The translations under genes and the position numbers were made by a program. The notes beneath the pieces are model-generated. The model did no database searches, was not told the DNA's origin, and was given only the letters and a program-made list of their open reading frames with translations. A DNA stretch of 64,000 nt from NCBI GenBank assembly GCA_029953675.1, contig JAMWBK010000010.1, positions 744,001 through 808,000 of the forward strand. The letters run 5' to 3'. This stretch comes from Rhodosorus marinus CCMP1338. Taxonomy: Eukaryota > Plantae > Rhodophyta. Positions 1 through 64,000 of the stretch are shown one piece after another. Within the stretch, counting starts at the first letter, position 1; the number at the start of each line of letters is the position of its first letter.

Positions 1-529
1 ATTGGTAAGTAAAAGGAGCACCCACCCTGAGGCAAATCTGAGGATTAAGCTTCTAGGCCAAGGCGTGAATTGCGACTTGTTTTGGTGGGCCAGGCTGTCG
101 TGACTATTTTCTCTGGAATTTAATTCTTTGGGGTTACTTTGGTTGGTCGGGGGTGAAGCATTGCTTCGAGCCTTCGCACAGATAGAAGTTGTTGAAAGTC
201 GTGCTGGCATGTATCGCCTGCACTTGCTCTACTCTGTCGCAGACTATTCTCAGCACTCTTTTCAGTTTTCCTTCCAGAACTTGATGGGACCGCCGATCGT
301 GCCTTTCTGGAAGATTGAACTTATCACTCAAACGTATTGATTCGTGGGCGCCCGGTTTCTCAGTAGCTCAGGGGCGGGGCGGGGGACTATAGAGGGAAGT
401 GCGCATTGGGTCATTCAATTCGATAATAATGGAAAACTTCGGAGGCCCTTCTTGCGTTTTAGTGAGCTTACGACGCACTCTAGGAATGATGCAAATGGGC
501 CTAGTGGCAGTCGGGGGCGTATCAACTTC

Positions 530-1683
530 TTACTTGTTGAAAACGTTGATGCGAGTGCCGAAGGTGATCGTGGTGTTGTCCACCAGGTCAGCCGTGCTGG
601 AGTCGAACGGAAAATCGGCTGACAGCGAAAATGGTAGGTTCTCGGCGTTGCTCTTGTACTGGATGGCTCCTCTCTTGTCGCTTGGGTGTGCATGCAGGCC
701 TACTTTGGCCCCGTTGTTCAACACTTTCTCAACCTAGGCCGCAGGCATCCACACAACTATTGTAAGGACTACTGCTAGAGTGGCGTTGGCAGCATCCAGC
801 ACGTTACTCACCGAAGCACGGAATCCGTCCAGCGCCTTGGCAGATGCTCTTGCTTCTCCCTGCAGAATGTAGCTGCCAGTCGTGTACCTGACCTTGCCCT
901 TCAGGGACTGGCCCTGAACGGAATACTTTCCGGATAGCTTGATCTGCTGCTCAATGGAAAAAAAAAAGCTCCAGGTAAGGAGACCACCACTCAAGACCAA
1001 GCATCGCATGCTGCGACTAGCAGAAAGAACATAAGCTTACGTCGTCCTGGAGTTTCGACTGGACCCAAATATCTTCGTGGTGGTTGTCGAAGACTGCCTT
1101 GCTGAACTCCTTGAAGTTGAGCTCGGTTCCAATCTTCATGTTGCTCTCACCCCACTGAACCCGTGCACACGCGGAGTCACCCGATGGGGAGTAGACCAGC
1201 TCATTCATGAATTTCTGATCGGCGATATCGACCTGTGGTGATAGATAAACAATCACGCCTCAGCGATTGCCGACTCAGCCAACTGCCATCCCTGATCCAA
1301 TCTCACCTGCTTAAGCTTGAGGCCAATTGCGGAGATTGCTCTGCCGATAGGATCTACCTCCGCAAAAACCTTCTGGTTGTCATTCACGTTGTAGAATCCC
1401 TTGACGTTGAGGGTCTGGCACTTGCTCAACTCCTTCAAGTTCTTCGACGTGTGGGTAACCAGCATCGAGACGTATCCATCCTCGAAGTTATCAGCGTATG
1501 TTGCTTTGGCGACCTTGACCTGCGTATCACACAAGACATACAAGGACCAAACCAGCAGCTCATCAGGTCAGCAAGATTCCTTTACCACACTAGACAACAG
1601 ACCAAGCAAACGCCACAAACTTTCAGTCCGAAACCTACAGGCTCAGCCTTGGCGACCTCCTCGTTGCGCAGCTTCCAGAACAT
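530..1683 (-). CDS. Predicted beta-barrel channel protein, 274 aa, 5 exons (eukaryotic porin/Tom40-like or OEP24-like)
   Basis: Exons 1683-1639, 1519-1307, 1232-1041, 943-773 and 733-530 join in phase 0 at GT-AG sites into one ORF (MFWKLRNEEVAKAEPVKVAK...TITFGTRINVFNK). Alternating hydrophobic/polar strands, no long TM helix, C-terminal TFGTRINV resembles a beta-signal. Confidence 0.6.
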
Positions 1684-3053
1684 CTTTCCCTTATCTCCAA
1701 CGAAAACAAACTACAGAATCACCCGCGGGGCAGCGAAACAAAAAAACTAAGAGCAGCCCAATCCCGTTCTTCTCAAAAACTCTCCTGCCCTTCCTCTGAA
1801 TGACGCCAAGACCCCGATGTGCTCGCCTGCCTCTCACTCTTGCACCACCACATCCGAACCTGAACTGCCCCAACCTAAGAAGCCCATCGCCACATATACT
1901 GAAAAAAAATCACACACCCCCCAAAAAAGGTGACGATCCCCAATCCTCACCGAGCGATACCTACAAACATACCAAGCAGACACCCACAATCACACACCCC
2001 CTTTCGTCCAAAAAAAAAAGGAAGAAAAAGATCCAAGTATTAGAAGAAAAAAACCAGGCCCCTTATCCTATCTTCAAAAGTTACCATCCAAAAAAGTCCT
2101 AATATAAATTATTCAATAAAATAAAAATGGCCGTTGACCTGATTAGGAAAATATCTCTACCCCCCCTTCCCCCTCCCCTCATCTTAGTGGAAATCCTAAG
2201 CTTCAGATTGAAGTTCACCGTTGCAAAAAAATAAAAATATCGATAAAAAAAGCCTTAAATCCCCTCCCACCATGGAGGAGAGATAAGCCGGGGGTGGGGG
2301 GGGGTTTGTCTATATTGCGCAACCTGGCTTATGGTAGTTAAGTTGTGGTCGAGAGGAGGCGAAAGGTTGGTACTATTGAATTCCTGGAATTTAAAGAGGC
2401 ACTGAACTATGGGGAATTTTTAGAAACTCGGAGCGACTAAATCAGTTTGATTAAAGTGATTGTATGAGATAGTGAGTAACGGGGGGAATGAGCTCGCAGA
2501 TTTTGAAAAAAATGAATTATTTTTATTTATAGATGATCTGATAGTAATCCTACGGTTTTGGAAACCCCCGGGGTACTTGAGGAAGTGGCGTGGAATCTTA
2601 TTTTATGGTGGATATGTGGAATTTGTAGGGTTTTTTAGTCCGTTTGAGGATTTAGGAGTAGAGTTTTTTAAATTTTTTTGCTTCCTGGTCTGCTGATTGT
2701 CGTGCCCTCTGTGTGGGGAAAAAATTGCTCCGAGTTGGATTTTGTTTTGGGGGGGCCGGGAAGGGGGAGAGAGAGAGTTGGGTGAGGTTAAGCAGTGCTA
2801 GAGAAAGGGGGGGAAAGATTTCACTGACATCGTTCCAATCAATCCGTCAGCACTTCGTTTTCCTGATCTTTAGTGTTTCCGAAAAGAAACTTTTCTGTTC
2901 TGAAGAGGATTTGGGTGATGGAGGCGGAAAGGGGCGGGAGGGGTGGGGACGCGGGGGGGGGGGAGGGGTTGGGGGGAGAATGGGGATGCTGATATGGTCG
3001 TGGGAGCTTTTATGACTTTGAATTGAAAAAAGGGTTTCCCACTGGAGATATCC

Positions 3054-5087
3054 ATGCAGATGCGTTTCGGGATGAGGGGGCTTTTTTGGGCGGTTTTTAC
3101 CCGGAAGCCGTATAGGTTGCTTCCAGCGTTGCGATGCAATCAGAGATCATCTCGATTGTGTTCTGCATTGTACACACCCCTTTGCACGCCTCTCTCCTTG
3201 CGCAAACCTCTTCCGAACGTGTTCTGGTGCATACTGATTGCACTGGCGAGATCAACACTGCGGTGAGCTAGCTCGTTGGAGGTTTGCCTGGTTTGGTACC
3301 TGTGCCGGTCGCAGCACCTCTCGTTCCCTTTTGTGCCTGTCTCTGGCACCTGCAGATCATGCAAAACGGGTTATTTCCTTTTTCTTGGACCAGCCTCAGC
3401 GCAACCCGCGAAACGATGGAGGGACGTTGAAGACCTGCCTGCGCCGGCCTAACTCTGTTGAGAACCTGAAATGGTCTGACGGCAATTGAGATGCAGAATT
3501 TCCTCTTTGGTTCTTTGGTGTTTTAACCCGTTTGCAAAGACGGAGACAGATGCTTACAGATCACGCTGTAGTGGTTTTTCGCGCGCATACGCAGACGAGT
3601 TCCCTCTAGACTCTTGTCTTCAAAAGGTTCTCAAGCGACCTATAACTGGCCCTTAGCATTGTCTCCGAGGGCCTGTGACGCAACCTGTCCACTGTCCACC
3701 GGAATAGATTTGTCATTTCAACTTCAAGTCGGTTCGGGAGGCCGCTGACAATGAAAGCCTCGCCACATTTCTCGAAAGCTGGATGGATTTCATGGTCATC
3801 AGGTCTGCTTTTAGGTCTGTGATCCTCCATCACTGCCGCTGGCAATCAAAAACCATTGCAAAATTGTTCGGGGGGTGGAAGAAGCATCCTCTTGACGCCA
3901 CCAGGGTAGTCGCCAAGTTGGTAGTTGATACTGATTCATCCTGGCGCTCTCCTCTCGTCGTCCGCAACCTTTGCAGATCGATAAGACCTCCAAACCACAT
4001 CTCCAGAGGTAATTTGGACTTTGCCAGCTTACGCTATTGCCCTATAGTTCACTGTTAAAACTCCCGGCCAGGTTTATGTCTGTGGAGGCCGTCTTTGTTC
4101 AGCAATCGAAAAGTCTGAGAATCGCCAGTCCGTTTTATAGCTTTGTACAACAGATCGTACTATCTTTGCGCGATAAAACTGCTTGGTGTGTCATAGCGTG
4201 GACGAGACAAGCAACACGAGAGCACACGGGGTTATGCAGACGTGATGGGTGCAAGCCGTTCACCTAAGTTTTCGCGGAATATTTTCACTTGAATGTTGTG
4301 ACGGTTTTGTCGGGGTTCCATTAGCAGCACCAGCCGGCATTGGGACGAGCCGATCAAAAGCCGATCTGGATGCTGGGAGACAGCGGTGAAAACTACTATC
4401 TGGAAAGTCGAGTTTTCTCTCCTCAACTCTGGTTCAGCCTCTTGCCTGCGGCATTAGAATCTTCACTGGCAGCACATCGCCCTGCATTTCTTGGACAAAC
4501 CGTAAGTCATACTTTCAACAGCTCTCATGGGGAACGAGGTCAAAATAATCCTCCAATCCCTGTACGCTTCCGCGTGCGCTTTGCACCTTCGGCTTGTCGA
4601 GGAAGGCCTTTGTCCTTCTTTTTTCAGGTATTGTACGGAACATATTGAAATCCCCATACTCGAAATTTTACACCCCTCCCCATCGGAACAGAAGCGTTTT
4701 TACGAAGTGCTATCTGGAGAGGCAACAATCTGTAAGAATCTTGGTGGTCAACCCGGCGTAGAAAATTTGGAGTAAAAGCTCACCGTCAGATTAGCTGGTG
4801 CAGACGAGCAAAACTCATCGGGCCGCTTTGACTGATTCTCTCAGAGGCTTTTAGCTGATTCCGTCCGTTTTGACGCCTGTTCTTCAACCCCCCAAATTTT
4901 GCTGAAGTGTCCTCCAACATTAAGAGGCTCTCGGCTAGTGCAACATGCGGCTGGGTGGACACCACTCAAAGGGTCGGATCTGGCTGCTTGCCTCTCAAAA
5001 AACCATAGCATCGACAAGCAGAGCTCAAGTACGATCCTGGAATTCAATCAAACTCGAGCAGAAGCTCGACAAGGTTTCACAGCTTAA
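3054..5087 (+). CDS. Probable multi-exon hypothetical gene; model unresolved
   Basis: GC-rich block with GT-AG-bounded, exon-like open frames (e.g. ICHFNFKSVREAADNESLATFLESWMDFMVIRSAF, FMSVEAVFVQQSKSLRIASPFYSFVQQ, MGNEVKIILQSLYASACALHLRL). It follows a G-rich leader like other gene starts here. No family recognised and no fully in-frame model built. Confidence 0.3.
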
Positions 5088-5822
5088 CGCCGCGAAGTCC
5101 GTTCCAGAATCCTCCACCAATCCATATAAAATAAACACAAATAAGATAAATATTATTAACCAGTTGCACAAGGAGCTTTTGTTTGAGAATATATTTTATC
5201 GAATAAATTAACCATGCGGCAGTTTTATTTGCATAATAGTTTTATTACTCAACTATTGACGAATAATAATTGGATATGTAAAATCCACCACAGAATGAAT
5301 AGATAATAAAAATAGATCCAAATACTTCTAAAACTAACAATATATATGAAGTATTTTTGACGATATGGTCAAATAAATTCATCCTGTATTTATTTTATTC
5401 CAAAAATAGATTAATTGGTGAGGCTTATCGATTGTTAATTGGTTGCTAAATGAATAGAAATAATCAAGCTCTTAAGTCTAGCCAACAAAAAGCTTCTAAG
5501 TTTGTATATTCTAGAACAATATTGAAAGCATTGGTCCAAGTTCTTACTTTTATATAATTAATGAATACATTTAATCATCACTATATGTTATGATTGGATT
5601 GATCATGACTAAATCTACTTGGGTAAACTTCACTGGTTGTTTGGGCAACTAGAAAATGACGATTCGATATCCGAACCGTCAGTCTTGTAGAGGTGTCCGA
5701 AGAGCGTCTCTGCGTGTGGTGAACTGGGTTTGAGGGCGTGTGGATGGAGGAGGGATAGAGTATGCGTTGGTTGGGTGGAAGAGATTCTTGAACCACTTGG
5801 ATTATAAAACACAGTAGAAGCC

Positions 5823-7072
5823 ATGACTGATGACACTGAAGAGTATAGGGAGCTGGTTGCAAAGGCCAGGTAAGCGTTCTGAACTCGGAGGGATTGATAT
5901 TTGCGTGGAGGGCTGAGCTGGGTCTGATATTTTTTATGGGGTGGGGGTTCTGAAGTATGTGAGTCTGTATATGCTTTTAGGGAAACCAACCTCGCGGATG
6001 TGGAGGTGCTGGGACACCTAGATGTCAGCCGTAAGCAAGCTTCCGGAATTTTTTTCTTCGGACTTCGCGGGTTTACCCATGAGAAAAGAAAGACTTTCTT
6101 GTTCTGACTTGGTGAGAGGTTCCTGTTTTTTGTGCGCCCTAAACAGATAGGGATGCTCTTGGAAGGCCTCTTGTCGTGGTGTATGGAAAGCGGCTTACCG
6201 TTCGAGAGGTACGAACGGCTTTTTCCTTAGAACGAGTACCATTGCCCAGCCGTATGCGTATTCTCAAGATGGTCCTCTTTGGGTTCAACTGCTCTTCTAG
6301 GTGAACATGCAAAACGTTTTTCTGCACTATATTCGTGAAATGGACGGAATTGCAAGTGAAGCCTACACTCTGGTCTACTTCAATTCAAAAGTCACGCGCG
6401 CAAATTTACCGAGCACGGGATGGCTCATACACATGTACCGGAAGCTCCCGTACAGGTACTCAAGTTCAACGTCCCTTTGTTTTCCCCTCTTGGCGTGAAG
6501 TGGATTGCAAGCTTAGCTCACTCCGACCCATGACGTAGAACCCAGCGACGCTGCTGCTTTCGACGTTTTGCTTAGTGATCGGCCGCTGCTTGTCCTTCTC
6601 GTAACATGCAAACAGGTACAGGAAAAACGTGGCGCATTTTTCGATAGTACATCCGTCTTTCTCGACACGGTTCCTTGTCTATACCATGTATCCTTTCCTG
6701 AGCTCGAAAGCATGGAAGAAGCTTCACTTTGCAGACCATCCAGACGTAGGTTTCGATTTCAGGAACAGAAGACTGAACATATCACGTCAAGCAATAGATG
6801 CAAGGATTGCGTTGCTGTCCTACTGCTAGCCTGGAGATTCTTGAGTGCCTGCATTCCAGAAGCTTTTCTAACAGCTTCATGAACAGTTTTGCGTCCCGAA
6901 TTGTGCTTTGCTCATCCAGTGTCATCGTTTGTCACTTCAGGAGCTCTTCCTGGACGGTCTTGTGGAGAGAGGGGTAGTAGAGATCCCCACGGAGGCAGAA
7001 GAAGAACAAAAAGATACTGAGGAGTACTTGAAGGCTACCGAGAAGGCCTTTGAACAGGGATTGATGAGATGA
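5823..7072 (+). CDS. CRAL-TRIO/BCH domain protein (GDAP2 C-terminal-like, no macro domain seen)
   Basis: Spliced translation gives EYRELVAKARETNLAD, RDALGRPLVVVYG, VFLHYIREMDGIASEAYTLVYFNS, WLIHMYRKLPYRYRKNVAHFSIVHPSFSTRFLVYTMYPFLSSKAWKKLHF. Last exon inferred as ELFLDGLVERGVVEIP...GLMR*. Confidence 0.8.
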
Positions 7073-7289
7073 CAAAAGACAGAGCAATACACAGAGCTCT
7101 GCACGCTTGGCTGTGCGCGATTCCCTAGTTAGAAGTGGCATTTTTTGAATTGGCTTCGGTACAAAAACAGGCGGGAAGATGGCCTCAGGCCTTGGTAGAG
7201 TATGGAAACAGCTTTTAGGGATTCGATAGGTACTTTACATGTTACATCAACCTCAGTATCTCGTATTTGCAATGTGTTTAGAAAGTGGG

Positions 7290-8148
7290 CTATCTCAGTA
7301 GCTCGAATCCCTCGTCCTTCTTCCAACAGCATATCGGAGTAAGCTTAAAGACTGCCATCTGAATCCCTCTGTGCTCGAGCAGCTTCGCTTTCTCCGGAGT
7401 TAGCGTTTCCCCTTCTGTGCAAACCGTGTAGTCAGCCAGCAGGACAACATCACCCTTGACTATTGAGACGGGCAATCCCAGCTCCCGCAAATGGGCCTCC
7501 TGAGAAACTTTAAACTCCTCAAGCTTTCCCTTTAGCGCATGGAACAGAGACAGACAACGTCAGTTCTCCGCTGAACGAGATATTCTCCATGAGCTGGAAG
7601 CAGGACAGTCTTCAGAGTCAAGTTCATACCTTCTCAATAACGACCTTCTCACTTGAAACAAAGCCAGAACGGGCGAAAGTCGTGTCCTCACAGCTCTGCA
7701 GGTCGCTTTTAACCGTCTATGAACAAGGAGCACAATTGTAAGGTCGCGTTAGGTCGCGTTAGTTGAATCTGCTTTCCCTGTTCATTCTTGCAACGGTCCG
7801 CAATTGAAGTACCTCGAAATCTCTATCCGTGAACAACAAGCAAGTCTGACCACTCAGATGCTTCCCGATTTCACTGATACCATCAGCATACTCAGAGCTA
7901 GTATCCACCCCGAGCGCAACCTTACAGATCTGATTTCTACCGAAATAAAACTTGGAATTCTTGAAGACGCTCCGAGCATTGTTCAGCAGCTCGTTTCTGG
8001 AATTCTCTATCTCGAGGACGTAAGCATTGCCATATCGATCAACAGCCCCTCGAATCTCATCAACAATCTTGCTCTTGACGTCACGAGTTAGAACTTTCTT
8101 CCCGGCCTTCGCCAGAGTAACCCTTCGGTCACGCTTCGACCTGGGCAT
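7290..8148 (-). CDS. MRT4: mRNA turnover protein 4 / ribosome assembly factor Mrt4 (uL10 paralogue)
   Basis: MPRSKRDRRVTLAK N-terminus, SKFYFGRNQICKVALG, HLSGQTCLLFT, LRELGLP...VCTEGETLTPEKAKLLE; 3 exons. Confidence 0.95.
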
Positions 8149-8771
8149 CGATCCTTAGCTTTTTACCACCTCACACCCTCCCCCCGTTCCAACCCAAAGC
8201 TATTCAAGAAACGCAGAGTCCCTCAAGAGCCAAACCCCGGTCACCAACCTTCAAGAACAACAGTTCCTCGTTTCTGAGACGTCGTCAAGAAGGATTTCAA
8301 AGCAGCAGAAGCTATTACAACATGTTGCTTCCGATACTCCCTGAAAATTCCCACCCCGACGACGAACACCGGCGATAATCCTAAGCCGAAAAAGAACTGG
8401 GTGGGCGTCCTTCACGAGAGTATCCGGGGGCCCTCGATTACTCGTTCCTGACGAGCTCCTATCCTACTGACTGATAGTTCACCTTCAAATTAACTAAGGT
8501 CTTGACACAGTTGATATGACCTTGAGTAAATAACCCAATCCTTTCTGAGCTTGTTTGCGAGGAAGGAGAGTGAGGACACCGTCGACGTCCATGTCGAGAC
8601 GGTGTACATAGCCTTGTTAAGTAGTCCACGGCGGACAGACGAAAGCATTTTTCCTTAGTGGAAATGAGGAGCTGTACGGTAGAAGGCGTAGAGGAGTCTG
8701 ATTGGCTTGATATGGAAAGCAATTTACAGTTTGGTGTTGGAGAAAACATCTATCCAGAAAGCTCCTCCGTT

Positions 8772-9840
8772 TCATACGTCCAAGTCAGAGTCAGAGCTGT
8801 GCTCCAAGTCATATCCTGGTTGAAGTTCTTGCGGGTGAAGCTCGAGGGCAGTGTTCGCGAGGTTTTCATCCTCGTGCTGGTAACCGAGGGGCACCTGTGT
8901 TTTAGAGCCGCCTATCAGATCGTAGGACACATGCAGTAGATGGGGTTTGGCAGTCTTGTTGATCAAACAAACCTGCGATCTTTCCCCTCGTTCCTTGTCT
9001 GTCAGGTTTATGTTGAAGGGGACGTTCAGGTCTGCGAGGGCGTCCTTTTCTTGAACTTGAGGTCGCACATCCTCCGCTTCAGCTATGGGTTCTGAGCGTA
9101 TGGAGTCATCGACTAGTTTAACGAGGAACTGGGTTGTTGAAATCCGACCTGATGGCTTCTTTCTGACAATTTCCAAAACAACCTCATCCCTAGAGCGAAA
9201 GCAATGAACACAATCGTGTTAGTTCCAGACCGCTTTGGGGAAAGCGCTTTCGGATTAAGCAAAGCACACACCCGCTCATGACCACAACAGAGTAGTCGGA
9301 AACCGGTTTAGGGGACCTGAGCCTAGCGCAAATGAGCGCTGTCGCGACTGATTCAATTCCCGCTTTAACAGTTCTCTCGTGAGTGCTAGACCGCCACAAC
9401 GCGACAATCCCTTTGAAGCCAGGGAGTAGCCTGCCTTCCATCAGAATTTCCCCGAATGCCCTGACGTTCCAGCGCCGAAGAAAAGAGGAGAGGGAGTCTA
9501 CAACGACCAAGCATGGCTGAGGTTCCTGAAGAAACGCACGGAGATCCGCGAGACTCTTGGATGAAGTACAACAAAACACATCCACTCGGTTTTCGCTGTT
9601 AAGGAGAGCCCCAAGAACTCCCGGCTCTGTCTCAAAAGCAACGACTTTCGTTATACCTGTCCATCCAGTCGCATTTGTAGCAGTTGCTAAAAGTTTGTAG
9701 CACAGGTCTGCACCTAAGAAAGTCAGATGCTTCCGGTCGTCCTTGCCGGAGTTCCCTTGCAAATTCTCCGCGCTCACGTCGACTGCAATGAACGGAGCTA
9801 GTCCTATCTTCGAGAAGCAAGACTCAATCTCATCGTTCAT
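8772..9840 (-). CDS. ELP5: Elongator complex protein 5 (RecA-like fold)
   Basis: LVVVDSLSSFL, RKKPSGRI, LADLNVPFNINLTDKERGERSQV(PLGY) and an acidic C-terminus ...SSDSDLDV match the ELP5 pattern; spliced from ORFs 9190-9840 and 8772-9176. Confidence 0.8.
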
Positions 9841-10309
9841 CGTTCACTACTGGAATCAAACATCTGTAGATCCTTGATCCTCGTACAGGTCCTTCCCGCA
9901 CATTAACGGCAGCGCCGACAACATTCTGCGAATGCCCGTTTCAGAAGTGAGTACCGAGTCGTGTTGTCCTCGAGGCCTCTATAGGGGAATGCTAAGGATT
10001 TGTCCTGGAAATTGTCCTTCGGCTTTTGCTTTTTTCTTGATCCCATGGCGGGTTCCTTAGTAGTAGTAGGGGGCAGCTCGCCATCAGATGGTTGGTTCTT
10101 TCCTTTTTTGGGGTTCGCTTAAGATTAAAAAGTTTTCTTGTGAAGCTGTGCTTCGTGGTCTGCTTAGTACCCGATGTGCTTGATAGGCTCGACTGGGTCA
10201 AGAGCCTGGGTTTCAGTTTGGGCCTCTAGCCACAGTTCCGGACCGAATACTACTCGTGTCCGTGAGACTGCTTTGTGTTCAAGTCAGGCTCTTGAAAAAA
10301 CCGAGCTCT

Positions 10310-11227
10310 CTAAACGCGTTTGAACGAAAACGATTTTTCTGGCGCCTCCTCCATATCGGTTTCCACAGCTCCTAGCTTTCCAAGCTCCCATTCAACGTCT
10401 GTTCGTGATTCCAGATTACCGAGTCTTAGTTGATTTTTTGGAGCATGCTGGGATTGGCCATTGGGAGTGGAGTCGTGCTCACCGTCTGCATCTGTCTTCA
10501 ACCCCTTAAAAGCACCTAGTCCGATAAAATTCTTCTTCACGATCCCATTGTAGTACACGAGCACCGTTGGTATTTTCTCATCTGGGTAGTTTGCAATCGC
10601 ATCGGTTGCCTTGCATTTCACAAACTTCGTATGCTTGAATTTCTGTGATAAGTGTAGCAAAATGTCTTCCATCAGTGTAGACTGCTCAGTACCTTCCTGA
10701 AACTGTTAGCATAGAAGTTAGCAAGGGGGACAAATTCGTATAAGGCCACGTGTCGGTCTAGCTATTCGTTAGAGTTGACATCATTACCAGAAGAACTACA
10801 ATGTGAAAGTCTGGACCCGCCTCGGAAACTTCAGGCTTCCAGTCCGCTGCCGAAATGTAGTGTATACCGGGAGAAAATCTCTTCCGAGACTGTGAAGCTT
10901 GCATCTGAAAGGTGATCATGTGCTTCTTCAGGTTTCAAAAGTGGATCGTAGTTTACTATTTTAAACGCGTACCTCCATCATGCGTGTTTCACGGTGCTTC
11001 ATGAGAATCCTTTCCTCTTCAGAATCGGCATCTTCCAAGTCCTCGTCCAGCTCTTCCACAGTCTTTGAGGCGTTTGGGTCATACCTAGCCACGGATTCCT
11101 CAACCACTGTTTTCAGCTGCTCTTCGGCGATTTCCTCTTGAGTTTTTTCCGGAATAATCCCCTTCTCTTTCAGAATTTCTTCCCATTCCGTCGTTTCTTT
11201 GGCACCTCCAGTACCCAATGCAGCCAT
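10310..11227 (-). CDS. PDCL3: Phosducin-like protein (PhLP2/PDCL3 type, CCT co-chaperone)
   Basis: TEWEEILKEKGIIP N-terminus; thioredoxin-like C-terminus KFKHTKFVKCKATDAIANYPDEKIPTVLVY...DVEWELGKLGAVETD. Confidence 0.92.
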
Positions 11228-11465
11228 TGCTACGTCACTTCGACCCTATATTCAAAGTTCTCACTGGCAACCCTCTCCGAATGTACTGTTCGAGCTCAGT
11301 TAATGCGACCTGACCCTGTCATAATAAACTGTATTCTCATCGAACACCCCAGCCATGGAGAGCACCAGTCGACGACCGCATGACTCAGTTTCGTGTCAGG
11401 ATTTGAGCCTAAATTTTCGATGCACCCACGGCTTCTAGGACCAGATCACTGCATCTTTTTGGCGA

Positions 11466-12314
11466 TTACCGAGGGACACGGAAGGGGTTCGCTATTGTGG
11501 TGTCCTCGTCTCGTTCGACTACAATGTGCTCATCAATTTCGTAGGTGGCACCACCTGTCCTTGAATAGGAGCTGCCCCTCCGAGAACCGTCCACTGTCCG
11601 TAGGTTAAAGCCGGGGGATCCTGAAAACGGTTCCTCCTGGCTTTCAGGCGATGGGTGGACTTGTGCACTCGATCGGGATGATCGATTTTGCTCGGGACTC
11701 AAGCTCCTGAAGTGGCTTGAAAGATTGTCCTGAGCGTGGTCGTCTGATATTGGATGGTGTTGACCCCGCGGAGAGTAGCTTGGAGATCGTTCTGTGCGTA
11801 CGAGAGTGACTTAGGAGTGGAAACTGTAGCAGATCTTGTTGAAACGTGCACTACCTCTATTTGGGACGCTATTGACAGCCGAATGGGGAACCGGCTGAGT
11901 CGGTTCATCATCCGTGACAGTGTCTTTCCTGACCGTTTTTGGACGGCGTCCGCCAGCTCGCATCTTGGAAACGTGGGTCAGAACATCTTCGAACGGTGCA
12001 ATCTGGAAGAAGTCGACGCTTTTGATTTGAGAGCCATCTTCCTTGTGGGGCTGCACAGACTCAAGCGGAACCCCGAGATCGGCCAGGCCGGTTTCACTTG
12101 CAGATTCGCCACCTCCTCGCAGCATTTTCTGTCTCCTGAAATAGGCCTTTTGCCGCGATACGGGATCATTCTTCTGAAGATTCCGCTTGCGTCTAACCAG
12201 TGACGAACAAACACATACGTGTCATCAAACAGGCAAAAAACCGAATTGACGTAGGCCGATCAGCTACTTTCAGGACAGAACAGCATACTTCGCCCCGCCC
12301 ATCCACGAGTTCAT
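11466..12314 (-). CDS. REDIC1/C12orf40-like N-terminal motif protein, 229 aa, mostly disordered
   Basis: Exons 12314-12289, 12192-11855 and 11791-11466 total 690 nt in frame with GT-AG introns. N-terminus MNSWMGGAKRKRNLQKNDPVSRQKAYFRRQK fits the W-x-G-G...R-Q-K-x-Y-F motif. Confidence 0.55.
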
Positions 12315-12777
12315 ATTGGGAACCTTTTTCTTCAACAGAGAAGTACAAACTTACAGTTTCAATAACTTCTAAAAGGTTCTGACGCAATCTACTATTGGCT
12401 CCACCCAACACACACGTTCCCTTTCTTCAAACTCATTCTCAGAATGACCATAAATCCACCCCCAAAAAGGCAGATGTTTCAGTTCTCCTCAACAAACTGA
12501 ATTTGAGAAACTTTTGATGGGCCAATGGACGTGATTTGAATTTGGCGAATGATACTTGCCCGAAAAGAAAAGCCTTCTGTTTTTTGAAAGAACGTATTTG
12601 GCCATTGGCAGGTCAATGTTACTAAAGAAGTTAAATTATTGTAGAAGTACACAGGGGAATGTTCCCTTTAGTGGGAAGCTGGGAGTACCACTCTCCCTCT
12701 GCTTTCAATGGCAGCAGTTTCTGGAGAGACTGACTCGAATTCCAGGAGCCTAACCAGAGCAGCACGATAAAGATCAT

Positions 12778-13836
12778 GGCTTCCGTGGATAAGGTTTTCG
12801 TTCAGTTATAAGAGTTTGCTGTAGGCACGAGTCTGTTCAGGAACTACGTTTCTAAGGGGTTCGTAGTACACAAGACGAACACAGGGGGTTTCAGGCAGGA
12901 CGTGGGATTAAATTCAGGCTATAGTGACCGATCCTCGGTCAACCGGCTGCCTCACCACTCGGTCGAATATATCCGTAGCGTCAGCTTTTTCGCTACGCAA
13001 TGATCGTGCTACACGAAGGTCAATTAGGGACATGCCGCGAAAGCTTGGAAATCTGAGTTCCCCCATGAAGAGTGTCACGGCAGTGAATCCGGAACTTAAG
13101 GTCTTCAATTCAGTGCTGGACACAACGCCCGTCGCTTCAAGATCGTAGTTCTGAAGGAGAAGGAGACGTAGGTCGGTTGACTTTTGAAGACGTTTCGATA
13201 GCCAAGCTCTCAACACCGCAAGGAGTTTGGAGTTTGTCTCCACTTTCCACGACGAGCCGAGCAGTACTGTTCAAGACATAAACAAGCAATCACAGAAGAG
13301 TCCGGTCAATCTTCCAGGCAGGGGAAAAAGAAAAGCCTAGTACAAAGCCCGACGATCGCCTTGAGCTTTTGGAGATGAGGTGGATGGCGAGCGTCATGAA
13401 GACAAACTTTCTCGGTGAGGACAGCGCGCGATTGTTTTCGTAGGGGAGCAGCCAAGAGATACGACGAAACTGTACTTCTCGACGGTTTCTAGGGTGAACG
13501 TGTTGTGTTGAAGCGTTACAACCTCAGTACTCTGCCGTGCGCTTCTCAGCGTAGTGTTGAAATTCGCAGTTTTGGGCGGGTTTGTCTGAGGAGGAATCGT
13601 AGCTCTTGGTCAGGGCTTGCACTGTTCTTCTTGGTTGTATGAGGATCCGAGGAACTGCCCGCTAGCGCTGTGGAGGTACTGGGCCCATATCGTCGTTTTC
13701 TTGTACGCGTATCGGTGGGGTTTGAACTTGATTGCCCCTGATACGAGCGAGGCCAAGGTTTGTATCGTAGAGTGTGGAGTATTTTGGTTGTTTCTGGATC
13801 AAAGCAGAGTCTCTTGGAAAGGAGGTGCGGGTGATA
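12778..13836 (+). CDS. Probable small multi-exon hypothetical gene upstream of Nup107 (5' end uncertain)
   Basis: 3' exons can be joined at GT-AG sites to give ...AGEKEKPSTKPDDRLELLEMRWMASVMKTNFLGEQPRDTTKLYFSTFWAGLSEEESAVEVLGPYRRFLVRSLLERRCG*; no family recognised. Confidence 0.3.
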
Positions 13837-13916
13837 TTGCATGGGTTATGGATTCGTACAGCTGTTAACGATTTGAAAAGCGAAACGTGTTTAGGCAGGG
13901 TTTGTGCAATTGAGAT

Positions 13917-16467
13917 ATGACTTCGATTACTCCGACGGTGAGAAGGATCAACTTTTCCTCGCCATCGCAATCAAGATCGCCATACATTTCGGGATCAGCA
14001 CAGAGGAGAACGCCTTCGAGCGTCGGGAAATCAACCCCTAGGACAAAAGTAAACATCAGGGCCACGCACTCCGCGGAGGATCGGCTTAGAGCTGCCGGCC
14101 TCGATGTTCTTGCTGCCTTTCAAAATGGAGATATCAAAAATCCAGAAGTTTTCGCGAAACAGATGCGCCTGGCAGTAGAAGCGCAGATGAAAGATACAGA
14201 AGGACTGTACTCGTCCTCGTTGCCCGCCGTTGACGTTCAATCGGCGCTGTTGAACCTTGACAGTGAAAGATGCCTGTGGCTCCTGGCGGAGAGGAGCATG
14301 AGAATGGAGCAAAGTTTTGCTGTAAATGACGTGGTCAGTCGTTTAGCAAAGGCTGAAGCATTTGGGGTCAACTCGATGCCGCTTCTCACTAGGTTGAGGA
14401 TTGTATCAGAATGGCTTGAAACAATGGCTGGTGAGAGAATAGATGCGGCTGGAGGTGCAAACTTGAAGCCTCTAGATGATCCTGCATATACATGGCAGTA
14501 TTCCTTTCCCGACATTACCCCAGTGGTGGACCACTACAATCTCACTGATGTAGAGGCGCGTGTGGAAGAACGTGCAAGTAGAGAGATGTGGAAACTTCTC
14601 CTGGCGGGGAGAGCTGAAGATGCAGAACAGCTAAGCCGAAGCATAGGGCAGGGCTGGCGCGCAGCGAGCTCCTTTGCAGCTGGTCGCGGTGTTTCATGGA
14701 TCAGCAGCGATGGAACTGTCGGTGGGTCAAGAGCAAGCTGGGCGAAAGTTGCGGCGAAGATTGCGGAGGACAAAGATTCACCAATGTCCCCTTACGAAAA
14801 AGCTGCACTAGGGCTGCTGGCTGGCGTAGAGGCACCAGCGCTTGCCGTGTGCGCTCAATACGAAGAGCGCTTGTGGGTTCGGGCTTCTTGCGCGGCTTAC
14901 GCTATGACCAAGGCCTTGGCGGAAGGTGCAGAAGAGGATCTGGATGTTGAAACCCTGTTGCACATATTTTTGCAGACAGAAGGAATTGGAGAAAGGGGTA
15001 CGGAAATCCAGTCCGCCCGGAAGGTTCAGGCTTATCTGTCGCTTGGAAGAGACATACCGGAAGACGCCCTCTGCAACCTCCTGAGTGAGATGAACATGGC
15101 GGGTCGATCTGCCGAATGCAGTACATGGCTTCTTAGGATGAACGCTCACATAGCCCTCGTGTATAGACTCTGCGGACTAATTGACCAAGGGAACGACCTG
15201 GTCGTGGAGCTCTTTGAAGAGACGGTCAGGGCGTACATAGCTAGGCTAATCAAAATTGCTAAGGACGACGGTGGCGCGGGGCAAGGAAAAGTTGCGCTGG
15301 AGTTTTCGAGGCAAGCTCTCTTCGAGATGATAGCGAGATATGCGTCGCAATTGAGCGAGCCCCTTGCAGTAGAGCTTTGCTCGGAGGTGCTAGAGATATG
15401 TCTACATAGCGACCTGAAGCCTACCGCAGTCGAGAGAGATTCGAGGGCTCAATGTGTACATAAATTTTCGTCATGTTTCGAAAAGGATATCCTCAGACGG
15501 ATTTCTAGTGCCGCCGTGGACAGAGTCTGGGCCACCTCGCTCCCAAAGGATGTAGACGTCTCACAAGGGAGTTCTGGCATGAAGCCAAAGGATGAGCTCG
15601 CAATTGGGATACTGGGGATCCTAATCCTTCCACCAGTGGACAACCCTAAGGAACTTCTGTGCCGGACAACACGGTTAGCCAGACTCTTTGGAATCGCTCA
15701 GAACAACATCGCCGCGAAGCGATTGCTGGAGGTTTTTCCAATCGATTGCTTGCAAAGTATTGCGTCAGAAGACTGTGTGAATGAGAGGCACGAGCTGGAG
15801 TGCTGGCATGCATTCTTTCATGCGCTCTCCAGACATAACGAATGGAGGCATCATTTTTACGGCAACAGGCCACTTCCACCACCGGAGTCGGTACGACAAG
15901 CGGCTGTTGCGGCGTCCGGCACAGTGGCGTACGAATCTCAGGCAGCGGCTAATGTGCAGATGTCCGCCTATCTGGAGTTACTGGAGGAGTACAACCGCGT
16001 TGGTCAGAGGCTTCGTGTCATCGCCGTTGATGCCTTGAATGGGGCGTTGATGATTCCTGGTGGATGGATGCGAGATATACTTTCAAGCGACTCTGCGGAC
16101 GGGGAGAACCGAGAGCAAGAATTGCTGGTCGTGAGAGGGATTGGAGTCCCTACTTTGGTTTCTTTACTTCAAAACATTCTGGACGAATCGAGCTCTCACT
16201 CCGAGGCAACCCAGGTACGCTACCCTAAGCAGGAAACGAGTTTGCTCATTGCCTTATGTTCCTAAACCTTTCCTCTCCTTTGCTCAGCTTGTTGACCTTG
16301 TTGCAAGCGAGAGGTTGAAACTCTACGAAGACTTCCCCAGGAACGAGCTCAAGGCCTTTCTAACAAGGGCGCGTACTAGCTTTACAAATCTGGCGCAGAG
16401 CATGGCGGATCACCGGAAACCTGGTGAAGAGCTGTACAAGGGCGAGATCTTCCAGGACTTGGGATGA
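13917..16467 (+). CDS. NUP107: Nucleoporin Nup107/Nup84
   Basis: 782-aa ORF with WKLLLAGRAEDAEQLSRSIGQGWRAAS...W..AAKIAE...YEKAALGLLAG...YEERLW motif; one intron near 16215-16290; last exon LVDLVASERLKLYEDF...DLG*. Confidence 0.9.
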
Positions 16468-16537
16468 CCAGATGATGCCGCTCATTTCGTTTAAACCTTC
16501 AACCCTGCGTAGACCCATCTACGTATTAGTGATTCAC

Positions 16538-18180
16538 TTATCTACGAACCGATGTGGCTCCGTTCATGGATGTCAGTTTGGACCTCTCCTCATGCAGAAG
16601 CATCCAGCACCTCTTGAGGTCCCGTAGCAGCTCCTGCCCCTGCACGGATTGAAAGCGGAGCCCGAGTTCCGTGAACTCGCGGCAGGCAGCGTCGCACACC
16701 TAGTTTATGGAGAAATGGATCTGATCAGATAGTGGGTTTCGTTACAGCAGCGTTTGATGATGACAGCTTACGTTCAACATGGCTTTCCTGCAAAGCAACC
16801 GATGTTGCCAAGCCTTAACGGCAGCACCGACATAAGTACGGAAATAAATGATAGGCCTGCCCCTCACGCGCGCTTCTGCAACTTCCTCTTCTGTGTGAAC
16901 AACGTGAAGGAACAATGCTCGCATACGCTCGGGCAGGTCCTGCAGAAGCCTCATTCCTGCCACCGGATCGTATTGTCCCGTGTCACCAATGAAAACGAAC
17001 TTTACTCCTGGGTCTACCTGTCGAGAAAGGTTAATAATATTCTCATATTTTGTATGTCCCGTCCTAGGCAGAAACAGCCAGTCTATGATACAACCATACA
17101 ATCGCTCACCGAGTCCCCAGTCGTGAAGGCCGTTCAATTCTCCACATCGCCTGTAGCCAACGGCGACTCGATGGTCCTCGTTCAACCCTAGGATAGGTTC
17201 GAGTTCCTTCGGTCTAGCGGTTGCTACGGAAACCCTGAGAGGGGAATATTCTGAATCACAGCTCCTTGCCAACTCCAGCCCAAACTGGTATGCCCCTGGA
17301 TAAGCCACGCCATGGTAAAACCGCTGATCAATACCTCCGCTGATAGGAAGCCAGAGAAAGTTCTGCCCTCCAGAGCAGCAGATCGTGTCGTCAATATCTG
17401 AGATTACTTTGATCACGTCTTTTCCATTCGAGTCCGTTTCATTTCCGGCCATCCACTCCTCGAGGATACGATCTTTTACGTAGTGCTTTCTCCATCGACC
17501 CGTATCCATTGGAGATCTCCCACTCATCCTCCTCCCATCATTTCCTACTCGAAGGATCAGTCCCACAATGTAAAATTCTCACGTGTGAAGCCACCTTATA
17601 ACAACCCCCTTGAGGAGTTTGCCGTTGAAAACAGACTAGCCACAATGACTCAAGACCAGGACGCTTGGTTACATCAAGTCTCTCTTAGTCCCTACCTCAT
17701 CCAACAGAATTGTACTCCTTCCCCATTCTCAAACAGGGAAAACGTTTCCCCCACTCCGTCTCAAGATCCGGTAAAAAGAGCAACTGCTTACGATAAGAGG
17801 AGTTCCATTCAGCGGCACACCGTTCTGAGGAGGCTGGCTCCGAAGCCGATGTGGGGATGTCTCGAATATAAGCGATGCTTTCAGAAGCAAACTACGGCGT
17901 GGTACAGCTCGCTTGGCGAGTCACGCCAAGCATATAGAGGCGAAGTCTGGACACCGTTTCCCCTCGAGCCTAGCGTGCTACCCCAATACGCTACCTCCTC
18001 AACCTGCATTTTGGTTTGCGGGTCTTTCGAGTGCTTTGCGCGAACATTCGATTCATGTGCGTCACGTGAAGTGAAGCCTCACGGACGGAACTCTGGTGAA
18101 GGAAACTGGTCAACTGCTGCTGCTGGAAAAGTTTGAGCAGGCGGGACTATTTCTTGTTCAGGCCCTTTGATTTCCAACAT
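16538..18180 (-). CDS. App1-like phosphatidate phosphatase (HAD-like catalytic domain); 5' exons uncertain
   Basis: VISDIDDTI (DxDxT) and FVFIGDTGQYD motifs; last exon VCDAACREFTEL...TSVRR* ends at 16538. Confidence 0.8.
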
Positions 18181-19119
18181 GGGGAGGGTTTGTGACGACC
18201 TTCGGATAACAAACTGTCACCAGCTTTGGGTTGTAATAGATGCCTTGGAGAGAGAGGAGGGGGAGGACGAGTACGGAAACGCGTGATCCGTTGACTTGTG
18301 CGGTTTCTCTTTTATACAAAAGCGCTCCATAGTGTCGTCAACTCTCCCGTACTCGTCAGGGCAGGAGAGCTGGCCCGAAGGCTCTTGACTGGCCAACGAG
18401 AATCGATGCCTGCTCCATTCACAGACCGATAAACTCTCTACTACTACTAGCTATAGTGACAGAAACAAAGCAGAGGTCGTTCAAAAACTTGAGCATTCTT
18501 TCGATCATCAACTAGAACTTTACCGGGAATAAGAATTTCACCTTCGGCATCCCAAGGAGGTTCTAGGGTATCTGCAGGTATCCTTCAGATGCCTTTGTTC
18601 TCCACAGCCCTCGAACAACCGTTGAAAACTCCTTTTGCAAAGGCCGTGCGGCTTACACCATCGACTGTGGCATGTTTAGAACCATTTAGAATATATCGAG
18701 CATTTTAGGACTAGAATCAATTTTTTAACTTCTTGAAACAAAATAATAAGGATACTTGATCTAAATAAAGATCATAGTTCTATATTAGGGATTCTTACGA
18801 GGAGCGACAGTTCCGCGGTCGTTCGTCCTTGCAAAGGGGAAAGAGGACAGGGACTACTTGAAGGCGAAGAGGCCTTTCAGGCTAGAGCAGGGTTAGTCAG
18901 GAGTGAGTCGCGGGCTCTGTTAAGCTCTGATGAAATCGACTTTGTTCTCGGTCGTTTGAGTTTGTGGGTTGACTCTTGTTTGGGGGGTTTTGGGGCGAGC
19001 AAGATCGAGCTTTTTTGGGAGATCGAAAAGAGCTCTGCAAAGTTCTTTTTCGGCTTTTGTGTGGATTTTAAGAGGGACCTGTGGTGCCTCGTACGCCGCC
19101 CTTTTTGTATTAGGCCGCG

Positions 19120-19655
19120 ATGATTAAAGGTATTATTATCGCCTCATACAAGAGCGGTGGGGTATTGTTTCAGAGGTACTACGGGAGGGACCTGAGCACG
19201 GTGAGCGCGCAGGCTCGCTTTTTGCAGAAAGTTCGCGACACGACGGCTATCGAATGGCCCGCTCTCATACAGGAGAGCCCTGAGGAGGTTTGGTTTGCTT
19301 CGTCAAAGGTTTTCCCAGGAGGGCTTCTGTCGTCTAAACACCCTTTTGTCGTCGGTTAATTTGCCAGTGCGCGTACGCTGATGGAATGCACATAACCTAC
19401 AAGTTAATGGGAGATGTTGTTGTTACTGTGGTGGGGGTAGATGAGCACGACCAGATGCTGCTTCTCGAATTCTGCAGGGCATTTGAAGCCGCCGTCAAGA
19501 AAGTCCTGAAAATCAAACCCAACGCTGATGTTTCAATGGAATTGAGGATCTTGCAGAGCTACTCAAAGGTGTCCATGATCGTAGAGGAGATGATTATCGA
19601 TGGAGACATAGACCATCTGGACGCGAACATGATCGCGGCGGTAATCAAAATGTAA
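19120..19655 (+). CDS. Longin/sigma-type small adaptin subunit, most like TSET TSPOON (plant LOLITA), about 151 aa
   Basis: Two exons give MIKGIIIASYKSGGVLFQRYYG...CAYADGMHITYKLMGDVVVTVVGVDEHDQMLLLEF...AAVKKVL...YSKVSMIVEEMIIDGDIDHLDANMI. The Y-x-x-[ML]-G-D-V...V-G-x-D-E-x-D pattern is TSPOON-like rather than zeta-COP-like. Confidence 0.75.
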
Positions 19656-20024
19656 GACAAATGCACCACGCTAGTGGGTTTCGCGTGAGAAAGAGCTCAG
19701 CTCAGAAACTACGTTCACGTTGCGTCTGGGACACTTCGGATATTGGGGTTTGAGTCCAAGGATCTCGTACAAGATACTTCTTTAGCAGAAGATTAAATTG
19801 TGTACTATAGTAATACAATCTTCGCGGGTTTCCGGTTGGACATCCGTTCCCTCCTCAACAGCTCGAGTTATTAAAATCACGATCCCAGCCACCCCCGCAG
19901 GTCCAGTCCGGTCCAGCGCCAACGCTCGAATTTGAGGACTGTACAGATCCATCAGGCGACGTCGCGGAGTACGCTCACACGCACACCAAGAGTCTCTTAC
20001 AAGTTGATCTTTGCACTGATATGC

Positions 20025-21672
<1,648 letters not shown>

Positions 21673-23335
21673 CCTTTCCTCTCCAAAGAAATACCGGAAA
21701 ACTCTCACTAGTCACAAGGTATACACAATCTACGGCAACACAAAAATCCAAACCACGTTCATTCACACTCTTCCCAACCAGCCCACGCTCCCAAACTGCT
21801 CCCCCTCGACGATCGTATAGTCTGTTATATAGGCCCCAGCTCCTCCCTCATCAGCAAGGAGTAACAATCAGACATTTTCTTTGGTCCAAAAAATCTCCAC
21901 TCCGAACAACCCCTCCTAAGAACACCCCATTAAATTTTCAATAGCTACAAATCACAAATAAAATAAGCCTTATTGAAAAACCTATCTACTTGCAAATACC
22001 CCCCTTCCAACCTCATCGTTGATTAAAAGGTTCTTGTAATCGTACCAAAATTAAGGCCCAACAAGATGAATTTTGATCTTGAGGGGGGTTCCATATTCCC
22101 AGAGCGTAAAACAGTATACAGCGAAAAAACAATGGCCTTTTGAGTAATCCCTGCAAATGAAGCATTAACAAACAGGGGTTCTCCTGTGACGCAGAAAGTC
22201 AGTTGGAGAATGATAATTCATTTGACCCCCCCTTATGATCTGCTCGCATGCAGAGGCTGTTCCCGTTCGATGCCTGGATAAATATATATTAATCAAGAGG
22301 TCGGAGGCGACCACCATCAAGTCGGGCAGCCTGGAGCCAGTCCAATACCACCCCTCCCCCTCGGGTGTAATTGGTGTGAAAAAGGAATCTTCACGGTCGG
22401 CTTTGATTTCCAATTGTTTTGTTAAGTATCGAGGAAATCCTGCGGCTCGGCTTCTTTCTTTTATCCAGTTATCGTCCACAGAACATAAATATTACTTTAT
22501 TATGACAAATTTTCAATAGTAGTCGATAGGGAAAATCAACTAAAATATCCTTAAATGTGGAATTTTTTTCCAAGTTCTTTAAATAGGTTGACATCTTTAG
22601 ACTGGATTCTGATGGAGGTTGGAATAATCTAAAGGAAAATTGCAATAGTTCCTAAAACTTGACCGATTAAGCAAAACTACCCAGATTGAGAATTTTGGTA
22701 GAGGATGAGTTCTTGAAATAGGTTCACCGGTGGGTGGCCTGCCCCGACAGCCTCTTTGGAGACGACATGGTTTGTACTGTGCGTCCTGAGCAGTGGTTGC
22801 TCCCCTACTAGCAGCAAGTACTCCCAAGCAATAAGTGATAAATCAAGGAGCCTGGTGAGAGCGGGAGCACAACATCATCAACACGCCGGCTTTTTCTAGA
22901 ATTGTACGCAAGGTGCTGACTCGAATGGATTTGGTGGCAGTCGCGGAACGCACTTGTCAAAGCTCTGTCACAGTGAGGGAGAGACGCTCCTCTAAACTTG
23001 ATATGATTGAAAGCTGGCTCACAAATTCTCAAGTGTAGGGACCGCGTGCGCAGGGTGAAGCCGCATCAGTAGGAAGAATTTCGAGCTGGGCCGGAGCTTT
23101 AGGAGTCTATCAAGTCGATTCGTAGTAAGCCTTCTGCTTTTCTGTATGCTGATGTATCCCACAGATTAGCTGCCCCTGAGCAGACAATCATGGAATACAT
23201 CTGCTAGCGGTTTATTTGTTCTTAGTCTTTCCTGTTCTGCCTATGCTGATGATCGAGGAGCACCACATAGTGCGAACCAGGAAACTGCGACGCGGTCCAG
23301 CTGAGCCAAGTCGAGGCGCACCTCAATTCTCAGAG

Positions 23336-24073
23336 ATGCTCAGGTACAGGATCATTGCGGCGATCACCCGCGATAGCAGAGGGATTGGAAAGGATGGGGT
23401 TATGCCATGGCCCAAACTGGGCGCGGATATGAAGCATTTTCGGGAGCTCACAGTGGGCGGCGTTGTTATCGTTGGCCGCGTTACCTTCGAGAAGATTGGT
23501 GTCTTGGAGAACAGGCTCAACGTGGTTCTTTGCAGATCACGAAATGAATACCGAGGGGAGAATCTGATCGGCGCTCGTTCACTGGAACAAGCCGAGATGT
23601 TGATCGGGTCTAGAGGTACGCATATGTGTTGAGTAAACATCAGAAACGGAAACTAATACTCACTACAACGTGACTCGCGTCTTCGCGCTGTCCGCCAATA
23701 TTTGCATCTCGTTGAAGACGCGCTAAACGTGATTGCCACTTTCCACACCTTGACGCCCGCCAGGATTTCAAGTAGCGAACATTATCGGGGGTCAATCAGT
23801 CTACAAGACGGCCTTTGAAGTTCCAAGATATAGTCAAAGACTGCACCTCACGGAAATAGAAAACTCGTACGAATGCGACAGGTTCTTCCCGGCGTTTCAC
23901 GATCACCAAAAGGTTCGACACCTCCCGAGAGCTGTCCAATCATCACTTACTCAAATATTTTGACTAGTGTTCGACATATGTCTCCTAAAACTACTATTAT
24001 TCAGATATTTGAGTCCGTACAGCATGAAGAAAACGGAATAAGATTCACATTTTCGGAATGGGAGGCTCGGTAG
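23336..24073 (+). CDS. Monofunctional dihydrofolate reductase, 165 aa, 3 exons
   Basis: Exons 23336-23615, 23764-23912 and 24005-24073 total 498 nt in frame. Motifs IIAA, GIGKDGVMPW, ADMKHFRELT, VGRVTF, NRLNVVL, IIGGQSVY, LTEI...CDRFFP, NGIRFTFSEW. Stop codon follows directly; no TS domain. Confidence 0.9.
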
Positions 24074-24383
24074 TTGCAGAAGGTGACAGTTATTTGGCAA
24101 GTTTGGCCAGCTTCTAGAAGCAAATATTCTTTGTATTTTTTAAATTGTGCGTTTGAGGGTAGAGGTTAGTATTTAACTAGAAGCTTAAGTGTCACTGCCC
24201 GGGTCTTGGGGTGTGGATACATAAGTACTGGTTCGTCGACGATCGAGCGAAGAGGGAGGAGGTATAGGCAGGTTCTTGGGTAGGTCTTGGAGGTGTATGT
24301 GACTTCTGTCTGGTTTAAAATAGATACGTAACTTCAGTACAGAAGTTTCTTGAAGTATACTTATTGTTGAGGTTTGTCTTGCT

Positions 24384-25631
24384 ATGACGGAGGAAGTTCA
24401 TTCTGAGACGAGGATGCCCGAGGAGATGGAAGGTGCCATCCCTATGGACGAGGAAGACGTGGTTTTGGACGAGCAAAACTGCGAAGTTATTGAGCTGAAC
24501 GAAGGTGACGGTGTAAATGATCACGATGATATGGACGAGGATGATGGGGAGGACGGTGAGGGGAGCCTTGACGAGCAGATTGATGACGATGTGGAGCCAG
24601 AAGCTGATGATACCATGATAGATCTGGAAGGGCACACTGAGTCCGTGTTCTGCGTAGTCTCATCACCCTCTGACAATAACGTCGTGGCTAGTGGTGGAGG
24701 CGATGACCGCGCGATTATTCACAACCTGAGGAACAACGAGGTGCAGGCCCAGATTCAGGACTTTGGGGACTCGGTCAGCGCCATTGCATTCAACCAGGAT
24801 GGAAAGCTGGTCGCGTTTGGAGGCATGAATGGAAGGATAGTGGTCGTTGATGTGGCCACCGGGAAGCCAGTTTACGAGCCAGAAGGGCCCGCAGCTTCCG
24901 TTGAATGGCTAGACTTTCACAGCCGCGGCAATTGGCTCATAGGAGGAAGCGCGGATGCTTTTGTGTACATGTGGAACGAGAAAGGAGAGAACGCTATGAT
25001 ATATTCGGGGCACGCGACGATCGTGTCTTGTGGTGGCTTCAGCCCAGACGGCCGCAGCATTGTCACGGGCTCGGAGGATGGCACGGTTCGCATTTGGAAT
25101 CCGAAGACCGGGGAATGTGTTGCCACCAGCGCACCAGCCAATTCAGAAAAGCCCGGCGTTTTATGCATGGATATGATGGACAACATCGCTATCGTGGGCT
25201 ACGAGGATGGGTCTGTTCGACTGGTCAATCTGTCGGATGCCGCCTTCATTGCTTCACTTCCCAGCCACGCTGGGAGCGTTGAGTGCGTCAAGTTTGGGGC
25301 ACCGGGTCTAGTGCCAAAGATATGCGCATCTACTGGGATGGATGGCGTGTTAAGGATCTGGGACATGGACCTGTCGAGAGAGCGCACATCTCTGGTACAT
25401 GGTGCAGGAGTGGTTGCTTGCAGTTGGCACCAGCAGAAACCCGAGCTTATTATCACTGCCAGTGTGGACAGAAAGGTTCACGTCTGGGACGCGAGGAAGG
25501 GGGAGCACGTCGCTGTTTTTATGGGAAATCGGAACACGATTCTGTCCATGGACATTGGCCTCACGGGAGAATATGTCGTGACAGGCAGCGATGATCACCA
25601 TGTGAGAGTATTCAATCTGTACCAGGCCTAA
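24384..25631 (+). CDS. WD40 protein, SQT1/AAMP-like uL16 (Rpl10) chaperone
   Basis: Intronless 415 aa; acidic N-terminus then LEGHTESVFCV...VASGGGDD and WD repeats ending GSDDHHVRVF. Confidence 0.85.
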   Translation: MTEEVHSETRMPEEMEGAIPMDEEDVVLDEQNCEVIELNEGDGVNDHDDMDEDDGEDGEGSLDEQIDDDVEPEADDTMIDLEGHTESVFCVVSSPSDNNVVASGGGDDRAIIHNLRNNEVQAQIQDFGDSVSAIAFNQDGKLVAFGGMNGRIVVVDVATGKPVYEPEGPAASVEWLDFHSRGNWLIGGSADAFVYMWNEKGENAMIYSGHATIVSCGGFSPDGRSIVTGSEDGTVRIWNPKTGECVATSAPANSEKPGVLCMDMMDNIAIVGYEDGSVRLVNLSDAAFIASLPSHAGSVECVKFGAPGLVPKICASTGMDGVLRIWDMDLSRERTSLVHGAGVVACSWHQQKPELIITASVDRKVHVWDARKGEHVAVFMGNRNTILSMDIGLTGEYVVTGSDDHHVRVFNLYQA

Positions 25632-25938
25632 TCGCTTTCTGGCCGTACTCGGGAATCGCGTTCTTAGCAACTCGGCGGGTCCGGACAAAAGCGAGACTCG
25701 TCTATCGGATGGGAATCAGCGTGATGGTTTTTTAGCGTTCAATGTACAAAATTGTGTACTTAACATCGTTATCTTAATGTACAGTAGCAGCGATTTCAAC
25801 TCACTTAATAAACTCTTGTAGTGCCCGATGGGGTCCCAAACTTTCCAAAAATGTATCGCCCAGGCAGAAGAGAAAAAAAGTCAATCGCTAAAAGGGCGTC
25901 GCGGTTGCTTGGTTGATCAATGGTGATACCCAAAGTCG

Positions 25939-27264
25939 CTACTCGCCCATGCCACGTCCCGCGAGAAAGCCAGTGGTCCACGCTCCTTGAAGGTTGAACC
26001 CTCCAGTAATGCCATCGTAGTCACAGATTTCTCCAGCAAAAAACAAGCCGGGAACAATCTTGCTTTGCATTGTACGCATGTCAATTTCCTTTAAAGGTAT
26101 GCCACCGCTCGTAACGAACTCTTCCTTGAACGCGCCTTTTCCTTCTACCGAAAATCTACACTCGTGAACTTCTTTCGCGAGCTTTCGCATTCCGTCGTTC
26201 TTGAGTTCCGCCCACGGACATTTCTCGTTCACTTCCGCCCTTCGGAGAAGCAACCTCCACAACCTAGCAGGAATGGCGCGGTACGGTGAAGCGCTCCCAA
26301 CCAACCGCTTCTGACCTCTTTGTCTTCGAAGGTCTTCAAACAGATCCAGAGTCTTCGCTTTACTCGTTTCCGGATACCAATCTATGTTCAGCCCCACCTG
26401 GTATCCGAGCTCCTTCAAGATTCTTGCCCCGAACGCGCTCAGTCGAAGTATCGCGGGACCTGAGAAGCCCCAGTGCGTAATGAGAGTCGGGCCTCTCTGC
26501 AGAAGTCCAGAATCTTGCCTCCGACGTCCAGTCCCTTTCGGTAAAACCAAATTCACCACCGTGTTCCCGACACTGACGCCTGCGAGCTCGTGAAGTTCTT
26601 TATCCTTAATCTTGAAAGTGAACAGGCTCGGAATGGGGGAAATAATGCTATGTCCCAACTGCTCCGCCCAGCGATAGCCCAGTTTGGAGGATCCAGTCGC
26701 AATGAGGACCTTGTCACAGTTCTCTGTAACCGGCGTTCCAGCTGCGCTTTTGAACACCACGCTGAATGGATTCTTGCCATTCCCAGTGGAGATATCTGTT
26801 ACTTTCGTTGATGCCGTCATCTGGACCCCGGATTCTCTGGCTGCTCGAACCAGAGCGTCCACGATCGTTGAGGAATCATCAGTAACTGGAAACATTCTTC
26901 CATCTTCTTCAGTCTTCAACTCGACGCCGCGGTTCTTGAACCATTCCACAGTATCGGCAGCATCAAATCCAGAAAAGGGTCCCCTCAGCTCCCTCCTGCC
27001 TCTTGGATATCCTCCTGACAGTGTCTCATGATTGAATGCAGCATGAGTCGTATTGCACCTTCCTCCACCGCTAATCCTTACCTTGTCCAAAAACTCCTTT
27101 CCGCCCTCCACGATTTTCACCCTCGCCTTCCCCCGCGCGGCACATTCTATCGCCGCGAAGAAACCAGCGGCCCCTCCACCCACGACGATCACCTTGTTCT
27201 CCGCAGAAATTCGGGATCTTATCCTCTTCGGATCCCAAACATTCAGTACAAAGGATACCATCAT
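25939..27264 (-). CDS. HI0933/YhiN (BaiN-like) NAD(P)/FAD-dependent oxidoreductase, probably plastid-targeted
   Basis: Intronless 441 aa; VVGGGAAG, KVRISGGGRCNTT, TEEDGRMFP, TLITHWGFSGPAIL, VTSGGI, GLFFAGEICDYDGITGGFNLQGAWTTG. Confidence 0.93.
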   Translation of the reverse strand: MMVSFVLNVWDPKRIRSRISAENKVIVVGGGAAGFFAAIECAARGKARVKIVEGGKEFLDKVRISGGGRCNTTHAAFNHETLSGGYPRGRRELRGPFSGFDAADTVEWFKNRGVELKTEEDGRMFPVTDDSSTIVDALVRAARESGVQMTASTKVTDISTGNGKNPFSVVFKSAAGTPVTENCDKVLIATGSSKLGYRWAEQLGHSIISPIPSLFTFKIKDKELHELAGVSVGNTVVNLVLPKGTGRRRQDSGLLQRGPTLITHWGFSGPAILRLSAFGARILKELGYQVGLNIDWYPETSKAKTLDLFEDLRRQRGQKRLVGSASPYRAIPARLWRLLLRRAEVNEKCPWAELKNDGMRKLAKEVHECRFSVEGKGAFKEEFVTSGGIPLKEIDMRTMQSKIVPGLFFAGEICDYDGITGGFNLQGAWTTGFLAGRGMGE

Positions 27265-27313
27265 CTGCTAACCCATGCCTAGTGAACACCCAAGAGCGGC
27301 CACCGTTCCGACT

Positions 27314-27364
27314 TTCTGCCCCATCCCCACTTCTGCCCCATCCCCACTTCTGCCTCATCCCCAT
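27314..27364. repeat. 17-bp minisatellite, 3 copies (TTCTGCCCCATCCCCAC)
   Basis: Units 27314-27330, 27331-27347 and 27348-27364 (third has two changes); about 50 bp upstream of the HI0933 start. Confidence 0.9.
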
Positions 27365-29225
27365 AGACGTCGTTCAGCTGGGGTTTCTTCTGATTTAGGA
27401 CCTGCGCCCGATAGAATACTGGGTCTGATTTCCATAATATTTAGAGCATTTTCTGCTGATTATGAAAATACTGGACCTGAACTAAAAAATAAACGTTCTA
27501 AAAACACTGGCTCGTTCTTTATCTGTGCGATATTCAATCAACAAAAACGCTATTGATTAGATCGCAATCATTCACATAGCTTTGGTTTGAGTGCTCAAAC
27601 AAGTTCACGACAGAGGCTATCCAATATGAGCTAGCCAGGCGTGGAACGCGCATGGGGGTCAAGACTCAATTCTAACTTCTGCAGAGACAAGACTCCACGA
27701 GTATCGCAGGCTTGTATACCCTGACGAAATGGAAAGAAGGTCTCTGCTGGAATCTGGTTAGAAGCACGAACTTCCAGTTGCATCAATTCTTTTTTTTCCC
27801 GGATCGCCAGCTTTGGAGAGCAGCTCTGGGGCTTGCCACGCTGTTGGTGCTTGGTTGAATGCCTGGGAATGGTAGGAGAACCCAGCATCGATGTGGTGGC
27901 ATGAGGCCTGCTCATGGAGTTGAGAGTAGCTACCGCTGTGGTTCGGGAATATTCCATAAGAGAACCCCCGGGTCACAAGCTCTGACTGAGATGATAGTGT
28001 GTACGAACGCATGGCTGTTTCTGGTTGTAACCTGCCATGGTTCTTGCGTAGATACATCTGAAATGGTCATGAGTGATTCCCTGGTTGCCAAGGATCCCGG
28101 AACCGGACTTCACCTATAGCTCAGGTAGTGCAGGTAATTGATTGAACGAAAGTATTTTGATTGATAACAATCCAGCCTTGTACGAACAATCATGTTCGTA
28201 CAGGGTCCTGGGAACTACTATTGAGTACAATGCACTCGATCCTTTCTGTTTGCTGGTACTTATTTTGCACTATCTCCGTTGACTTGTGATCGGCAGACAT
28301 CCCAACCCCATCCCCGGGGGCGTATCTTTCGACTTAGTAAAAAACTTTTCTAAAACTAGCTCAATTAGTCTAAATCAGGAATGATCTGAGCGGCAGTCCA
28401 TTTGACATACTCGGCCTATAAACTCTATGTAAATATCTATGTTATTCAATATCGGAACGCATGTTGGCGTGCTTCAGTGGTCGAGCCTTTCCGGGGATTT
28501 TTACGGAAACGGTGATGAAATTGTTGGAGAATGTGATTCGGGCTTTCCCATCTATTTTGTTCCGCCATACGTTAAAATCGGTATTCATGAGTTTTGAAAA
28601 GTTAACTACACCCACCCACCCACCCCATAAGAAAAAACACTTAGGACCAAAAAACGAATTTCCAAAAAATTGCAACGATCGAGCCAGGCTCAGAGACTTA
28701 CGACAAATCCTAGTCACAATTTTGAAAAAAACCAAAAAAACCATCCCCACGACGAATAACAACAAGAAATGCCTCTCATTCAAAGAACATCCTCCCACCC
28801 CCTAAACACTAAACCTCCCAAAGTCAAAAAGCGTCTATTCAAGGGGTATCCCAAGCACCAACAGAAATCTACGCCTTTTCGTAACCCCGATTCTAAAGTG
28901 AAAAGGCAATGAAGCTATCCCCCCCCCCAAAAAAACACGAGATAAATCCTAGAAGACAGCCTGTCGTACTTCATTTTTTCATTTGTGTATTAAATCTATA
29001 TGGTTCCCTATCTCCGATTTTTTTTGATCAGCCTTTTCCTCTTCAAACCATATCGATGCTAAACAGAGGAGGGGGTCTTGCTTAGGGGTCTTTCCTTATT
29101 GGGCGAAACGGTTTACAAAGAGATTTCGTGACCCTTTTTTTGAGTAGGACTTTAAACGGTTTCTTAAAATTTGAGAGGGAGTTTGGAGAGGGTGAGAAGT
29201 GAAGGAGAAGGGGGAGGGGGGATTG

Positions 29226-29227
<2 letters not shown>

Positions 29228-29295
<68 letters not shown>
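29228..29295. repeat. (GA)n microsatellite, about 34 units
   Basis: Direct reading; lies in the G-rich region upstream of the septin. Confidence 0.97.
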
Positions 29296-29298
<3 letters not shown>

Positions 29299-29926
29299 GG
29301 TTCGTTGAAATCGAATTTTTTTGGTGGGGGTTCGTTTGGATTGAGGTGGTAAAAAGAACAAAAATTACTGGTATTGAAAAGGTCTGAGTGGATTGGGGCT
29401 GGTGGGCCATGGGATTACAGAGTTGAGATCTTTGGAAAGGCGGTTTTTGGGTGGGGGTTGTGTTGGTATGTGAGACTGTTTGTTTGTTTTGGTTTTAGGT
29501 TTTTTGCGGGGAGGAGCGGGTGGGGGTGGGGGTGGCTGGTTAGGGTTTTGGGTGATTGTGGATTGGATGGTTTTTGTCTGGGTTTGTTTGGGAGGGAGTA
29601 AGTTGTAGGTTTGGGGTTTGCAGGTTTGGGGGTAGGTAGATACAAAATAGAAGAAGTAAGGAGGACGATTTAACGAAGAACAGGACGGCGTCTTTTTATT
29701 TTCAAAAGGGGGACTGTTTCGGGGGAAGAGGTATGTCCGCGGGTGGCGAGGTGAGGTGGTGTTTTTCTTTTTTCTCTCTGCTTGCGATTGCTCACGGCGG
29801 ATTTGGCTGGCTTGCCGTTCCATCGTTTAGTTAGGCGGGATGTTCTATCCTCTATTCGCCACTTTCGCTGATTTCTGGTTTTGGTTCTTTTTTCGCTCCC
29901 CCCTTTTTTTTTCTTGGAAGAACGGA

Positions 29927-31132
29927 ATGGCTGGTTCAACTGCAATTGTAGCTGCTTCAGCATCCAAGTACCCTGAGCTGAGTGGTGTACGGGATGGACT
30001 CCTCAATCAACGCCTGGCTGAGCTCAACCGTAAGGGTGAGAGTATTTCAGTTATGGTGGTGGGTGATTGCGGGCTTGGGAAGTCCACGCTTCTCTCCAAC
30101 CTGTTCGCAAAGCGCACATCCTACGAGCATAAAATGGAACCAACTAAGCGCGGAATCAGGGACTCTGTGGAGACTTTGGAAATTGAAGGGGTTCCTTTCA
30201 AAGTGAGGTTGATAGACACACCGGGATACGGTGACTATCCCAACCTGAACAAACATTTCAAGTCGATCACCAAATACCTGGACCAAGAAATGGTTGAAAT
30301 GTACAAAAGAGAAAAATCCCCCACTGTACTTTCTGCCTTCAGCTGGGTCATCGAGGGTATCGACGTTCTCCTCTATTTCATATCTCCCCATCGATTGAAG
30401 CAGGTGAGTCCAACCTCGTGCCTTCTAAAACCGAGCACGGTTTTGCATGATTCCTACTGTGCTAGCCTTCTAATATGCCCGAAATTCGCCGTAGGTCGAT
30501 ATCGATCTTCTAAAGAAGCTCTCCGGCAAGGTGACAATCATTCCGGTCCTCGCAAAAGCTGATACCATGACTCCGAAGGAGTGTCAGGACTTCAAGAGAG
30601 CGGTAATGGACGCAATCGATAGGGAGTCCATTAAAATATTCCACGAGCCCTTTGCTGTGATCTCCTCGGAGAACAGCCATGACAGTACTAGTATGCCCTT
30701 GCTCCGTCGCCAGTGTGGAATTCTTTCGCCTTTCTGATCCTGGGCAAACGCTAATGCTGTCTTGATTTTCTTCTCAATGCTACAGCTTCTCGGTCTTCCG
30801 GAAGAACCTACCCCTGGGGAACTGCTGAATCTGAGAACGAAGAGTTTTCGGACCTGCCAGCACTTCGCCGATGCCTAGTGTACGATGGACTCACGGGCTT
30901 GCACTCAGAGAAGGTGAAGATTTACGAGGAGTACCGAAAAAAGCAATTGAGAGGCCTTCGACCCTTACGCAGAATGCTCAGGCTTGCCGTGAGGACAGCG
31001 ATTCAGGTCGGAGTAGTTGCACTCATCTTCCCATATGCCAAGGAGGCTTTTGTTGAGTGGCGGGACAATGAGGAAGAGGAGAGGAACACAAAGCAGAATG
31101 ATAGATACAGGAGGTCGAGGTGGAATAGCTAG
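29927..31132 (+). CDS. Septin GTPase with C-terminal hydrophobic segment
   Basis: G1 GDCGLGKST, G3 IDTPGYGD, LLYFISPHRLKQVDI, G4 IPVLAKAD, GRTYPWG; 3 exons spliced in frame; tail ...AVRTAIQVGVVALIFPYA... Confidence 0.93.
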
Positions 31133-31390
31133 TGAACACGGAGGTGGATTGAGAAAGAAACAAGCCAGCTTATCCGCATCAGGTGGCTGGCGTTTCTCGG
31201 TTTTTTGGGTCTTGAATTTGACTTGCTTTTTGGTCTTGCGCTTTCCGGATGACATGTTCTCCTTACGGGGCGTGGTTACATCGATGGGCGCATGGGTATT
31301 CTGCTTTGTGTGATTTTCTAGTACACAAGAAGTTAAAACCAAAAAGATTTGCTAGAGCTAGAGAAGGATAGAATTTGGTCTCCCTCCGGT

Positions 31391-32660
31391 TCAAGCTGCG
31401 ACAAGGTCGAATACTGCCTCGACGCATCTCCACTTGTTCGGTAAATAGTACTTCTCGTGCACGAGTGGGAACGGCGTGTCGAATCCGCAGATGCGTCGAA
31501 CTGGGGCTTCCAGGTTATAGAAGCAGTGCTCCTGAAGATCATACCAACGATTTAGGTTGTTAGGTGGTCACGGAAACGAAACCTGTCAAACGGCATTCTC
31601 GTACCTGAATTGTGGCGGCTACTTCAGCACCGAATCCATTAGTTATCGGTGCCTCATGGCTTACGATGGCTTTTCCAGTTCGCTTCACTGATTCCACGAC
31701 AGTTTCAGCGTCCCAAGGTAACAGGGAAACCAAATCGATAACTTCGCAGGAAACCCCTTTTGCCTCAGCGAGTTGAGCTGTCTCCATCAGGACGTTGACC
31801 TGTGCTCCCCAGCCGATCAGAGTTACATCCTTTCCCGGTCGTACAACCTCTGCTGTTTCCAGGGGGATCTGTGAAGTCATCAAATCGCTCGTAGAGTAAG
31901 TCTTCTTGTTGGACGACACTGTAGGTTTTAGAAAGGACTGTATTACCGTGTAGTCCTCAACTGGAACTTCTGCGACCACCGAGCGATAGAGTATCTTCGG
32001 TTCGAAAAATATGACTGGGTTGGGGTCCCGTATTGAGGACAGCAGGAGGCCCTTGGCCCGAATTGGATCACGCGGCATTACAACCTTCAGCCCAGGGGTA
32101 TGACAGAAGTAGGCCTCTGGGGATTGAGAATGATAGTGTCCGCCGTGGCCTACTGCTCCGCACGGAGCTCGTATTGTCAATCCTCCGACGTTGAACATTC
32201 CGCCTGATCGATATCGGTATTTGGCAGCCTCGTTCACAATCTGGTCGAAGGCGGGGTAAATATAGTCCGCAAACTGAATCTCTGCGACTGCTGTACAGTT
32301 CATAGCTGCGTATCCAATAGCAAAACCAACAATTCCTTGCTCCGAAAGTGGAGTATTGAACACTCGGTTGCGACCGAACTGCTCTCGGAGCTCTGACGTA
32401 CACCTACTCGTTCGCGCGCATGGCAGGGTCAGTAGGTGCGCACGACTGCAGGAAATTGGCTTGCTCAATGACAGGCATAGAGCTCACCTGAACACTCCAC
32501 CGAATGCAACGTCCTCTCCGAATACGATTGACGAGTCATCCTTCTTCAAAGTAATTCTAAGAGCATCGTTGACGGCCGCGCACAAGTTCATACGCTTCGT
32601 TGCCGTAACGGCCTCCGGCACGGAGCTCAGTTTTCTGAGAAATTGCAAGCTCTTCCCCAT
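31391..32660 (-). CDS. BCKDHB: Branched-chain 2-oxoacid dehydrogenase E1 beta subunit, mitochondrial
   Basis: [72 protein letters not shown], last exon [16 protein letters not shown]. Confidence 0.96.
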
Positions 32661-33259
32661 CGTCACGCATTATACAATATTTCTCGCGAGCTCGTCCTCT
32701 GCGAGCATACCGTCGTCTCTTCTTTCCCAGCATATTGTTATCCCAATCAAGACAACTGCCAACGTATGTAATGCGGAACCGGGTTGGCCTCCAACCGACT
32801 ATGGCATGGAAGCATCGGATTTTCAGATTTCGGTGCTCAACTAGTGCGAACTGCGGTGCAATACGGACGGTGAAGCTTCTTTGAGTTCTCAGCTAAGCTA
32901 TTCATGTTGGAGCCTTGCGCTTCGCGCAGAGGACCTGCGGTTCGACCCTCCAGTCATTGGGCAAACTACTTCACCATGGAAGAACTCATTTTTCCACGTG
33001 TTTTCCAACAACGTCCTCGTGAGGAATGTAAACATTCCGAACTGGAAGGCGACTTGCACAAGTACTAGGGGTAGGGGCTGACTACCTAGTCGACAAACTG
33101 AAATCTTCAATTCAGTTGGGATCTGTTCCGACGTAGACTCGGAAAAGACATGCCATGTCATGTCAACTTCAACGAGACAAATCTCTACTCAAGCCGGGAA
33201 AAAAAAGCATATACTGACAGGTGTTATTCTTCAATTAGCTAATTTTACACGGAAAATAA

Positions 33260-33547
33260 CTAGTACATACTAAGTACCGAAATAATTCCCCAATATTTAA
33301 ATATCGTGATACTTGGAAATCTCATCGGACACGCGTAAGCTTTTATTAGTTTAACGGAGCACGAGAGAATTTCAAGTCTAAATTTTTGGATTCTTATCAG
33401 TTGCTGCATCTAGTACATCCTACTAAGCGGTAAATAATTATCCAATATTTAAATACACAAATACTAGGAAATTTTTGAGGACACGCGTAGTTGTTTTATT
33501 AGTTTATAAGAACGGGTAGAATTTCAATTCTAATTTTTTGGATTCTT
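33260..33547. repeat. Two diverged direct copies of a ~150-bp AT-rich unit
   Basis: Copy 1 33260-33395, copy 2 33410-33547; shared blocks CTAGTACAT, CCAATATTTAAATA, GGACACGCGTA, TTTTATTAGTTTA, AGAATTTCAA, TTTTTGGATTCTT in the same order. Confidence 0.85.
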
Positions 33548-35518
33548 GGCGGAGAGGCAAGATAATCCATGTTTTTATCACAATACAAATGTTATGGTAC
33601 TTTTTTTTGCTTCGACATCGCAATTGTCCTTGTTTTCCAATCAAATCAATTTGTAGGCGGATTTGTGGGTAATAAGTACACTCTGCATGCATTCGAAAGG
33701 ACAAATACGCCAATGGTTGGGGAGGTCCGTTGAAATGCAAGTAGCTGATTGAATGGCCCAGAATAGTTGAATTTTGGTTCAAATGCATTTGAAAACTGGT
33801 TTTCGTGGCTGTATGTTTTCAAGAAGCCAAATTTTGGGACAGGGACATGGTTTAGAGCATGGGTGTGTTGATACTTCATTTCCAAGTATGCGTAGCTGGC
33901 TGGCATGCGACTGATGGGTTGATGCATGATACCATGATTCCTGGAGCCCAGCTTCGGACTATGATGGGTCGGTGCTCGATGAACTTCAGACATGGACGCA
34001 ACCAAAGGGGAATCGTATTTCATTTTTTGCGGCGACGTGAGCCGACGTTTGGACCTCAAGAATAGAGTTCTCGAGTACGCTGTCGGCTTGACTGACAATC
34101 ATAGAAGAATGTACTGTGAGGCATGTGAACAGCAAAACGCTCCCACTTGTGAGCCTATCGCGAGCACGTGGTGTTCAGCTTGTGAATTTCTTCAGCACAG
34201 GGCCGATCATTGGAGGTAGTGGTCAAGTGGAACTCATAGGGTTACATAGTGCCTAATTCACAACTTATTTGTACAGATGAGACCAGCTATGTTCCAGAAA
34301 TCCTCTGTTCTCAAATCGGCACCTGCTGAGACAAGTCAATGTCATGCTGGAAAGGGGCTTAGAAGCGGGTTGCGCGACTGTTGAAGTAGTTTCCAGGAAA
34401 TACTATGCTGTACAGTAATAGATAACGTACGAGATTCTCAGAATGTACCTTGTGACCATCGCACGTGGTTTGGGTGCGTGCAGTAGAACTCGTGTCCACC
34501 TCGCGACCCGAAATTGATTTGGGCTAGGTTCTCTAAGAGATGTTCGAAAATATGCCCAGGAACTCGAATACGTGACTCATAAAATTGGCAGCGACAGCGT
34601 TGTGCGGACTGTTACAATATTAAATCCAAAATTTCCGTTGTGAAAGGCTCTGCATAGCGGTGCTTTCAGTCAGGCATCAGTTAAACGCGGGTAGGATCCC
34701 AAAGCGGTGAATGGATTCATGTCATATGACGCTTGCAACTACCTCGTCGAAATAACTTTTTTACTAAATAATTGTTCGTCATCCGTACATCTACATTATC
34801 AAAATATTTAGATACAATGTACTTCTTGAAAATCAAAACTAAAACCAAAGTAAATACCCTTTCGACACAGTAATTGGTAGAACCTTCCTAGTCCAATCCG
34901 AATCGTATCTGCTCAATAAAATTAATAGATAAATTCAATACCCTAAAGCGCTCTATTCAGCCAGCATTCTGCTATTCACCTGAAGCTCACTTTTTTAATC
35001 CATAATAGCCAAGAATGAGAGAAATAGATCCGTAAACAAACATTGTGATGTCGTCGCGATGATATATATGAAATATCGCGGACCAAAATATCCTATAAAA
35101 AAATTTAATTTAAGGAGCTTCGACGGGCGGGGGGAGATCTGCCGGCTTTTGTTTTTAATATTTTTTCCCGAAAGTGGTGACAGCCGCCAGTGGCACCTCA
35201 GCGAGATTTCCCACGAACGGTACGAGCACAGGATAAATATGTTTCTGAAAAGTTTTTAGATAGATACTATGTTGTACTATTGTACTAGAAGATTCAGGCT
35301 GGTGAGTAGAGGGGTGAGTAGACGCTGTTCAGGAGCGCATTGGGGTTAGGGACGTAGAGATTGGGTTGTGGGCGAGGTTGGTTTGGCCTACGTCGACTGA
35401 TCTGATCTGTTTTTGTGAGGAGAGTGGTGCACGAGTTTGTTTTTCCGGGAGGCACTTGAGCTCAGTCTCGGCTTTTCCGTTTTTATTGTTTCTTTAGCGT
35501 AAGTGTTTGGGCCGTGTG

Positions 35519-36605
35519 ATGGAGGCGTTTGTTGGTGGTGGTGTTCTTCCCACGCATCGGCCTGGATCGAGGACTGTTGTCTCGAGAACGGGTCGAGCGA
35601 ATGTGAGATTTTCTAGGGCTGTTAAAATGTGCGTTGAGGCGGACGCATCTTCGCCAGTTGCTGCGAGTGCCACGGAAGGAGTTACCGACTTGTACCAAGC
35701 TTTCTGGGACCATGCGGATGAGGTCATGAAATCAAAACTGCCCGACCTCGAGGACTATCCAATCCCTGAGGATTACCTGCACAAGGAGGAGATTACAGGA
35801 AAGGGGAAGAAAATGCAAAAAGTACGCACTAGATCGTTTGGTTATCGCACTCCGAAGTTGCGACAGATTAGGGCTGCCCATGTGCAAGGAGGACAGTCCT
35901 TGCAAGTTTTGAATTTCGTTATTTTTCCTGAACTGAAATACCGGGTGCCGTTCTTTGGGGCCGATTTGGTAAGCTTGAAAAGGGCCAGCTAGTCCCTCAT
36001 GTTCTTTTCTAACTCAGTTCTATGCGATTGCCTGTGCAGGTGACGCTTCCTGGAGGTCATCTCATTGCGCTCGACATGCAACCCCTTTTCCACGACGATC
36101 AGTACAAGGAAGAGTTTTACAGTGGTTTGAAGCCCATATTCGACAAATACGCGGAGCAGCTTCCCTGGGGTGGCGACTTTCCGGAGGAAGCAAAGCAGTT
36201 CTTCTCGCCATGCTTTTTGTGGACGCGCCCTGCTGAAAATGAGAAGGTCCAGAATGAGGTATTCGATGCGTTTAAGGAATACCTTGATACCTATCTTTCC
36301 ATTGTAGACGAAGCGCCGGAAATTACGGATCCGGAGGAACTAGCTCGTATCGAGAAGAGCCAGAAGGCATATCTGGCTTATCGTGCGGAGAAAGATCCCG
36401 CACGAGGAATGTTTCAGAGGTTCTATGGCCCTGAGTGGACCGAGGAGTACATTCACGGTGAGCGTTGCCCAACTCTCTGGAATCGATCATCAAGTCCTTG
36501 TCTACTTATCTGAATCACCGTGCTCTGCGACTAGGATTTCTGTTCGACCTGGAGGCAAAGATCGAAGACGGCAGCTATGTTCTTCCGCTCGAGAGAACGA
36601 ACTAG
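35519..36605 (+). CDS. pebB: Phycoerythrobilin:ferredoxin oxidoreductase, nuclear-encoded, with plastid transit peptide
   Basis: [96 protein letters not shown]; N-terminus MEAFVGG. Confidence 0.95.
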
Positions 36606-38629
36606 CCTCCTCTCAAGGGGAGCACTGTACCATGGCAATGAAACAATCGAAGGGCAAGCACACTCCAGCTAGTTTCCGTGGTGCTTGAGGGCAGTTAGGG
36701 ACTGATGAACCCATGCCTACGCAGACGGGTCCGGGAGTGTCCTCGTAGTTTTACTAAAAAGGTTTACTACTGAAGATTTCCAGAATTACTCTCACGCAAG
36801 ACTGGATTGGCAAGATGCCGACGTGCAAGGCTGAGTTGACACGAATAAATGATGATGGTGATTAGTGGGAGAAACTGTCAACCTGGCGCTAGAACAAGTA
36901 CGATGCTCGTGGATTCGCGCCAATGGTCCACAACAGGATGACGAAGAGCTTCATCCCCCCGACCACCTATGCCAGTCTCGTGCCCTCGAAGGGCAGCGCA
37001 TTTTTGTTTTTTTTTTGGCAATTGACTCTTGAAATGAAATCGGATACAACACCAGCCAAGCCAGGGTTTTTGCGGGCGCTGCAACATAGGTGCGAGAGCC
37101 GACCCTCCGGTATTGTGGGAAACCGATGGCGATCGAAATTCATTGTACCCAAGCACGTTGGCTTGTTCCATATTAGAACTAATGGATCGTGTTCCACCAG
37201 CCAGGACATCCTCCCTTTTCGCACCCCTGAGAGAGGCGCGTCAGCATGTCTTTGTTCACAGCCACGAGCTGTCACGCAACTTTGTCCAGATGTGTCTGCA
37301 TCTGGTAAGCACATCCGGGCGAAGACAGAACCGGACTCCTCCTCAACCAGGAACGCCCTTGGCGACGAAATCCCGCATCTGGATCCTTCCGTGTCGATCA
37401 CCAACCTCCCAAGGGAAGCTCCTGACCAATGTACTAACCAGTACGTGATTCGGCGCATCGGGTAATCGCCAAAGCTCGGGGGGAGAATCATTGATTTTTC
37501 AATCGAAAACGACAGTATTTTTAGTTTCTTATTTCGAAGTATGTTTCTCTTCGGAGGCTACTAAATCCCCCCTTGGTGAAACACCTAATCATACTTCGTA
37601 TTGGCAAACTGGAAGTAGAAAAACAGTAGTAGCTAGTAGTTACTAGTACCAACTCACCCACTTCAATTTGCAAGTGGAATTAGATTTATATCTCAAACGT
37701 TGTTCCCCCGTCGAAGTTTTAAAGCATTGTTCCCCTTGTTTTTGGAGCTTATAAATAAAACATAAGATTCATAACGCTTCTGGTCGTAAGTTAAGTAAAA
37801 ATGGCGTATATCTGCGTAAATCCGTTGGATACAAAAGAAACTAAGGATTTTCTTTACGAGAGATATATTTCGAGCGAGTTAATTGGTAGATTATATATTG
37901 TTTATTTTTTAAATTTTGGTACAAGAGAAACGAAAGGGTGTGAATGAGTTCAAAAACAAGGGCTCCACGTGCATAGCCAACGTCAGGCCACCCCCTTCCC
38001 CCTCCCCCCTTGGCCCCCCCTAAATCCCAAATTCTACGAAATGCAGTCTTAACGCTACTCTTTCAAGGCATCCAAATAATGTACCGGCTACAATACAAAA
38101 AATTGAATTGTATTAATAATATCTTATATATATATATATAGCAACCTTCACCATACATTTTCGTTCACAGAGGGGGGTGGGTGACTTCATATTGTTCAAC
38201 AAATTCGAACGATTTATATCCATAAAACGAGGATAGTACACATGCCTTGGACAAGCTGTCGACAAGAAAAATCGAATCAGAGTAATAATAGAGTATACAA
38301 AAAGCCCGTCCCGGGGTATTCTTCGTTGGCAGGGACCGGGGGAGGGGGGGGTGATAGTATATGGTAGTCACCCTATCGCTCGAATTATATCCATTAAACG
38401 AGAATACTACGCTTCCTTAAAAAGGACGAGCTGTCCTAATTGTTTTTCTGGATACTAAGAAACCGGTGGAAGTTATTGAAAAGTTTCTCCACCAGCGGAT
38501 TTGATAGCCTTGGATTATGAGCGATTTCATATGATTTCTTGTTGTTTCAAGAGAGGGGGGGGGGTGGTGGTGGGTGGGCGAAAAAGTTTGATATCTGATG
38601 GGAAGAAAGGGGGTATGATTATTTTTAAT

Positions 38630-38660
<31 letters not shown>
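38630..38660. repeat. (TTG)n microsatellite, about 10 units
   Basis: Direct reading. Confidence 0.9.
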
Positions 38661-39184
38661 GGTAGTGGTAGTTTTTGAGATAGAAGAAGCATCTATTTGG
38701 GGTGATAGAAGAAGTATATATTTGAGGTGATCGAAGGAGGCAGCAGCCTCACAGCTTTGTTTGAGGAGGAATTTTGGAATGTGTGTTTAAAGGGAGGGTT
38801 AGGGATCTGCTGGTAATGGTGTGGAGAAAGAGGAGAAGGAGGAGGAGTGCTGTCTGTTAAGAGTTTTTGTTGTTGTTGTTGTTGGTTGTGTGTATTTTTG
38901 TGTTTGTGTGAGAGTTGGTGAGATTGAAAAAAGTTAAGAGGGTTTTTTGGGAGTTAAAAAAGTAGATGTTTGTCGGTGGAGCCTCTTAGGGTGCCTGTGG
39001 TTTGTTTGTTTTTTGCCGGGGTGGTTGTTGAGGTGTGTGCCCTTGGGTGCGGGGGTCTTGGTCCATTGGTTGCTGTTTTTGAAGACAAGAAGGATTGTAA
39101 AGAACGATTTCTAGGAGGATGTTGAGCAAAGCGGCGGATGAGTGAGAGTGTTATGGAATTTAGCAGTTGTTCTATAAAGCTGGG

Positions 39185-40810
39185 ATGTTTGCCCGTAAGG
39201 AATTAGGAGGAGGGGCCTGGCTGGTCCTGGTTTATGTATTGTTGTGCGGAGTACAGGATGTTAGGTCACTTTTCATTGAAGGCGTCGATGGGATAAGACC
39301 AACTCTCTACCATCATGTCCTGGAAAATGTCGGGTGGGCACGGTCATACGATTATTTTATTAGGGCCAATGCAACCCTCATGACCAACATGGACCCATGC
39401 AAGGAACTTCAGAATCCACAGGTATACAAGGAAACGTTTTTGGTTTACGACAACGCGATGGAGTCTGAGGAGTGCACCGAATTCGTAAGTTTTGAAAACG
39501 GCAATTTTTGTTTCCCTCCAGAAGGGTTGGTATCGCAACCCCGAACTCAACTGAACGTTATGGAATAATTCATTTCTCTCACAGATGTTGACAGAGGCAG
39601 AGAACATTGGGGCAGCAGGGGTGTTGATGTGGTCATCCAAATTGCAGGGCAACTGGAATAGAAGCGTGACCGTAAGCACACGAGGTATATGCTCGATAAT
39701 ATTTTGCAACGAGCTTATCGAAACTTTTCCTACTCAGGTTTCAATTCCAGTGGCGTGGACTCAGCCACGATTTGTCCGGCAAGCACAGAGAGTAATCGAG
39801 AAACAGGGGTATGTGACTGTCGTTCTGGACAACAGGGGGGAGGAGTCGTGGAATGGTACAGGTATGTGCGGTGGACGATTCGACTTGTGTCCTGAGAACG
39901 TTCTCAAGAAGGTTTGGTCGTTGTTGGCTTATTTAATCGCTTATGATCCTTCGTTTATTGGGTTGTTTCGTAGCACTCACGAGAGTCTGGCAACCAATTT
40001 TCAGCCTCGTCCGGTATGCAATATGTACGTTGAGCAAGATATCCCTGGACCACCTGTGCGAGCCAAGTGTTCTCTGCCCCATGTCGCTAACTGTTTCACT
40101 TGTTTGTGTATTGATAGTTGCTGTGGTTTGGGCTACGGTCATGCTGCTCCTGGCGAATCTGTGCTCGTTCATGTATAGTAGAGTTCGAGAATGGTTCGCG
40201 ACAAGATGGAGACTGCGTAGAATAAATCGGCTTCCATTCAAACAGTATGCTCCTGGACGAACGGAGGAGGAGGAAGCCTGTGTGATTTGCTTGGAGGACT
40301 TTCAACGAGGGGACAAGGTCAACGTGTTCCCGTGCACTCATATTTTTCATCGTAAGTATATTCGGCTGAGTTGACAGATGAGATGTACCCTTACAGAGTT
40401 GAAGTAACTTACGAACTACTTGCTTTGTTTTCTCTTACAAAGGAGATTGTATTATTACATGGTTGGTAGAAAGCCAGCTTTGTCCAGTTTGCAAGCGCGA
40501 CGTATTTGGTACTACTGCGGAACTGGAATGTGCTGTTAGTGCACAGGAACAGCTCAGTGAAGAGGACGACCCAGCCGAAGCGGCAAGCGTGCCTGAGGAC
40601 GATATTCCTCAAAGGGAACGACGAAGGAGACGCAGTCAATACCGCTCTGTCCAGCGGGTCGACGTGGAAGACTCGGAATCAGATGGAGCATCGGAGGGAA
40701 CGCCGGAGGGAAATCGAAGGAAACGAAGAGATTATGTTACTGTAGACATCGAGGATCCTGCGGTCGAGGAGGAAGAGGTGGTGGTGACCAGCTCCGTCTC
40801 CACCTCGTGA
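39185..40810 (+). CDS. PA-domain, transmembrane, RING-H2 E3 ligase (RNF13/RMR-like)
   Basis: Signal-peptide-like N-terminus, PA-like AENIGAAGVLM...SIPVA, TM helix VSLVCVLIVAVVWATVMLLL, RING CVICLEDF...PCTHIFH...WL...CPVCK, acidic tail. Confidence 0.88.
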
Positions 40811-41107
40811 GCTGGAGTACGAATGACGCGTACCCTTGCGGTGGTGGCCGTTCATATATTTCATGAATAAAATATGCTATAGGGCGCAAGGCTTTATTAT
40901 ACAAGGAGCCCGAGAAAGGGAAAGAGCTGACCTCGCCCACAACTACTGCTCGTACCAGTCTCCTTCCCAGAATTATAGCTGTCCTTTGCAAAGTCATTCT
41001 TGGATTGGTCGGTCAGAGGGGAGTAAAACTTCTGTGCACACCCTTTGTCTGCTTTGTTAACAGGAACGAATCGCTTCGGAGCGGGATAAGACGCAAGAGG
41101 ATGGTAC

Positions 41108-42543
41108 TCAGTCGTCGAAAATCTTATCTATCTCCTCATCCCAGTTCCGCTTCTGACTCGCGGGAGGTTCTGAAGTTGAAGTGGCGCCCTTGACATCCGC
41201 AGAAGACGGCTGCTCGACCACCTGTATTTCAACACCGTCACATAGCTGTCGCCCTGCGGGATTGAAATGTTTCGACAAGAACTTCAGGACCACGTTCAAC
41301 ACTTGGTGAGAGCGGTTTCGTGCTACCGTACTTAAGCGATCTACGTGGAAGAAATACTCGTCCCAGAACGCGCCCTCAGACAGAGCGCTTGGCACAAGCT
41401 CCGTCCTCAGCTCTCTCAAGTTCGGATCCGCATTAAGAGAACCTCGCGCATGCTTACCATCCTTCGCGTACTCAAACTTGAACTCGTTCTTCTTCGCTAG
41501 TCCTGCACCGGGAACTGCCATTAGCTTCATCCGCGAGAACTATTGTCCGTTGGAAAATACGATTTCGGATTTAAATACTCACCACTGAAGAACAGTTCGG
41601 TCCTCCGAGTTTCTGAATATATGCTGTCCGCGACAATCTTCATCATTTCATTCTCAAGTGCCATTGAATGTTCCGCCTCCGCTTCGGGCAGGTCGTTCCA
41701 AGGGGCAACATCTTCACCTTCCCACGCTAGTGTCTCTTCTTCTCCTTGAGTAAACACGACTTCTGGGACCTGGTTCGCTAGGGTTTTCGCGTTCTGCACA
41801 ACAAGGACGTTTGGTGTTAGGGTTGCGAGGAGGAAGCGCCGGTGTTAACAACGAGCTCTAGGAACTATTATCTTATGACGCACTGCCAACAGGGATTGTG
41901 CGCCCTTCTCAAGAGCAGACTCGTCCACATTCATGGATTGCAAAGCCGTGCTCAGGGCGCTCGCTGCTGATTTTCCAACGATGTCCATGTTCTCCTGCAC
42001 CTTTCGAGCATCCATGTTGTCTATCGATTCCGTAACGCTCCTTGCAGAAGGGAAGAGAGCCCTTGCGCATGAGAGAAATTGGGCGGAAGCATAGAGAATC
42101 GGGAAGGCAGATTCGGCGTACTTGATTACTCCGGACAGGAACTCGTCAGTTCTTCCTCCATCCTTGGTTTTCATCAGCGACGCATCAGCGCTTGGCTCGT
42201 CTTGAGGCGACGCATTCGGAATGACTCCTGTGAATTCTGATTCTAAGAATTCCGGCTGTAATTCTCGTGGTAGATCCGAATCCTCAAGACCGTCCGATAT
42301 TGCTTCAAAATTTTTCGTCAAGCTCGACATAAAGGTATTCCATCCCCCTAGAACTGCCGTTGTTGCCGATTGTACAGTAGGCCCAGCCGTTCTCGCTGCA
42401 CTGGATCCTTCGATACTCCCGCTACCTCCAGTCTTACTATCCGATGTTTCCGACGCAGATTGCGTTTGATGTTGGTTGACGCCTGTGTTCTCGTCGTCAA
42501 GAACCGTCTCCTGACTCTTCGACTGTTTCCCTACGGACGCCAT
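41108..42543 (-). CDS. BSD-domain protein (SYAP1-like)
   Basis: LNADPNLRELRTELVPSALSEGAFWDEYFFHV BSD signature in the last exon, upstream APW motif; 4 exons from MASVGKQSK. Confidence 0.85.
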
Positions 42544-43759
42544 CCTCCCTCCTTCAAAAAAACAAACAAACAAACAACCCACTCCTAAAACCCCCCACCC
42601 CCGCAGAAGCACGGATCTTTGCTCAGCCGTCAAAAACAAAACTCCACCAAACTCATAAGAATCTCACCATACGTCTGGCTAATCTCTTGCCAGTTTCCAA
42701 ACCAAAGCCAAGAAAAAATTCTGTGACAGAGAGAACCCAAAGCTATCGCAGAAAAAGAAATCCTACCATAGAACTGTGCAGCCTCTAAAAAAAGAAAAAT
42801 CAAGAAGAAGAAAAAAAAGCATATAAAACTTGTTCCCTGCCACCTCTCACCGTCCTCCTTCCCCAACACCCTTTTACCACACACCCTACAGCGCACCTGC
42901 ATCCTCTGCCTCCATCCGGTGATTTCCGTTCAATATCCCAAAGGTGCTCAAAGCAAAGGAGTTCTATATCAGGACAGGTGACGCCCCCCTTTTCTAACCT
43001 TTTCAGAATCCCGGTAGGTTGCAACATATATTTTGTTTTCCAAACAAAATTCAGGGATTAAAAGTTAATATAGACTAAACAGAAAATTGGGTTTTTTACC
43101 AAGTGCGAAATTAATTTAAAGAAATGGGAGGTTCGGTATTGCTGATTGGATTAATAGATTTTCTTGTGAACGTTCATTGGTTTAAATTTTTCCCGGGAAA
43201 AAATAGAAATAGCTGTTAATCCACGGCGTGGATGGGTCACTCCATCTTGTCCTCCATCGCTCTCTTTCGTGACCCGGCAAAGTCCCCTTCAACCCCTGCG
43301 GTATCTGGCTTGTTTGTTACCGCTTTGCGGAAAGAGTTTTTTAAAAACAATTTACTGAACGGAATCGAATCACATTTTACAAAAGGGGAGGGGGTTATTT
43401 TGAAGGTACTTCACAAGATAATGAAATTGCAAAGAAAAATATTTCTGAGGCATATTTTAAAACGCTATTTTACTTCTTATTTAAGAAATTCAATAGTTGA
43501 TGACCGTGTATTTTACAGAGAAAAAGTTTGGGTATGGACTTTTCCTTTAACATTATTTATGCTCATAATGGGAGTTTTCTCTCTGAATGAATGGGAAACG
43601 CGGCTTCTCTTAGTATATGAAGAGGGAGCGATCAACTGAGGTCTTGGGGAAGGGGAAGGGAAGGGTTTGGGGGAGGGTGGAGACGCTATAGGTATTTAGC
43701 AGTTGTTGTAGTGGATACGATGAAGATAAACTAGACACTTGGTGTGTGCTCCTTTTTGT

Positions 43760-45881
<2,122 letters not shown>

Positions 45882-46421
45882 ACTTCTTGCTTAGGTTTGA
45901 AGAAATGCTGGCTGCCCCTTCGTGACATGTGTTGTTTGTCCTGGTGAAGACTGATAGAACTCCGTAAATTAAAACTCGCTTTCCCCCTTACAAAATCTCA
46001 AACGACCTCCGTCGGACAAGCAGCATGTACCATATAACATATTAACAGTCAGCCCATCCTTGGTGTCCCTAAATATTTGCAGCAATTGTAATTTAAGAGT
46101 CACTGTCCACAGATCAAAAGTAGGACCACACCAGGCCTCTGAAACCGTTATTTTGAGGCCTTTCAAATTCTAAGCATCTTGACAAAATTTTATGCCTCTA
46201 GATGACCCCGCATGGGTCCACTGGGAAGCATTGTATGATGACACTTAACGTGTGTTTCGAGCAAATTTTTTTCGAGGTCAGAAACCATTGTCTTCAGCGG
46301 CTGTGAGGATTCAAAAATGGCGACGGGATGGACGCGTGCAACGACGGATGGGTTCTGGCTATGAACTCATAAGGATATTCTAAGAATAATGGAGGAGTGC
46401 AGGAGTGAAAGTGGCTGGAGC

Positions 46422-48729
46422 ATGATGACGAGTGTGTGCTTCCTGTCTAGCCCAGTGGCTCCGGCTCGAGCTGGTGCGACGAAGCAGGGAAGGAGCCGAA
46501 CTCCGGCTCGGATGTCAGTACCAATGTCGCAGAGGGCAAAGAACATGCAATCGTTTCGAGCGGATGAGAAGCTTCTGTTTACGCCCAACGTTGGAGCTGG
46601 GAGAACGGATTTTGAGGGGGAAAGTGTCCGTGTGGTATACGCATATCCCAACCAGTACGCGGTGGGGATTTGCTCCCTAGGGTATCAGGTAAGCATTCCT
46701 CCCCAGCCGGGCCCCAGATCTTTCGAGAATTTTTCTGTCCTTTTTTATTAAGATGTGCTCCCTGCCGCCCCTCCCCCCCGCGCAAGATTGTGTGGGCTAC
46801 GATAAGTGATCTACCTGGAGTCTCAGTGAGCAGGATGTTCACAAACGCGAGTGAGATGCTACCAAGCAAGATCGACCTTTTAGGATTTTCAATGTCATGG
46901 GAGCTGGATTTCCCGGGCCTTTTTGAAAGCCTGTCCGTATTGGACGTCCCGAGACGGTCTTCTGAAAGAAGCGTTGACGATCCGATAGTTTTCGGCGGCG
47001 GGCCAGTCTTAACTGCAAACGCAGAGCCATTCGTGAGTTTTTGCGAAGTAGACACAGAGAAGGTGACTGAATTCGGGCCTTCCTCTGAAGCTGTGGAATG
47101 AAAACTGTTCTGAAAAAACGACAGGCTGACTTCTTCGACGTCATCCTAGTCGGAGATGGCGAAGAACTACTCGAAGAGTTCATTTCTGAGTGGCAGAAAT
47201 TGAAAGGCTTGAATATCAGTCGTTTGGAGGCCTTAACCCGTCTTGCCGCAACAGTAGAAGGGACTTATGTGCCAGAATTGTATGAGGTTGAGTATGAATG
47301 CGCCGATGGTCCAGTGAGGTCCGTTAAACCGGTCTCTTCGGACGTTCCCTCAGTGGTCAAGAAGAGAACGTTTCGTAGTAAAACTCTGGCCGCGTCAACC
47401 GTGATAACTCCAATGTAAGCGTCTGCTTTCTTCAATGAATTTGAACCCTCCTTGCGTTTCTTCAAGGAATTTAGACCCTCCTCCGTACTTCTTACTGCCT
47501 TGCTTGTTTAGATCAGCATGGGAGAATATACATATGGTAGAGGCCGTGAGAAGCTGTCCTGAGATGTGTAGGTTTTGCCTTGCAAGCTATTCTACTCTCC
47601 CCTTCAGATCTGCGTCAATAGAAGAGGGTTTGATACCAGCCATTGAACGAGGTCTTGAGGTGAGAAAGACTTGTTGTCGATGAATGCTTGTGGGTGTTAC
47701 CTCCACCGGATTTGGAGTGAGCTGACTGGAGCCCATTTCACTTTATTAACGGTATTGAATTAGCACACGCGACGGATTGGTATTCTTGGTGCGTCCGTGA
47801 CCCAACATCCACAATTTGACGAGCTCGTCGACAGACTGTCGGATAAAAAGTACGACGATGTAAGAATATCGCTCTCGTCCGTAAGGACGAACTCTGTCAC
47901 GGAGAAACTAGCTCGGATGCTCTCAACGCATGATTCTCGATCCATCACTGTCGCGGTGGAGAGCGGAAGCGAGCGTTTGAGAAAAGTTATCAATAAGAAA
48001 CTTGAAAATGATCAGATTGTGGAGGCTGCTCGCGTCGCTCAGATTGGAGGTTTGCGCCCAATACCTTGATTCTGGCTTAAGATGTGAAGCTCAAAAGCTG
48101 AGCAATCTGATCTCTCCAACAGGTCTGTCCTCAATGAAGTTGTACGGCATGGCTGGACTGCCGAGCGAGAGTATGGATGACGTCGAGGAGACCCTAGAAA
48201 TGTTCAGAAAACTCAAGTCTGAGTCTGCGAAGCTGAAGAGCAGTTTCCGCTTCACGTTCGGATGCTCCACCTTTGTACCAAAGGCACATACTCCCTTTCA
48301 GTGGTTCCCAGTCAGGAAAGACTCCGATAAGAAATTGAAATACTTGGACAAAGAATTGAGGAAAATTGGTGTAGATTTTAGACCAGAGTCGTACAAGTGG
48401 TCAGTCATCCAGGTAAGAATCCTCCCCTTGAACCAAGAACCGTGAGGTCGCTCCTCAATGGACCTTAAAATTTGGGTTTTGAGCAGGCCCTTATCTCGCG
48501 TGGGGATAGGCGAGTGTCGATGGTCCTGGAGAAAGCTGCAGAGTATGGAGGCAGCCAGGGAAGTATTAAGCGGGCCATGAAGGACTTGAAAGGCAAGCTT
48601 CCTCCGCTTGAGTACTACGCACACGAGGAGTGGGACATAAGCACCTGCTTGCCCTGGTCTGCGGTGCAAATGAGCTTGTCAGACAACCTCTTGAGGGACC
48701 ACCGGGAACAGGCGATGAGCCTCGTTTAA
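46422..48729 (+). CDS. Cyanobacterial-type radical SAM protein with B12-binding-like N-domain, probably plastid-targeted
   Basis: CxxxCxxC in VRSCPEMCRFCLASY; DLLGFSMSWELD, PIVFGGGPVLTANAEPFADFFDVILVGDGE, TVAVESGSERLR, KLYGMAGLP, TFVPKAHTPFQW; transit-peptide-like MMTSVCFLSSPVAPAR. Confidence 0.9.
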
Positions 48730-49054
48730 ATACAAATCCTAGTTAATGTTTAGTTGATTATAGCTTTTTATCTTGTTGCGGTTTTTTGTTTTGATACATA
48801 ACTTGGGTAGCGGATAACTTCTTCTAGTATATATTAACACGTCAACATCAACACATTAGTCACCTCAAGCGATGATCCCCGTCGACTACCCATCAGCTTC
48901 CGACAGACGACGATCGCCACGGGCGCTGGCGACAGAGTTCGCTCCCAAGATGATAAGCACCGCATCCCCATTCATTCGGACGGCTGACCATCGCAAACCT
49001 TCGTATCCTTCAAGACTCAACTCGTACCAGAAGGTCCTGTCCTTCCAGTTAGCT

Positions 49055-49944
49055 TCAACCATTTCCAGCTACATGTTTCGTCTTTCTCTTCTTCTCTGCA
49101 CTTCCCCCAGCGGAATTCGGGCTCCTCTTCTTCGTTTTCCTGCTAATCTTTTTCTCTTTTACACTTTCAGGTCGCGTTGCCGTGTCCGCTTCCCTCTTCT
49201 TCTTTGATCGGCGTATCTCAGCGGGAGTCTTTGTTTCCTTCAGTTCCTTTTCTTTCCTAGTCTTCTTCTTGCTCTCTTTCGGTGATGGATCCTCTTTTCT
49301 TCTTCCGTTCAGCTGATCGTCCTTGGCCGGCTGGTCAATGTACCTCTTCTTTTTCCTGGTCTTCTCTTTAGGCTTTGATTGATATGGGCTCCTCTCCGGT
49401 CGATCTTCATTCAGACTGTCACATGTTTTGTCCTCTTTCAGCCTTTTCTCAGCCTTCTTGTGTTTCTGTAGCAAAATGAGCGAGGAAAATACAATGTGAT
49501 CGTGAGCCTCTTGCAAGAAAACGAAAGCTCAGTTCAAAGCAAAACCCGGAGACTTGCTACCTTGGAAGCCACGTGAATCTCAACATCTTTATCGTTCAAC
49601 AGTCTCTTCTGCTTGCAGAGCGTGCAAACACGTGTCTTTGTCTCTTTCAGTTTTTCTGTCTTCAGCACCTGAATCACCTCTCCATCCTCCTCTTCTGGTA
49701 GCATCTGCGGCTCATCCTCTTCTTCCAGGGCATCTGCGTCAGAAATTCTTAACGTAGGATCATTAAATAAGAGCTTTCTAAGCACCTCAGTATCCTCATA
49801 CTCCTCGTCACTCGAAGAGCGACCTCCAGGATCACCTTCTTTCCTCTCGTTCTCGTCGGCCGACAGCTCATCCGATGACGTCCCACTTTCGGACTCAGCG
49901 CCGTCGTCGTCATACACAAAGTTCCATTTCACTCGCTTGATCAT
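49055..49944 (-). CDS. Acidic/lysine-rich protein with a matrin/U1-type C2H2 zinc finger (probably nuclear or nucleolar)
   Basis: Spliced CTLCKQKRLLNDKDVEIHVASKKH, then a long K/E/R-rich tail; the last few codons may differ if a further short intron is used. Confidence 0.6.
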
Positions 49945-50756
49945 TTGTAGTCAAAATCGAAGATCTCGATATATAAAAAGGAGACGCCTTTATAACCGCT
50001 GTTTGTGACTAAAGGAAAGCCGTTGTCTGTTCTATCTCTTCTAAACACTGTGCAAGTATCCGATTGACTTGATACCCCCCCCCGGCGCACATCGTGCAAA
50101 CCGCTTTTCATCGCGTCCGCCGCGCTCATTTCCCAATCTAAAAATTAGACATTTTCATTCAAAGGACCTCGATGAAAAAAACTAATATTGAAATACAAAA
50201 TAATTCAATAGGAGAATAATCTTCAATCCAAATACACAAAACTACATAATAAAAAAGTATATTTTGAGTACAAGTTGATATCAATTGGCTGTACTCCGTT
50301 CGTCTTTTACTAATTACAATATTTTTATTTCATAATATTCATTGTAGTTAATTTATTAACCGAGTTGTCTTACTGCAAAATTGATGATTCTTTATTGGTC
50401 GAGAAAAGGAATACATATAAATTAATATGCAATAGTCACAAATATATTTTGTCTTTTAGATATAAATAGTCTCAATAATGATTTTGTCATCTAATTTTTT
50501 TTTGTGTGAGCACGAAATTGTTTTTTTTTCTGAAAGTCTCGTCGACGTGGCAGTTGGGTTGATTAGTTCCGATGAGTTTGGGCAAAAGTGTGGGGTGAGG
50601 AAGAAGGTCTATCCTGCTCACGATTGAAGACAAGCAGGTTTCTGTTTCTGGTTGGAGTAATAGCCCATTGCTAGGGACTGCTTTGTATGCATATCAGTGA
50701 CTTTAGAGCAAGCGGTTTTCCTCACCAGGTGGAATTGGGAGTGGACTGTTTTCGTG

Positions 50757-51514
50757 ATGTGGAAAAGTCTGGTAACGCATCGCGCAGCAGTTCGATGGCA
50801 GAGTGGTCGTGGAATATTCGGGTTCAATAAGCGTAAGGAAGAAGAGAGGTACGTAAAAGCTGGAAGTAGTGTGTTAAGCCGCTGGTGAGCTGAGGAGGTC
50901 TGCTTAAGCTGGACGTGCGAATTGTTGTGTTCAGCCCCACCGCGGAGGAACCGAAGCCCGCTGAAGTCGCAGAGGAAGTAGGGGAGGAGTACGAAGACGT
51001 TGAAGTGAAGAGCATACCCGTGCCTAAATCTGCTTCGGAGTGCTTGGAGAATGAGGAACTGCTTGAGATTGTTTCTACACATGTGGGATCAAAGCTAGAT
51101 CCCCATCAACTGGAAACGAAGACCTTGGATCCGTCTAAGCTTAGGGTCGATGTAAGTAGAGACCGATAATCCATGGATAACGAAGTTCAAAAACGTTTCT
51201 TCTCTGATTTTAGAAGGACTCTTTCATGGCAACGAACAAAGGTCTTGGCCCATTTCCGGACATCCTACGACGTTTTGTTCCCGAGCAACGTCTTCCCTAC
51301 GCTTCGGACGGTTGGAGATGCTGCTGATTATGTCATTACCCAATTGAATCCACCCGCAACTCTATTTGAGCAGATCAAGGCCAAGGCGCCGTCGAATGTG
51401 CAGTACTTGCACAACCTCCACAGACCCAGAACAGGTGTGAAAGAGGACCGGAAAAGAGGAGAGAAGATCAGCTCGAATAGGGATTACAATAGATCGGCCG
51501 GCTCTCCGCCTTGA
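50757..51514 (+). CDS. Mitochondrial ribosomal protein mL50-like
   Basis: Presequence-like MWKSLVTHRAAVRWQSGRGIFGF; 3 exons; VLAHFRTSYDVLFPSNVFPTLRTVGDAADYV...LFEQIKAKAPSNVQY resembles the mL50 core. Confidence 0.55.
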
Positions 51515-51719
51515 AAACAACATATTGGAAAGAGGATGTAGGATGTAGATACAATTAGAACACGCACGTCGGTGCAAAAACTGTTTAGCTAATGGAAACT
51601 TTGTTCTCGGGCGAAAGAATCGGTGCTCACGGCCGGTTCCCACAAACCAAAATCTAAATAATTCGTTAGTTCTTGTGAATGTTGAGCGAGAAACCACAGG
51701 ATCAAAAATTGGCCAAAAC

Positions 51720-53157
51720 CTAAGAAATCCCATCCAGTTTTAACGATTTGAAGGTTACCTTCAACTGAGACTGCCAGGTGTTCATCACACGTGCTTTTCT
51801 GTAGCTACAGATGGACACGACTGTCCCGTCCTCTCCCATCCTTCCGGTCCTCCCGGCAAGGTGCAGATACTCGTTCTGGTCGCTTGGACAATCGATAAGG
51901 AAGACAACATCAACATGGCTGAGATGGAGTCCACGTGCAGCAGCCTCGCTTGCTATGAGAAGAGGAGCACTCTGGCCTAGATCAGAGTCCCCGCCGTTAA
52001 AGCTCCTCATGAGCTTGTCGTACGTATCCGTAGATACGATGCTAACCTGGCCCTTTCCGAACCCGTAACCCTCGTGTAACGCCATGGCTTCCGCAAAGCC
52101 CCTTCCACGGAGTTCCCCGATGACCTTGGTGATACTTGCGTTTTTGTTGATGAATATTAAGGGCTTCTTTGGCTTCAGCTGTAACAAGGCGCAAGTAAGC
52201 GCATCCATCTTATCGCTGTCTTCATCGTTAATGACGGGCAAGCAGATGTGCTCGATATTCTGCGGTATCAAAATTCGAGGTCCATTGCCACTGTCCTCCT
52301 CTGGAAGTACCTCTAGGGCTGGCCGAATAACCGCCATTCCGTCCTTCATTGGTAGACTGAGAAGAGACGCAAGTTCTCTCTTTAGGGGTCTGCCTACAGT
52401 TGCCGACGCAGCAATGACTTGACATTCCATGCCATCGCGAGCTATTCTCTCCAGGATAGCTGATGCTGGTTTCGCGTGCCTCTTCTTCTTCTGCTTTACG
52501 GCGCGAGCAGCATGCTTTCCAACGGTGCCAATCAGTCGATCGACCTCGTCAAACACGATGACTTTGAACATATTGAAGAAACCCTTGAACCCGAATTTCT
52601 CAGACAAGGCATGAACCGTCTTCGCGGTACCTACCAAAAGCGTTCTTGTCTTTGGCATATTCAGTTCTTCGAGGTAACTGACCCTCCCGCTCTCATCACC
52701 CAGCAGCGCGCATGCTTCACTGTACACTTGCACGCCCAGCTCTCGAGTAGGTACGATAATGAGGTAGCCTTTCTTGACCTCAGATTCAAGCATGTTCTTG
52801 ATAATCGGTAGCAAGTACGCGATTGTCTTTCCACTTCCTGTCTCCGCATGCAGAACAGCCGTCTCGCCCTTGAACAACCGCGCCATCGCGGCGCTTTGTA
52901 TCGGACTGGGATCCCGGACATTCCTCCTAGCCAAGGCTTCAGAAACAGCGGAATCTATCTGGATGCCCCCAAATTCTACGCCAACATTTTCATCAGCTTC
53001 TTCACATGTGCTCAAGGCATTTGCAACCGTGACAGGTCTTCGGGCATCTCGGAATACTACACGTCTCGCCCGCCTTCCGCATCTCAAGCGCGACCGTGTA
53101 GAGTCGTTCCATTGAGCGAAGCAACCAACGAACCCGCTCATGGTGATGCCAGTCATG
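51720..53157 (-). CDS. DEAD-box RNA helicase (DEVD variant), probably plastid-targeted
   Basis: Intronless; Q-motif PSPIQ, AETGSGKT, VPTRELG, FDEVDRL, ASAT, ARGLH, YLHLAGRTGRMG; N-terminus MTGITMSGFVGCF. Confidence 0.92.
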
Positions 53158-53469
53158 TTATTCAATCCAAGAAGCACTGAATTCTAATCATACCATGATA
53201 GATGGGGTTGACTGCTGCTATCCTCTCCTCATCCAAATATGTGCAACCTTCACCGTCGTCGTCAAATACAAGCGGGTTGCTTATCGATGCAGTAGACGAT
53301 GATTAAAGAGGGATCTTGACTGGCTCTGTTTTGGGTAGTTTGGAACTCTGGAGACAGAGAAGAAAGGTTTAACAGCTCACGTGGAAGTGGAGACCATTTC
53401 CCAGGGCTTTCAGTCTTCACGCTGGTGTGGGGACCGTGTACCCCCTGGGTAGCTCCCAGCAGATAAGAG

Positions 53470-53984
53470 ATGCGGTGGATAAGGTCTCTGAACGTCTCCA
53501 AATCCAGTGCTTCAGCGCTTATGGTGACAAAGGCAGAGTTTACGTCGGGTCATTTCCCGGGCAAACCGATTATTCCAGCGGTGATGCAGCTCCAGGCGCT
53601 TGAAGAGCTGGGACGGGCGTTCTGTGGACAAATGAGGTAAGGCCCACATGCGCCGATGGGGAGGGAGCACCCTAGCAGCTGCCGTCCTTTAGGAAAAAAT
53701 CATAATGGGCTTCCTTTAAGCGCCTTATCTGATAACGTTCAATCTCTAATTCACGAAAACGTAGGCCCTCAGGAGCCAAGGGCACGTACGCTCTCGGGGC
53801 AGTTCTAAACGCGAGGTTTCGTAGCCCTCTCACACCGGACACAACCGCCAGCTTGAAGGTAACTCTACATAGTCAAGAGGGATCCGATTTTCTCATCAGC
53901 GGACTGGTTGAGACGACTCCAGAACCAGGACAGAAAATCGCAGAAGCCCTTCTTCGCTTCACCCTCACCCCAAACCGAGACTAG
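53470..53984 (+). CDS. FabZ/ApeI-like hotdog-fold 3-hydroxyacyl-ACP dehydratase homologue, 128 aa (absent from ORF track)
   Basis: Exons 53470-53636 and 53765-53984 total 387 nt in frame; GHFPGKPIIPAVMQLQAL, then NARFRSPLTPDTTASLKVTL and KIAEALLRF. Confidence 0.8.
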
Positions 53985-54609
53985 CAGCTTACAGTCCCCG
54001 TCCCACCATCTGAAGCCATTAGTTGGCGAACTGCTACCTAACCAATCCAATCATATCTCTTATACTTATAAGCCGATGGTATTTCACCAATTGATATCCA
54101 TAACCTTCTCTAAATTCATGTTAGCAGATATAATTTGATAATACATAGACCAATTGAAACGCTTAAAATTTTAAACAACCAATACAAGAAGGAAAAGTAT
54201 GCCTATTGACTTGTATACACCAATTATGGTGCTTATATTATTAATGTTTCGATAATTTGTGTATCGGCGTGGGTGTCCCGGTTTTTGATTTTTTGCCTTT
54301 TGGGGTTGGGGGAAGACGAACAAGTGCTGTGGTTGAATTTCTGTGATCTCTGCAGGCATTTTTTTTGGGGGGTGGGGTTTGGGAATAGCTGGCTTTGCAG
54401 AAGCTTGTTTTGTTTTGTTTGAGTTCTTCTCTTGGCTATTGAAGCTTATGTGAACGTTTTGTTGCTTTGTTTATTGTGCGAATTCAGTTAGATGTTTTTC
54501 TTGTCGTCAGTTATGGATCAGCGAGGATTTTCTTATCTGACTGATGAGGATGCCTGGGAGTCGATGAGTGACTTGCTTATTGGAGTTTAAGAATTCGGGT
54601 GCTTGTTTC

Positions 54610-54639
54610 GTGTGTGTGTGTGTGTGTATGTGTGTGTGT
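54610..54639. repeat. (GT)n microsatellite with one interruption
   Basis: Direct reading; upstream of the ARF-GEF start. Confidence 0.85.
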
Positions 54640-54740
54640 TTCCCCCTTTTTTATTTTTCGCGCTCTGTTGCTGTTTTCGGGAACGTTTTGCGCTTCTATT
54701 TGCTTTGTGATTTTTGGTATTGGGGTTGTGGGGCCTTGGT

Positions 54741-57700
54741 ATGGATGCAACGGTGCTTGTGGCGTCGGGACATGCACGAGAGTTGCTGACACAGCTGAGG
54801 AGGAATTCGAGGTTTTCCGAATGGGGAGCTTCGTTCTCGTCGTCAAAGGAAGGAAAGCCTTTATCGCCCCTGGTACAGTCAGGCAGACTGCGAAAAGGAC
54901 TGCATCCAACGGAGCATCGATTCGTTCAGGACCTTAAGCATGTTAGAAGAGCACCAGGACATTCGAATCTGCTCCTCATGCTGCAGCCCTTTCTTGAAAT
55001 CATCCAATCTCCCGAGGCCAATGGGGTATGTTCCCTTCGTATCAAGCAGGCCGGATCCCAATAGATGACATCAGCGCGGAGAAAACCGTCGACGATCTGC
55101 TTTTACACGTCTGAGGCTGAAAATGTTCAAGTCTGATCTTCGGATTGCAGGTGATCACTTCCGCAGCTCTAAGAGCAGTGGTGGACATACTGGGAAGTGT
55201 ACAGGAAATCTCTGAGGTTCACAAAGTAGTAGGGAATGTGGTGGAAGCTGTGCATTCTTGTCGTTTCGAACCCACGGATGCCAGCGTAGACGAATTGGTC
55301 CTCTCCCGGATAGTCGAGGTAACGCAAATCGACGAACCAAGAAGCTCTAGAATTCTCGGGAAATGGGATATTTGTTTTCTGAGCCGCGCCTGTAACCCAA
55401 CGATCAAAAATTTCTGGTATTGCTTCTTTTTCAAGGTTCTCTCTGTGACAGTCACCGCAGAGAACTCTCCAGTATTATTTGATGAAATTATTCTTGCCGC
55501 GTTTGAGACATGTTTTCGTTTGTCAACCATCAAAAGAGCGACGGCGCTGCTCGTATCGGCGGCGACGAGAGAGCTCTCGTCCATAGTCGCTGCTGCCGTG
55601 AAATCACAGGTCTTAGAATCCAACAATTCTTCCTTGCATTTGCCTGCCGACTACTTTCGAAAACGCTTGAGGTCGAAAGGAAATGCTACGTTCGACTTTG
55701 AGAGAGACAAACTTAATCAAGAGCGGAGTTGTAGCTCCTATCCGCTGAGGGCGATGTTGCTGTTTGCCTCTTGCTTGGTGAGCAGGTCAAAGGGAGAAAA
55801 TGGGCACTGAATACGAAGAATATCTCGCTGACCATTCGCGTGCTGTCGTCGCTCTTGATTCTGCAGGTTGACCCGGCAATGAAGCTATCTGCATCGTTGA
55901 GAATGACAGGTCTCCAAATCCTGAACACAGCATTGACAACAAAGCATCGGAATGAAAAGGGTACTAGCGCTCTGTTGGCAGATTCAGAGATACGTGATTT
56001 TCTCTTGCGAGATGTTTCCATCTCAGTATTAAGGACACTTGGGCTTGCTTCTGAGGCGAGCGTCGTCATCGCCCAGGCTTTTACTGTAGTTAACAACCTC
56101 TTAGTCGTTCTCGGTAAGCTCATTCCTGGTTGGTCCCATTCGTTTTTGAGCACATTTGGCTGACGGGTGAAGTTGTTCGCGCATTTTTCCGCATTTTGCA
56201 GGGCCCTACGGACTGCCGTTGTTGGAAACTTTACTGCTGCGCGTGTTCCCATCTTATGTCGACGGGTCCTCTGGTAACCTTCCAGTGACTGTGCAGAACA
56301 GAGAGGTCGGGTTGGAGGCTCTGGCATGCTTAATGTCACAACCTGGGCTGCTTTCAATGGGTTTCGCCGCGATTGATTGTGAGCTCGGCCTTTCGCATTT
56401 CACGGAGCTTTTAGCGGAAATTCTCATTCTTGAATTGAAAAGTAACTGTTTGAATGGATCACTATTGTAGGCGATCCGGTTAAGGAGGACGCGGTGGGTC
56501 CTCTTGCTGAAAAACTGGGGAAAGCTGTAGAGAATTCAATGACGGAACAGGACAGACTCATTCAGAGCGGTCCAGATGCTGTGGACGACGCAGATGAGAT
56601 CTGGAACGAAATCATTGCGCCGGGGTTTCTGTGTGCTGATGCACTGCTCTCACTAACCGATTGGCTGGAGGAGAGGGTAAATGTGAGCTCGCTTGCTTTT
56701 CTTGCCCTAATGGACTAAGCATAGGCTCTGACGCATCGTTGGTTGCCCCTTAACTGCAGAGGAATCGCTCGACCGAGGAGAGCACTGCATACACGAAGCA
56801 GATTATGGAATCGAAGCGTCATAAGGATGAAAGCGCAAAGGCAGCTGCAGCCATCAACAAACTAGGATCAAAGGCAGACGGCAGACGCGTTCTCAACCTA
56901 CTTACCGAGTACAAAATTTTTGAGGATGAGCTCATGGCTGTAAAGGGATCTGATCTCGATCGGCTAATCCCGCCGGCCGCTGAATACTTTCGAGTCACAC
57001 CGAGCCTCGACAAGAGTGTCATCGGCACGGTGCTGGGTATGTCTGTGCCTCCGCGGAATGGAATCCATGCAGGTTGAAGCGTGCTAACACCGTCTGAACC
57101 TGGTTTTCGTGTGTTCCAAAGGCGAACCTGATGAGATCTCGCGGAAATTCCTTCAAAATTATACAAACTCTTTTGACTTCACTGACAATGACATAACTAC
57201 AGCGTTGAGAATATACCTGGAGTCTTTCAGGCTCCCAGGGGAGGCGCAGAAGATTGATCGGATCATGCACAGTTTTGCTAACCGCTACATGCTACAAAAT
57301 GAATCGAAAACTGAGCTGAAGAACACGGACGTAGCATACGTGGTTGCTTTCGCTATTGTTATGCTAAATACTGACCAACACAACGACTCTGTACGCTGTT
57401 CATCCCAAGGAAGCAACAATGTGTGATAGTGAGACCCGCGTGCTTTGGAGGCTAATTTTACCCTTTTTTCCCGCAGATTAAGAAAAAAATGTCTCTGGAG
57501 GACTTCGTTAGGAACAATCGTGGGATGAACGATACGGAGGACTTCTCGAAGGAGTTCCTTCTTGAGATCTTCGAGAGCATTAACGCTCTGGAGATCAAGA
57601 TGAGCAACGAATCCGGCATTGACGAGTTGAATGAAATCCTGTGGGAGAAGATGCTCCAGAGTGCTGGATATGTATCTGCGGGTTCAAATCGAAGCATGAC

Positions 57701-60700
57701 AGAAACAAGGTGAGGAAGAACAGGACAAACGGTTCAGTGCAGTCCGCCTTTCTTGACACTCATGCTGATACTCCGTCCTTGCGTTCTTCCTCTCTATTGA
57801 TAAAAGATTCCTTCCAGAGTCTCCTCAAGCTCCAGATTCTGAGCTGTTCAATCTGTCCTGGGCACCGATCGTGAGCTCCGCGAAGATGGTATTGGCAGTG
57901 GGGACGAACGAGAACGAAGTACAGAGAGCCATTGACGGATTTTTGCGCGTTGCGAGGTATAAATTGACACGAGTTGGGAGCGACCAATGTATACACTCTT
58001 AGGCTCCTGCCCGTTCACATGGCTTTTCTTCTTTAGGTGCTCCGCTTCGTTGCATACGGACCAAGCGATTGATGAATGCGTTGCGGCGCTTTCCGAAGCC
58101 TCCGGCTTGTGCTCCAGTCCTCTTTACGGAGCAGCAGTTCGTTTTGGGGTCGATGTCCGAGCACAGCTGTCCTTTGTCGCTCTGTCTGGAATTGTACGAA
58201 ACTGTGGAGATGGTGTCAGAGAAAACGGTAATCGTTTTTGTCGAAAACATGCAAGCACGGCATAAAGAGCGTATTGAAGCGAACTCATCCTTTTGTTATG
58301 CGGTTGATGTTCAGGATGGAGCCTGTTCTTGTCTTGCGCGACGCGTCTTCAATGCTTGGGCCTCTTAAGCTCTCCCGCATTTGACGAGATGAGTGGCTAC
58401 GGTCCAGAGCTAGTAGACCTGGCCTCGATGCCCATCGCAGTCAGCCGGCTTCAACCGGACTGGTGGCCCTCTCGAATATCCGCTTTGGAGAAGGACAATG
58501 GGTCCAAGCCGATCGGTGGGCAACGCGCTGTCCGACTAGAACTAGACTTCCGGCAATATATCTGACGCGGCGAGTTTTGTTTGTTGTCAAGCTGTGAGGA
58601 GGAATCGAAACGATCCATCGAACTCCTTTTGGGCGTTGCTGGGAGTAGGAAATAATGCTGTACCAGAATCAGACAATCCATACAGATTTGCACCAGAGTA
58701 TTTGATCTGCAGAAATTCTGCCGAAGTAAGCAGATTTCATGATCCACCGCGGGAAATATCATTGTTCTCATAAATGTTTCTGGACATGGATAGGAAGAGG
58801 CCCGCAATTTGGCTCAGAAGAGTGTTGAGGCCTGCCGCCTTGATGAAATCCTAGTCACTGAGAGCCGCATTCTTCAAGATGAATCGCTCGCAGCGTATGC
58901 TAGTGCAATTCGTACATCTGCATTGACGCTTCTGAGACACAAGGTCGGTATTCACAGGGCGAACAGGAAACCAGAGCAATCCAAGTCTCTATCTAAATGA
59001 CTTTTCCGTGGAACAGGCCGATACTCGGTTCAGAGGGTCAGGAATAGTCAGTATCTTGGAGCCGATTGAGGACGCAGAAGATGACACGGAGGTAGCGAAA
59101 TACTCCGCTCTTTCGTTCCTTATGGATCTTCTCACAGAGTTGACGCTTCGGAATCGAACAAGGGTGGGCCTAGTCTGGACCCACTTTCGTGAGGTATGCG
59201 TCGGTTGACACTGATTCATAACTCATCGGAATAAGTGGCTTACCCGGGAACCTCTAACATCTTGAACCGCAATGAACAACAAGGTTACCCAATGGCTTCT
59301 TGCGGACTCCTCATCAACTACGGTTGTCACAGAGAGAGCTGCTGTGGCGCTGCTTCGAGTTTCTGTTCGGCTGCTCCACCAGGACGATGTTCGCGACGAC
59401 GTCTTGCGGGGTTTGAACCTCCTATTGAAGTTGGATCAGGACAATTTCGCGACGCTTGCACTGCCCGTTGCCGCCGGTGTTCTCCACTGTATCAGGACGC
59501 ACTCTTCACAAATTCGAAAACCGAGCGCTTGGCACACGCTGTTGTCCATCATCGAATTGTTGCAGAGGTACCTTTTTCATTGAAATCGGAGCAGCGGGTG
59601 CGTTTCCCGTGTTTTGGCAATGCGCTAACTCAGAGTTTGGTCTGACATTCAATCCGCAAAGGTTTCCTAGCCCTTGCTTGGAGCTTGGCTTTGAGTCACT
59701 GCGGTTTTTACTGCTCGATGCTGTTGAAGTCTCTGCAGTCGCACTGGAGACTTTTTCGCCTTTCATCGACGCCGTGCTTGCGTATGCTCTGTCAACATCA
59801 TCTACCGCCACGGCTTCTTTGGAGCTATTCTACGCGCTAGCCGAGAAGGTTCCATCAGTGCAGCGTGGCTACTCTGAGGTATTGACTGGGATTCCGAACG
59901 TCATAACGCGAGAATTCAGCTGCTCATTGGGTTTGGGTTCCATTTTACCGCTGTAGGACTCGCCTAGGAAGGAAGACAACTCGAGATGGGCGGAGCTCTG
60001 GAAACCACTGCTTCAGGCAATTGCTCAGGTTGTATTGCAGTCAGCAGAGTGGGAGATACGGCTTCACGCACTTGCAGTAGTTGAGCGCCTGAGCGCCGCT
60101 CAGGACGGTGAGAGGGCGCTGACTTCAGCCGAATATCGCCTGGCTATAGAGAATGTAGTTCTGCCCATGGTTGCTACCGTCTTCGACACGACAAAGGCCA
60201 ATTCCACGGCCGAATTCTCGTTCAAGATCCGGCAGAAGGCTGTGACGCTTGTTCTGAAAACTTTTCTGCAGCACCACGTTGGGCTTTACAACGACCTAAC
60301 GAGGGAACAATTTGCACAGCTGTGGCTAACGATTCTGGAAGGTACCGCGGGGAACCTGGACAACGCCAGTGACGGAGTCGCAGAGTACTTCAACGAGAGT
60401 CTTAAGAACCTCCTCCTCGTAAGTGTATATGGTCCACACACTTGAAGTCTTTTTCGTTAAGCCCACTAATGCTGGAGGACGGTTTTGATTGATTGGCCTC
60501 AGGTAATGGAAACTAACGAGGTGCTTACAAGGAGTGACACCGTCCTCTGGGAAAAGACCGCTACTTCCATCAAGAAATGGCTTCCGTCACTATACGAGGA
60601 GAAGTTCATGGATACTGAGCCAGATAAACTAATCCAAGAGGTTCCCGACGCGCAACTGCTACCTGTTGAAGAAGACGAACAGGTAGACCCGGCAACACTT

Positions 60701-60748
60701 TGCTTCCTTTCTTTTGATGTCGCGCTGGTAAGGGTTGTTGACAAGTGA
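54741..60748 (+). CDS. GBF1: Large Sec7 ARF guanine-nucleotide exchange factor, GBF1/GNOM type, multi-exon
   Basis: DCB region LQPFLEIIQSPEANGVITSAAL...SCRFEPTDASVDELVL; Sec7 ALRIYLESFRLPGEAQKIDRIM...AFAIVMLNTDQHN...EDFVRNNRG; HDS-like C-terminus ESLKNLLLVM. Confidence 0.93.
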
Positions 60749-61212
60749 GTGCTCTTGCGAAGCTCAGGTCCCGGTAGCAGATGAACCAAAAGGCCCTGAG
60801 AACGGTTCCTCTAGTGCGAGTTTGCCAGAGTAGCCATGGTGCTCCCCTTCGTTTCCGTTATATTTAATGCCAGATCGTGCCTAGTCGCGATCAAGTCCAA
60901 CGGCTAGGGGCGTCAGCGACGAGTAATTTGTTTTGTCTGCGCTCTCCTTGGACGTGAGAATAGTGTGTCTGAGCACTTGATTCCTTAGACACGTTGCCAT
61001 GAGTGGATTGTCAATGCTAACTGATAATGAATGCTAACTCACACTACCTAAGCAACTGCACGAGTCCACCAGAAAAGAGATGAGCAGGAGCTCTATGGCT
61101 TGATCAGGACACGTCGACGCGAGTTCGCATAGCCTTATACCAGCTAGTCAACTCCGCGCTGTTGACGAGGCTGGACAACTACCCAGTCTCTCCGAGGGGA
61201 CAACCGCAGTAG

Positions 61213-61661
61213 GTAGGAAATTACAAGATATTCTTCTAAAGAAGCCTAAGGGACCTGCTACGACCTCGGCCTTCTTCCTTACTCCTGACTCGGATATCCG
61301 ACATACTGCAAGCAAAGGGGGGCAGTCGCAGTATGTAGGAAACTACCAGATATTATTCTAAAGAAGCCCCCCCAGAGGACCAGAGGGACCCTTGCTATCT
61401 CCTTGACCTTCTTCCTCACGCCTGACTTAGATATCGGACATACTGCAAGCAAGGGGGGCAATCGCAGTATGTAGGAAATTACCTTCTCAAGAAGCCAAAG
61501 GGACCCTCGCTATCACCTTGACCTTCTTCCTTACTCCCGAATTGAATATCGACATACTGCAAGCAAGGGGGGCAATCGCAGTATGTCAGGAAAGTACCAG
61601 ATATTCTTCTAAAGAAGCCAAAGGCTTGCTCGCTATCACCTTCACCTTCTTCCTCACCTGA
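61213..61661. repeat. Tandem array of about 3.6 diverged copies of a 114-136 bp unit
   Basis: Copies start near 61213, 61335, 61471 and 61585. Conserved blocks GTAGGAAA, AAGAAGCC, CCTTCTTCCT, ACATACTGCAAGCAA-G run-GCA.TCGCAGTAT. Confidence 0.92.
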
Positions 61662-62410
61662 AGTGGTGGGAATTTTGACTGATACTCTTCTAAGAATATA
61701 GAAAGCCTTCGGAAAGGGAAAAAGGGGGAGGGAGGGGGGGCGGAGTGCTTTGAAAAGCGGGAAGGGAAGCAGAGCTCTCAAATACGGAACAGGTGCGGAA
61801 CGGAAGAGTCTAAGGAAGAAGATTTACTTATTTAATTCACGAAGGAAGAGGGGGAAGATTGGAAAGCGAGCTGAGAAGGGAACTGCTAAGTTGAAAAATT
61901 ACGGATGAAGAGGTGAAGGGAGGGTTGAGAGGGAGGGGGATATTGTGAAAGTTTTGGAAGGGGGTGATTGTTGCCCTTCAAGCGCATTTTGTTTCTTGGT
62001 TCGTTTTAAGAGCCGAGAGGGTTTTCCATGGAGTAAATGCTGGTGTTTGGTTTTGTTATTTTGATACGGAATGGGTCTTCTGGGAACGGCGTTTCTGAAA
62101 TTACCTTATGTTCTCGGGTTTGAGCTTTAAGGGGGGGCGGTGAGGGGTTTTGACTGTGTTGGAAGGTTTTGCTTGAGAAGAGTGTAACATCATGAAACTA
62201 CAGGAGGCGGAAGGCAATAGATACCTTTTTGAATTACGAGTGTTATGGTTTGGGTGAGGATGATTTCTTTGAGAGTGTGGACAAAGAAGACGCGAGAGTT
62301 TTTGGACAAGGATTTCGTCCGATTTTTTGATGGGGGTCTGGTTGCCGGAGAAGAAACCAGCGGTTTGGAGTTACTCAGAAGTTGGAGAGTAGCTGTAAAA
62401 GTATAGAAAC

Positions 62411-64000
62411 ATGGGGGAAAATGAAGATCGATTCGACAAATTTGACGGGAAACCGACCTCTGATTTTAACGGATGGCTGCGGAGCCTGGAGATGCGTCTC
62501 GAGCGGGAAGGCCTTTGGGACGTTGTCAGCGATTATTTCCAATCGGAAGGTGGAAACAAGAGGTCCTCTGGAAGCCATGCGGTGATGTCTGAAACTAGAA
62601 TGGAGTCCTTTAAAGACCCCGCAGTTGTCATGAAGGAAGGAAAGGCTTCCGCGCTGATTATCGAGGCCCTAGAGGAAAGGCCCCTCGCAATCGTTAACGG
62701 TTTTCTCCGAGATCCAGTCGAGATGCTTAACCGATTGAGGGAGCAGTACTCCATAGCAGATACGTTAGTTCAGTTGGCAGTTCAGGATGAATTGTTCGCT
62801 CTGGAATATTGCGGCGGAGATATCCTCGAGTACATCGAAGAGTTCGATGGTTGCGTCAGCCGTTTGCTAATAGCGGAACCGGACTTTCCGCAGGAATTGA
62901 TTCTCAAGCAATTTTTCGAATCGCTGCGGAGCTTGTACGACACTCCGAGGCTGCATTTGCTGCGACGACAACATCTGACTGATCTGCACTGGGATAAAGT
63001 GTCGAGAATTCTCGTCGCAGAGGCAAATATTATTGCGAATCGCAGGCGGAACCGGAAGTCAACTCGCAGTGTCGCAAAAACGGGACCTTCCATCTCTAAA
63101 GTGATCACCGGGCCAGATGCATCGGACGCGGTTGCTGTTGGGGTGCTCGCGAAGAAGAAAAGCCCTGATCCGTCTCATGAAACCTCGGAGAACAACGTAA
63201 ATGAACAAAACGTCCACGAGCGAGTTCCTGTCTCTGCAACTAACTTGCAACTTGTGGAAAAGTCGAAAATGGTCGCCGCAGATGCGGGTTTGTCACAGAA
63301 TGCACTCCCGGGGCGAGAGAACGTTTCCGTAGACGAACGGAAAAGCTTGGAAGTGCCTACTCCGAAGGCACCGATTGCCGCTGAGGAAAGAACTAGTGAT
63401 CAGCAGCCCTTACCAGCGATGCAAGTTGCAGAACGTACGATGACGGCGGCACAGTCATCCCATACCGAACAGGAGCCGATTGAGGCACTGGAGTCCAGCA
63501 AGCAGGGTACAGCGGGCGAACCTGTCGCAAGCCTGAGGCTGTCACCCAAACTACGTGCCTTGCAATCGAGCAAACCTCGCGAAACAGGAAAACCCGCTGG
63601 TGCGGAGCGTTCGAGCTCGAAGTCTGTCGGTGACCAAGCTGGTCACCGACAAGTGGCAAGGGACACGCAATCGACTGACAAGAACATGGAATCCGATACA
63701 GAAAACAAGAGTCGCGTGGATTCACGTGACGTCAAGAGAGAGAGGAACATTGTCGAGCGTGAAGTACAAAAGCAACCAGTTCAGAAACCGAAACTGCCGC
63801 AATCGACGACAGCGACATGTGGAGAGCAGCGAGTAGAACCGGAACAAGGAGCTGAGGCTGATTCCGATAGTACGGAGACGGACACTAGCACGGAGAGGAA
63901 CCTGGTAGCGGAAGTTGAGCGATTGAGCGGTGGTGACAACCAGCACTCGTCCCCCGCCAAGAGCCCTAGAGCTGGTGGCTCGACTTCACAGGGAGCTACA
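62411..64000 (+). mobile_element. Ty1/Copia Gag-like ORF, open to the window end (530 codons, no stop); retroelement or domesticated gag
   Basis: MGENEDRFDKFDGKPTSDFNGWLRSLEMRLEREGLWDVV...KASALIIEAL...EMLNRLREQY...LFALEY...DILEYIEEFDGCVSRL...FFESL...LHWDKVSRILVAE matches the Copia gag (UBN2/Retrotran_gag_2) pattern; followed by about 320 aa of low-complexity sequence. Confidence 0.8.

Follow-up and report, generated by a model that had tools for sequence, protein, structure and literature searches.

A stand-alone DHFR gene in the red alga Rhodosorus marinus, very probably derived from an old partial duplication of DHFR-TS

The DHFR-TS fusion was once treated as a practically irreversible character. 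As discussed in PMC3351787, the root of the eukaryote tree has been placed with its help, the fusion serving as a rare genomic change. In a survey that covered algae and plants, the algae analysed were reported to have DHFR-TS solely as a bifunctional, single-copy gene (PMC6451014). DHFR and TS are encoded separately in opisthokont lineages (PMC6451014, PMC3351787), and for Arabidopsis, work cited in PMC6451014 describes a paralogue, DHFR-TS3, that has lost its activity and inhibits its sister isoforms. The literature searched, the coverage of which was incomplete, contained no account of an algal stand-alone DHFR derived from the fusion, which does not prove that none exists. The present analysis of a 64-kb stretch of Rhodosorus marinus DNA (the window) indicates that positions 23336-24073 very probably represent a real, expressed and selectively maintained stand-alone DHFR, which originated from an old partial duplication of DHFR-TS at the DNA level and would encode an active, probably cytosolic enzyme.

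Like human DHFR and yeast Dfr1, the small DHFR of R. marinus is the stand-alone product of an intron-containing nuclear gene, but unlike these opisthokont enzymes it would have been separated from the fusion secondarily, and its 165 aa compare with about 186 aa and longer loops in vertebrate DHFR. With the E. coli-type FolA of bacteria (ca. 160 aa) it has in common the monofunctional state, a similar length and a short alphaC-betaC loop, at 30-41% identity and a TM-score of ~0.85-0.88; in contrast to FolA, it has spliceosomal introns shared with the fusion, red-algal signatures and a conserved eukaryotic neighbourhood. Fold and catalytic residues are the same as in the DHFR domain of red-algal DHFR-TS, e.g., NDN08_003966 of R. 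marinus and the proteins of Gracilariopsis chorda, Compsopogon caeruleus and Porphyridium purpureum. These fusions provide the best outside matches and share the red-type motifs PWP[KR]L and P-x-[WY]-S-x-R, and the Rhodosorus-type DHFR-TS also shares the positions and phases of both introns. Compared with the red-algal fusions, the small DHFR lacks the linker, the TS domain and the N-terminal extension, stops three codons past the last DHFR strand and has a four-residue loop deletion. Arabidopsis DHFR-TS3, as far as it is portrayed through PMC6451014, is comparable as an extra, diverged DHFR-TS paralogue beside an active fusion, but it is a two-domain protein without a C-terminal motif, whereas the small DHFR consists of the DHFR domain only and keeps all catalytic residues, which argues against an inactivity of the DHFR-TS3 type.

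The small gene, NDN08_003958, has three exons on the forward strand and lacks a TS domain; its ORF of 498 nt extends from the ATG at 23336 to the TAG at 24071-24073 (Table 1). A reading made from the sequence only had recognized here a complete DHFR of 165 aa, terminated by a stop codon without TS, and a fused DHFR-TS at 43760-45881, and the gene models and Pfam matches agree with both. The C-terminal fusion of TS in one ORF is thus present in the latter gene and absent from the former. A tblastn search of the fusion against the whole window detected no TS similarity near the small gene, and a stand-alone TS was not found within the 64 kb either.

Table 1. Features of the small DHFR locus and of the neighbouring DHFR-TS gene (positions in the window)
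Feature	Position	Strand	Description
Small DHFR 5' leader	22789..23335	+	At least 547 nt, unspliced; related-strain transcript L002 collinear from 22789
Small DHFR exon 1	23336..23615	+	Codons 1-93 and first base of Gly94; GIGKDG, PWPKL, catalytic Asp31, GRVTFE, Arg60
Small DHFR intron 1	23616..23763	+	148 nt, phase 1, GTACGC..CCAG; spliced out in L002
Small DHFR exon 2	23764..23912	+	IIGG, Tyr106, red-type PRYSQRLHLT motif, Thr123, CDRFFP
Small DHFR intron 2	23913..24004	+	92 nt, phase 0, GTTCGA..TCAG, then ATA; spliced out in L002
Small DHFR exon 3	24005..24073	+	Last beta-strands and TAG stop; no linker or TS after
WD40 gene	24384-25631	+	Gene call from L001 annotation; downstream of small DHFR
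HI0933-like FAD-binding gene	25939-27264	-	Gene call from L001 annotation; downstream of small DHFR
DHFR-TS gene NDN08_003966	43760..45881	+	Bifunctional; seven exons, 524 aa; DHFR_1 and Thymidylat_synt
DHFR-TS exons	43760-44171, 44265-44422, 44536-44741, 44828-44990, 45073-45228, 45315-45554, 45642-45881	+	
DHFR-TS N-terminal extension	43760..43849	+	30 aa, Arg/Ser/Ala/Gly-rich, no acidic residues; NCBI model begins after it, at M31
DHFR-TS intron in DHFR domain, first	44172-44264		Phase 1
DHFR-TS intron in DHFR domain, second	44423-44535		Phase 0, GTTCGT..GCAG, then ATA

Spliced transcripts of the small DHFR are available from two related strains. The contig L002 from one related strain aligns to positions 22789-23616, 23762-23912 and 24003-24217 of the window and is spliced across both introns, which confirms both junctions at the splice sites that had been proposed. 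A complete MMETSP ORF of 164 aa is 85% identical to the small DHFR. The 196-aa NCBI model (P0001) starts at an in-frame ATG located in the 5' leader (23243) and is 31 aa longer. In L002, an in-frame TGA comes after this upstream ATG; the 31-aa extension is therefore not conserved, and the 165-aa start is supported by the in-frame stop upstream of it. In the sequenced strain itself, the upstream ATG could add 31 residues to the protein. For the 165-aa start, the proposed absence of a targeting peptide is supported.

An orthologue of 175 aa, likewise with two introns, a stop codon and no TS, is present on contig L012 of a more distant relative (SRR22824290, Logan), and this alga has a separate DHFR-TS as well (L008). 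L012 is collinear with positions 23339-27120 of the window and shows the same order of the small DHFR, the WD40 gene and the HI0933-like gene. Between the two algae, the small DHFRs are 51% and the DHFR domains of the fusions 59% identical; the small DHFR evolves somewhat faster than the DHFR domain of the fusion. The small ORF is intact in four lineages that span an amino acid divergence of 49%, and its dN/dS in comparison with L002 is 0.25 (dS 0.31), i.e., not near 1, the value that the sequence-only reading had named, together with a lack of expression, as speaking against its proposal.

The 524-aa model of the neighbouring fusion is identical to the NCBI protein NDN08_003966 (P0401) from M31 onwards and has the same length as the complete MMETSP transcript ORF P0402, in which the N-terminal extension of 30 aa is conserved; the fusion on L008 has a long N-terminal extension, too (P0095). 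This extension may be an organelle presequence with a role in targeting. In a BLASTP comparison, the small protein and the DHFR domain of the fusion are 36% identical (E 1e-31).

The match of the small DHFR to the Pfam family PF00186 (DHFR_1) covers positions 4-158 of the 159 in the profile, with 104.5 bits (cut-off, 25; E 5.9e-30). The substrate-binding Asp and the Arg of the NR motif had been described as kept, and both are indeed present as D31 and R60, which correspond to D27 and R57 of the E. coli enzyme, whose reference sequence was checked against PDB. In E. coli numbering, the catalytic and ligand residues D27, W22, F31, R44, T46, I50, L54, R57, I94-G95-G96, Y100 and T113 are kept in all four small orthologues with the sole exception of Y100, which is exchanged for F in L012. 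The AF2 model reached a pLDDT of 96.4 and a pTM of 0.90, and its top PDB matches in Foldseek are all DHFRs (TM 0.85-0.90; rmsd, ~2 Å), including the Arabidopsis DHFR-TS 8dae.

In both R. marinus genes, intron 1 interrupts the codon of a Gly that precedes the second G of IGG by nine residues, and intron 2 follows a Lys that precedes the conserved [WY] of the last strand by 19 residues. The exact coordinates thus bore out the earlier observation of the same two introns with the same phases in both genes, the second of which begins with GTTCG and is followed by ATA. Two of two introns are found at the identical codon and phase in four genes, namely, the small DHFR and the fusion of R. marinus, the small DHFR on L012 and the fusion on L008. 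The chance of two exact matches of position and phase by independent intron gain is (2/555)x(1/554), i.e., ~1e-5, and by our estimate below ~1e-3 under a strong proto-splice-site bias. The DHFR-TS of the moss Physcomitrium has neither of these introns, and the only intron in its DHFR domain is located elsewhere. No introns are present in the DHFR-TS of Porphyridium or in the red-type genes P0200 and P0202, which therefore cannot serve to date the introns.

Two other origins of the small gene have to be weighed against this background. A horizontal transfer of a bacterial folA into the Rhodosorus lineage, with a later gain of two spliceosomal introns, is disfavoured as very improbable. It would agree with the length of 165 aa and the short alphaC-betaC loop that are typical of many bacterial enzymes, and the top PDB sequence matches of the small DHFR are bacterial, but it leaves the match of both introns with the fusion in two species to chance. 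The best four matches outside the group that an exhaustive phmmer search against 1.84 billion representatives returned were red-algal-type fusions or fragments thereof with 106-114 bits (full DHFR-TS, P0200 and P0202; shorter records closely similar to P0200, P0199 and P0201), although bacterial DHFRs are far more numerous; the best bacterial match, P0005, attained ~94 bits. Four-cluster likelihood mapping assigned weights of 0.75 (R. marinus-type) and 0.94 (L012, on which no sequence set was selected) to the grouping of the small DHFR with red fusions against green fusions and bacteria. The weight of the small DHFR plus bacteria was 0.04-0.12 when the bacterial sets had been chosen independently of the query (0.04 for L012) and rose to 0.37-0.38 when the bacterial set was preselected as the query's own top hits. 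The signature [WYF]S.[RK][VILA]..T, which includes the red-specific WS.R motif, occurs in 47 of 49 red fusions and two of four small DHFRs and in none of the 196 stand-alone and 61 green sequences. What leans towards the stand-alone sequences is an unsupported tree and a biased score: in an NJ tree built from Kimura distances between 268 DHFR domains, the small clade is placed among them with ~0% support, which is uninformative, and the higher bit score of the stand-alone profile HMM (161 versus 148 for the red-fusion profile) is circular, the stand-alone set having consisted of the query's top hits.

That the gene is instead a relic of a monofunctional eukaryotic DHFR older than the fusion and kept in this lineage only is scarcely credible. 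The small DHFR is short and stand-alone, and an unrooted quartet gives a weight of 0.54 to small DHFR plus bacteria versus Rhodosorus fusion plus other red fusions, as expected from an old divergence or from long-branch attraction. A relic is at odds with a grouping that joins the small DHFR to red-algal fusions and separates it from green fusions and bacteria, with the one-residue PW-x insertion and the red-specific motifs common to the small DHFR and the red fusions (PWP.[LI] in 45 of 49 red fusions and four of four small DHFRs), with lineage-specific introns that are shared with the fusion and missing from the moss, and with the result that the exhaustive phmmer search of 1.84 billion representatives revealed no orthologue outside this group. 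An NJ tree based on ML distances united the small DHFR and all red fusions in one clade, and the bootstrap values for a sister of the small DHFR that is exclusively red or exclusively bacterial were 64% and 24%, respectively. The sequence-only reading had proposed a grouping with the neighbouring fusion rather than with bacterial FolA: the small DHFR did not group with FolA, but its specific pairing with the Rhodosorus-type fusions was not recovered (bootstrap, 3.5%; likelihood-mapping weight, 0.19-0.30). At the sequence level, the affiliation with red-algal fusions is moderately supported, and the trees do not fix a place for the small DHFR among the red algae. Together, the shared introns, the best matches with red fusions, the likelihood mapping and the signatures argue for a partial duplication of DHFR-TS at the DNA level.

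The trees do not show the pairing of the small DHFR with the Rhodosorus-type fusions, and the timing and the local origin of this duplication therefore rest on the introns and on proximity. The two genes are separated by 20.4 kb in a genome of 31.19 Mb (PMC10250338), for which P is ~0.0013. Nucleotide and translated comparisons of the flanks (20-27.5 kb versus 40-49 kb) matched nothing except the DHFR exons and thus give no indication that a segment was duplicated recently. The duplication is old rather than recent because the copies are 36% identical and their flanks share nothing, and because the 51%-identical orthologue is found in the same neighbourhood in a relative with a fusion of its own. 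Of the proposed fission by partial local duplication, the partial duplication at the DNA level stands. It is not a full fission, since the fusion has been retained, and it is the 20.4-kb spacing that points to a local event, no similarity of the flanks being left.

The alphaC-betaC loop contacts the p-aminobenzoyl-glutamate tail of folate, and many bacterial DHFRs with a similarly short loop are ordinary DHFRs. In all four small orthologues this loop lacks four residues, including the position of R52 in E. coli; the deletion occurs in no red or green fusion, and 43 of the 196 stand-alone sequences have a similarly short loop. There is an outside chance that the gene has the same origin but changed its job after the separation from TS, and that its product is no longer a housekeeping DHFR: it may, through the loss of the four residues, prefer other substrates, such as unconjugated pterins or non-glutamylated or oxidised folates, or it may provide an antifolate-insensitive bypass or modulate DHFR-TS, as the inactive DHFR-TS3 does with its paralogues in Arabidopsis. 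Such a change would be compatible with the loop deletion, with the faster evolution of the small DHFR between the same two species, and with the precedent of an inactive regulatory DHFR-TS paralogue in Brassicaceae that is cited in PMC6451014. On the other side stand the conservation of the catalytic Asp, the NADPH-binding Arg and Thr, Arg57, Leu54, IGG and Thr113, the undistorted DHFR fold of the predicted model and the ordinary nature of many short-loop enzymes of bacteria; the dN/dS value is compatible with any conserved function. A decaying partial duplicate or an annotation artefact without function has already been refuted, short of evidence that the protein is not produced. Multidomain genes commonly give rise to truncated partial duplicates, and the NCBI product name is just "hypothetical protein", but the ORF has stayed intact across 49% amino acid divergence, its dN/dS is 0.25, its catalytic residues and gene neighbourhood are conserved, and its transcripts are spliced in two related strains.

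According to the preferred explanation, an ancestral bifunctional DHFR-TS would have been partially duplicated at the DNA level, neither by retroposition nor by acquisition from bacteria. The copy would have retained exons 1 and 2, the start of exon 3 and both introns of the DHFR domain and would have come to end in a stop three codons past the last DHFR strand, with the parent fusion left intact about 20 kb away. This event would predate the split of R. marinus from the relative with the 59%-identical fusion domain; later, the copy would have evolved somewhat faster than the DHFR domain of the fusion and lost four residues of the folate-tail loop. Its product would be active as an NADPH-dependent DHFR; having no presequence, it would probably be cytosolic, beside a fusion with a presequence-like extension. 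Its substrates would be dihydrofolate or else oxidised or salvaged folates, reduced without a link to thymidylate synthesis. Both the cytosolic location and a change of specificity are inferred.

The significance of the locus is moderate, as the gene was already annotated as a DHFR-domain protein and partial duplication is an ordinary mechanism. The classic "fused gene" marker can nevertheless yield a separate DHFR gene, and a partial duplication that comes first offers a route to character reversal, with a state that would resemble the "unfused" one once the parent fusion is lost. On the less likely reading of a changed job, the lineage, with its fusion retained, would also stand midway towards genuinely undoing the DHFR-TS fusion. 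For folate biochemists, it provides a natural experiment in which, within one genome, a DHFR domain has been released from TS, probably from organelle targeting as well, and carries a small deletion in its substrate-tail loop.

With respect to the transcript itself, the 5' leader of the small DHFR contains no ORF of note. The 3' end of L002 at ~24217 is located ~144 nt past the stop codon and short of the next gene, and in L003 an alternative acceptor of intron 1 was observed ~46 nt upstream.

Rhodosorus marinus, of the class Stylonematophyceae, is a single-celled red alga. Domain, fold and residues all assign its small DHFR to the DHFR family, and the protein's descent from the bifunctional DHFR-TS class is supported, although it carries no fused TS, the defining feature of that class, and hence stands outside it. 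The three-exon model of the sequence-only reading was reproduced in full, from the ATG to the TAG, and its product matches the last 165 residues of the NCBI protein NDN08_003958 with 100% identity; that protein is encoded on a 1.69-Mb contig of GCA_029953675.1. Pfam detects DHFR_1 only, near full-length (E 5.9e-30, profile positions 4-158 of 159). The fusion model is identical to NDN08_003966 from Met31 onward, and a complete MMETSP fusion-transcript ORF has the same length, with a DHFR domain 93.5% identical. Judged by locus tags, seven genes separate the two loci. No tRNA genes were found anywhere in the 64-kb window, which also contains a perfect (GA)34 microsatellite (29228-29295) and a 115-bp tandem repeat (2.3 copies, 84% match; 61380-61657).

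Features of the small DHFR and DHFR-TS genes (window positions)
Feature	Position	Strand	Basis or product
Small DHFR start ATG	23336	+	gene model
Small DHFR exons 1, 2, 3	23336-23615, 23764-23912, 24005-24073	+	product 165 aa
Small DHFR stop TAG	24071-24073	+	gene model
DHFR-TS fusion gene	43760-45881	+	seven exons, 524 aa
Start-codon discrepancy, small DHFR	23243-23335	+	related-strain transcripts
Start-codon discrepancy, DHFR-TS	43760-43849	+	related-strain transcripts
alphaC-betaC loop deletion	23486-23521 (codons 51-62 of small DHFR)	+	alignment

Two transcript contigs of a related Rhodosorus strain (JGI 3300017118), L002 and L003, were aligned to the small DHFR locus. L002 matches in three blocks (window 22789-23616, 23762-23912 and 24003-24217) and is spliced exactly at both introns that had been proposed from the sequence, whereas L003 uses an intron 1 acceptor ~46 nt upstream (window ~23718-23763), which results in a truncated 96-aa ORF (P0004) and probably represents non-productive alternative splicing. 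An MMETSP transcriptome contains a complete small-DHFR ORF of 164 aa that is 85% identical. Comparison of the window gene with L002 gave a dN of 0.077, a dS of 0.31 and a dN/dS of 0.25, which indicates purifying selection on the small DHFR; the sequence-only reading had named a ratio near 1, together with absent expression, as evidence against its proposal.

The NCBI start codons appear to be the less supported ones, in opposite directions, with the small DHFR 31 aa over-long and DHFR-TS 30 aa short. For the small DHFR, NCBI gives 196 aa by taking an in-frame ATG further upstream (23243), but L002 has an in-frame TGA after this codon. The added N-terminal stretch is thus not conserved, and the evidence favours the start that yields 165 aa. 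The NCBI DHFR-TS starts at M31, but the complete transcript ORF of the related strain retains a conserved presequence-like extension. According to the related-strain transcript, at least 547 nt of unspliced 5' leader precede the small DHFR start (window 22789-23335); over this stretch transcript and window are 78% identical, and no convincing ORF was found on either strand. This leader is unusually long beside a 0.5-kb coding sequence and may be regulatory or reflect an assembly merge with an adjoining transcript. An MMETSP isoform of the fusion transcript from the related strain (P0086; window ~44500-45881) has an ORF that begins within intron 2 and would encode TS with the last DHFR strand only, in effect a TS-only product; it may be a mere unspliced precursor.

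The small protein and the fusion DHFR domain are 36% identical (BLASTP, E 1e-31), and their genes share both intron positions. Intron 1 is a phase 1 intron that splits a Gly codon nine residues ahead of the second G of IGG (G/FQVANIIGG in the small gene versus G/VDVAYVIGG in the fusion). Intron 2, in phase 0, follows a Lys 19 residues ahead of the last-strand aromatic (K/IFES...SEW versus K/ISLS...VEY), and in both genes it begins with GTTCG and is directly followed by ATA, so that the common sites, phases and boundary sequences noted at the outset were all verified. The fusion DHFR domain has no further intron, and the two genes are thus built identically across the homologous region. We estimate that introns gained independently would match exactly at both sites with a probability of ~1e-5, and of <1e-3 even with strong site preferences. 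Since the introns were kept, the small gene was copied from DNA, not mRNA. The only intron in the DHFR domain of the moss Physcomitrium lies elsewhere and matches neither Rhodosorus position, so the shared pair is not common to plants in general. The fusion genes of Porphyridium and of the red-algal-type records P0200 and P0202 are intronless and hence of no use for dating them.

The same pair of genes is found in a second alga. A 121-aa fragment from an exhaustive search (P0244), 51% identical over query residues 3-96, roughly exon 1, was traced to contig L012 in the Logan assembly of SRR22824290. The rebuilt gene encodes a 175-aa stand-alone DHFR with two introns at the same sites, a stop codon and no TS; downstream lie a WD40 gene and then an HI0933-like gene, in the order and orientation of window 24384-27264, and collinearity with the contig extends over window 23339-27120. 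SRR22824290 also holds a separate DHFR-TS gene (contig L008), which has a DHFR domain 59% identical to that of the R. marinus fusion and two introns at the same two sites. Both lineages have retained both genes, so the separation of the small gene predates their divergence. With 51% identity compared to 59% for the fusion domain, the small gene is somewhat more diverged. No other fusion comes nearly as close to the Rhodosorus one as that of the SRR22824290 alga, which is therefore probably another stylonematophycean. The gene order around the small DHFR is shared, but that downstream of the fusion is not: on L008 (3195-3838, minus strand) the fusion is followed by DUF6823 genes, with no counterpart from window 45900 onward.

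A grouping with bacterial DHFRs would speak against descent from the fusion. In a phmmer search with the small protein against 1.84 billion representatives, only the Rhodosorus orthologue scored below E 1e-30, and the next four matches were P0199-P0202 (106-114 bits, 44-49% identity). Two of these, P0200 and P0202, are complete DHFR-TS fusions. The other two, P0199 and P0201, closely resemble P0200 but are shorter, and Pfam detects just the DHFR domain in them. Among named relatives, those nearest to P0200 all come from red algae (Gracilariopsis and Gracilaria, 63%; Porphyridium, 58%; Compsopogon, 56%; R. marinus, 55%). The top bacterial protein (P0005), from a thyA-folA operon, reaches ~94 bits, on par with the neighbouring fusion. 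Five high-scoring proteins of 329-379 aa (P0203, P0204, P0206, P0207 and P0209) have two tandem DHFR_1 domains per polypeptide, an architecture that to our knowledge has not been described.

The choice between red fusions and bacteria was assessed by four-cluster likelihood mapping (custom script, Gonnet-derived rate matrix, four-category gamma; mean weights). With bacteria chosen on the fusion, not the small gene, R. marinus-type small sequences grouped with red fusions at 0.75 (88% of quartets) and with bacteria at 0.12; for the L012 orthologue, on which none of the sets had been selected, the weights were 0.94 (98% of quartets) and 0.04. With the small gene's own top bacterial matches they were 0.45 and 0.37, and in the control, the Rhodosorus fusion with its own top bacterial matches, 0.55 and 0.35. 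In an ML-distance NJ tree of 88 taxa, the small sequences and all red fusions formed one clade (exact bipartition, 41.5% bootstrap); the sister group of the small clade (99%) was exclusively red in 64% of replicates and exclusively bacterial in 24%. Mapping (0.75-0.94) and tree place the small DHFR with the red fusions, with moderate support. Both signature motifs agree with this affiliation: [WYF]S.[RK][VILA]..T occurs in 47/49 red fusions, 3/3 Rhodosorus-type fusions and 2/4 small sequences (the window's included), compared to 0/196 stand-alone sequences and 0/61 green and other fusions, and PWP.[LI] in 45/49, 0/3, 4/4, 15/196 and 1/61, respectively. Within red algae, quartets joined the small sequences with Rhodosorus-type fusions at 0.19-0.30, with other red fusions at 0.27-0.52 and with bacteria at 0.18-0.54, varying with the small sequence chosen, and the NJ bootstrap for small plus Rhodosorus-type fusions was 3.5%; both Rhodosorus copies are on long branches, and long-branch effects are therefore likely.

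Of the proposed fission by partial local duplication, the origin from the fusion is upheld by the shared introns and the red affiliation, but the event is ancient and conserved and not a recent local accident. The fission is only partial, because the fusion is retained beside the small DHFR. The two genes lie 20.4 kb apart (P ~0.0013 if randomly placed in the 31.19-Mb genome, which has 8392 genes [PMC10250338]). No nucleotide or flank similarity is left between the two loci and no TS remnant was found beside the small gene, so it is the spacing that speaks for a local duplication. A 2019 survey reported bifunctional DHFR-TS in all algae and plants analysed, single-copy in algae, and an inactive, inhibitory paralogue in Brassicaceae (PMC6451014); PMC3351787 discusses how the fusion has served as a deep marker and the doubts raised about that use. 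No previous account of a stand-alone DHFR derived from the fusion was found in the literature searched, coverage of which was incomplete.

Alignment of the four small orthologues to E. coli FolA (reference verified against PDB) showed that the catalytic Asp (D27; D31 in the window protein), W22, F31, R44, T46 (NADPH binding), I50, L54, R57 (R60 in the window protein), I94-G95-G96 and T113 are kept in 4/4, and Y100 in all save L012, which has F; the substrate-binding Asp and the NR arginine are thus conserved, as the sequence-only reading had noted. A confident AlphaFold2 model (68 sequences; pLDDT 96.4, pTM 0.90) matches bacterial, animal and plant DHFR structures with TM 0.85-0.90. Only one change is specific to the small clade: the alphaC-betaC loop has lost four residues (EKIGV----LENRLN, opposite a 15-residue segment), and with them the position equivalent to E. 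coli R52. This deletion is present in 4/4 small sequences, in 0/49 red fusions and in none of the green fusions examined. From established structural work, we take this loop to line the p-aminobenzoyl-glutamate cleft. A similarly short loop is present in 43/196 stand-alone sequences and common in bacteria, so the deletion need not alter activity. The small protein opens directly at the first beta-strand, in line with the claimed lack of a visible targeting peptide. The fusion has a 30-aa N-terminal extension, rich in Arg, Ser, Ala and Gly and without acidic residues, that is conserved in the related-strain transcript. A plausible reading is that the two enzymes divide the work between them, the fusion acting at least in part in an organelle and the small enzyme in the cytosol.

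Follow-up and report, generated by a model that had tools for sequence, protein, structure and literature searches.

The window analysed here, a 64,000-nucleotide stretch of contig JAMWBK010000010.1 from the red alga Rhodosorus marinus CCMP1338, ends within a long open reading frame whose product resembles the Gag protein of Copia retrotransposons. Does this frame belong to an ordinary transposon, or to a gene that the host has captured? Our best reading is that of a genus-restricted, pol-less gene derived from a Copia gag and expressed in a sister strain. Since that diverged strain transcribes the gene and keeps its frame intact, the locus probably holds a captured capsid gene rather than an ordinary transposon. 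The gene is known from Rhodosorus only, and its conserved frame from only two lineages of this one genus, so that any co-option would be young.

From the ATG at 62411, preceded by an in-frame TAA five codons upstream, the frame is free of stops through 530 codons to base 64000, as the first-pass annotation of this DNA had claimed. The five other frames of 62411-64000 contain 7 to 32 stops each. From the base composition, 530 stop-free codons have a probability of ~1.4e-11, and the frame was open in none of 20,000 shuffles. The annotated gene starts at exactly the same base and encodes a product of 1477 residues; the window thus cuts the gene. The annotation lists Pfam families for the neighbouring genes, unlike this product, which has none on record. 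Transcription of the locus in CCMP1338 is implied only by the RNA-seq-trained BRAKER gene model. The relative synonymous codon usage of the frame correlates with that of host genes at 0.47, the leave-one-out range of the host genes being 0.23-0.52. Word-seeded protein searches gave 0 matches for the 530 residues, among at most 8000 candidates, and likewise none for the Gag domain or an exon of GBF1; the index evidently does not include the MMETSP and EukProt entries that HMMER recovered.

Table 1. Features of the locus, in window coordinates; position x equals contig position 744,000 + x.
Feature	Position	Strand	Basis
G-rich, C-poor leader or putative promoter region	61700..62410	+	Composition; putative role
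5' third of the gene, codons 1-530 of the annotated 1477-codon gene	62411..64000	+	Open frame and annotation
Copia-type Gag capsid (CA) domain, aa 1-215	62411..63055	+	Pfam, relatives, profile match to 8VVW
PF14223 match, aa 27-205	62489-63025	+	Pfam search
Cys-free basic linker NRRRNRKSTRSVA	63038..63076	+	Site of the canonical CCHC knuckle in relatives
Start of long low-complexity, predicted-disordered region, aa 223-530 of ~223-1400	63077..64000	+	Composition
Gene end, if intronless	near window-equivalent 66844 (contig JAMWBK010000010.1 position ~810,844)

We assigned the N-terminal part of the protein by family and profile searches. Residues 27-205 match the Pfam family PF14223 (Retrotran_gag_2) with E=1e-7 and a score of 32 bits against a curated gathering cut-off of 27. 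A family profile search, in which the ORF protein was the first row of the profile (A2), matched the solved Drosophila Copia virus-like particle protein 8VVW over positions 6-255 (E=2.5e-24), and 8S41 with E=3.6e-16. The solved Copia capsids were reached by the profile only, a single-sequence search of the PDB sequences having returned noise (E=0.13). The single-sequence AlphaFold2 model of the CA domain, with a pLDDT of 40, was unusable. HMMER revealed 41 further Copia-Gag relatives, true Gag-Pol polyproteins among them. By its PF14223 score and its homology to solved capsids, the frame thus encodes a Gag capsid domain of the Ty1/Copia (Pseudoviridae) type, and the Copia Gag signature that had been proposed for the first ~205 residues is confirmed.

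The remainder of the 530 residues lacks the usual companions of such a domain. A canonical CX2CX4HX4C zinc knuckle directly follows CA in 9 of the 31 aligned relatives and is absent from the window protein. When the 530 residues were scanned for motifs, D[ST]G, YxDD, the HHCC pattern and any knuckle, whether CX2CX4HX4C or looser, were all absent, in line with the earlier statement that knuckle, protease and integrase motifs are missing; the only three cysteines are at positions 134, 148 and 470. Residues 223-530 are enriched in S, A, E, V, R, T, K and P, much like the S/E/T/K/R-rich stretch of ~320 residues described before, and had no Pfam match even at E<=10. The DNA of this tail is purine-rich and T-poor (T 0.19), a composition that yields fewer stops by chance.

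Full-length relatives were found in the MMETSP transcriptomes of R. marinus, namely P0001 (1437 aa) and P0043 (1440 aa). A transcript of MMETSP0011 encodes the UniProt entry A0A7S3EKK8 of this relative. In an exhaustive HMMER search P0001 was the one close relative, colinear with residues 1-530 at 74% identity (E=3.6e-231); all other matches were at most 42% identical, and the 1.84 billion representative proteins contain a single close 50% cluster. The P0043 transcript measures 4784 nt for an ORF of 4323 nt, with at most 461 nt outside the ORF, and thus carries no pol. P0001 had no Pfam match at E<=0.01, nor did its segments at E<=10; RVT_2, rve and Pol_BBD are present in more distant relatives. 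As seen in the sister-strain transcript, pol is lost and the gene is transcribed independently. Scans of viral contigs and of JGI metagenomes for relatives returned none; as both scanned peptide patterns are present in P0043, the transcript of the latter is not in the JGI contig collection.

The architecture beyond residue 530 is inferred from this 74%-identical full-length relative. Its disordered region spans ~1150 residues rich in S, A, E, R, G and K. The C-terminal end of P0001 comprises an acidic-aromatic patch, two basic NLS-like clusters and, ~1160 residues beyond the site of the canonical knuckle, a non-canonical knuckle CX2CX3HX3C with basic flanks (residues 1389-1400). This motif uses 3 of the 7 cysteines of the protein, was reproduced in none of 20,000 shuffles and does not match the Pfam family zf-CCHC. 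Both the knuckle at the C-terminus and the NLS-like clusters are known from the relative only, in one strain. Given the CX2CX3HX3C motif, the R. marinus protein more likely consists of CA, a giant disordered insert and an NC-like end than of CA with a plain tail. The original description of the protein as lacking a zinc knuckle thus holds for the 530 window residues but not for the relative. We also considered the tail as a decayed pol and rejected this idea, on the grounds that it gives no faint Pfam signal (E<=10), has a disordered-type composition and precedes the knuckle instead of following it.

Comparison of the two strains bears on whether the frame has been maintained. Identity to the sister-strain protein is 82% for the CA domain and 67% for the tail within the window, and the three indels, of 1, 2 and 3 codons, are all in frame. 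As a baseline, two housekeeping proteins are 91% and 94% identical between the strains; the tail evolves 4-5 times faster than these two. It differs at ~101 amino acids in 308 codons, for which the nonsense-to-missense ratio of the genetic code (~0.06) predicts ~6 stops under neutrality; none is seen, which suggests selection. With housekeeping proteins at 91-94% and a colinear pair at 74%, the two proteins look like orthologs that evolve comparatively fast, with selection acting on their frame; orthology is deduced here from divergence and colinearity, not from synteny. Conservation of the frame is also expected of the gag of an active retroelement.

The region upstream of the ATG was analysed for regulatory and transposon features. 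The 400 nt that precede the gene have a G content of 0.33 and a C content of 0.12 (skew +0.48), and similar leaders are found in the window at the nucleoporin, WD40, GBF1 and DHFR-TS genes, in agreement with the host-like G-rich leader noted earlier. That no tRNA-Met primer-binding site (PBS) had been recognised upstream also stands for sites of the iMet type, none of which occurs from 60.8 to 62.4 kb even when 2 mismatches are allowed; an iMet-type sequence rather than the R. marinus tRNAs themselves was the query. The 64-kb window contains no tRNA genes, an Rfam scan of the upstream and intergenic region found no family, and a bacterial promoter and terminator scan of the intergenic region was uninformative. 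A tandem repeat with 4 copies of ~120 bp is located 750-1200 bp upstream of the gene. Such arrays occur frequently in the U3 part of LTRs. Finally, the window harbors no pol-like sequence, no second copy of the ORF and no other copy of the upstream 1.6 kb.

The most serious alternative, although we regard it as rather unlikely, is that the frame is the gag of a currently or recently mobile LTR retrotransposon, either non-autonomous, gag-only and moved in trans like a TR-GAG, or with its pol in a separate downstream ORF. In its favour, the protein qualifies as a genuine Copia Gag, the NC-like knuckle of its relative, flanked by basic residues, is what a functional Gag would be expected to keep, the upstream repeats recall those of many U3 regions, and an active element would likewise conserve its frame. 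Gag-only LTR elements do exist in plants (PMC4350172); these TR-GAGs are shorter than 4 kb and multicopy, with LTRs, PBS and PPT (PMC4350172). The R. marinus gene shares with them a single Gag-only ORF, but this ORF alone measures 4.4 kb where theirs encodes a Gag of ordinary size, and neither a PBS nor a second copy was found, in the upstream region and the window respectively. The sister-strain mRNA leaves no room for pol, the leader and codon usage are host-like, and the ~1150-residue insert is too large for a Copia-type shell. Moreover, the Gag-Pol relatives examined among the matches listed come from metagenomes or Logan assemblies and none is labelled Rhodosorus; together with the single close 50% cluster, this means that no autonomous partner is evident. 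If the locus were nevertheless a gag-only LTR element, it would represent an unusually large non-autonomous Copia derivative, of modest interest.

Less probable still is a recently immobilised gag relic, transcribed but functionless, open by chance or weak constraint and heading for decay. Confinement to one genus, the fast evolution of the tail and loss of the canonical knuckle are all consistent with such a relic. They are to be weighed against frames of 1437 and 1477 codons that remain open although the housekeeping proteins of the two lineages have diverged by 6-9%, against indels that all preserve the frame and against the conservation of the CA domain; at this divergence, neutral decay would be expected to bring many stops and frameshifts. 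Lastly, an artefact of annotation or assembly, such as a chimeric gene model or a frame kept open by its composition, is highly improbable and effectively refuted, as the T-poor, purine-rich tail does lower the stop frequency but the chance of an open frame is only ~1e-11 despite this composition, the shuffles never reproduced it, the other frames are interrupted, and a colinear protein is present in the independent transcriptome of another strain.

We therefore lean towards the reading in which the frame makes up the first third, at the 5' end, of a nuclear R. marinus gene with one exon and 1477 codons; this gene would derive from a Ty1/Copia gag and have lost pol. The first-pass annotation had suggested a Copia capsid taken over by the host and joined to a disordered tail. 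The pol-less relative, the 4.8-kb transcript, the in-frame indels and the host-like codons and leader agree with the capture, whereas the tail does not appear to be a plain one.

What such a protein might do is constrained by geometry. The CA domains of retroelement shells have their C-termini on the inner side. The Copia shell has T=9 symmetry and a diameter of 48.6 nm (bioRxiv 10.1101/2024.02.21.581285). By our volume estimate, the tails of the 540 subunits of a T=9 shell need ~9x10^4 nm3, while ~3x10^4 nm3 is available. As the tails exceed the volume of the shell, the full-length protein would most likely not form closed particles. The capsid domain could still mediate self-association, and the basic, knuckle-bearing C-terminus may confer nucleic-acid binding and nuclear targeting. 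Two roles can be envisaged. The protein might act as an oligomeric nuclear scaffold, or it might be a capsid decoy that co-assembles with Copia Gag lattices and poisons them; in this second role it would be a restriction factor of Gag origin, comparable to Ty1 p22 or Fv1. Thus, we tentatively propose, with less confidence than in the origin of the gene, that a captured red-algal Copia capsid gene, with its ~1150-residue disordered insert before a degenerate knuckle, serves as a non-closing nuclear scaffold or a capsid-poisoning restriction factor.

Among domesticated capsid genes that have been studied well, nearly all derive, to our knowledge, from animal Ty3/Gypsy elements. Arc, PNMA, RTL/SIRH and PEG10 are likewise host genes built on a retroelement CA, some with a knuckle and some with disordered extensions. 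They differ from the R. marinus gene in their Ty3/Gypsy origin (Metaviridae, not Pseudoviridae), their presence in animals, their demonstrated functions and their deep orthology. The CA of the Drosophila Copia Gag (8VVW, 8S41) is homologous to that of R. marinus. Copia Gag has ~270 residues, belongs to a Gag-Pol element and builds closed T=9 shells; its canonical CCHC knuckle follows CA immediately. The R. marinus protein, in contrast, lacks both pol and a knuckle at this site, and its tail is too large for such a shell. Ty1 p22/p18, which controls copy number, mouse Fv1 and sheep enJS56A1 also derive from Gag and lack pol; they act against related elements by disturbing the assembly or the uncoating of their capsids. 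The likeness of the R. marinus protein to these restriction factors lies in the proposed mechanism, and p22 is an internal product of active Ty1, unlike the separate gene of R. marinus.

The closest counterparts are the co-opted Ty1/Copia gag genes Crtg9 and Crtg10 of plants and Crtg12 and Crtg13 of fungi (Wang & Han 2021, PMC8321522). These four are the only Copia-derived co-options proposed, with none from algae or protists, which are described as under-sampled (PMC8321522). Like the R. marinus gene, they are stand-alone, derived from a Copia gag, devoid of pol, expressed and conserved between lineages. They are conserved above the family level and come with analyses of selection and expression, in contrast to one genus and two lineages here, and they do not contain the ~1150-residue disordered insert. 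If our reading is correct, a conserved, expressed and pol-less Copia gag in a compact genome of 31 Mb would extend co-option to the Rhodophyta and would be the first captured Copia capsid gene outside plants and fungi. It would also provide a young, one-genus case for studying how co-option begins. Its capsid-insert-knuckle layout poses the question of how a capsid fold unable to close a shell is repurposed.

As a minor observation on the surroundings of the gene, GBF1, which is spliced, is the only annotated neighbour within 10 kb of the window end; a putative 1473-residue model of its product was rebuilt from the annotated span and length.

The frame that begins at the ATG at window position 62411 stays open for all 530 codons up to the end of the window, and a TAA lies in frame five codons 5' of this ATG. 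The five remaining frames of the same 1590 nt contain 7 to 32 stops. Such a run of open codons has a probability of about 1.4e-11 given the base composition of the stretch itself, and the frame was open in 0 of 20000 shuffles, so the intact frame reported in the first-pass annotation is borne out. Annotated genes were retrieved around the DEAD-box helicase gene, up to window position 63156, with the coordinate mapping checked by sequence identity. Given the annotated start and product length, the window cuts the gag-like gene after about one third. Its neighbours have Pfam domains on record, including Sec7 (the 1473-aa GBF1-like gene), DEAD/Helicase_C and DHFR-TS. The WD40 gene of the window is intact and on record on JAMWBK010000010.1 (1.69 Mb) of assembly GCA_029953675.1. 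R. marinus CCMP1338 is a stylonematophycean red alga with a genome of 31.2 Mb, 15% of it repeats; the annotation, made by BRAKER with RNA-seq training, comprises 8392 gene models (PMC10250338).

Features of the window and of the full-length relative P0001.
Feature	Position	Strand	Description
Stand-alone DHFR gene	23243-24073	+	196 aa; Pfam
Bifunctional DHFR-TS gene	43850-45881	+	494 aa; Pfam
GBF1-like ARF-GEF gene	54741-60833	+	1473 aa, Sec7 domain; spliced
Tandem repeat	61196-61657		Four copies, unit ~115-136 bp (61-87% alike); in the 1.6-kb spacer between GBF1 stop and gag-like gene
Annotated gag-like gene	Start exactly 62411	+	1477-residue product, no Pfam family on record
Acidic-aromatic patch	P0001, last 100 residues		EDANEDYDYEEDYEYPLEE
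Two basic clusters	P0001, last 100 residues		RKKKR, KRRKR
CX2CX3HX3C motif	P0001, last 100 residues		CATCKRAHPGTC; takes 3 of the 7 cysteines of the protein

Over residues 27 to 205 there is a match to Pfam PF14223 ('gag-polypeptide of LTR copia-type'; E=1e-7), whose score of 32 bits exceeds the curated cut-off of 27, in agreement with the Copia Gag signature noted earlier in the N-terminal part. When 1.84 billion cluster representatives were searched exhaustively with HMMER, 42 proteins matched, 41 of which are at most 42% identical and align only within the Gag domain. The sole close match is P0001, encoded in the R. marinus transcriptome MMETSP0011. A word-seeded protein search returned no match despite the 74%-identical P0001 and the ~40 Gag homologs found by HMMER; a negative from such a search is weak evidence for eukaryotic windows. 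The long matches (P0005, P0008, P0013, P0024 and P0034) have the usual make-up of a Copia polyprotein: Retrotran_gag_2 is joined by Pol_BBD, gag_pre-integrs, rve and SH3_retrovirus, and in two of them also by RVT_2. Those whose sources were examined are of ENA, Logan or JGI metagenome type, and none of these bears a Rhodosorus label. A profile of the gag-like protein and 30 short relatives (31 sequences) matched the solved Drosophila Copia VLP protein over the whole capsid region (8VVW, E=2.5e-24; 8S41, E=3.6e-16). On sequence comparison, homology to the Copia capsid (CA) is secure.

A CX2CX4HX4C knuckle directly follows CA in 9 of the 31 aligned sequences; the gag-like protein carries at this position the Cys-free basic stretch NRRRNRKSTRS. 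In the last 308 of its 530 residues, S, A, E, V, R, T, K and P are abundant, and no Pfam match was obtained even at E<=10. A search of this tail for canonical or loose CCHC knuckles, D[ST]G, HHCC and YxDD found none, which confirms for residues 223 to 530 the reported lack of CX2CX4HX4C, D[ST]G and HHCC.

P0001 comprises 1437 residues, of which 1 to 526 align with residues 1 to 530 of the gag-like protein (E=3.6e-231, 74% identity). P0043 (1440 aa, UniProt A0A7S3EKK8) has three additional N-terminal residues and otherwise no visible difference in the alignment; it is encoded on a 4784-nt transcript from a re-assembly. Its 1440-codon ORF needs 4323 nt, and thus at most 461 nt lie outside the ORF, with no room for pol. 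The Pfam search of P0001 found nothing at E<=0.01, and that of four P0001 segments at E<=10 only SLX9 at E=0.38, which we judged meaningless. Residues 223 to 1370 are strongly hydrophilic, with abundant S, A, E, R, G, K and P, few order-promoting residues and no internal repeats. The CX2CX3HX3C motif near the C-terminus is expected by chance in P0001 at 3.5e-5 and appeared in 0 of 20000 shuffles. We infer that this motif, seen in one strain, is a degenerate nucleocapsid knuckle displaced ~1160 residues from CA. Thus, the absence of a knuckle holds within the 530 residues of the window, but for the whole protein the knuckle is probably displaced. The first-pass proposal is partly supported, and its core, a captured Copia capsid with a disordered tail, is strengthened: the sister strain transcribes the relative, and neither its ORF nor its mRNA contains pol.

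The two strains are well diverged, since the WD40 and FAD-dependent proteins of the window are 91% and 94% identical to their MMETSP counterparts. On these identities, the strains filed as R. marinus are probably different species. The housekeeping genes compared lie at window positions 24384-25631 and 25939-27264, against the MMETSP proteins P0071 and P0073. Between the gag-like protein and P0001, CA (residues 1 to 222) is 82% and the tail (223 to 530) 67% identical, with three indels of 1, 2 and 3 codons, as a faster-evolving ortholog would look. The 308 tail codons hold ~101 amino-acid differences; at the nonsense-to-missense ratio of ~0.06 of the genetic code, ~6 stops would be expected under neutrality, and 0 are observed. 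The chance of three of three indels being in frame is ~0.04, and both lineages have kept the frame open (1437 to 1477 codons). Because stops are absent, indels are in frame and both lineages are open, the frame appears to be under purifying selection, as judged from counts and not from dN/dS.

We lean towards a pol-less, expressed and conserved gene derived from gag. The strongest alternative is a non-autonomous LTR element that carries gag alone; that the frame is the gag of an LTR element, either gag-only or with pol in a separate ORF, is possible but rather unlikely. Purifying selection is also expected on the gag of an active element, and alone does not separate gene from transposon. Tandem repeats are frequent in LTR U3 regions, and four units of ~120 bp lie upstream. 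Possible identities of this repeat are a minisatellite, a promoter element and a U3 remnant; each unit contains a short inverted repeat (ATATCGGACATACTGC / GCAGTATGTAGGAAAT). Against an LTR element stand the host-like codon usage and leader. Relative synonymous codon usage correlates at 0.47 with pooled host genes (host leave-one-out range 0.23-0.52). The 400 nt 5' of the gene have G 0.33, C 0.12 and a skew of +0.48, similar to the nucleoporin, WD40, GBF1 and DHFR-TS leaders (0.29-0.41 over 400 nt), so the host-like G-rich leader described earlier is upheld; strong G-over-C skew may be common to promoters or 5'UTRs across this genome. Window positions 61700-61960 are a purine-rich tract that includes long runs of G (e.g. 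GGGGGAGGGAGGGGGGGCGG), and the sequence from there to the ATG is rich in G and T. Also against an LTR element, the 64 kb yielded neither a further copy of the region, as DNA or as protein, nor any Copia pol-like sequence, and, as first noted, no iMet-type PBS was found upstream of the ORF. The 64 kb contain no tRNA gene, and no Rfam family was found between 60 and 64 kb. Plant TR-GAGs, which are gag-only non-autonomous LTR elements, measure <4 kb in total (PMC4350172), whereas the R. marinus ORF alone takes 4.4 kb. A non-functional relic is improbable beside the signs of selection on the frame, and an artefact, with the frame recovered in two lineages, is barely credible.

A gag-derived gene would be of a known kind, as co-opted gag genes have been described. 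A survey of 2011 eukaryotes counted 14 deep events, 4 of them of Ty1/Copia origin (two each in plants and fungi), and reported none in algae or protists, which its authors regard as under-sampled (PMC8321522).

The Copia CA domain, the loss of the adjacent knuckle and the very long disordered region are directly supported. CA would mediate self-association, and nucleic acid binding and nuclear targeting may fall to the C-terminus, which is basic and NLS-like and bears the knuckle. The shells of retroelements have NC and the C-terminal end of CA on their inner side. The VLP of Copia, 48.6 nm in diameter, is a T=9 shell built from 540 subunits (bioRxiv 10.1101/2024.02.21.581285). By our estimate, 540 tails of ~1260 residues need ~9x10^4 nm3 even when fully compact, against a shell interior of ~3x10^4 nm3; the gag-like protein by itself is thus unlikely to form a closed Copia-type particle. 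The two likeliest roles, both putative, are an oligomeric nuclear scaffold and a decoy that would co-assemble with Copia Gag lattices and poison them, a proposed effect resembling that of Ty1 p22 and Fv1, restriction factors derived from Gag.

Elsewhere in the window, frame changes force 17 introns in the GBF1-like model, and only one completion by a single further intron agrees with the annotated length, namely the removal of 54873-55150. This excises an open segment encoding ...LLLMLQPFLEIIQSPE..., a suspected conserved N-terminal GBF1 motif, and the published model, as reconstructed, may skip a real exon. Just 5' of the GBF1 start codon, at about 54590-54660, lies a (TG)n-like microsatellite that translates as CVCVCVCVCV. 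The two DHFR-domain genes, DHFR and DHFR-TS, are 20 kb apart.
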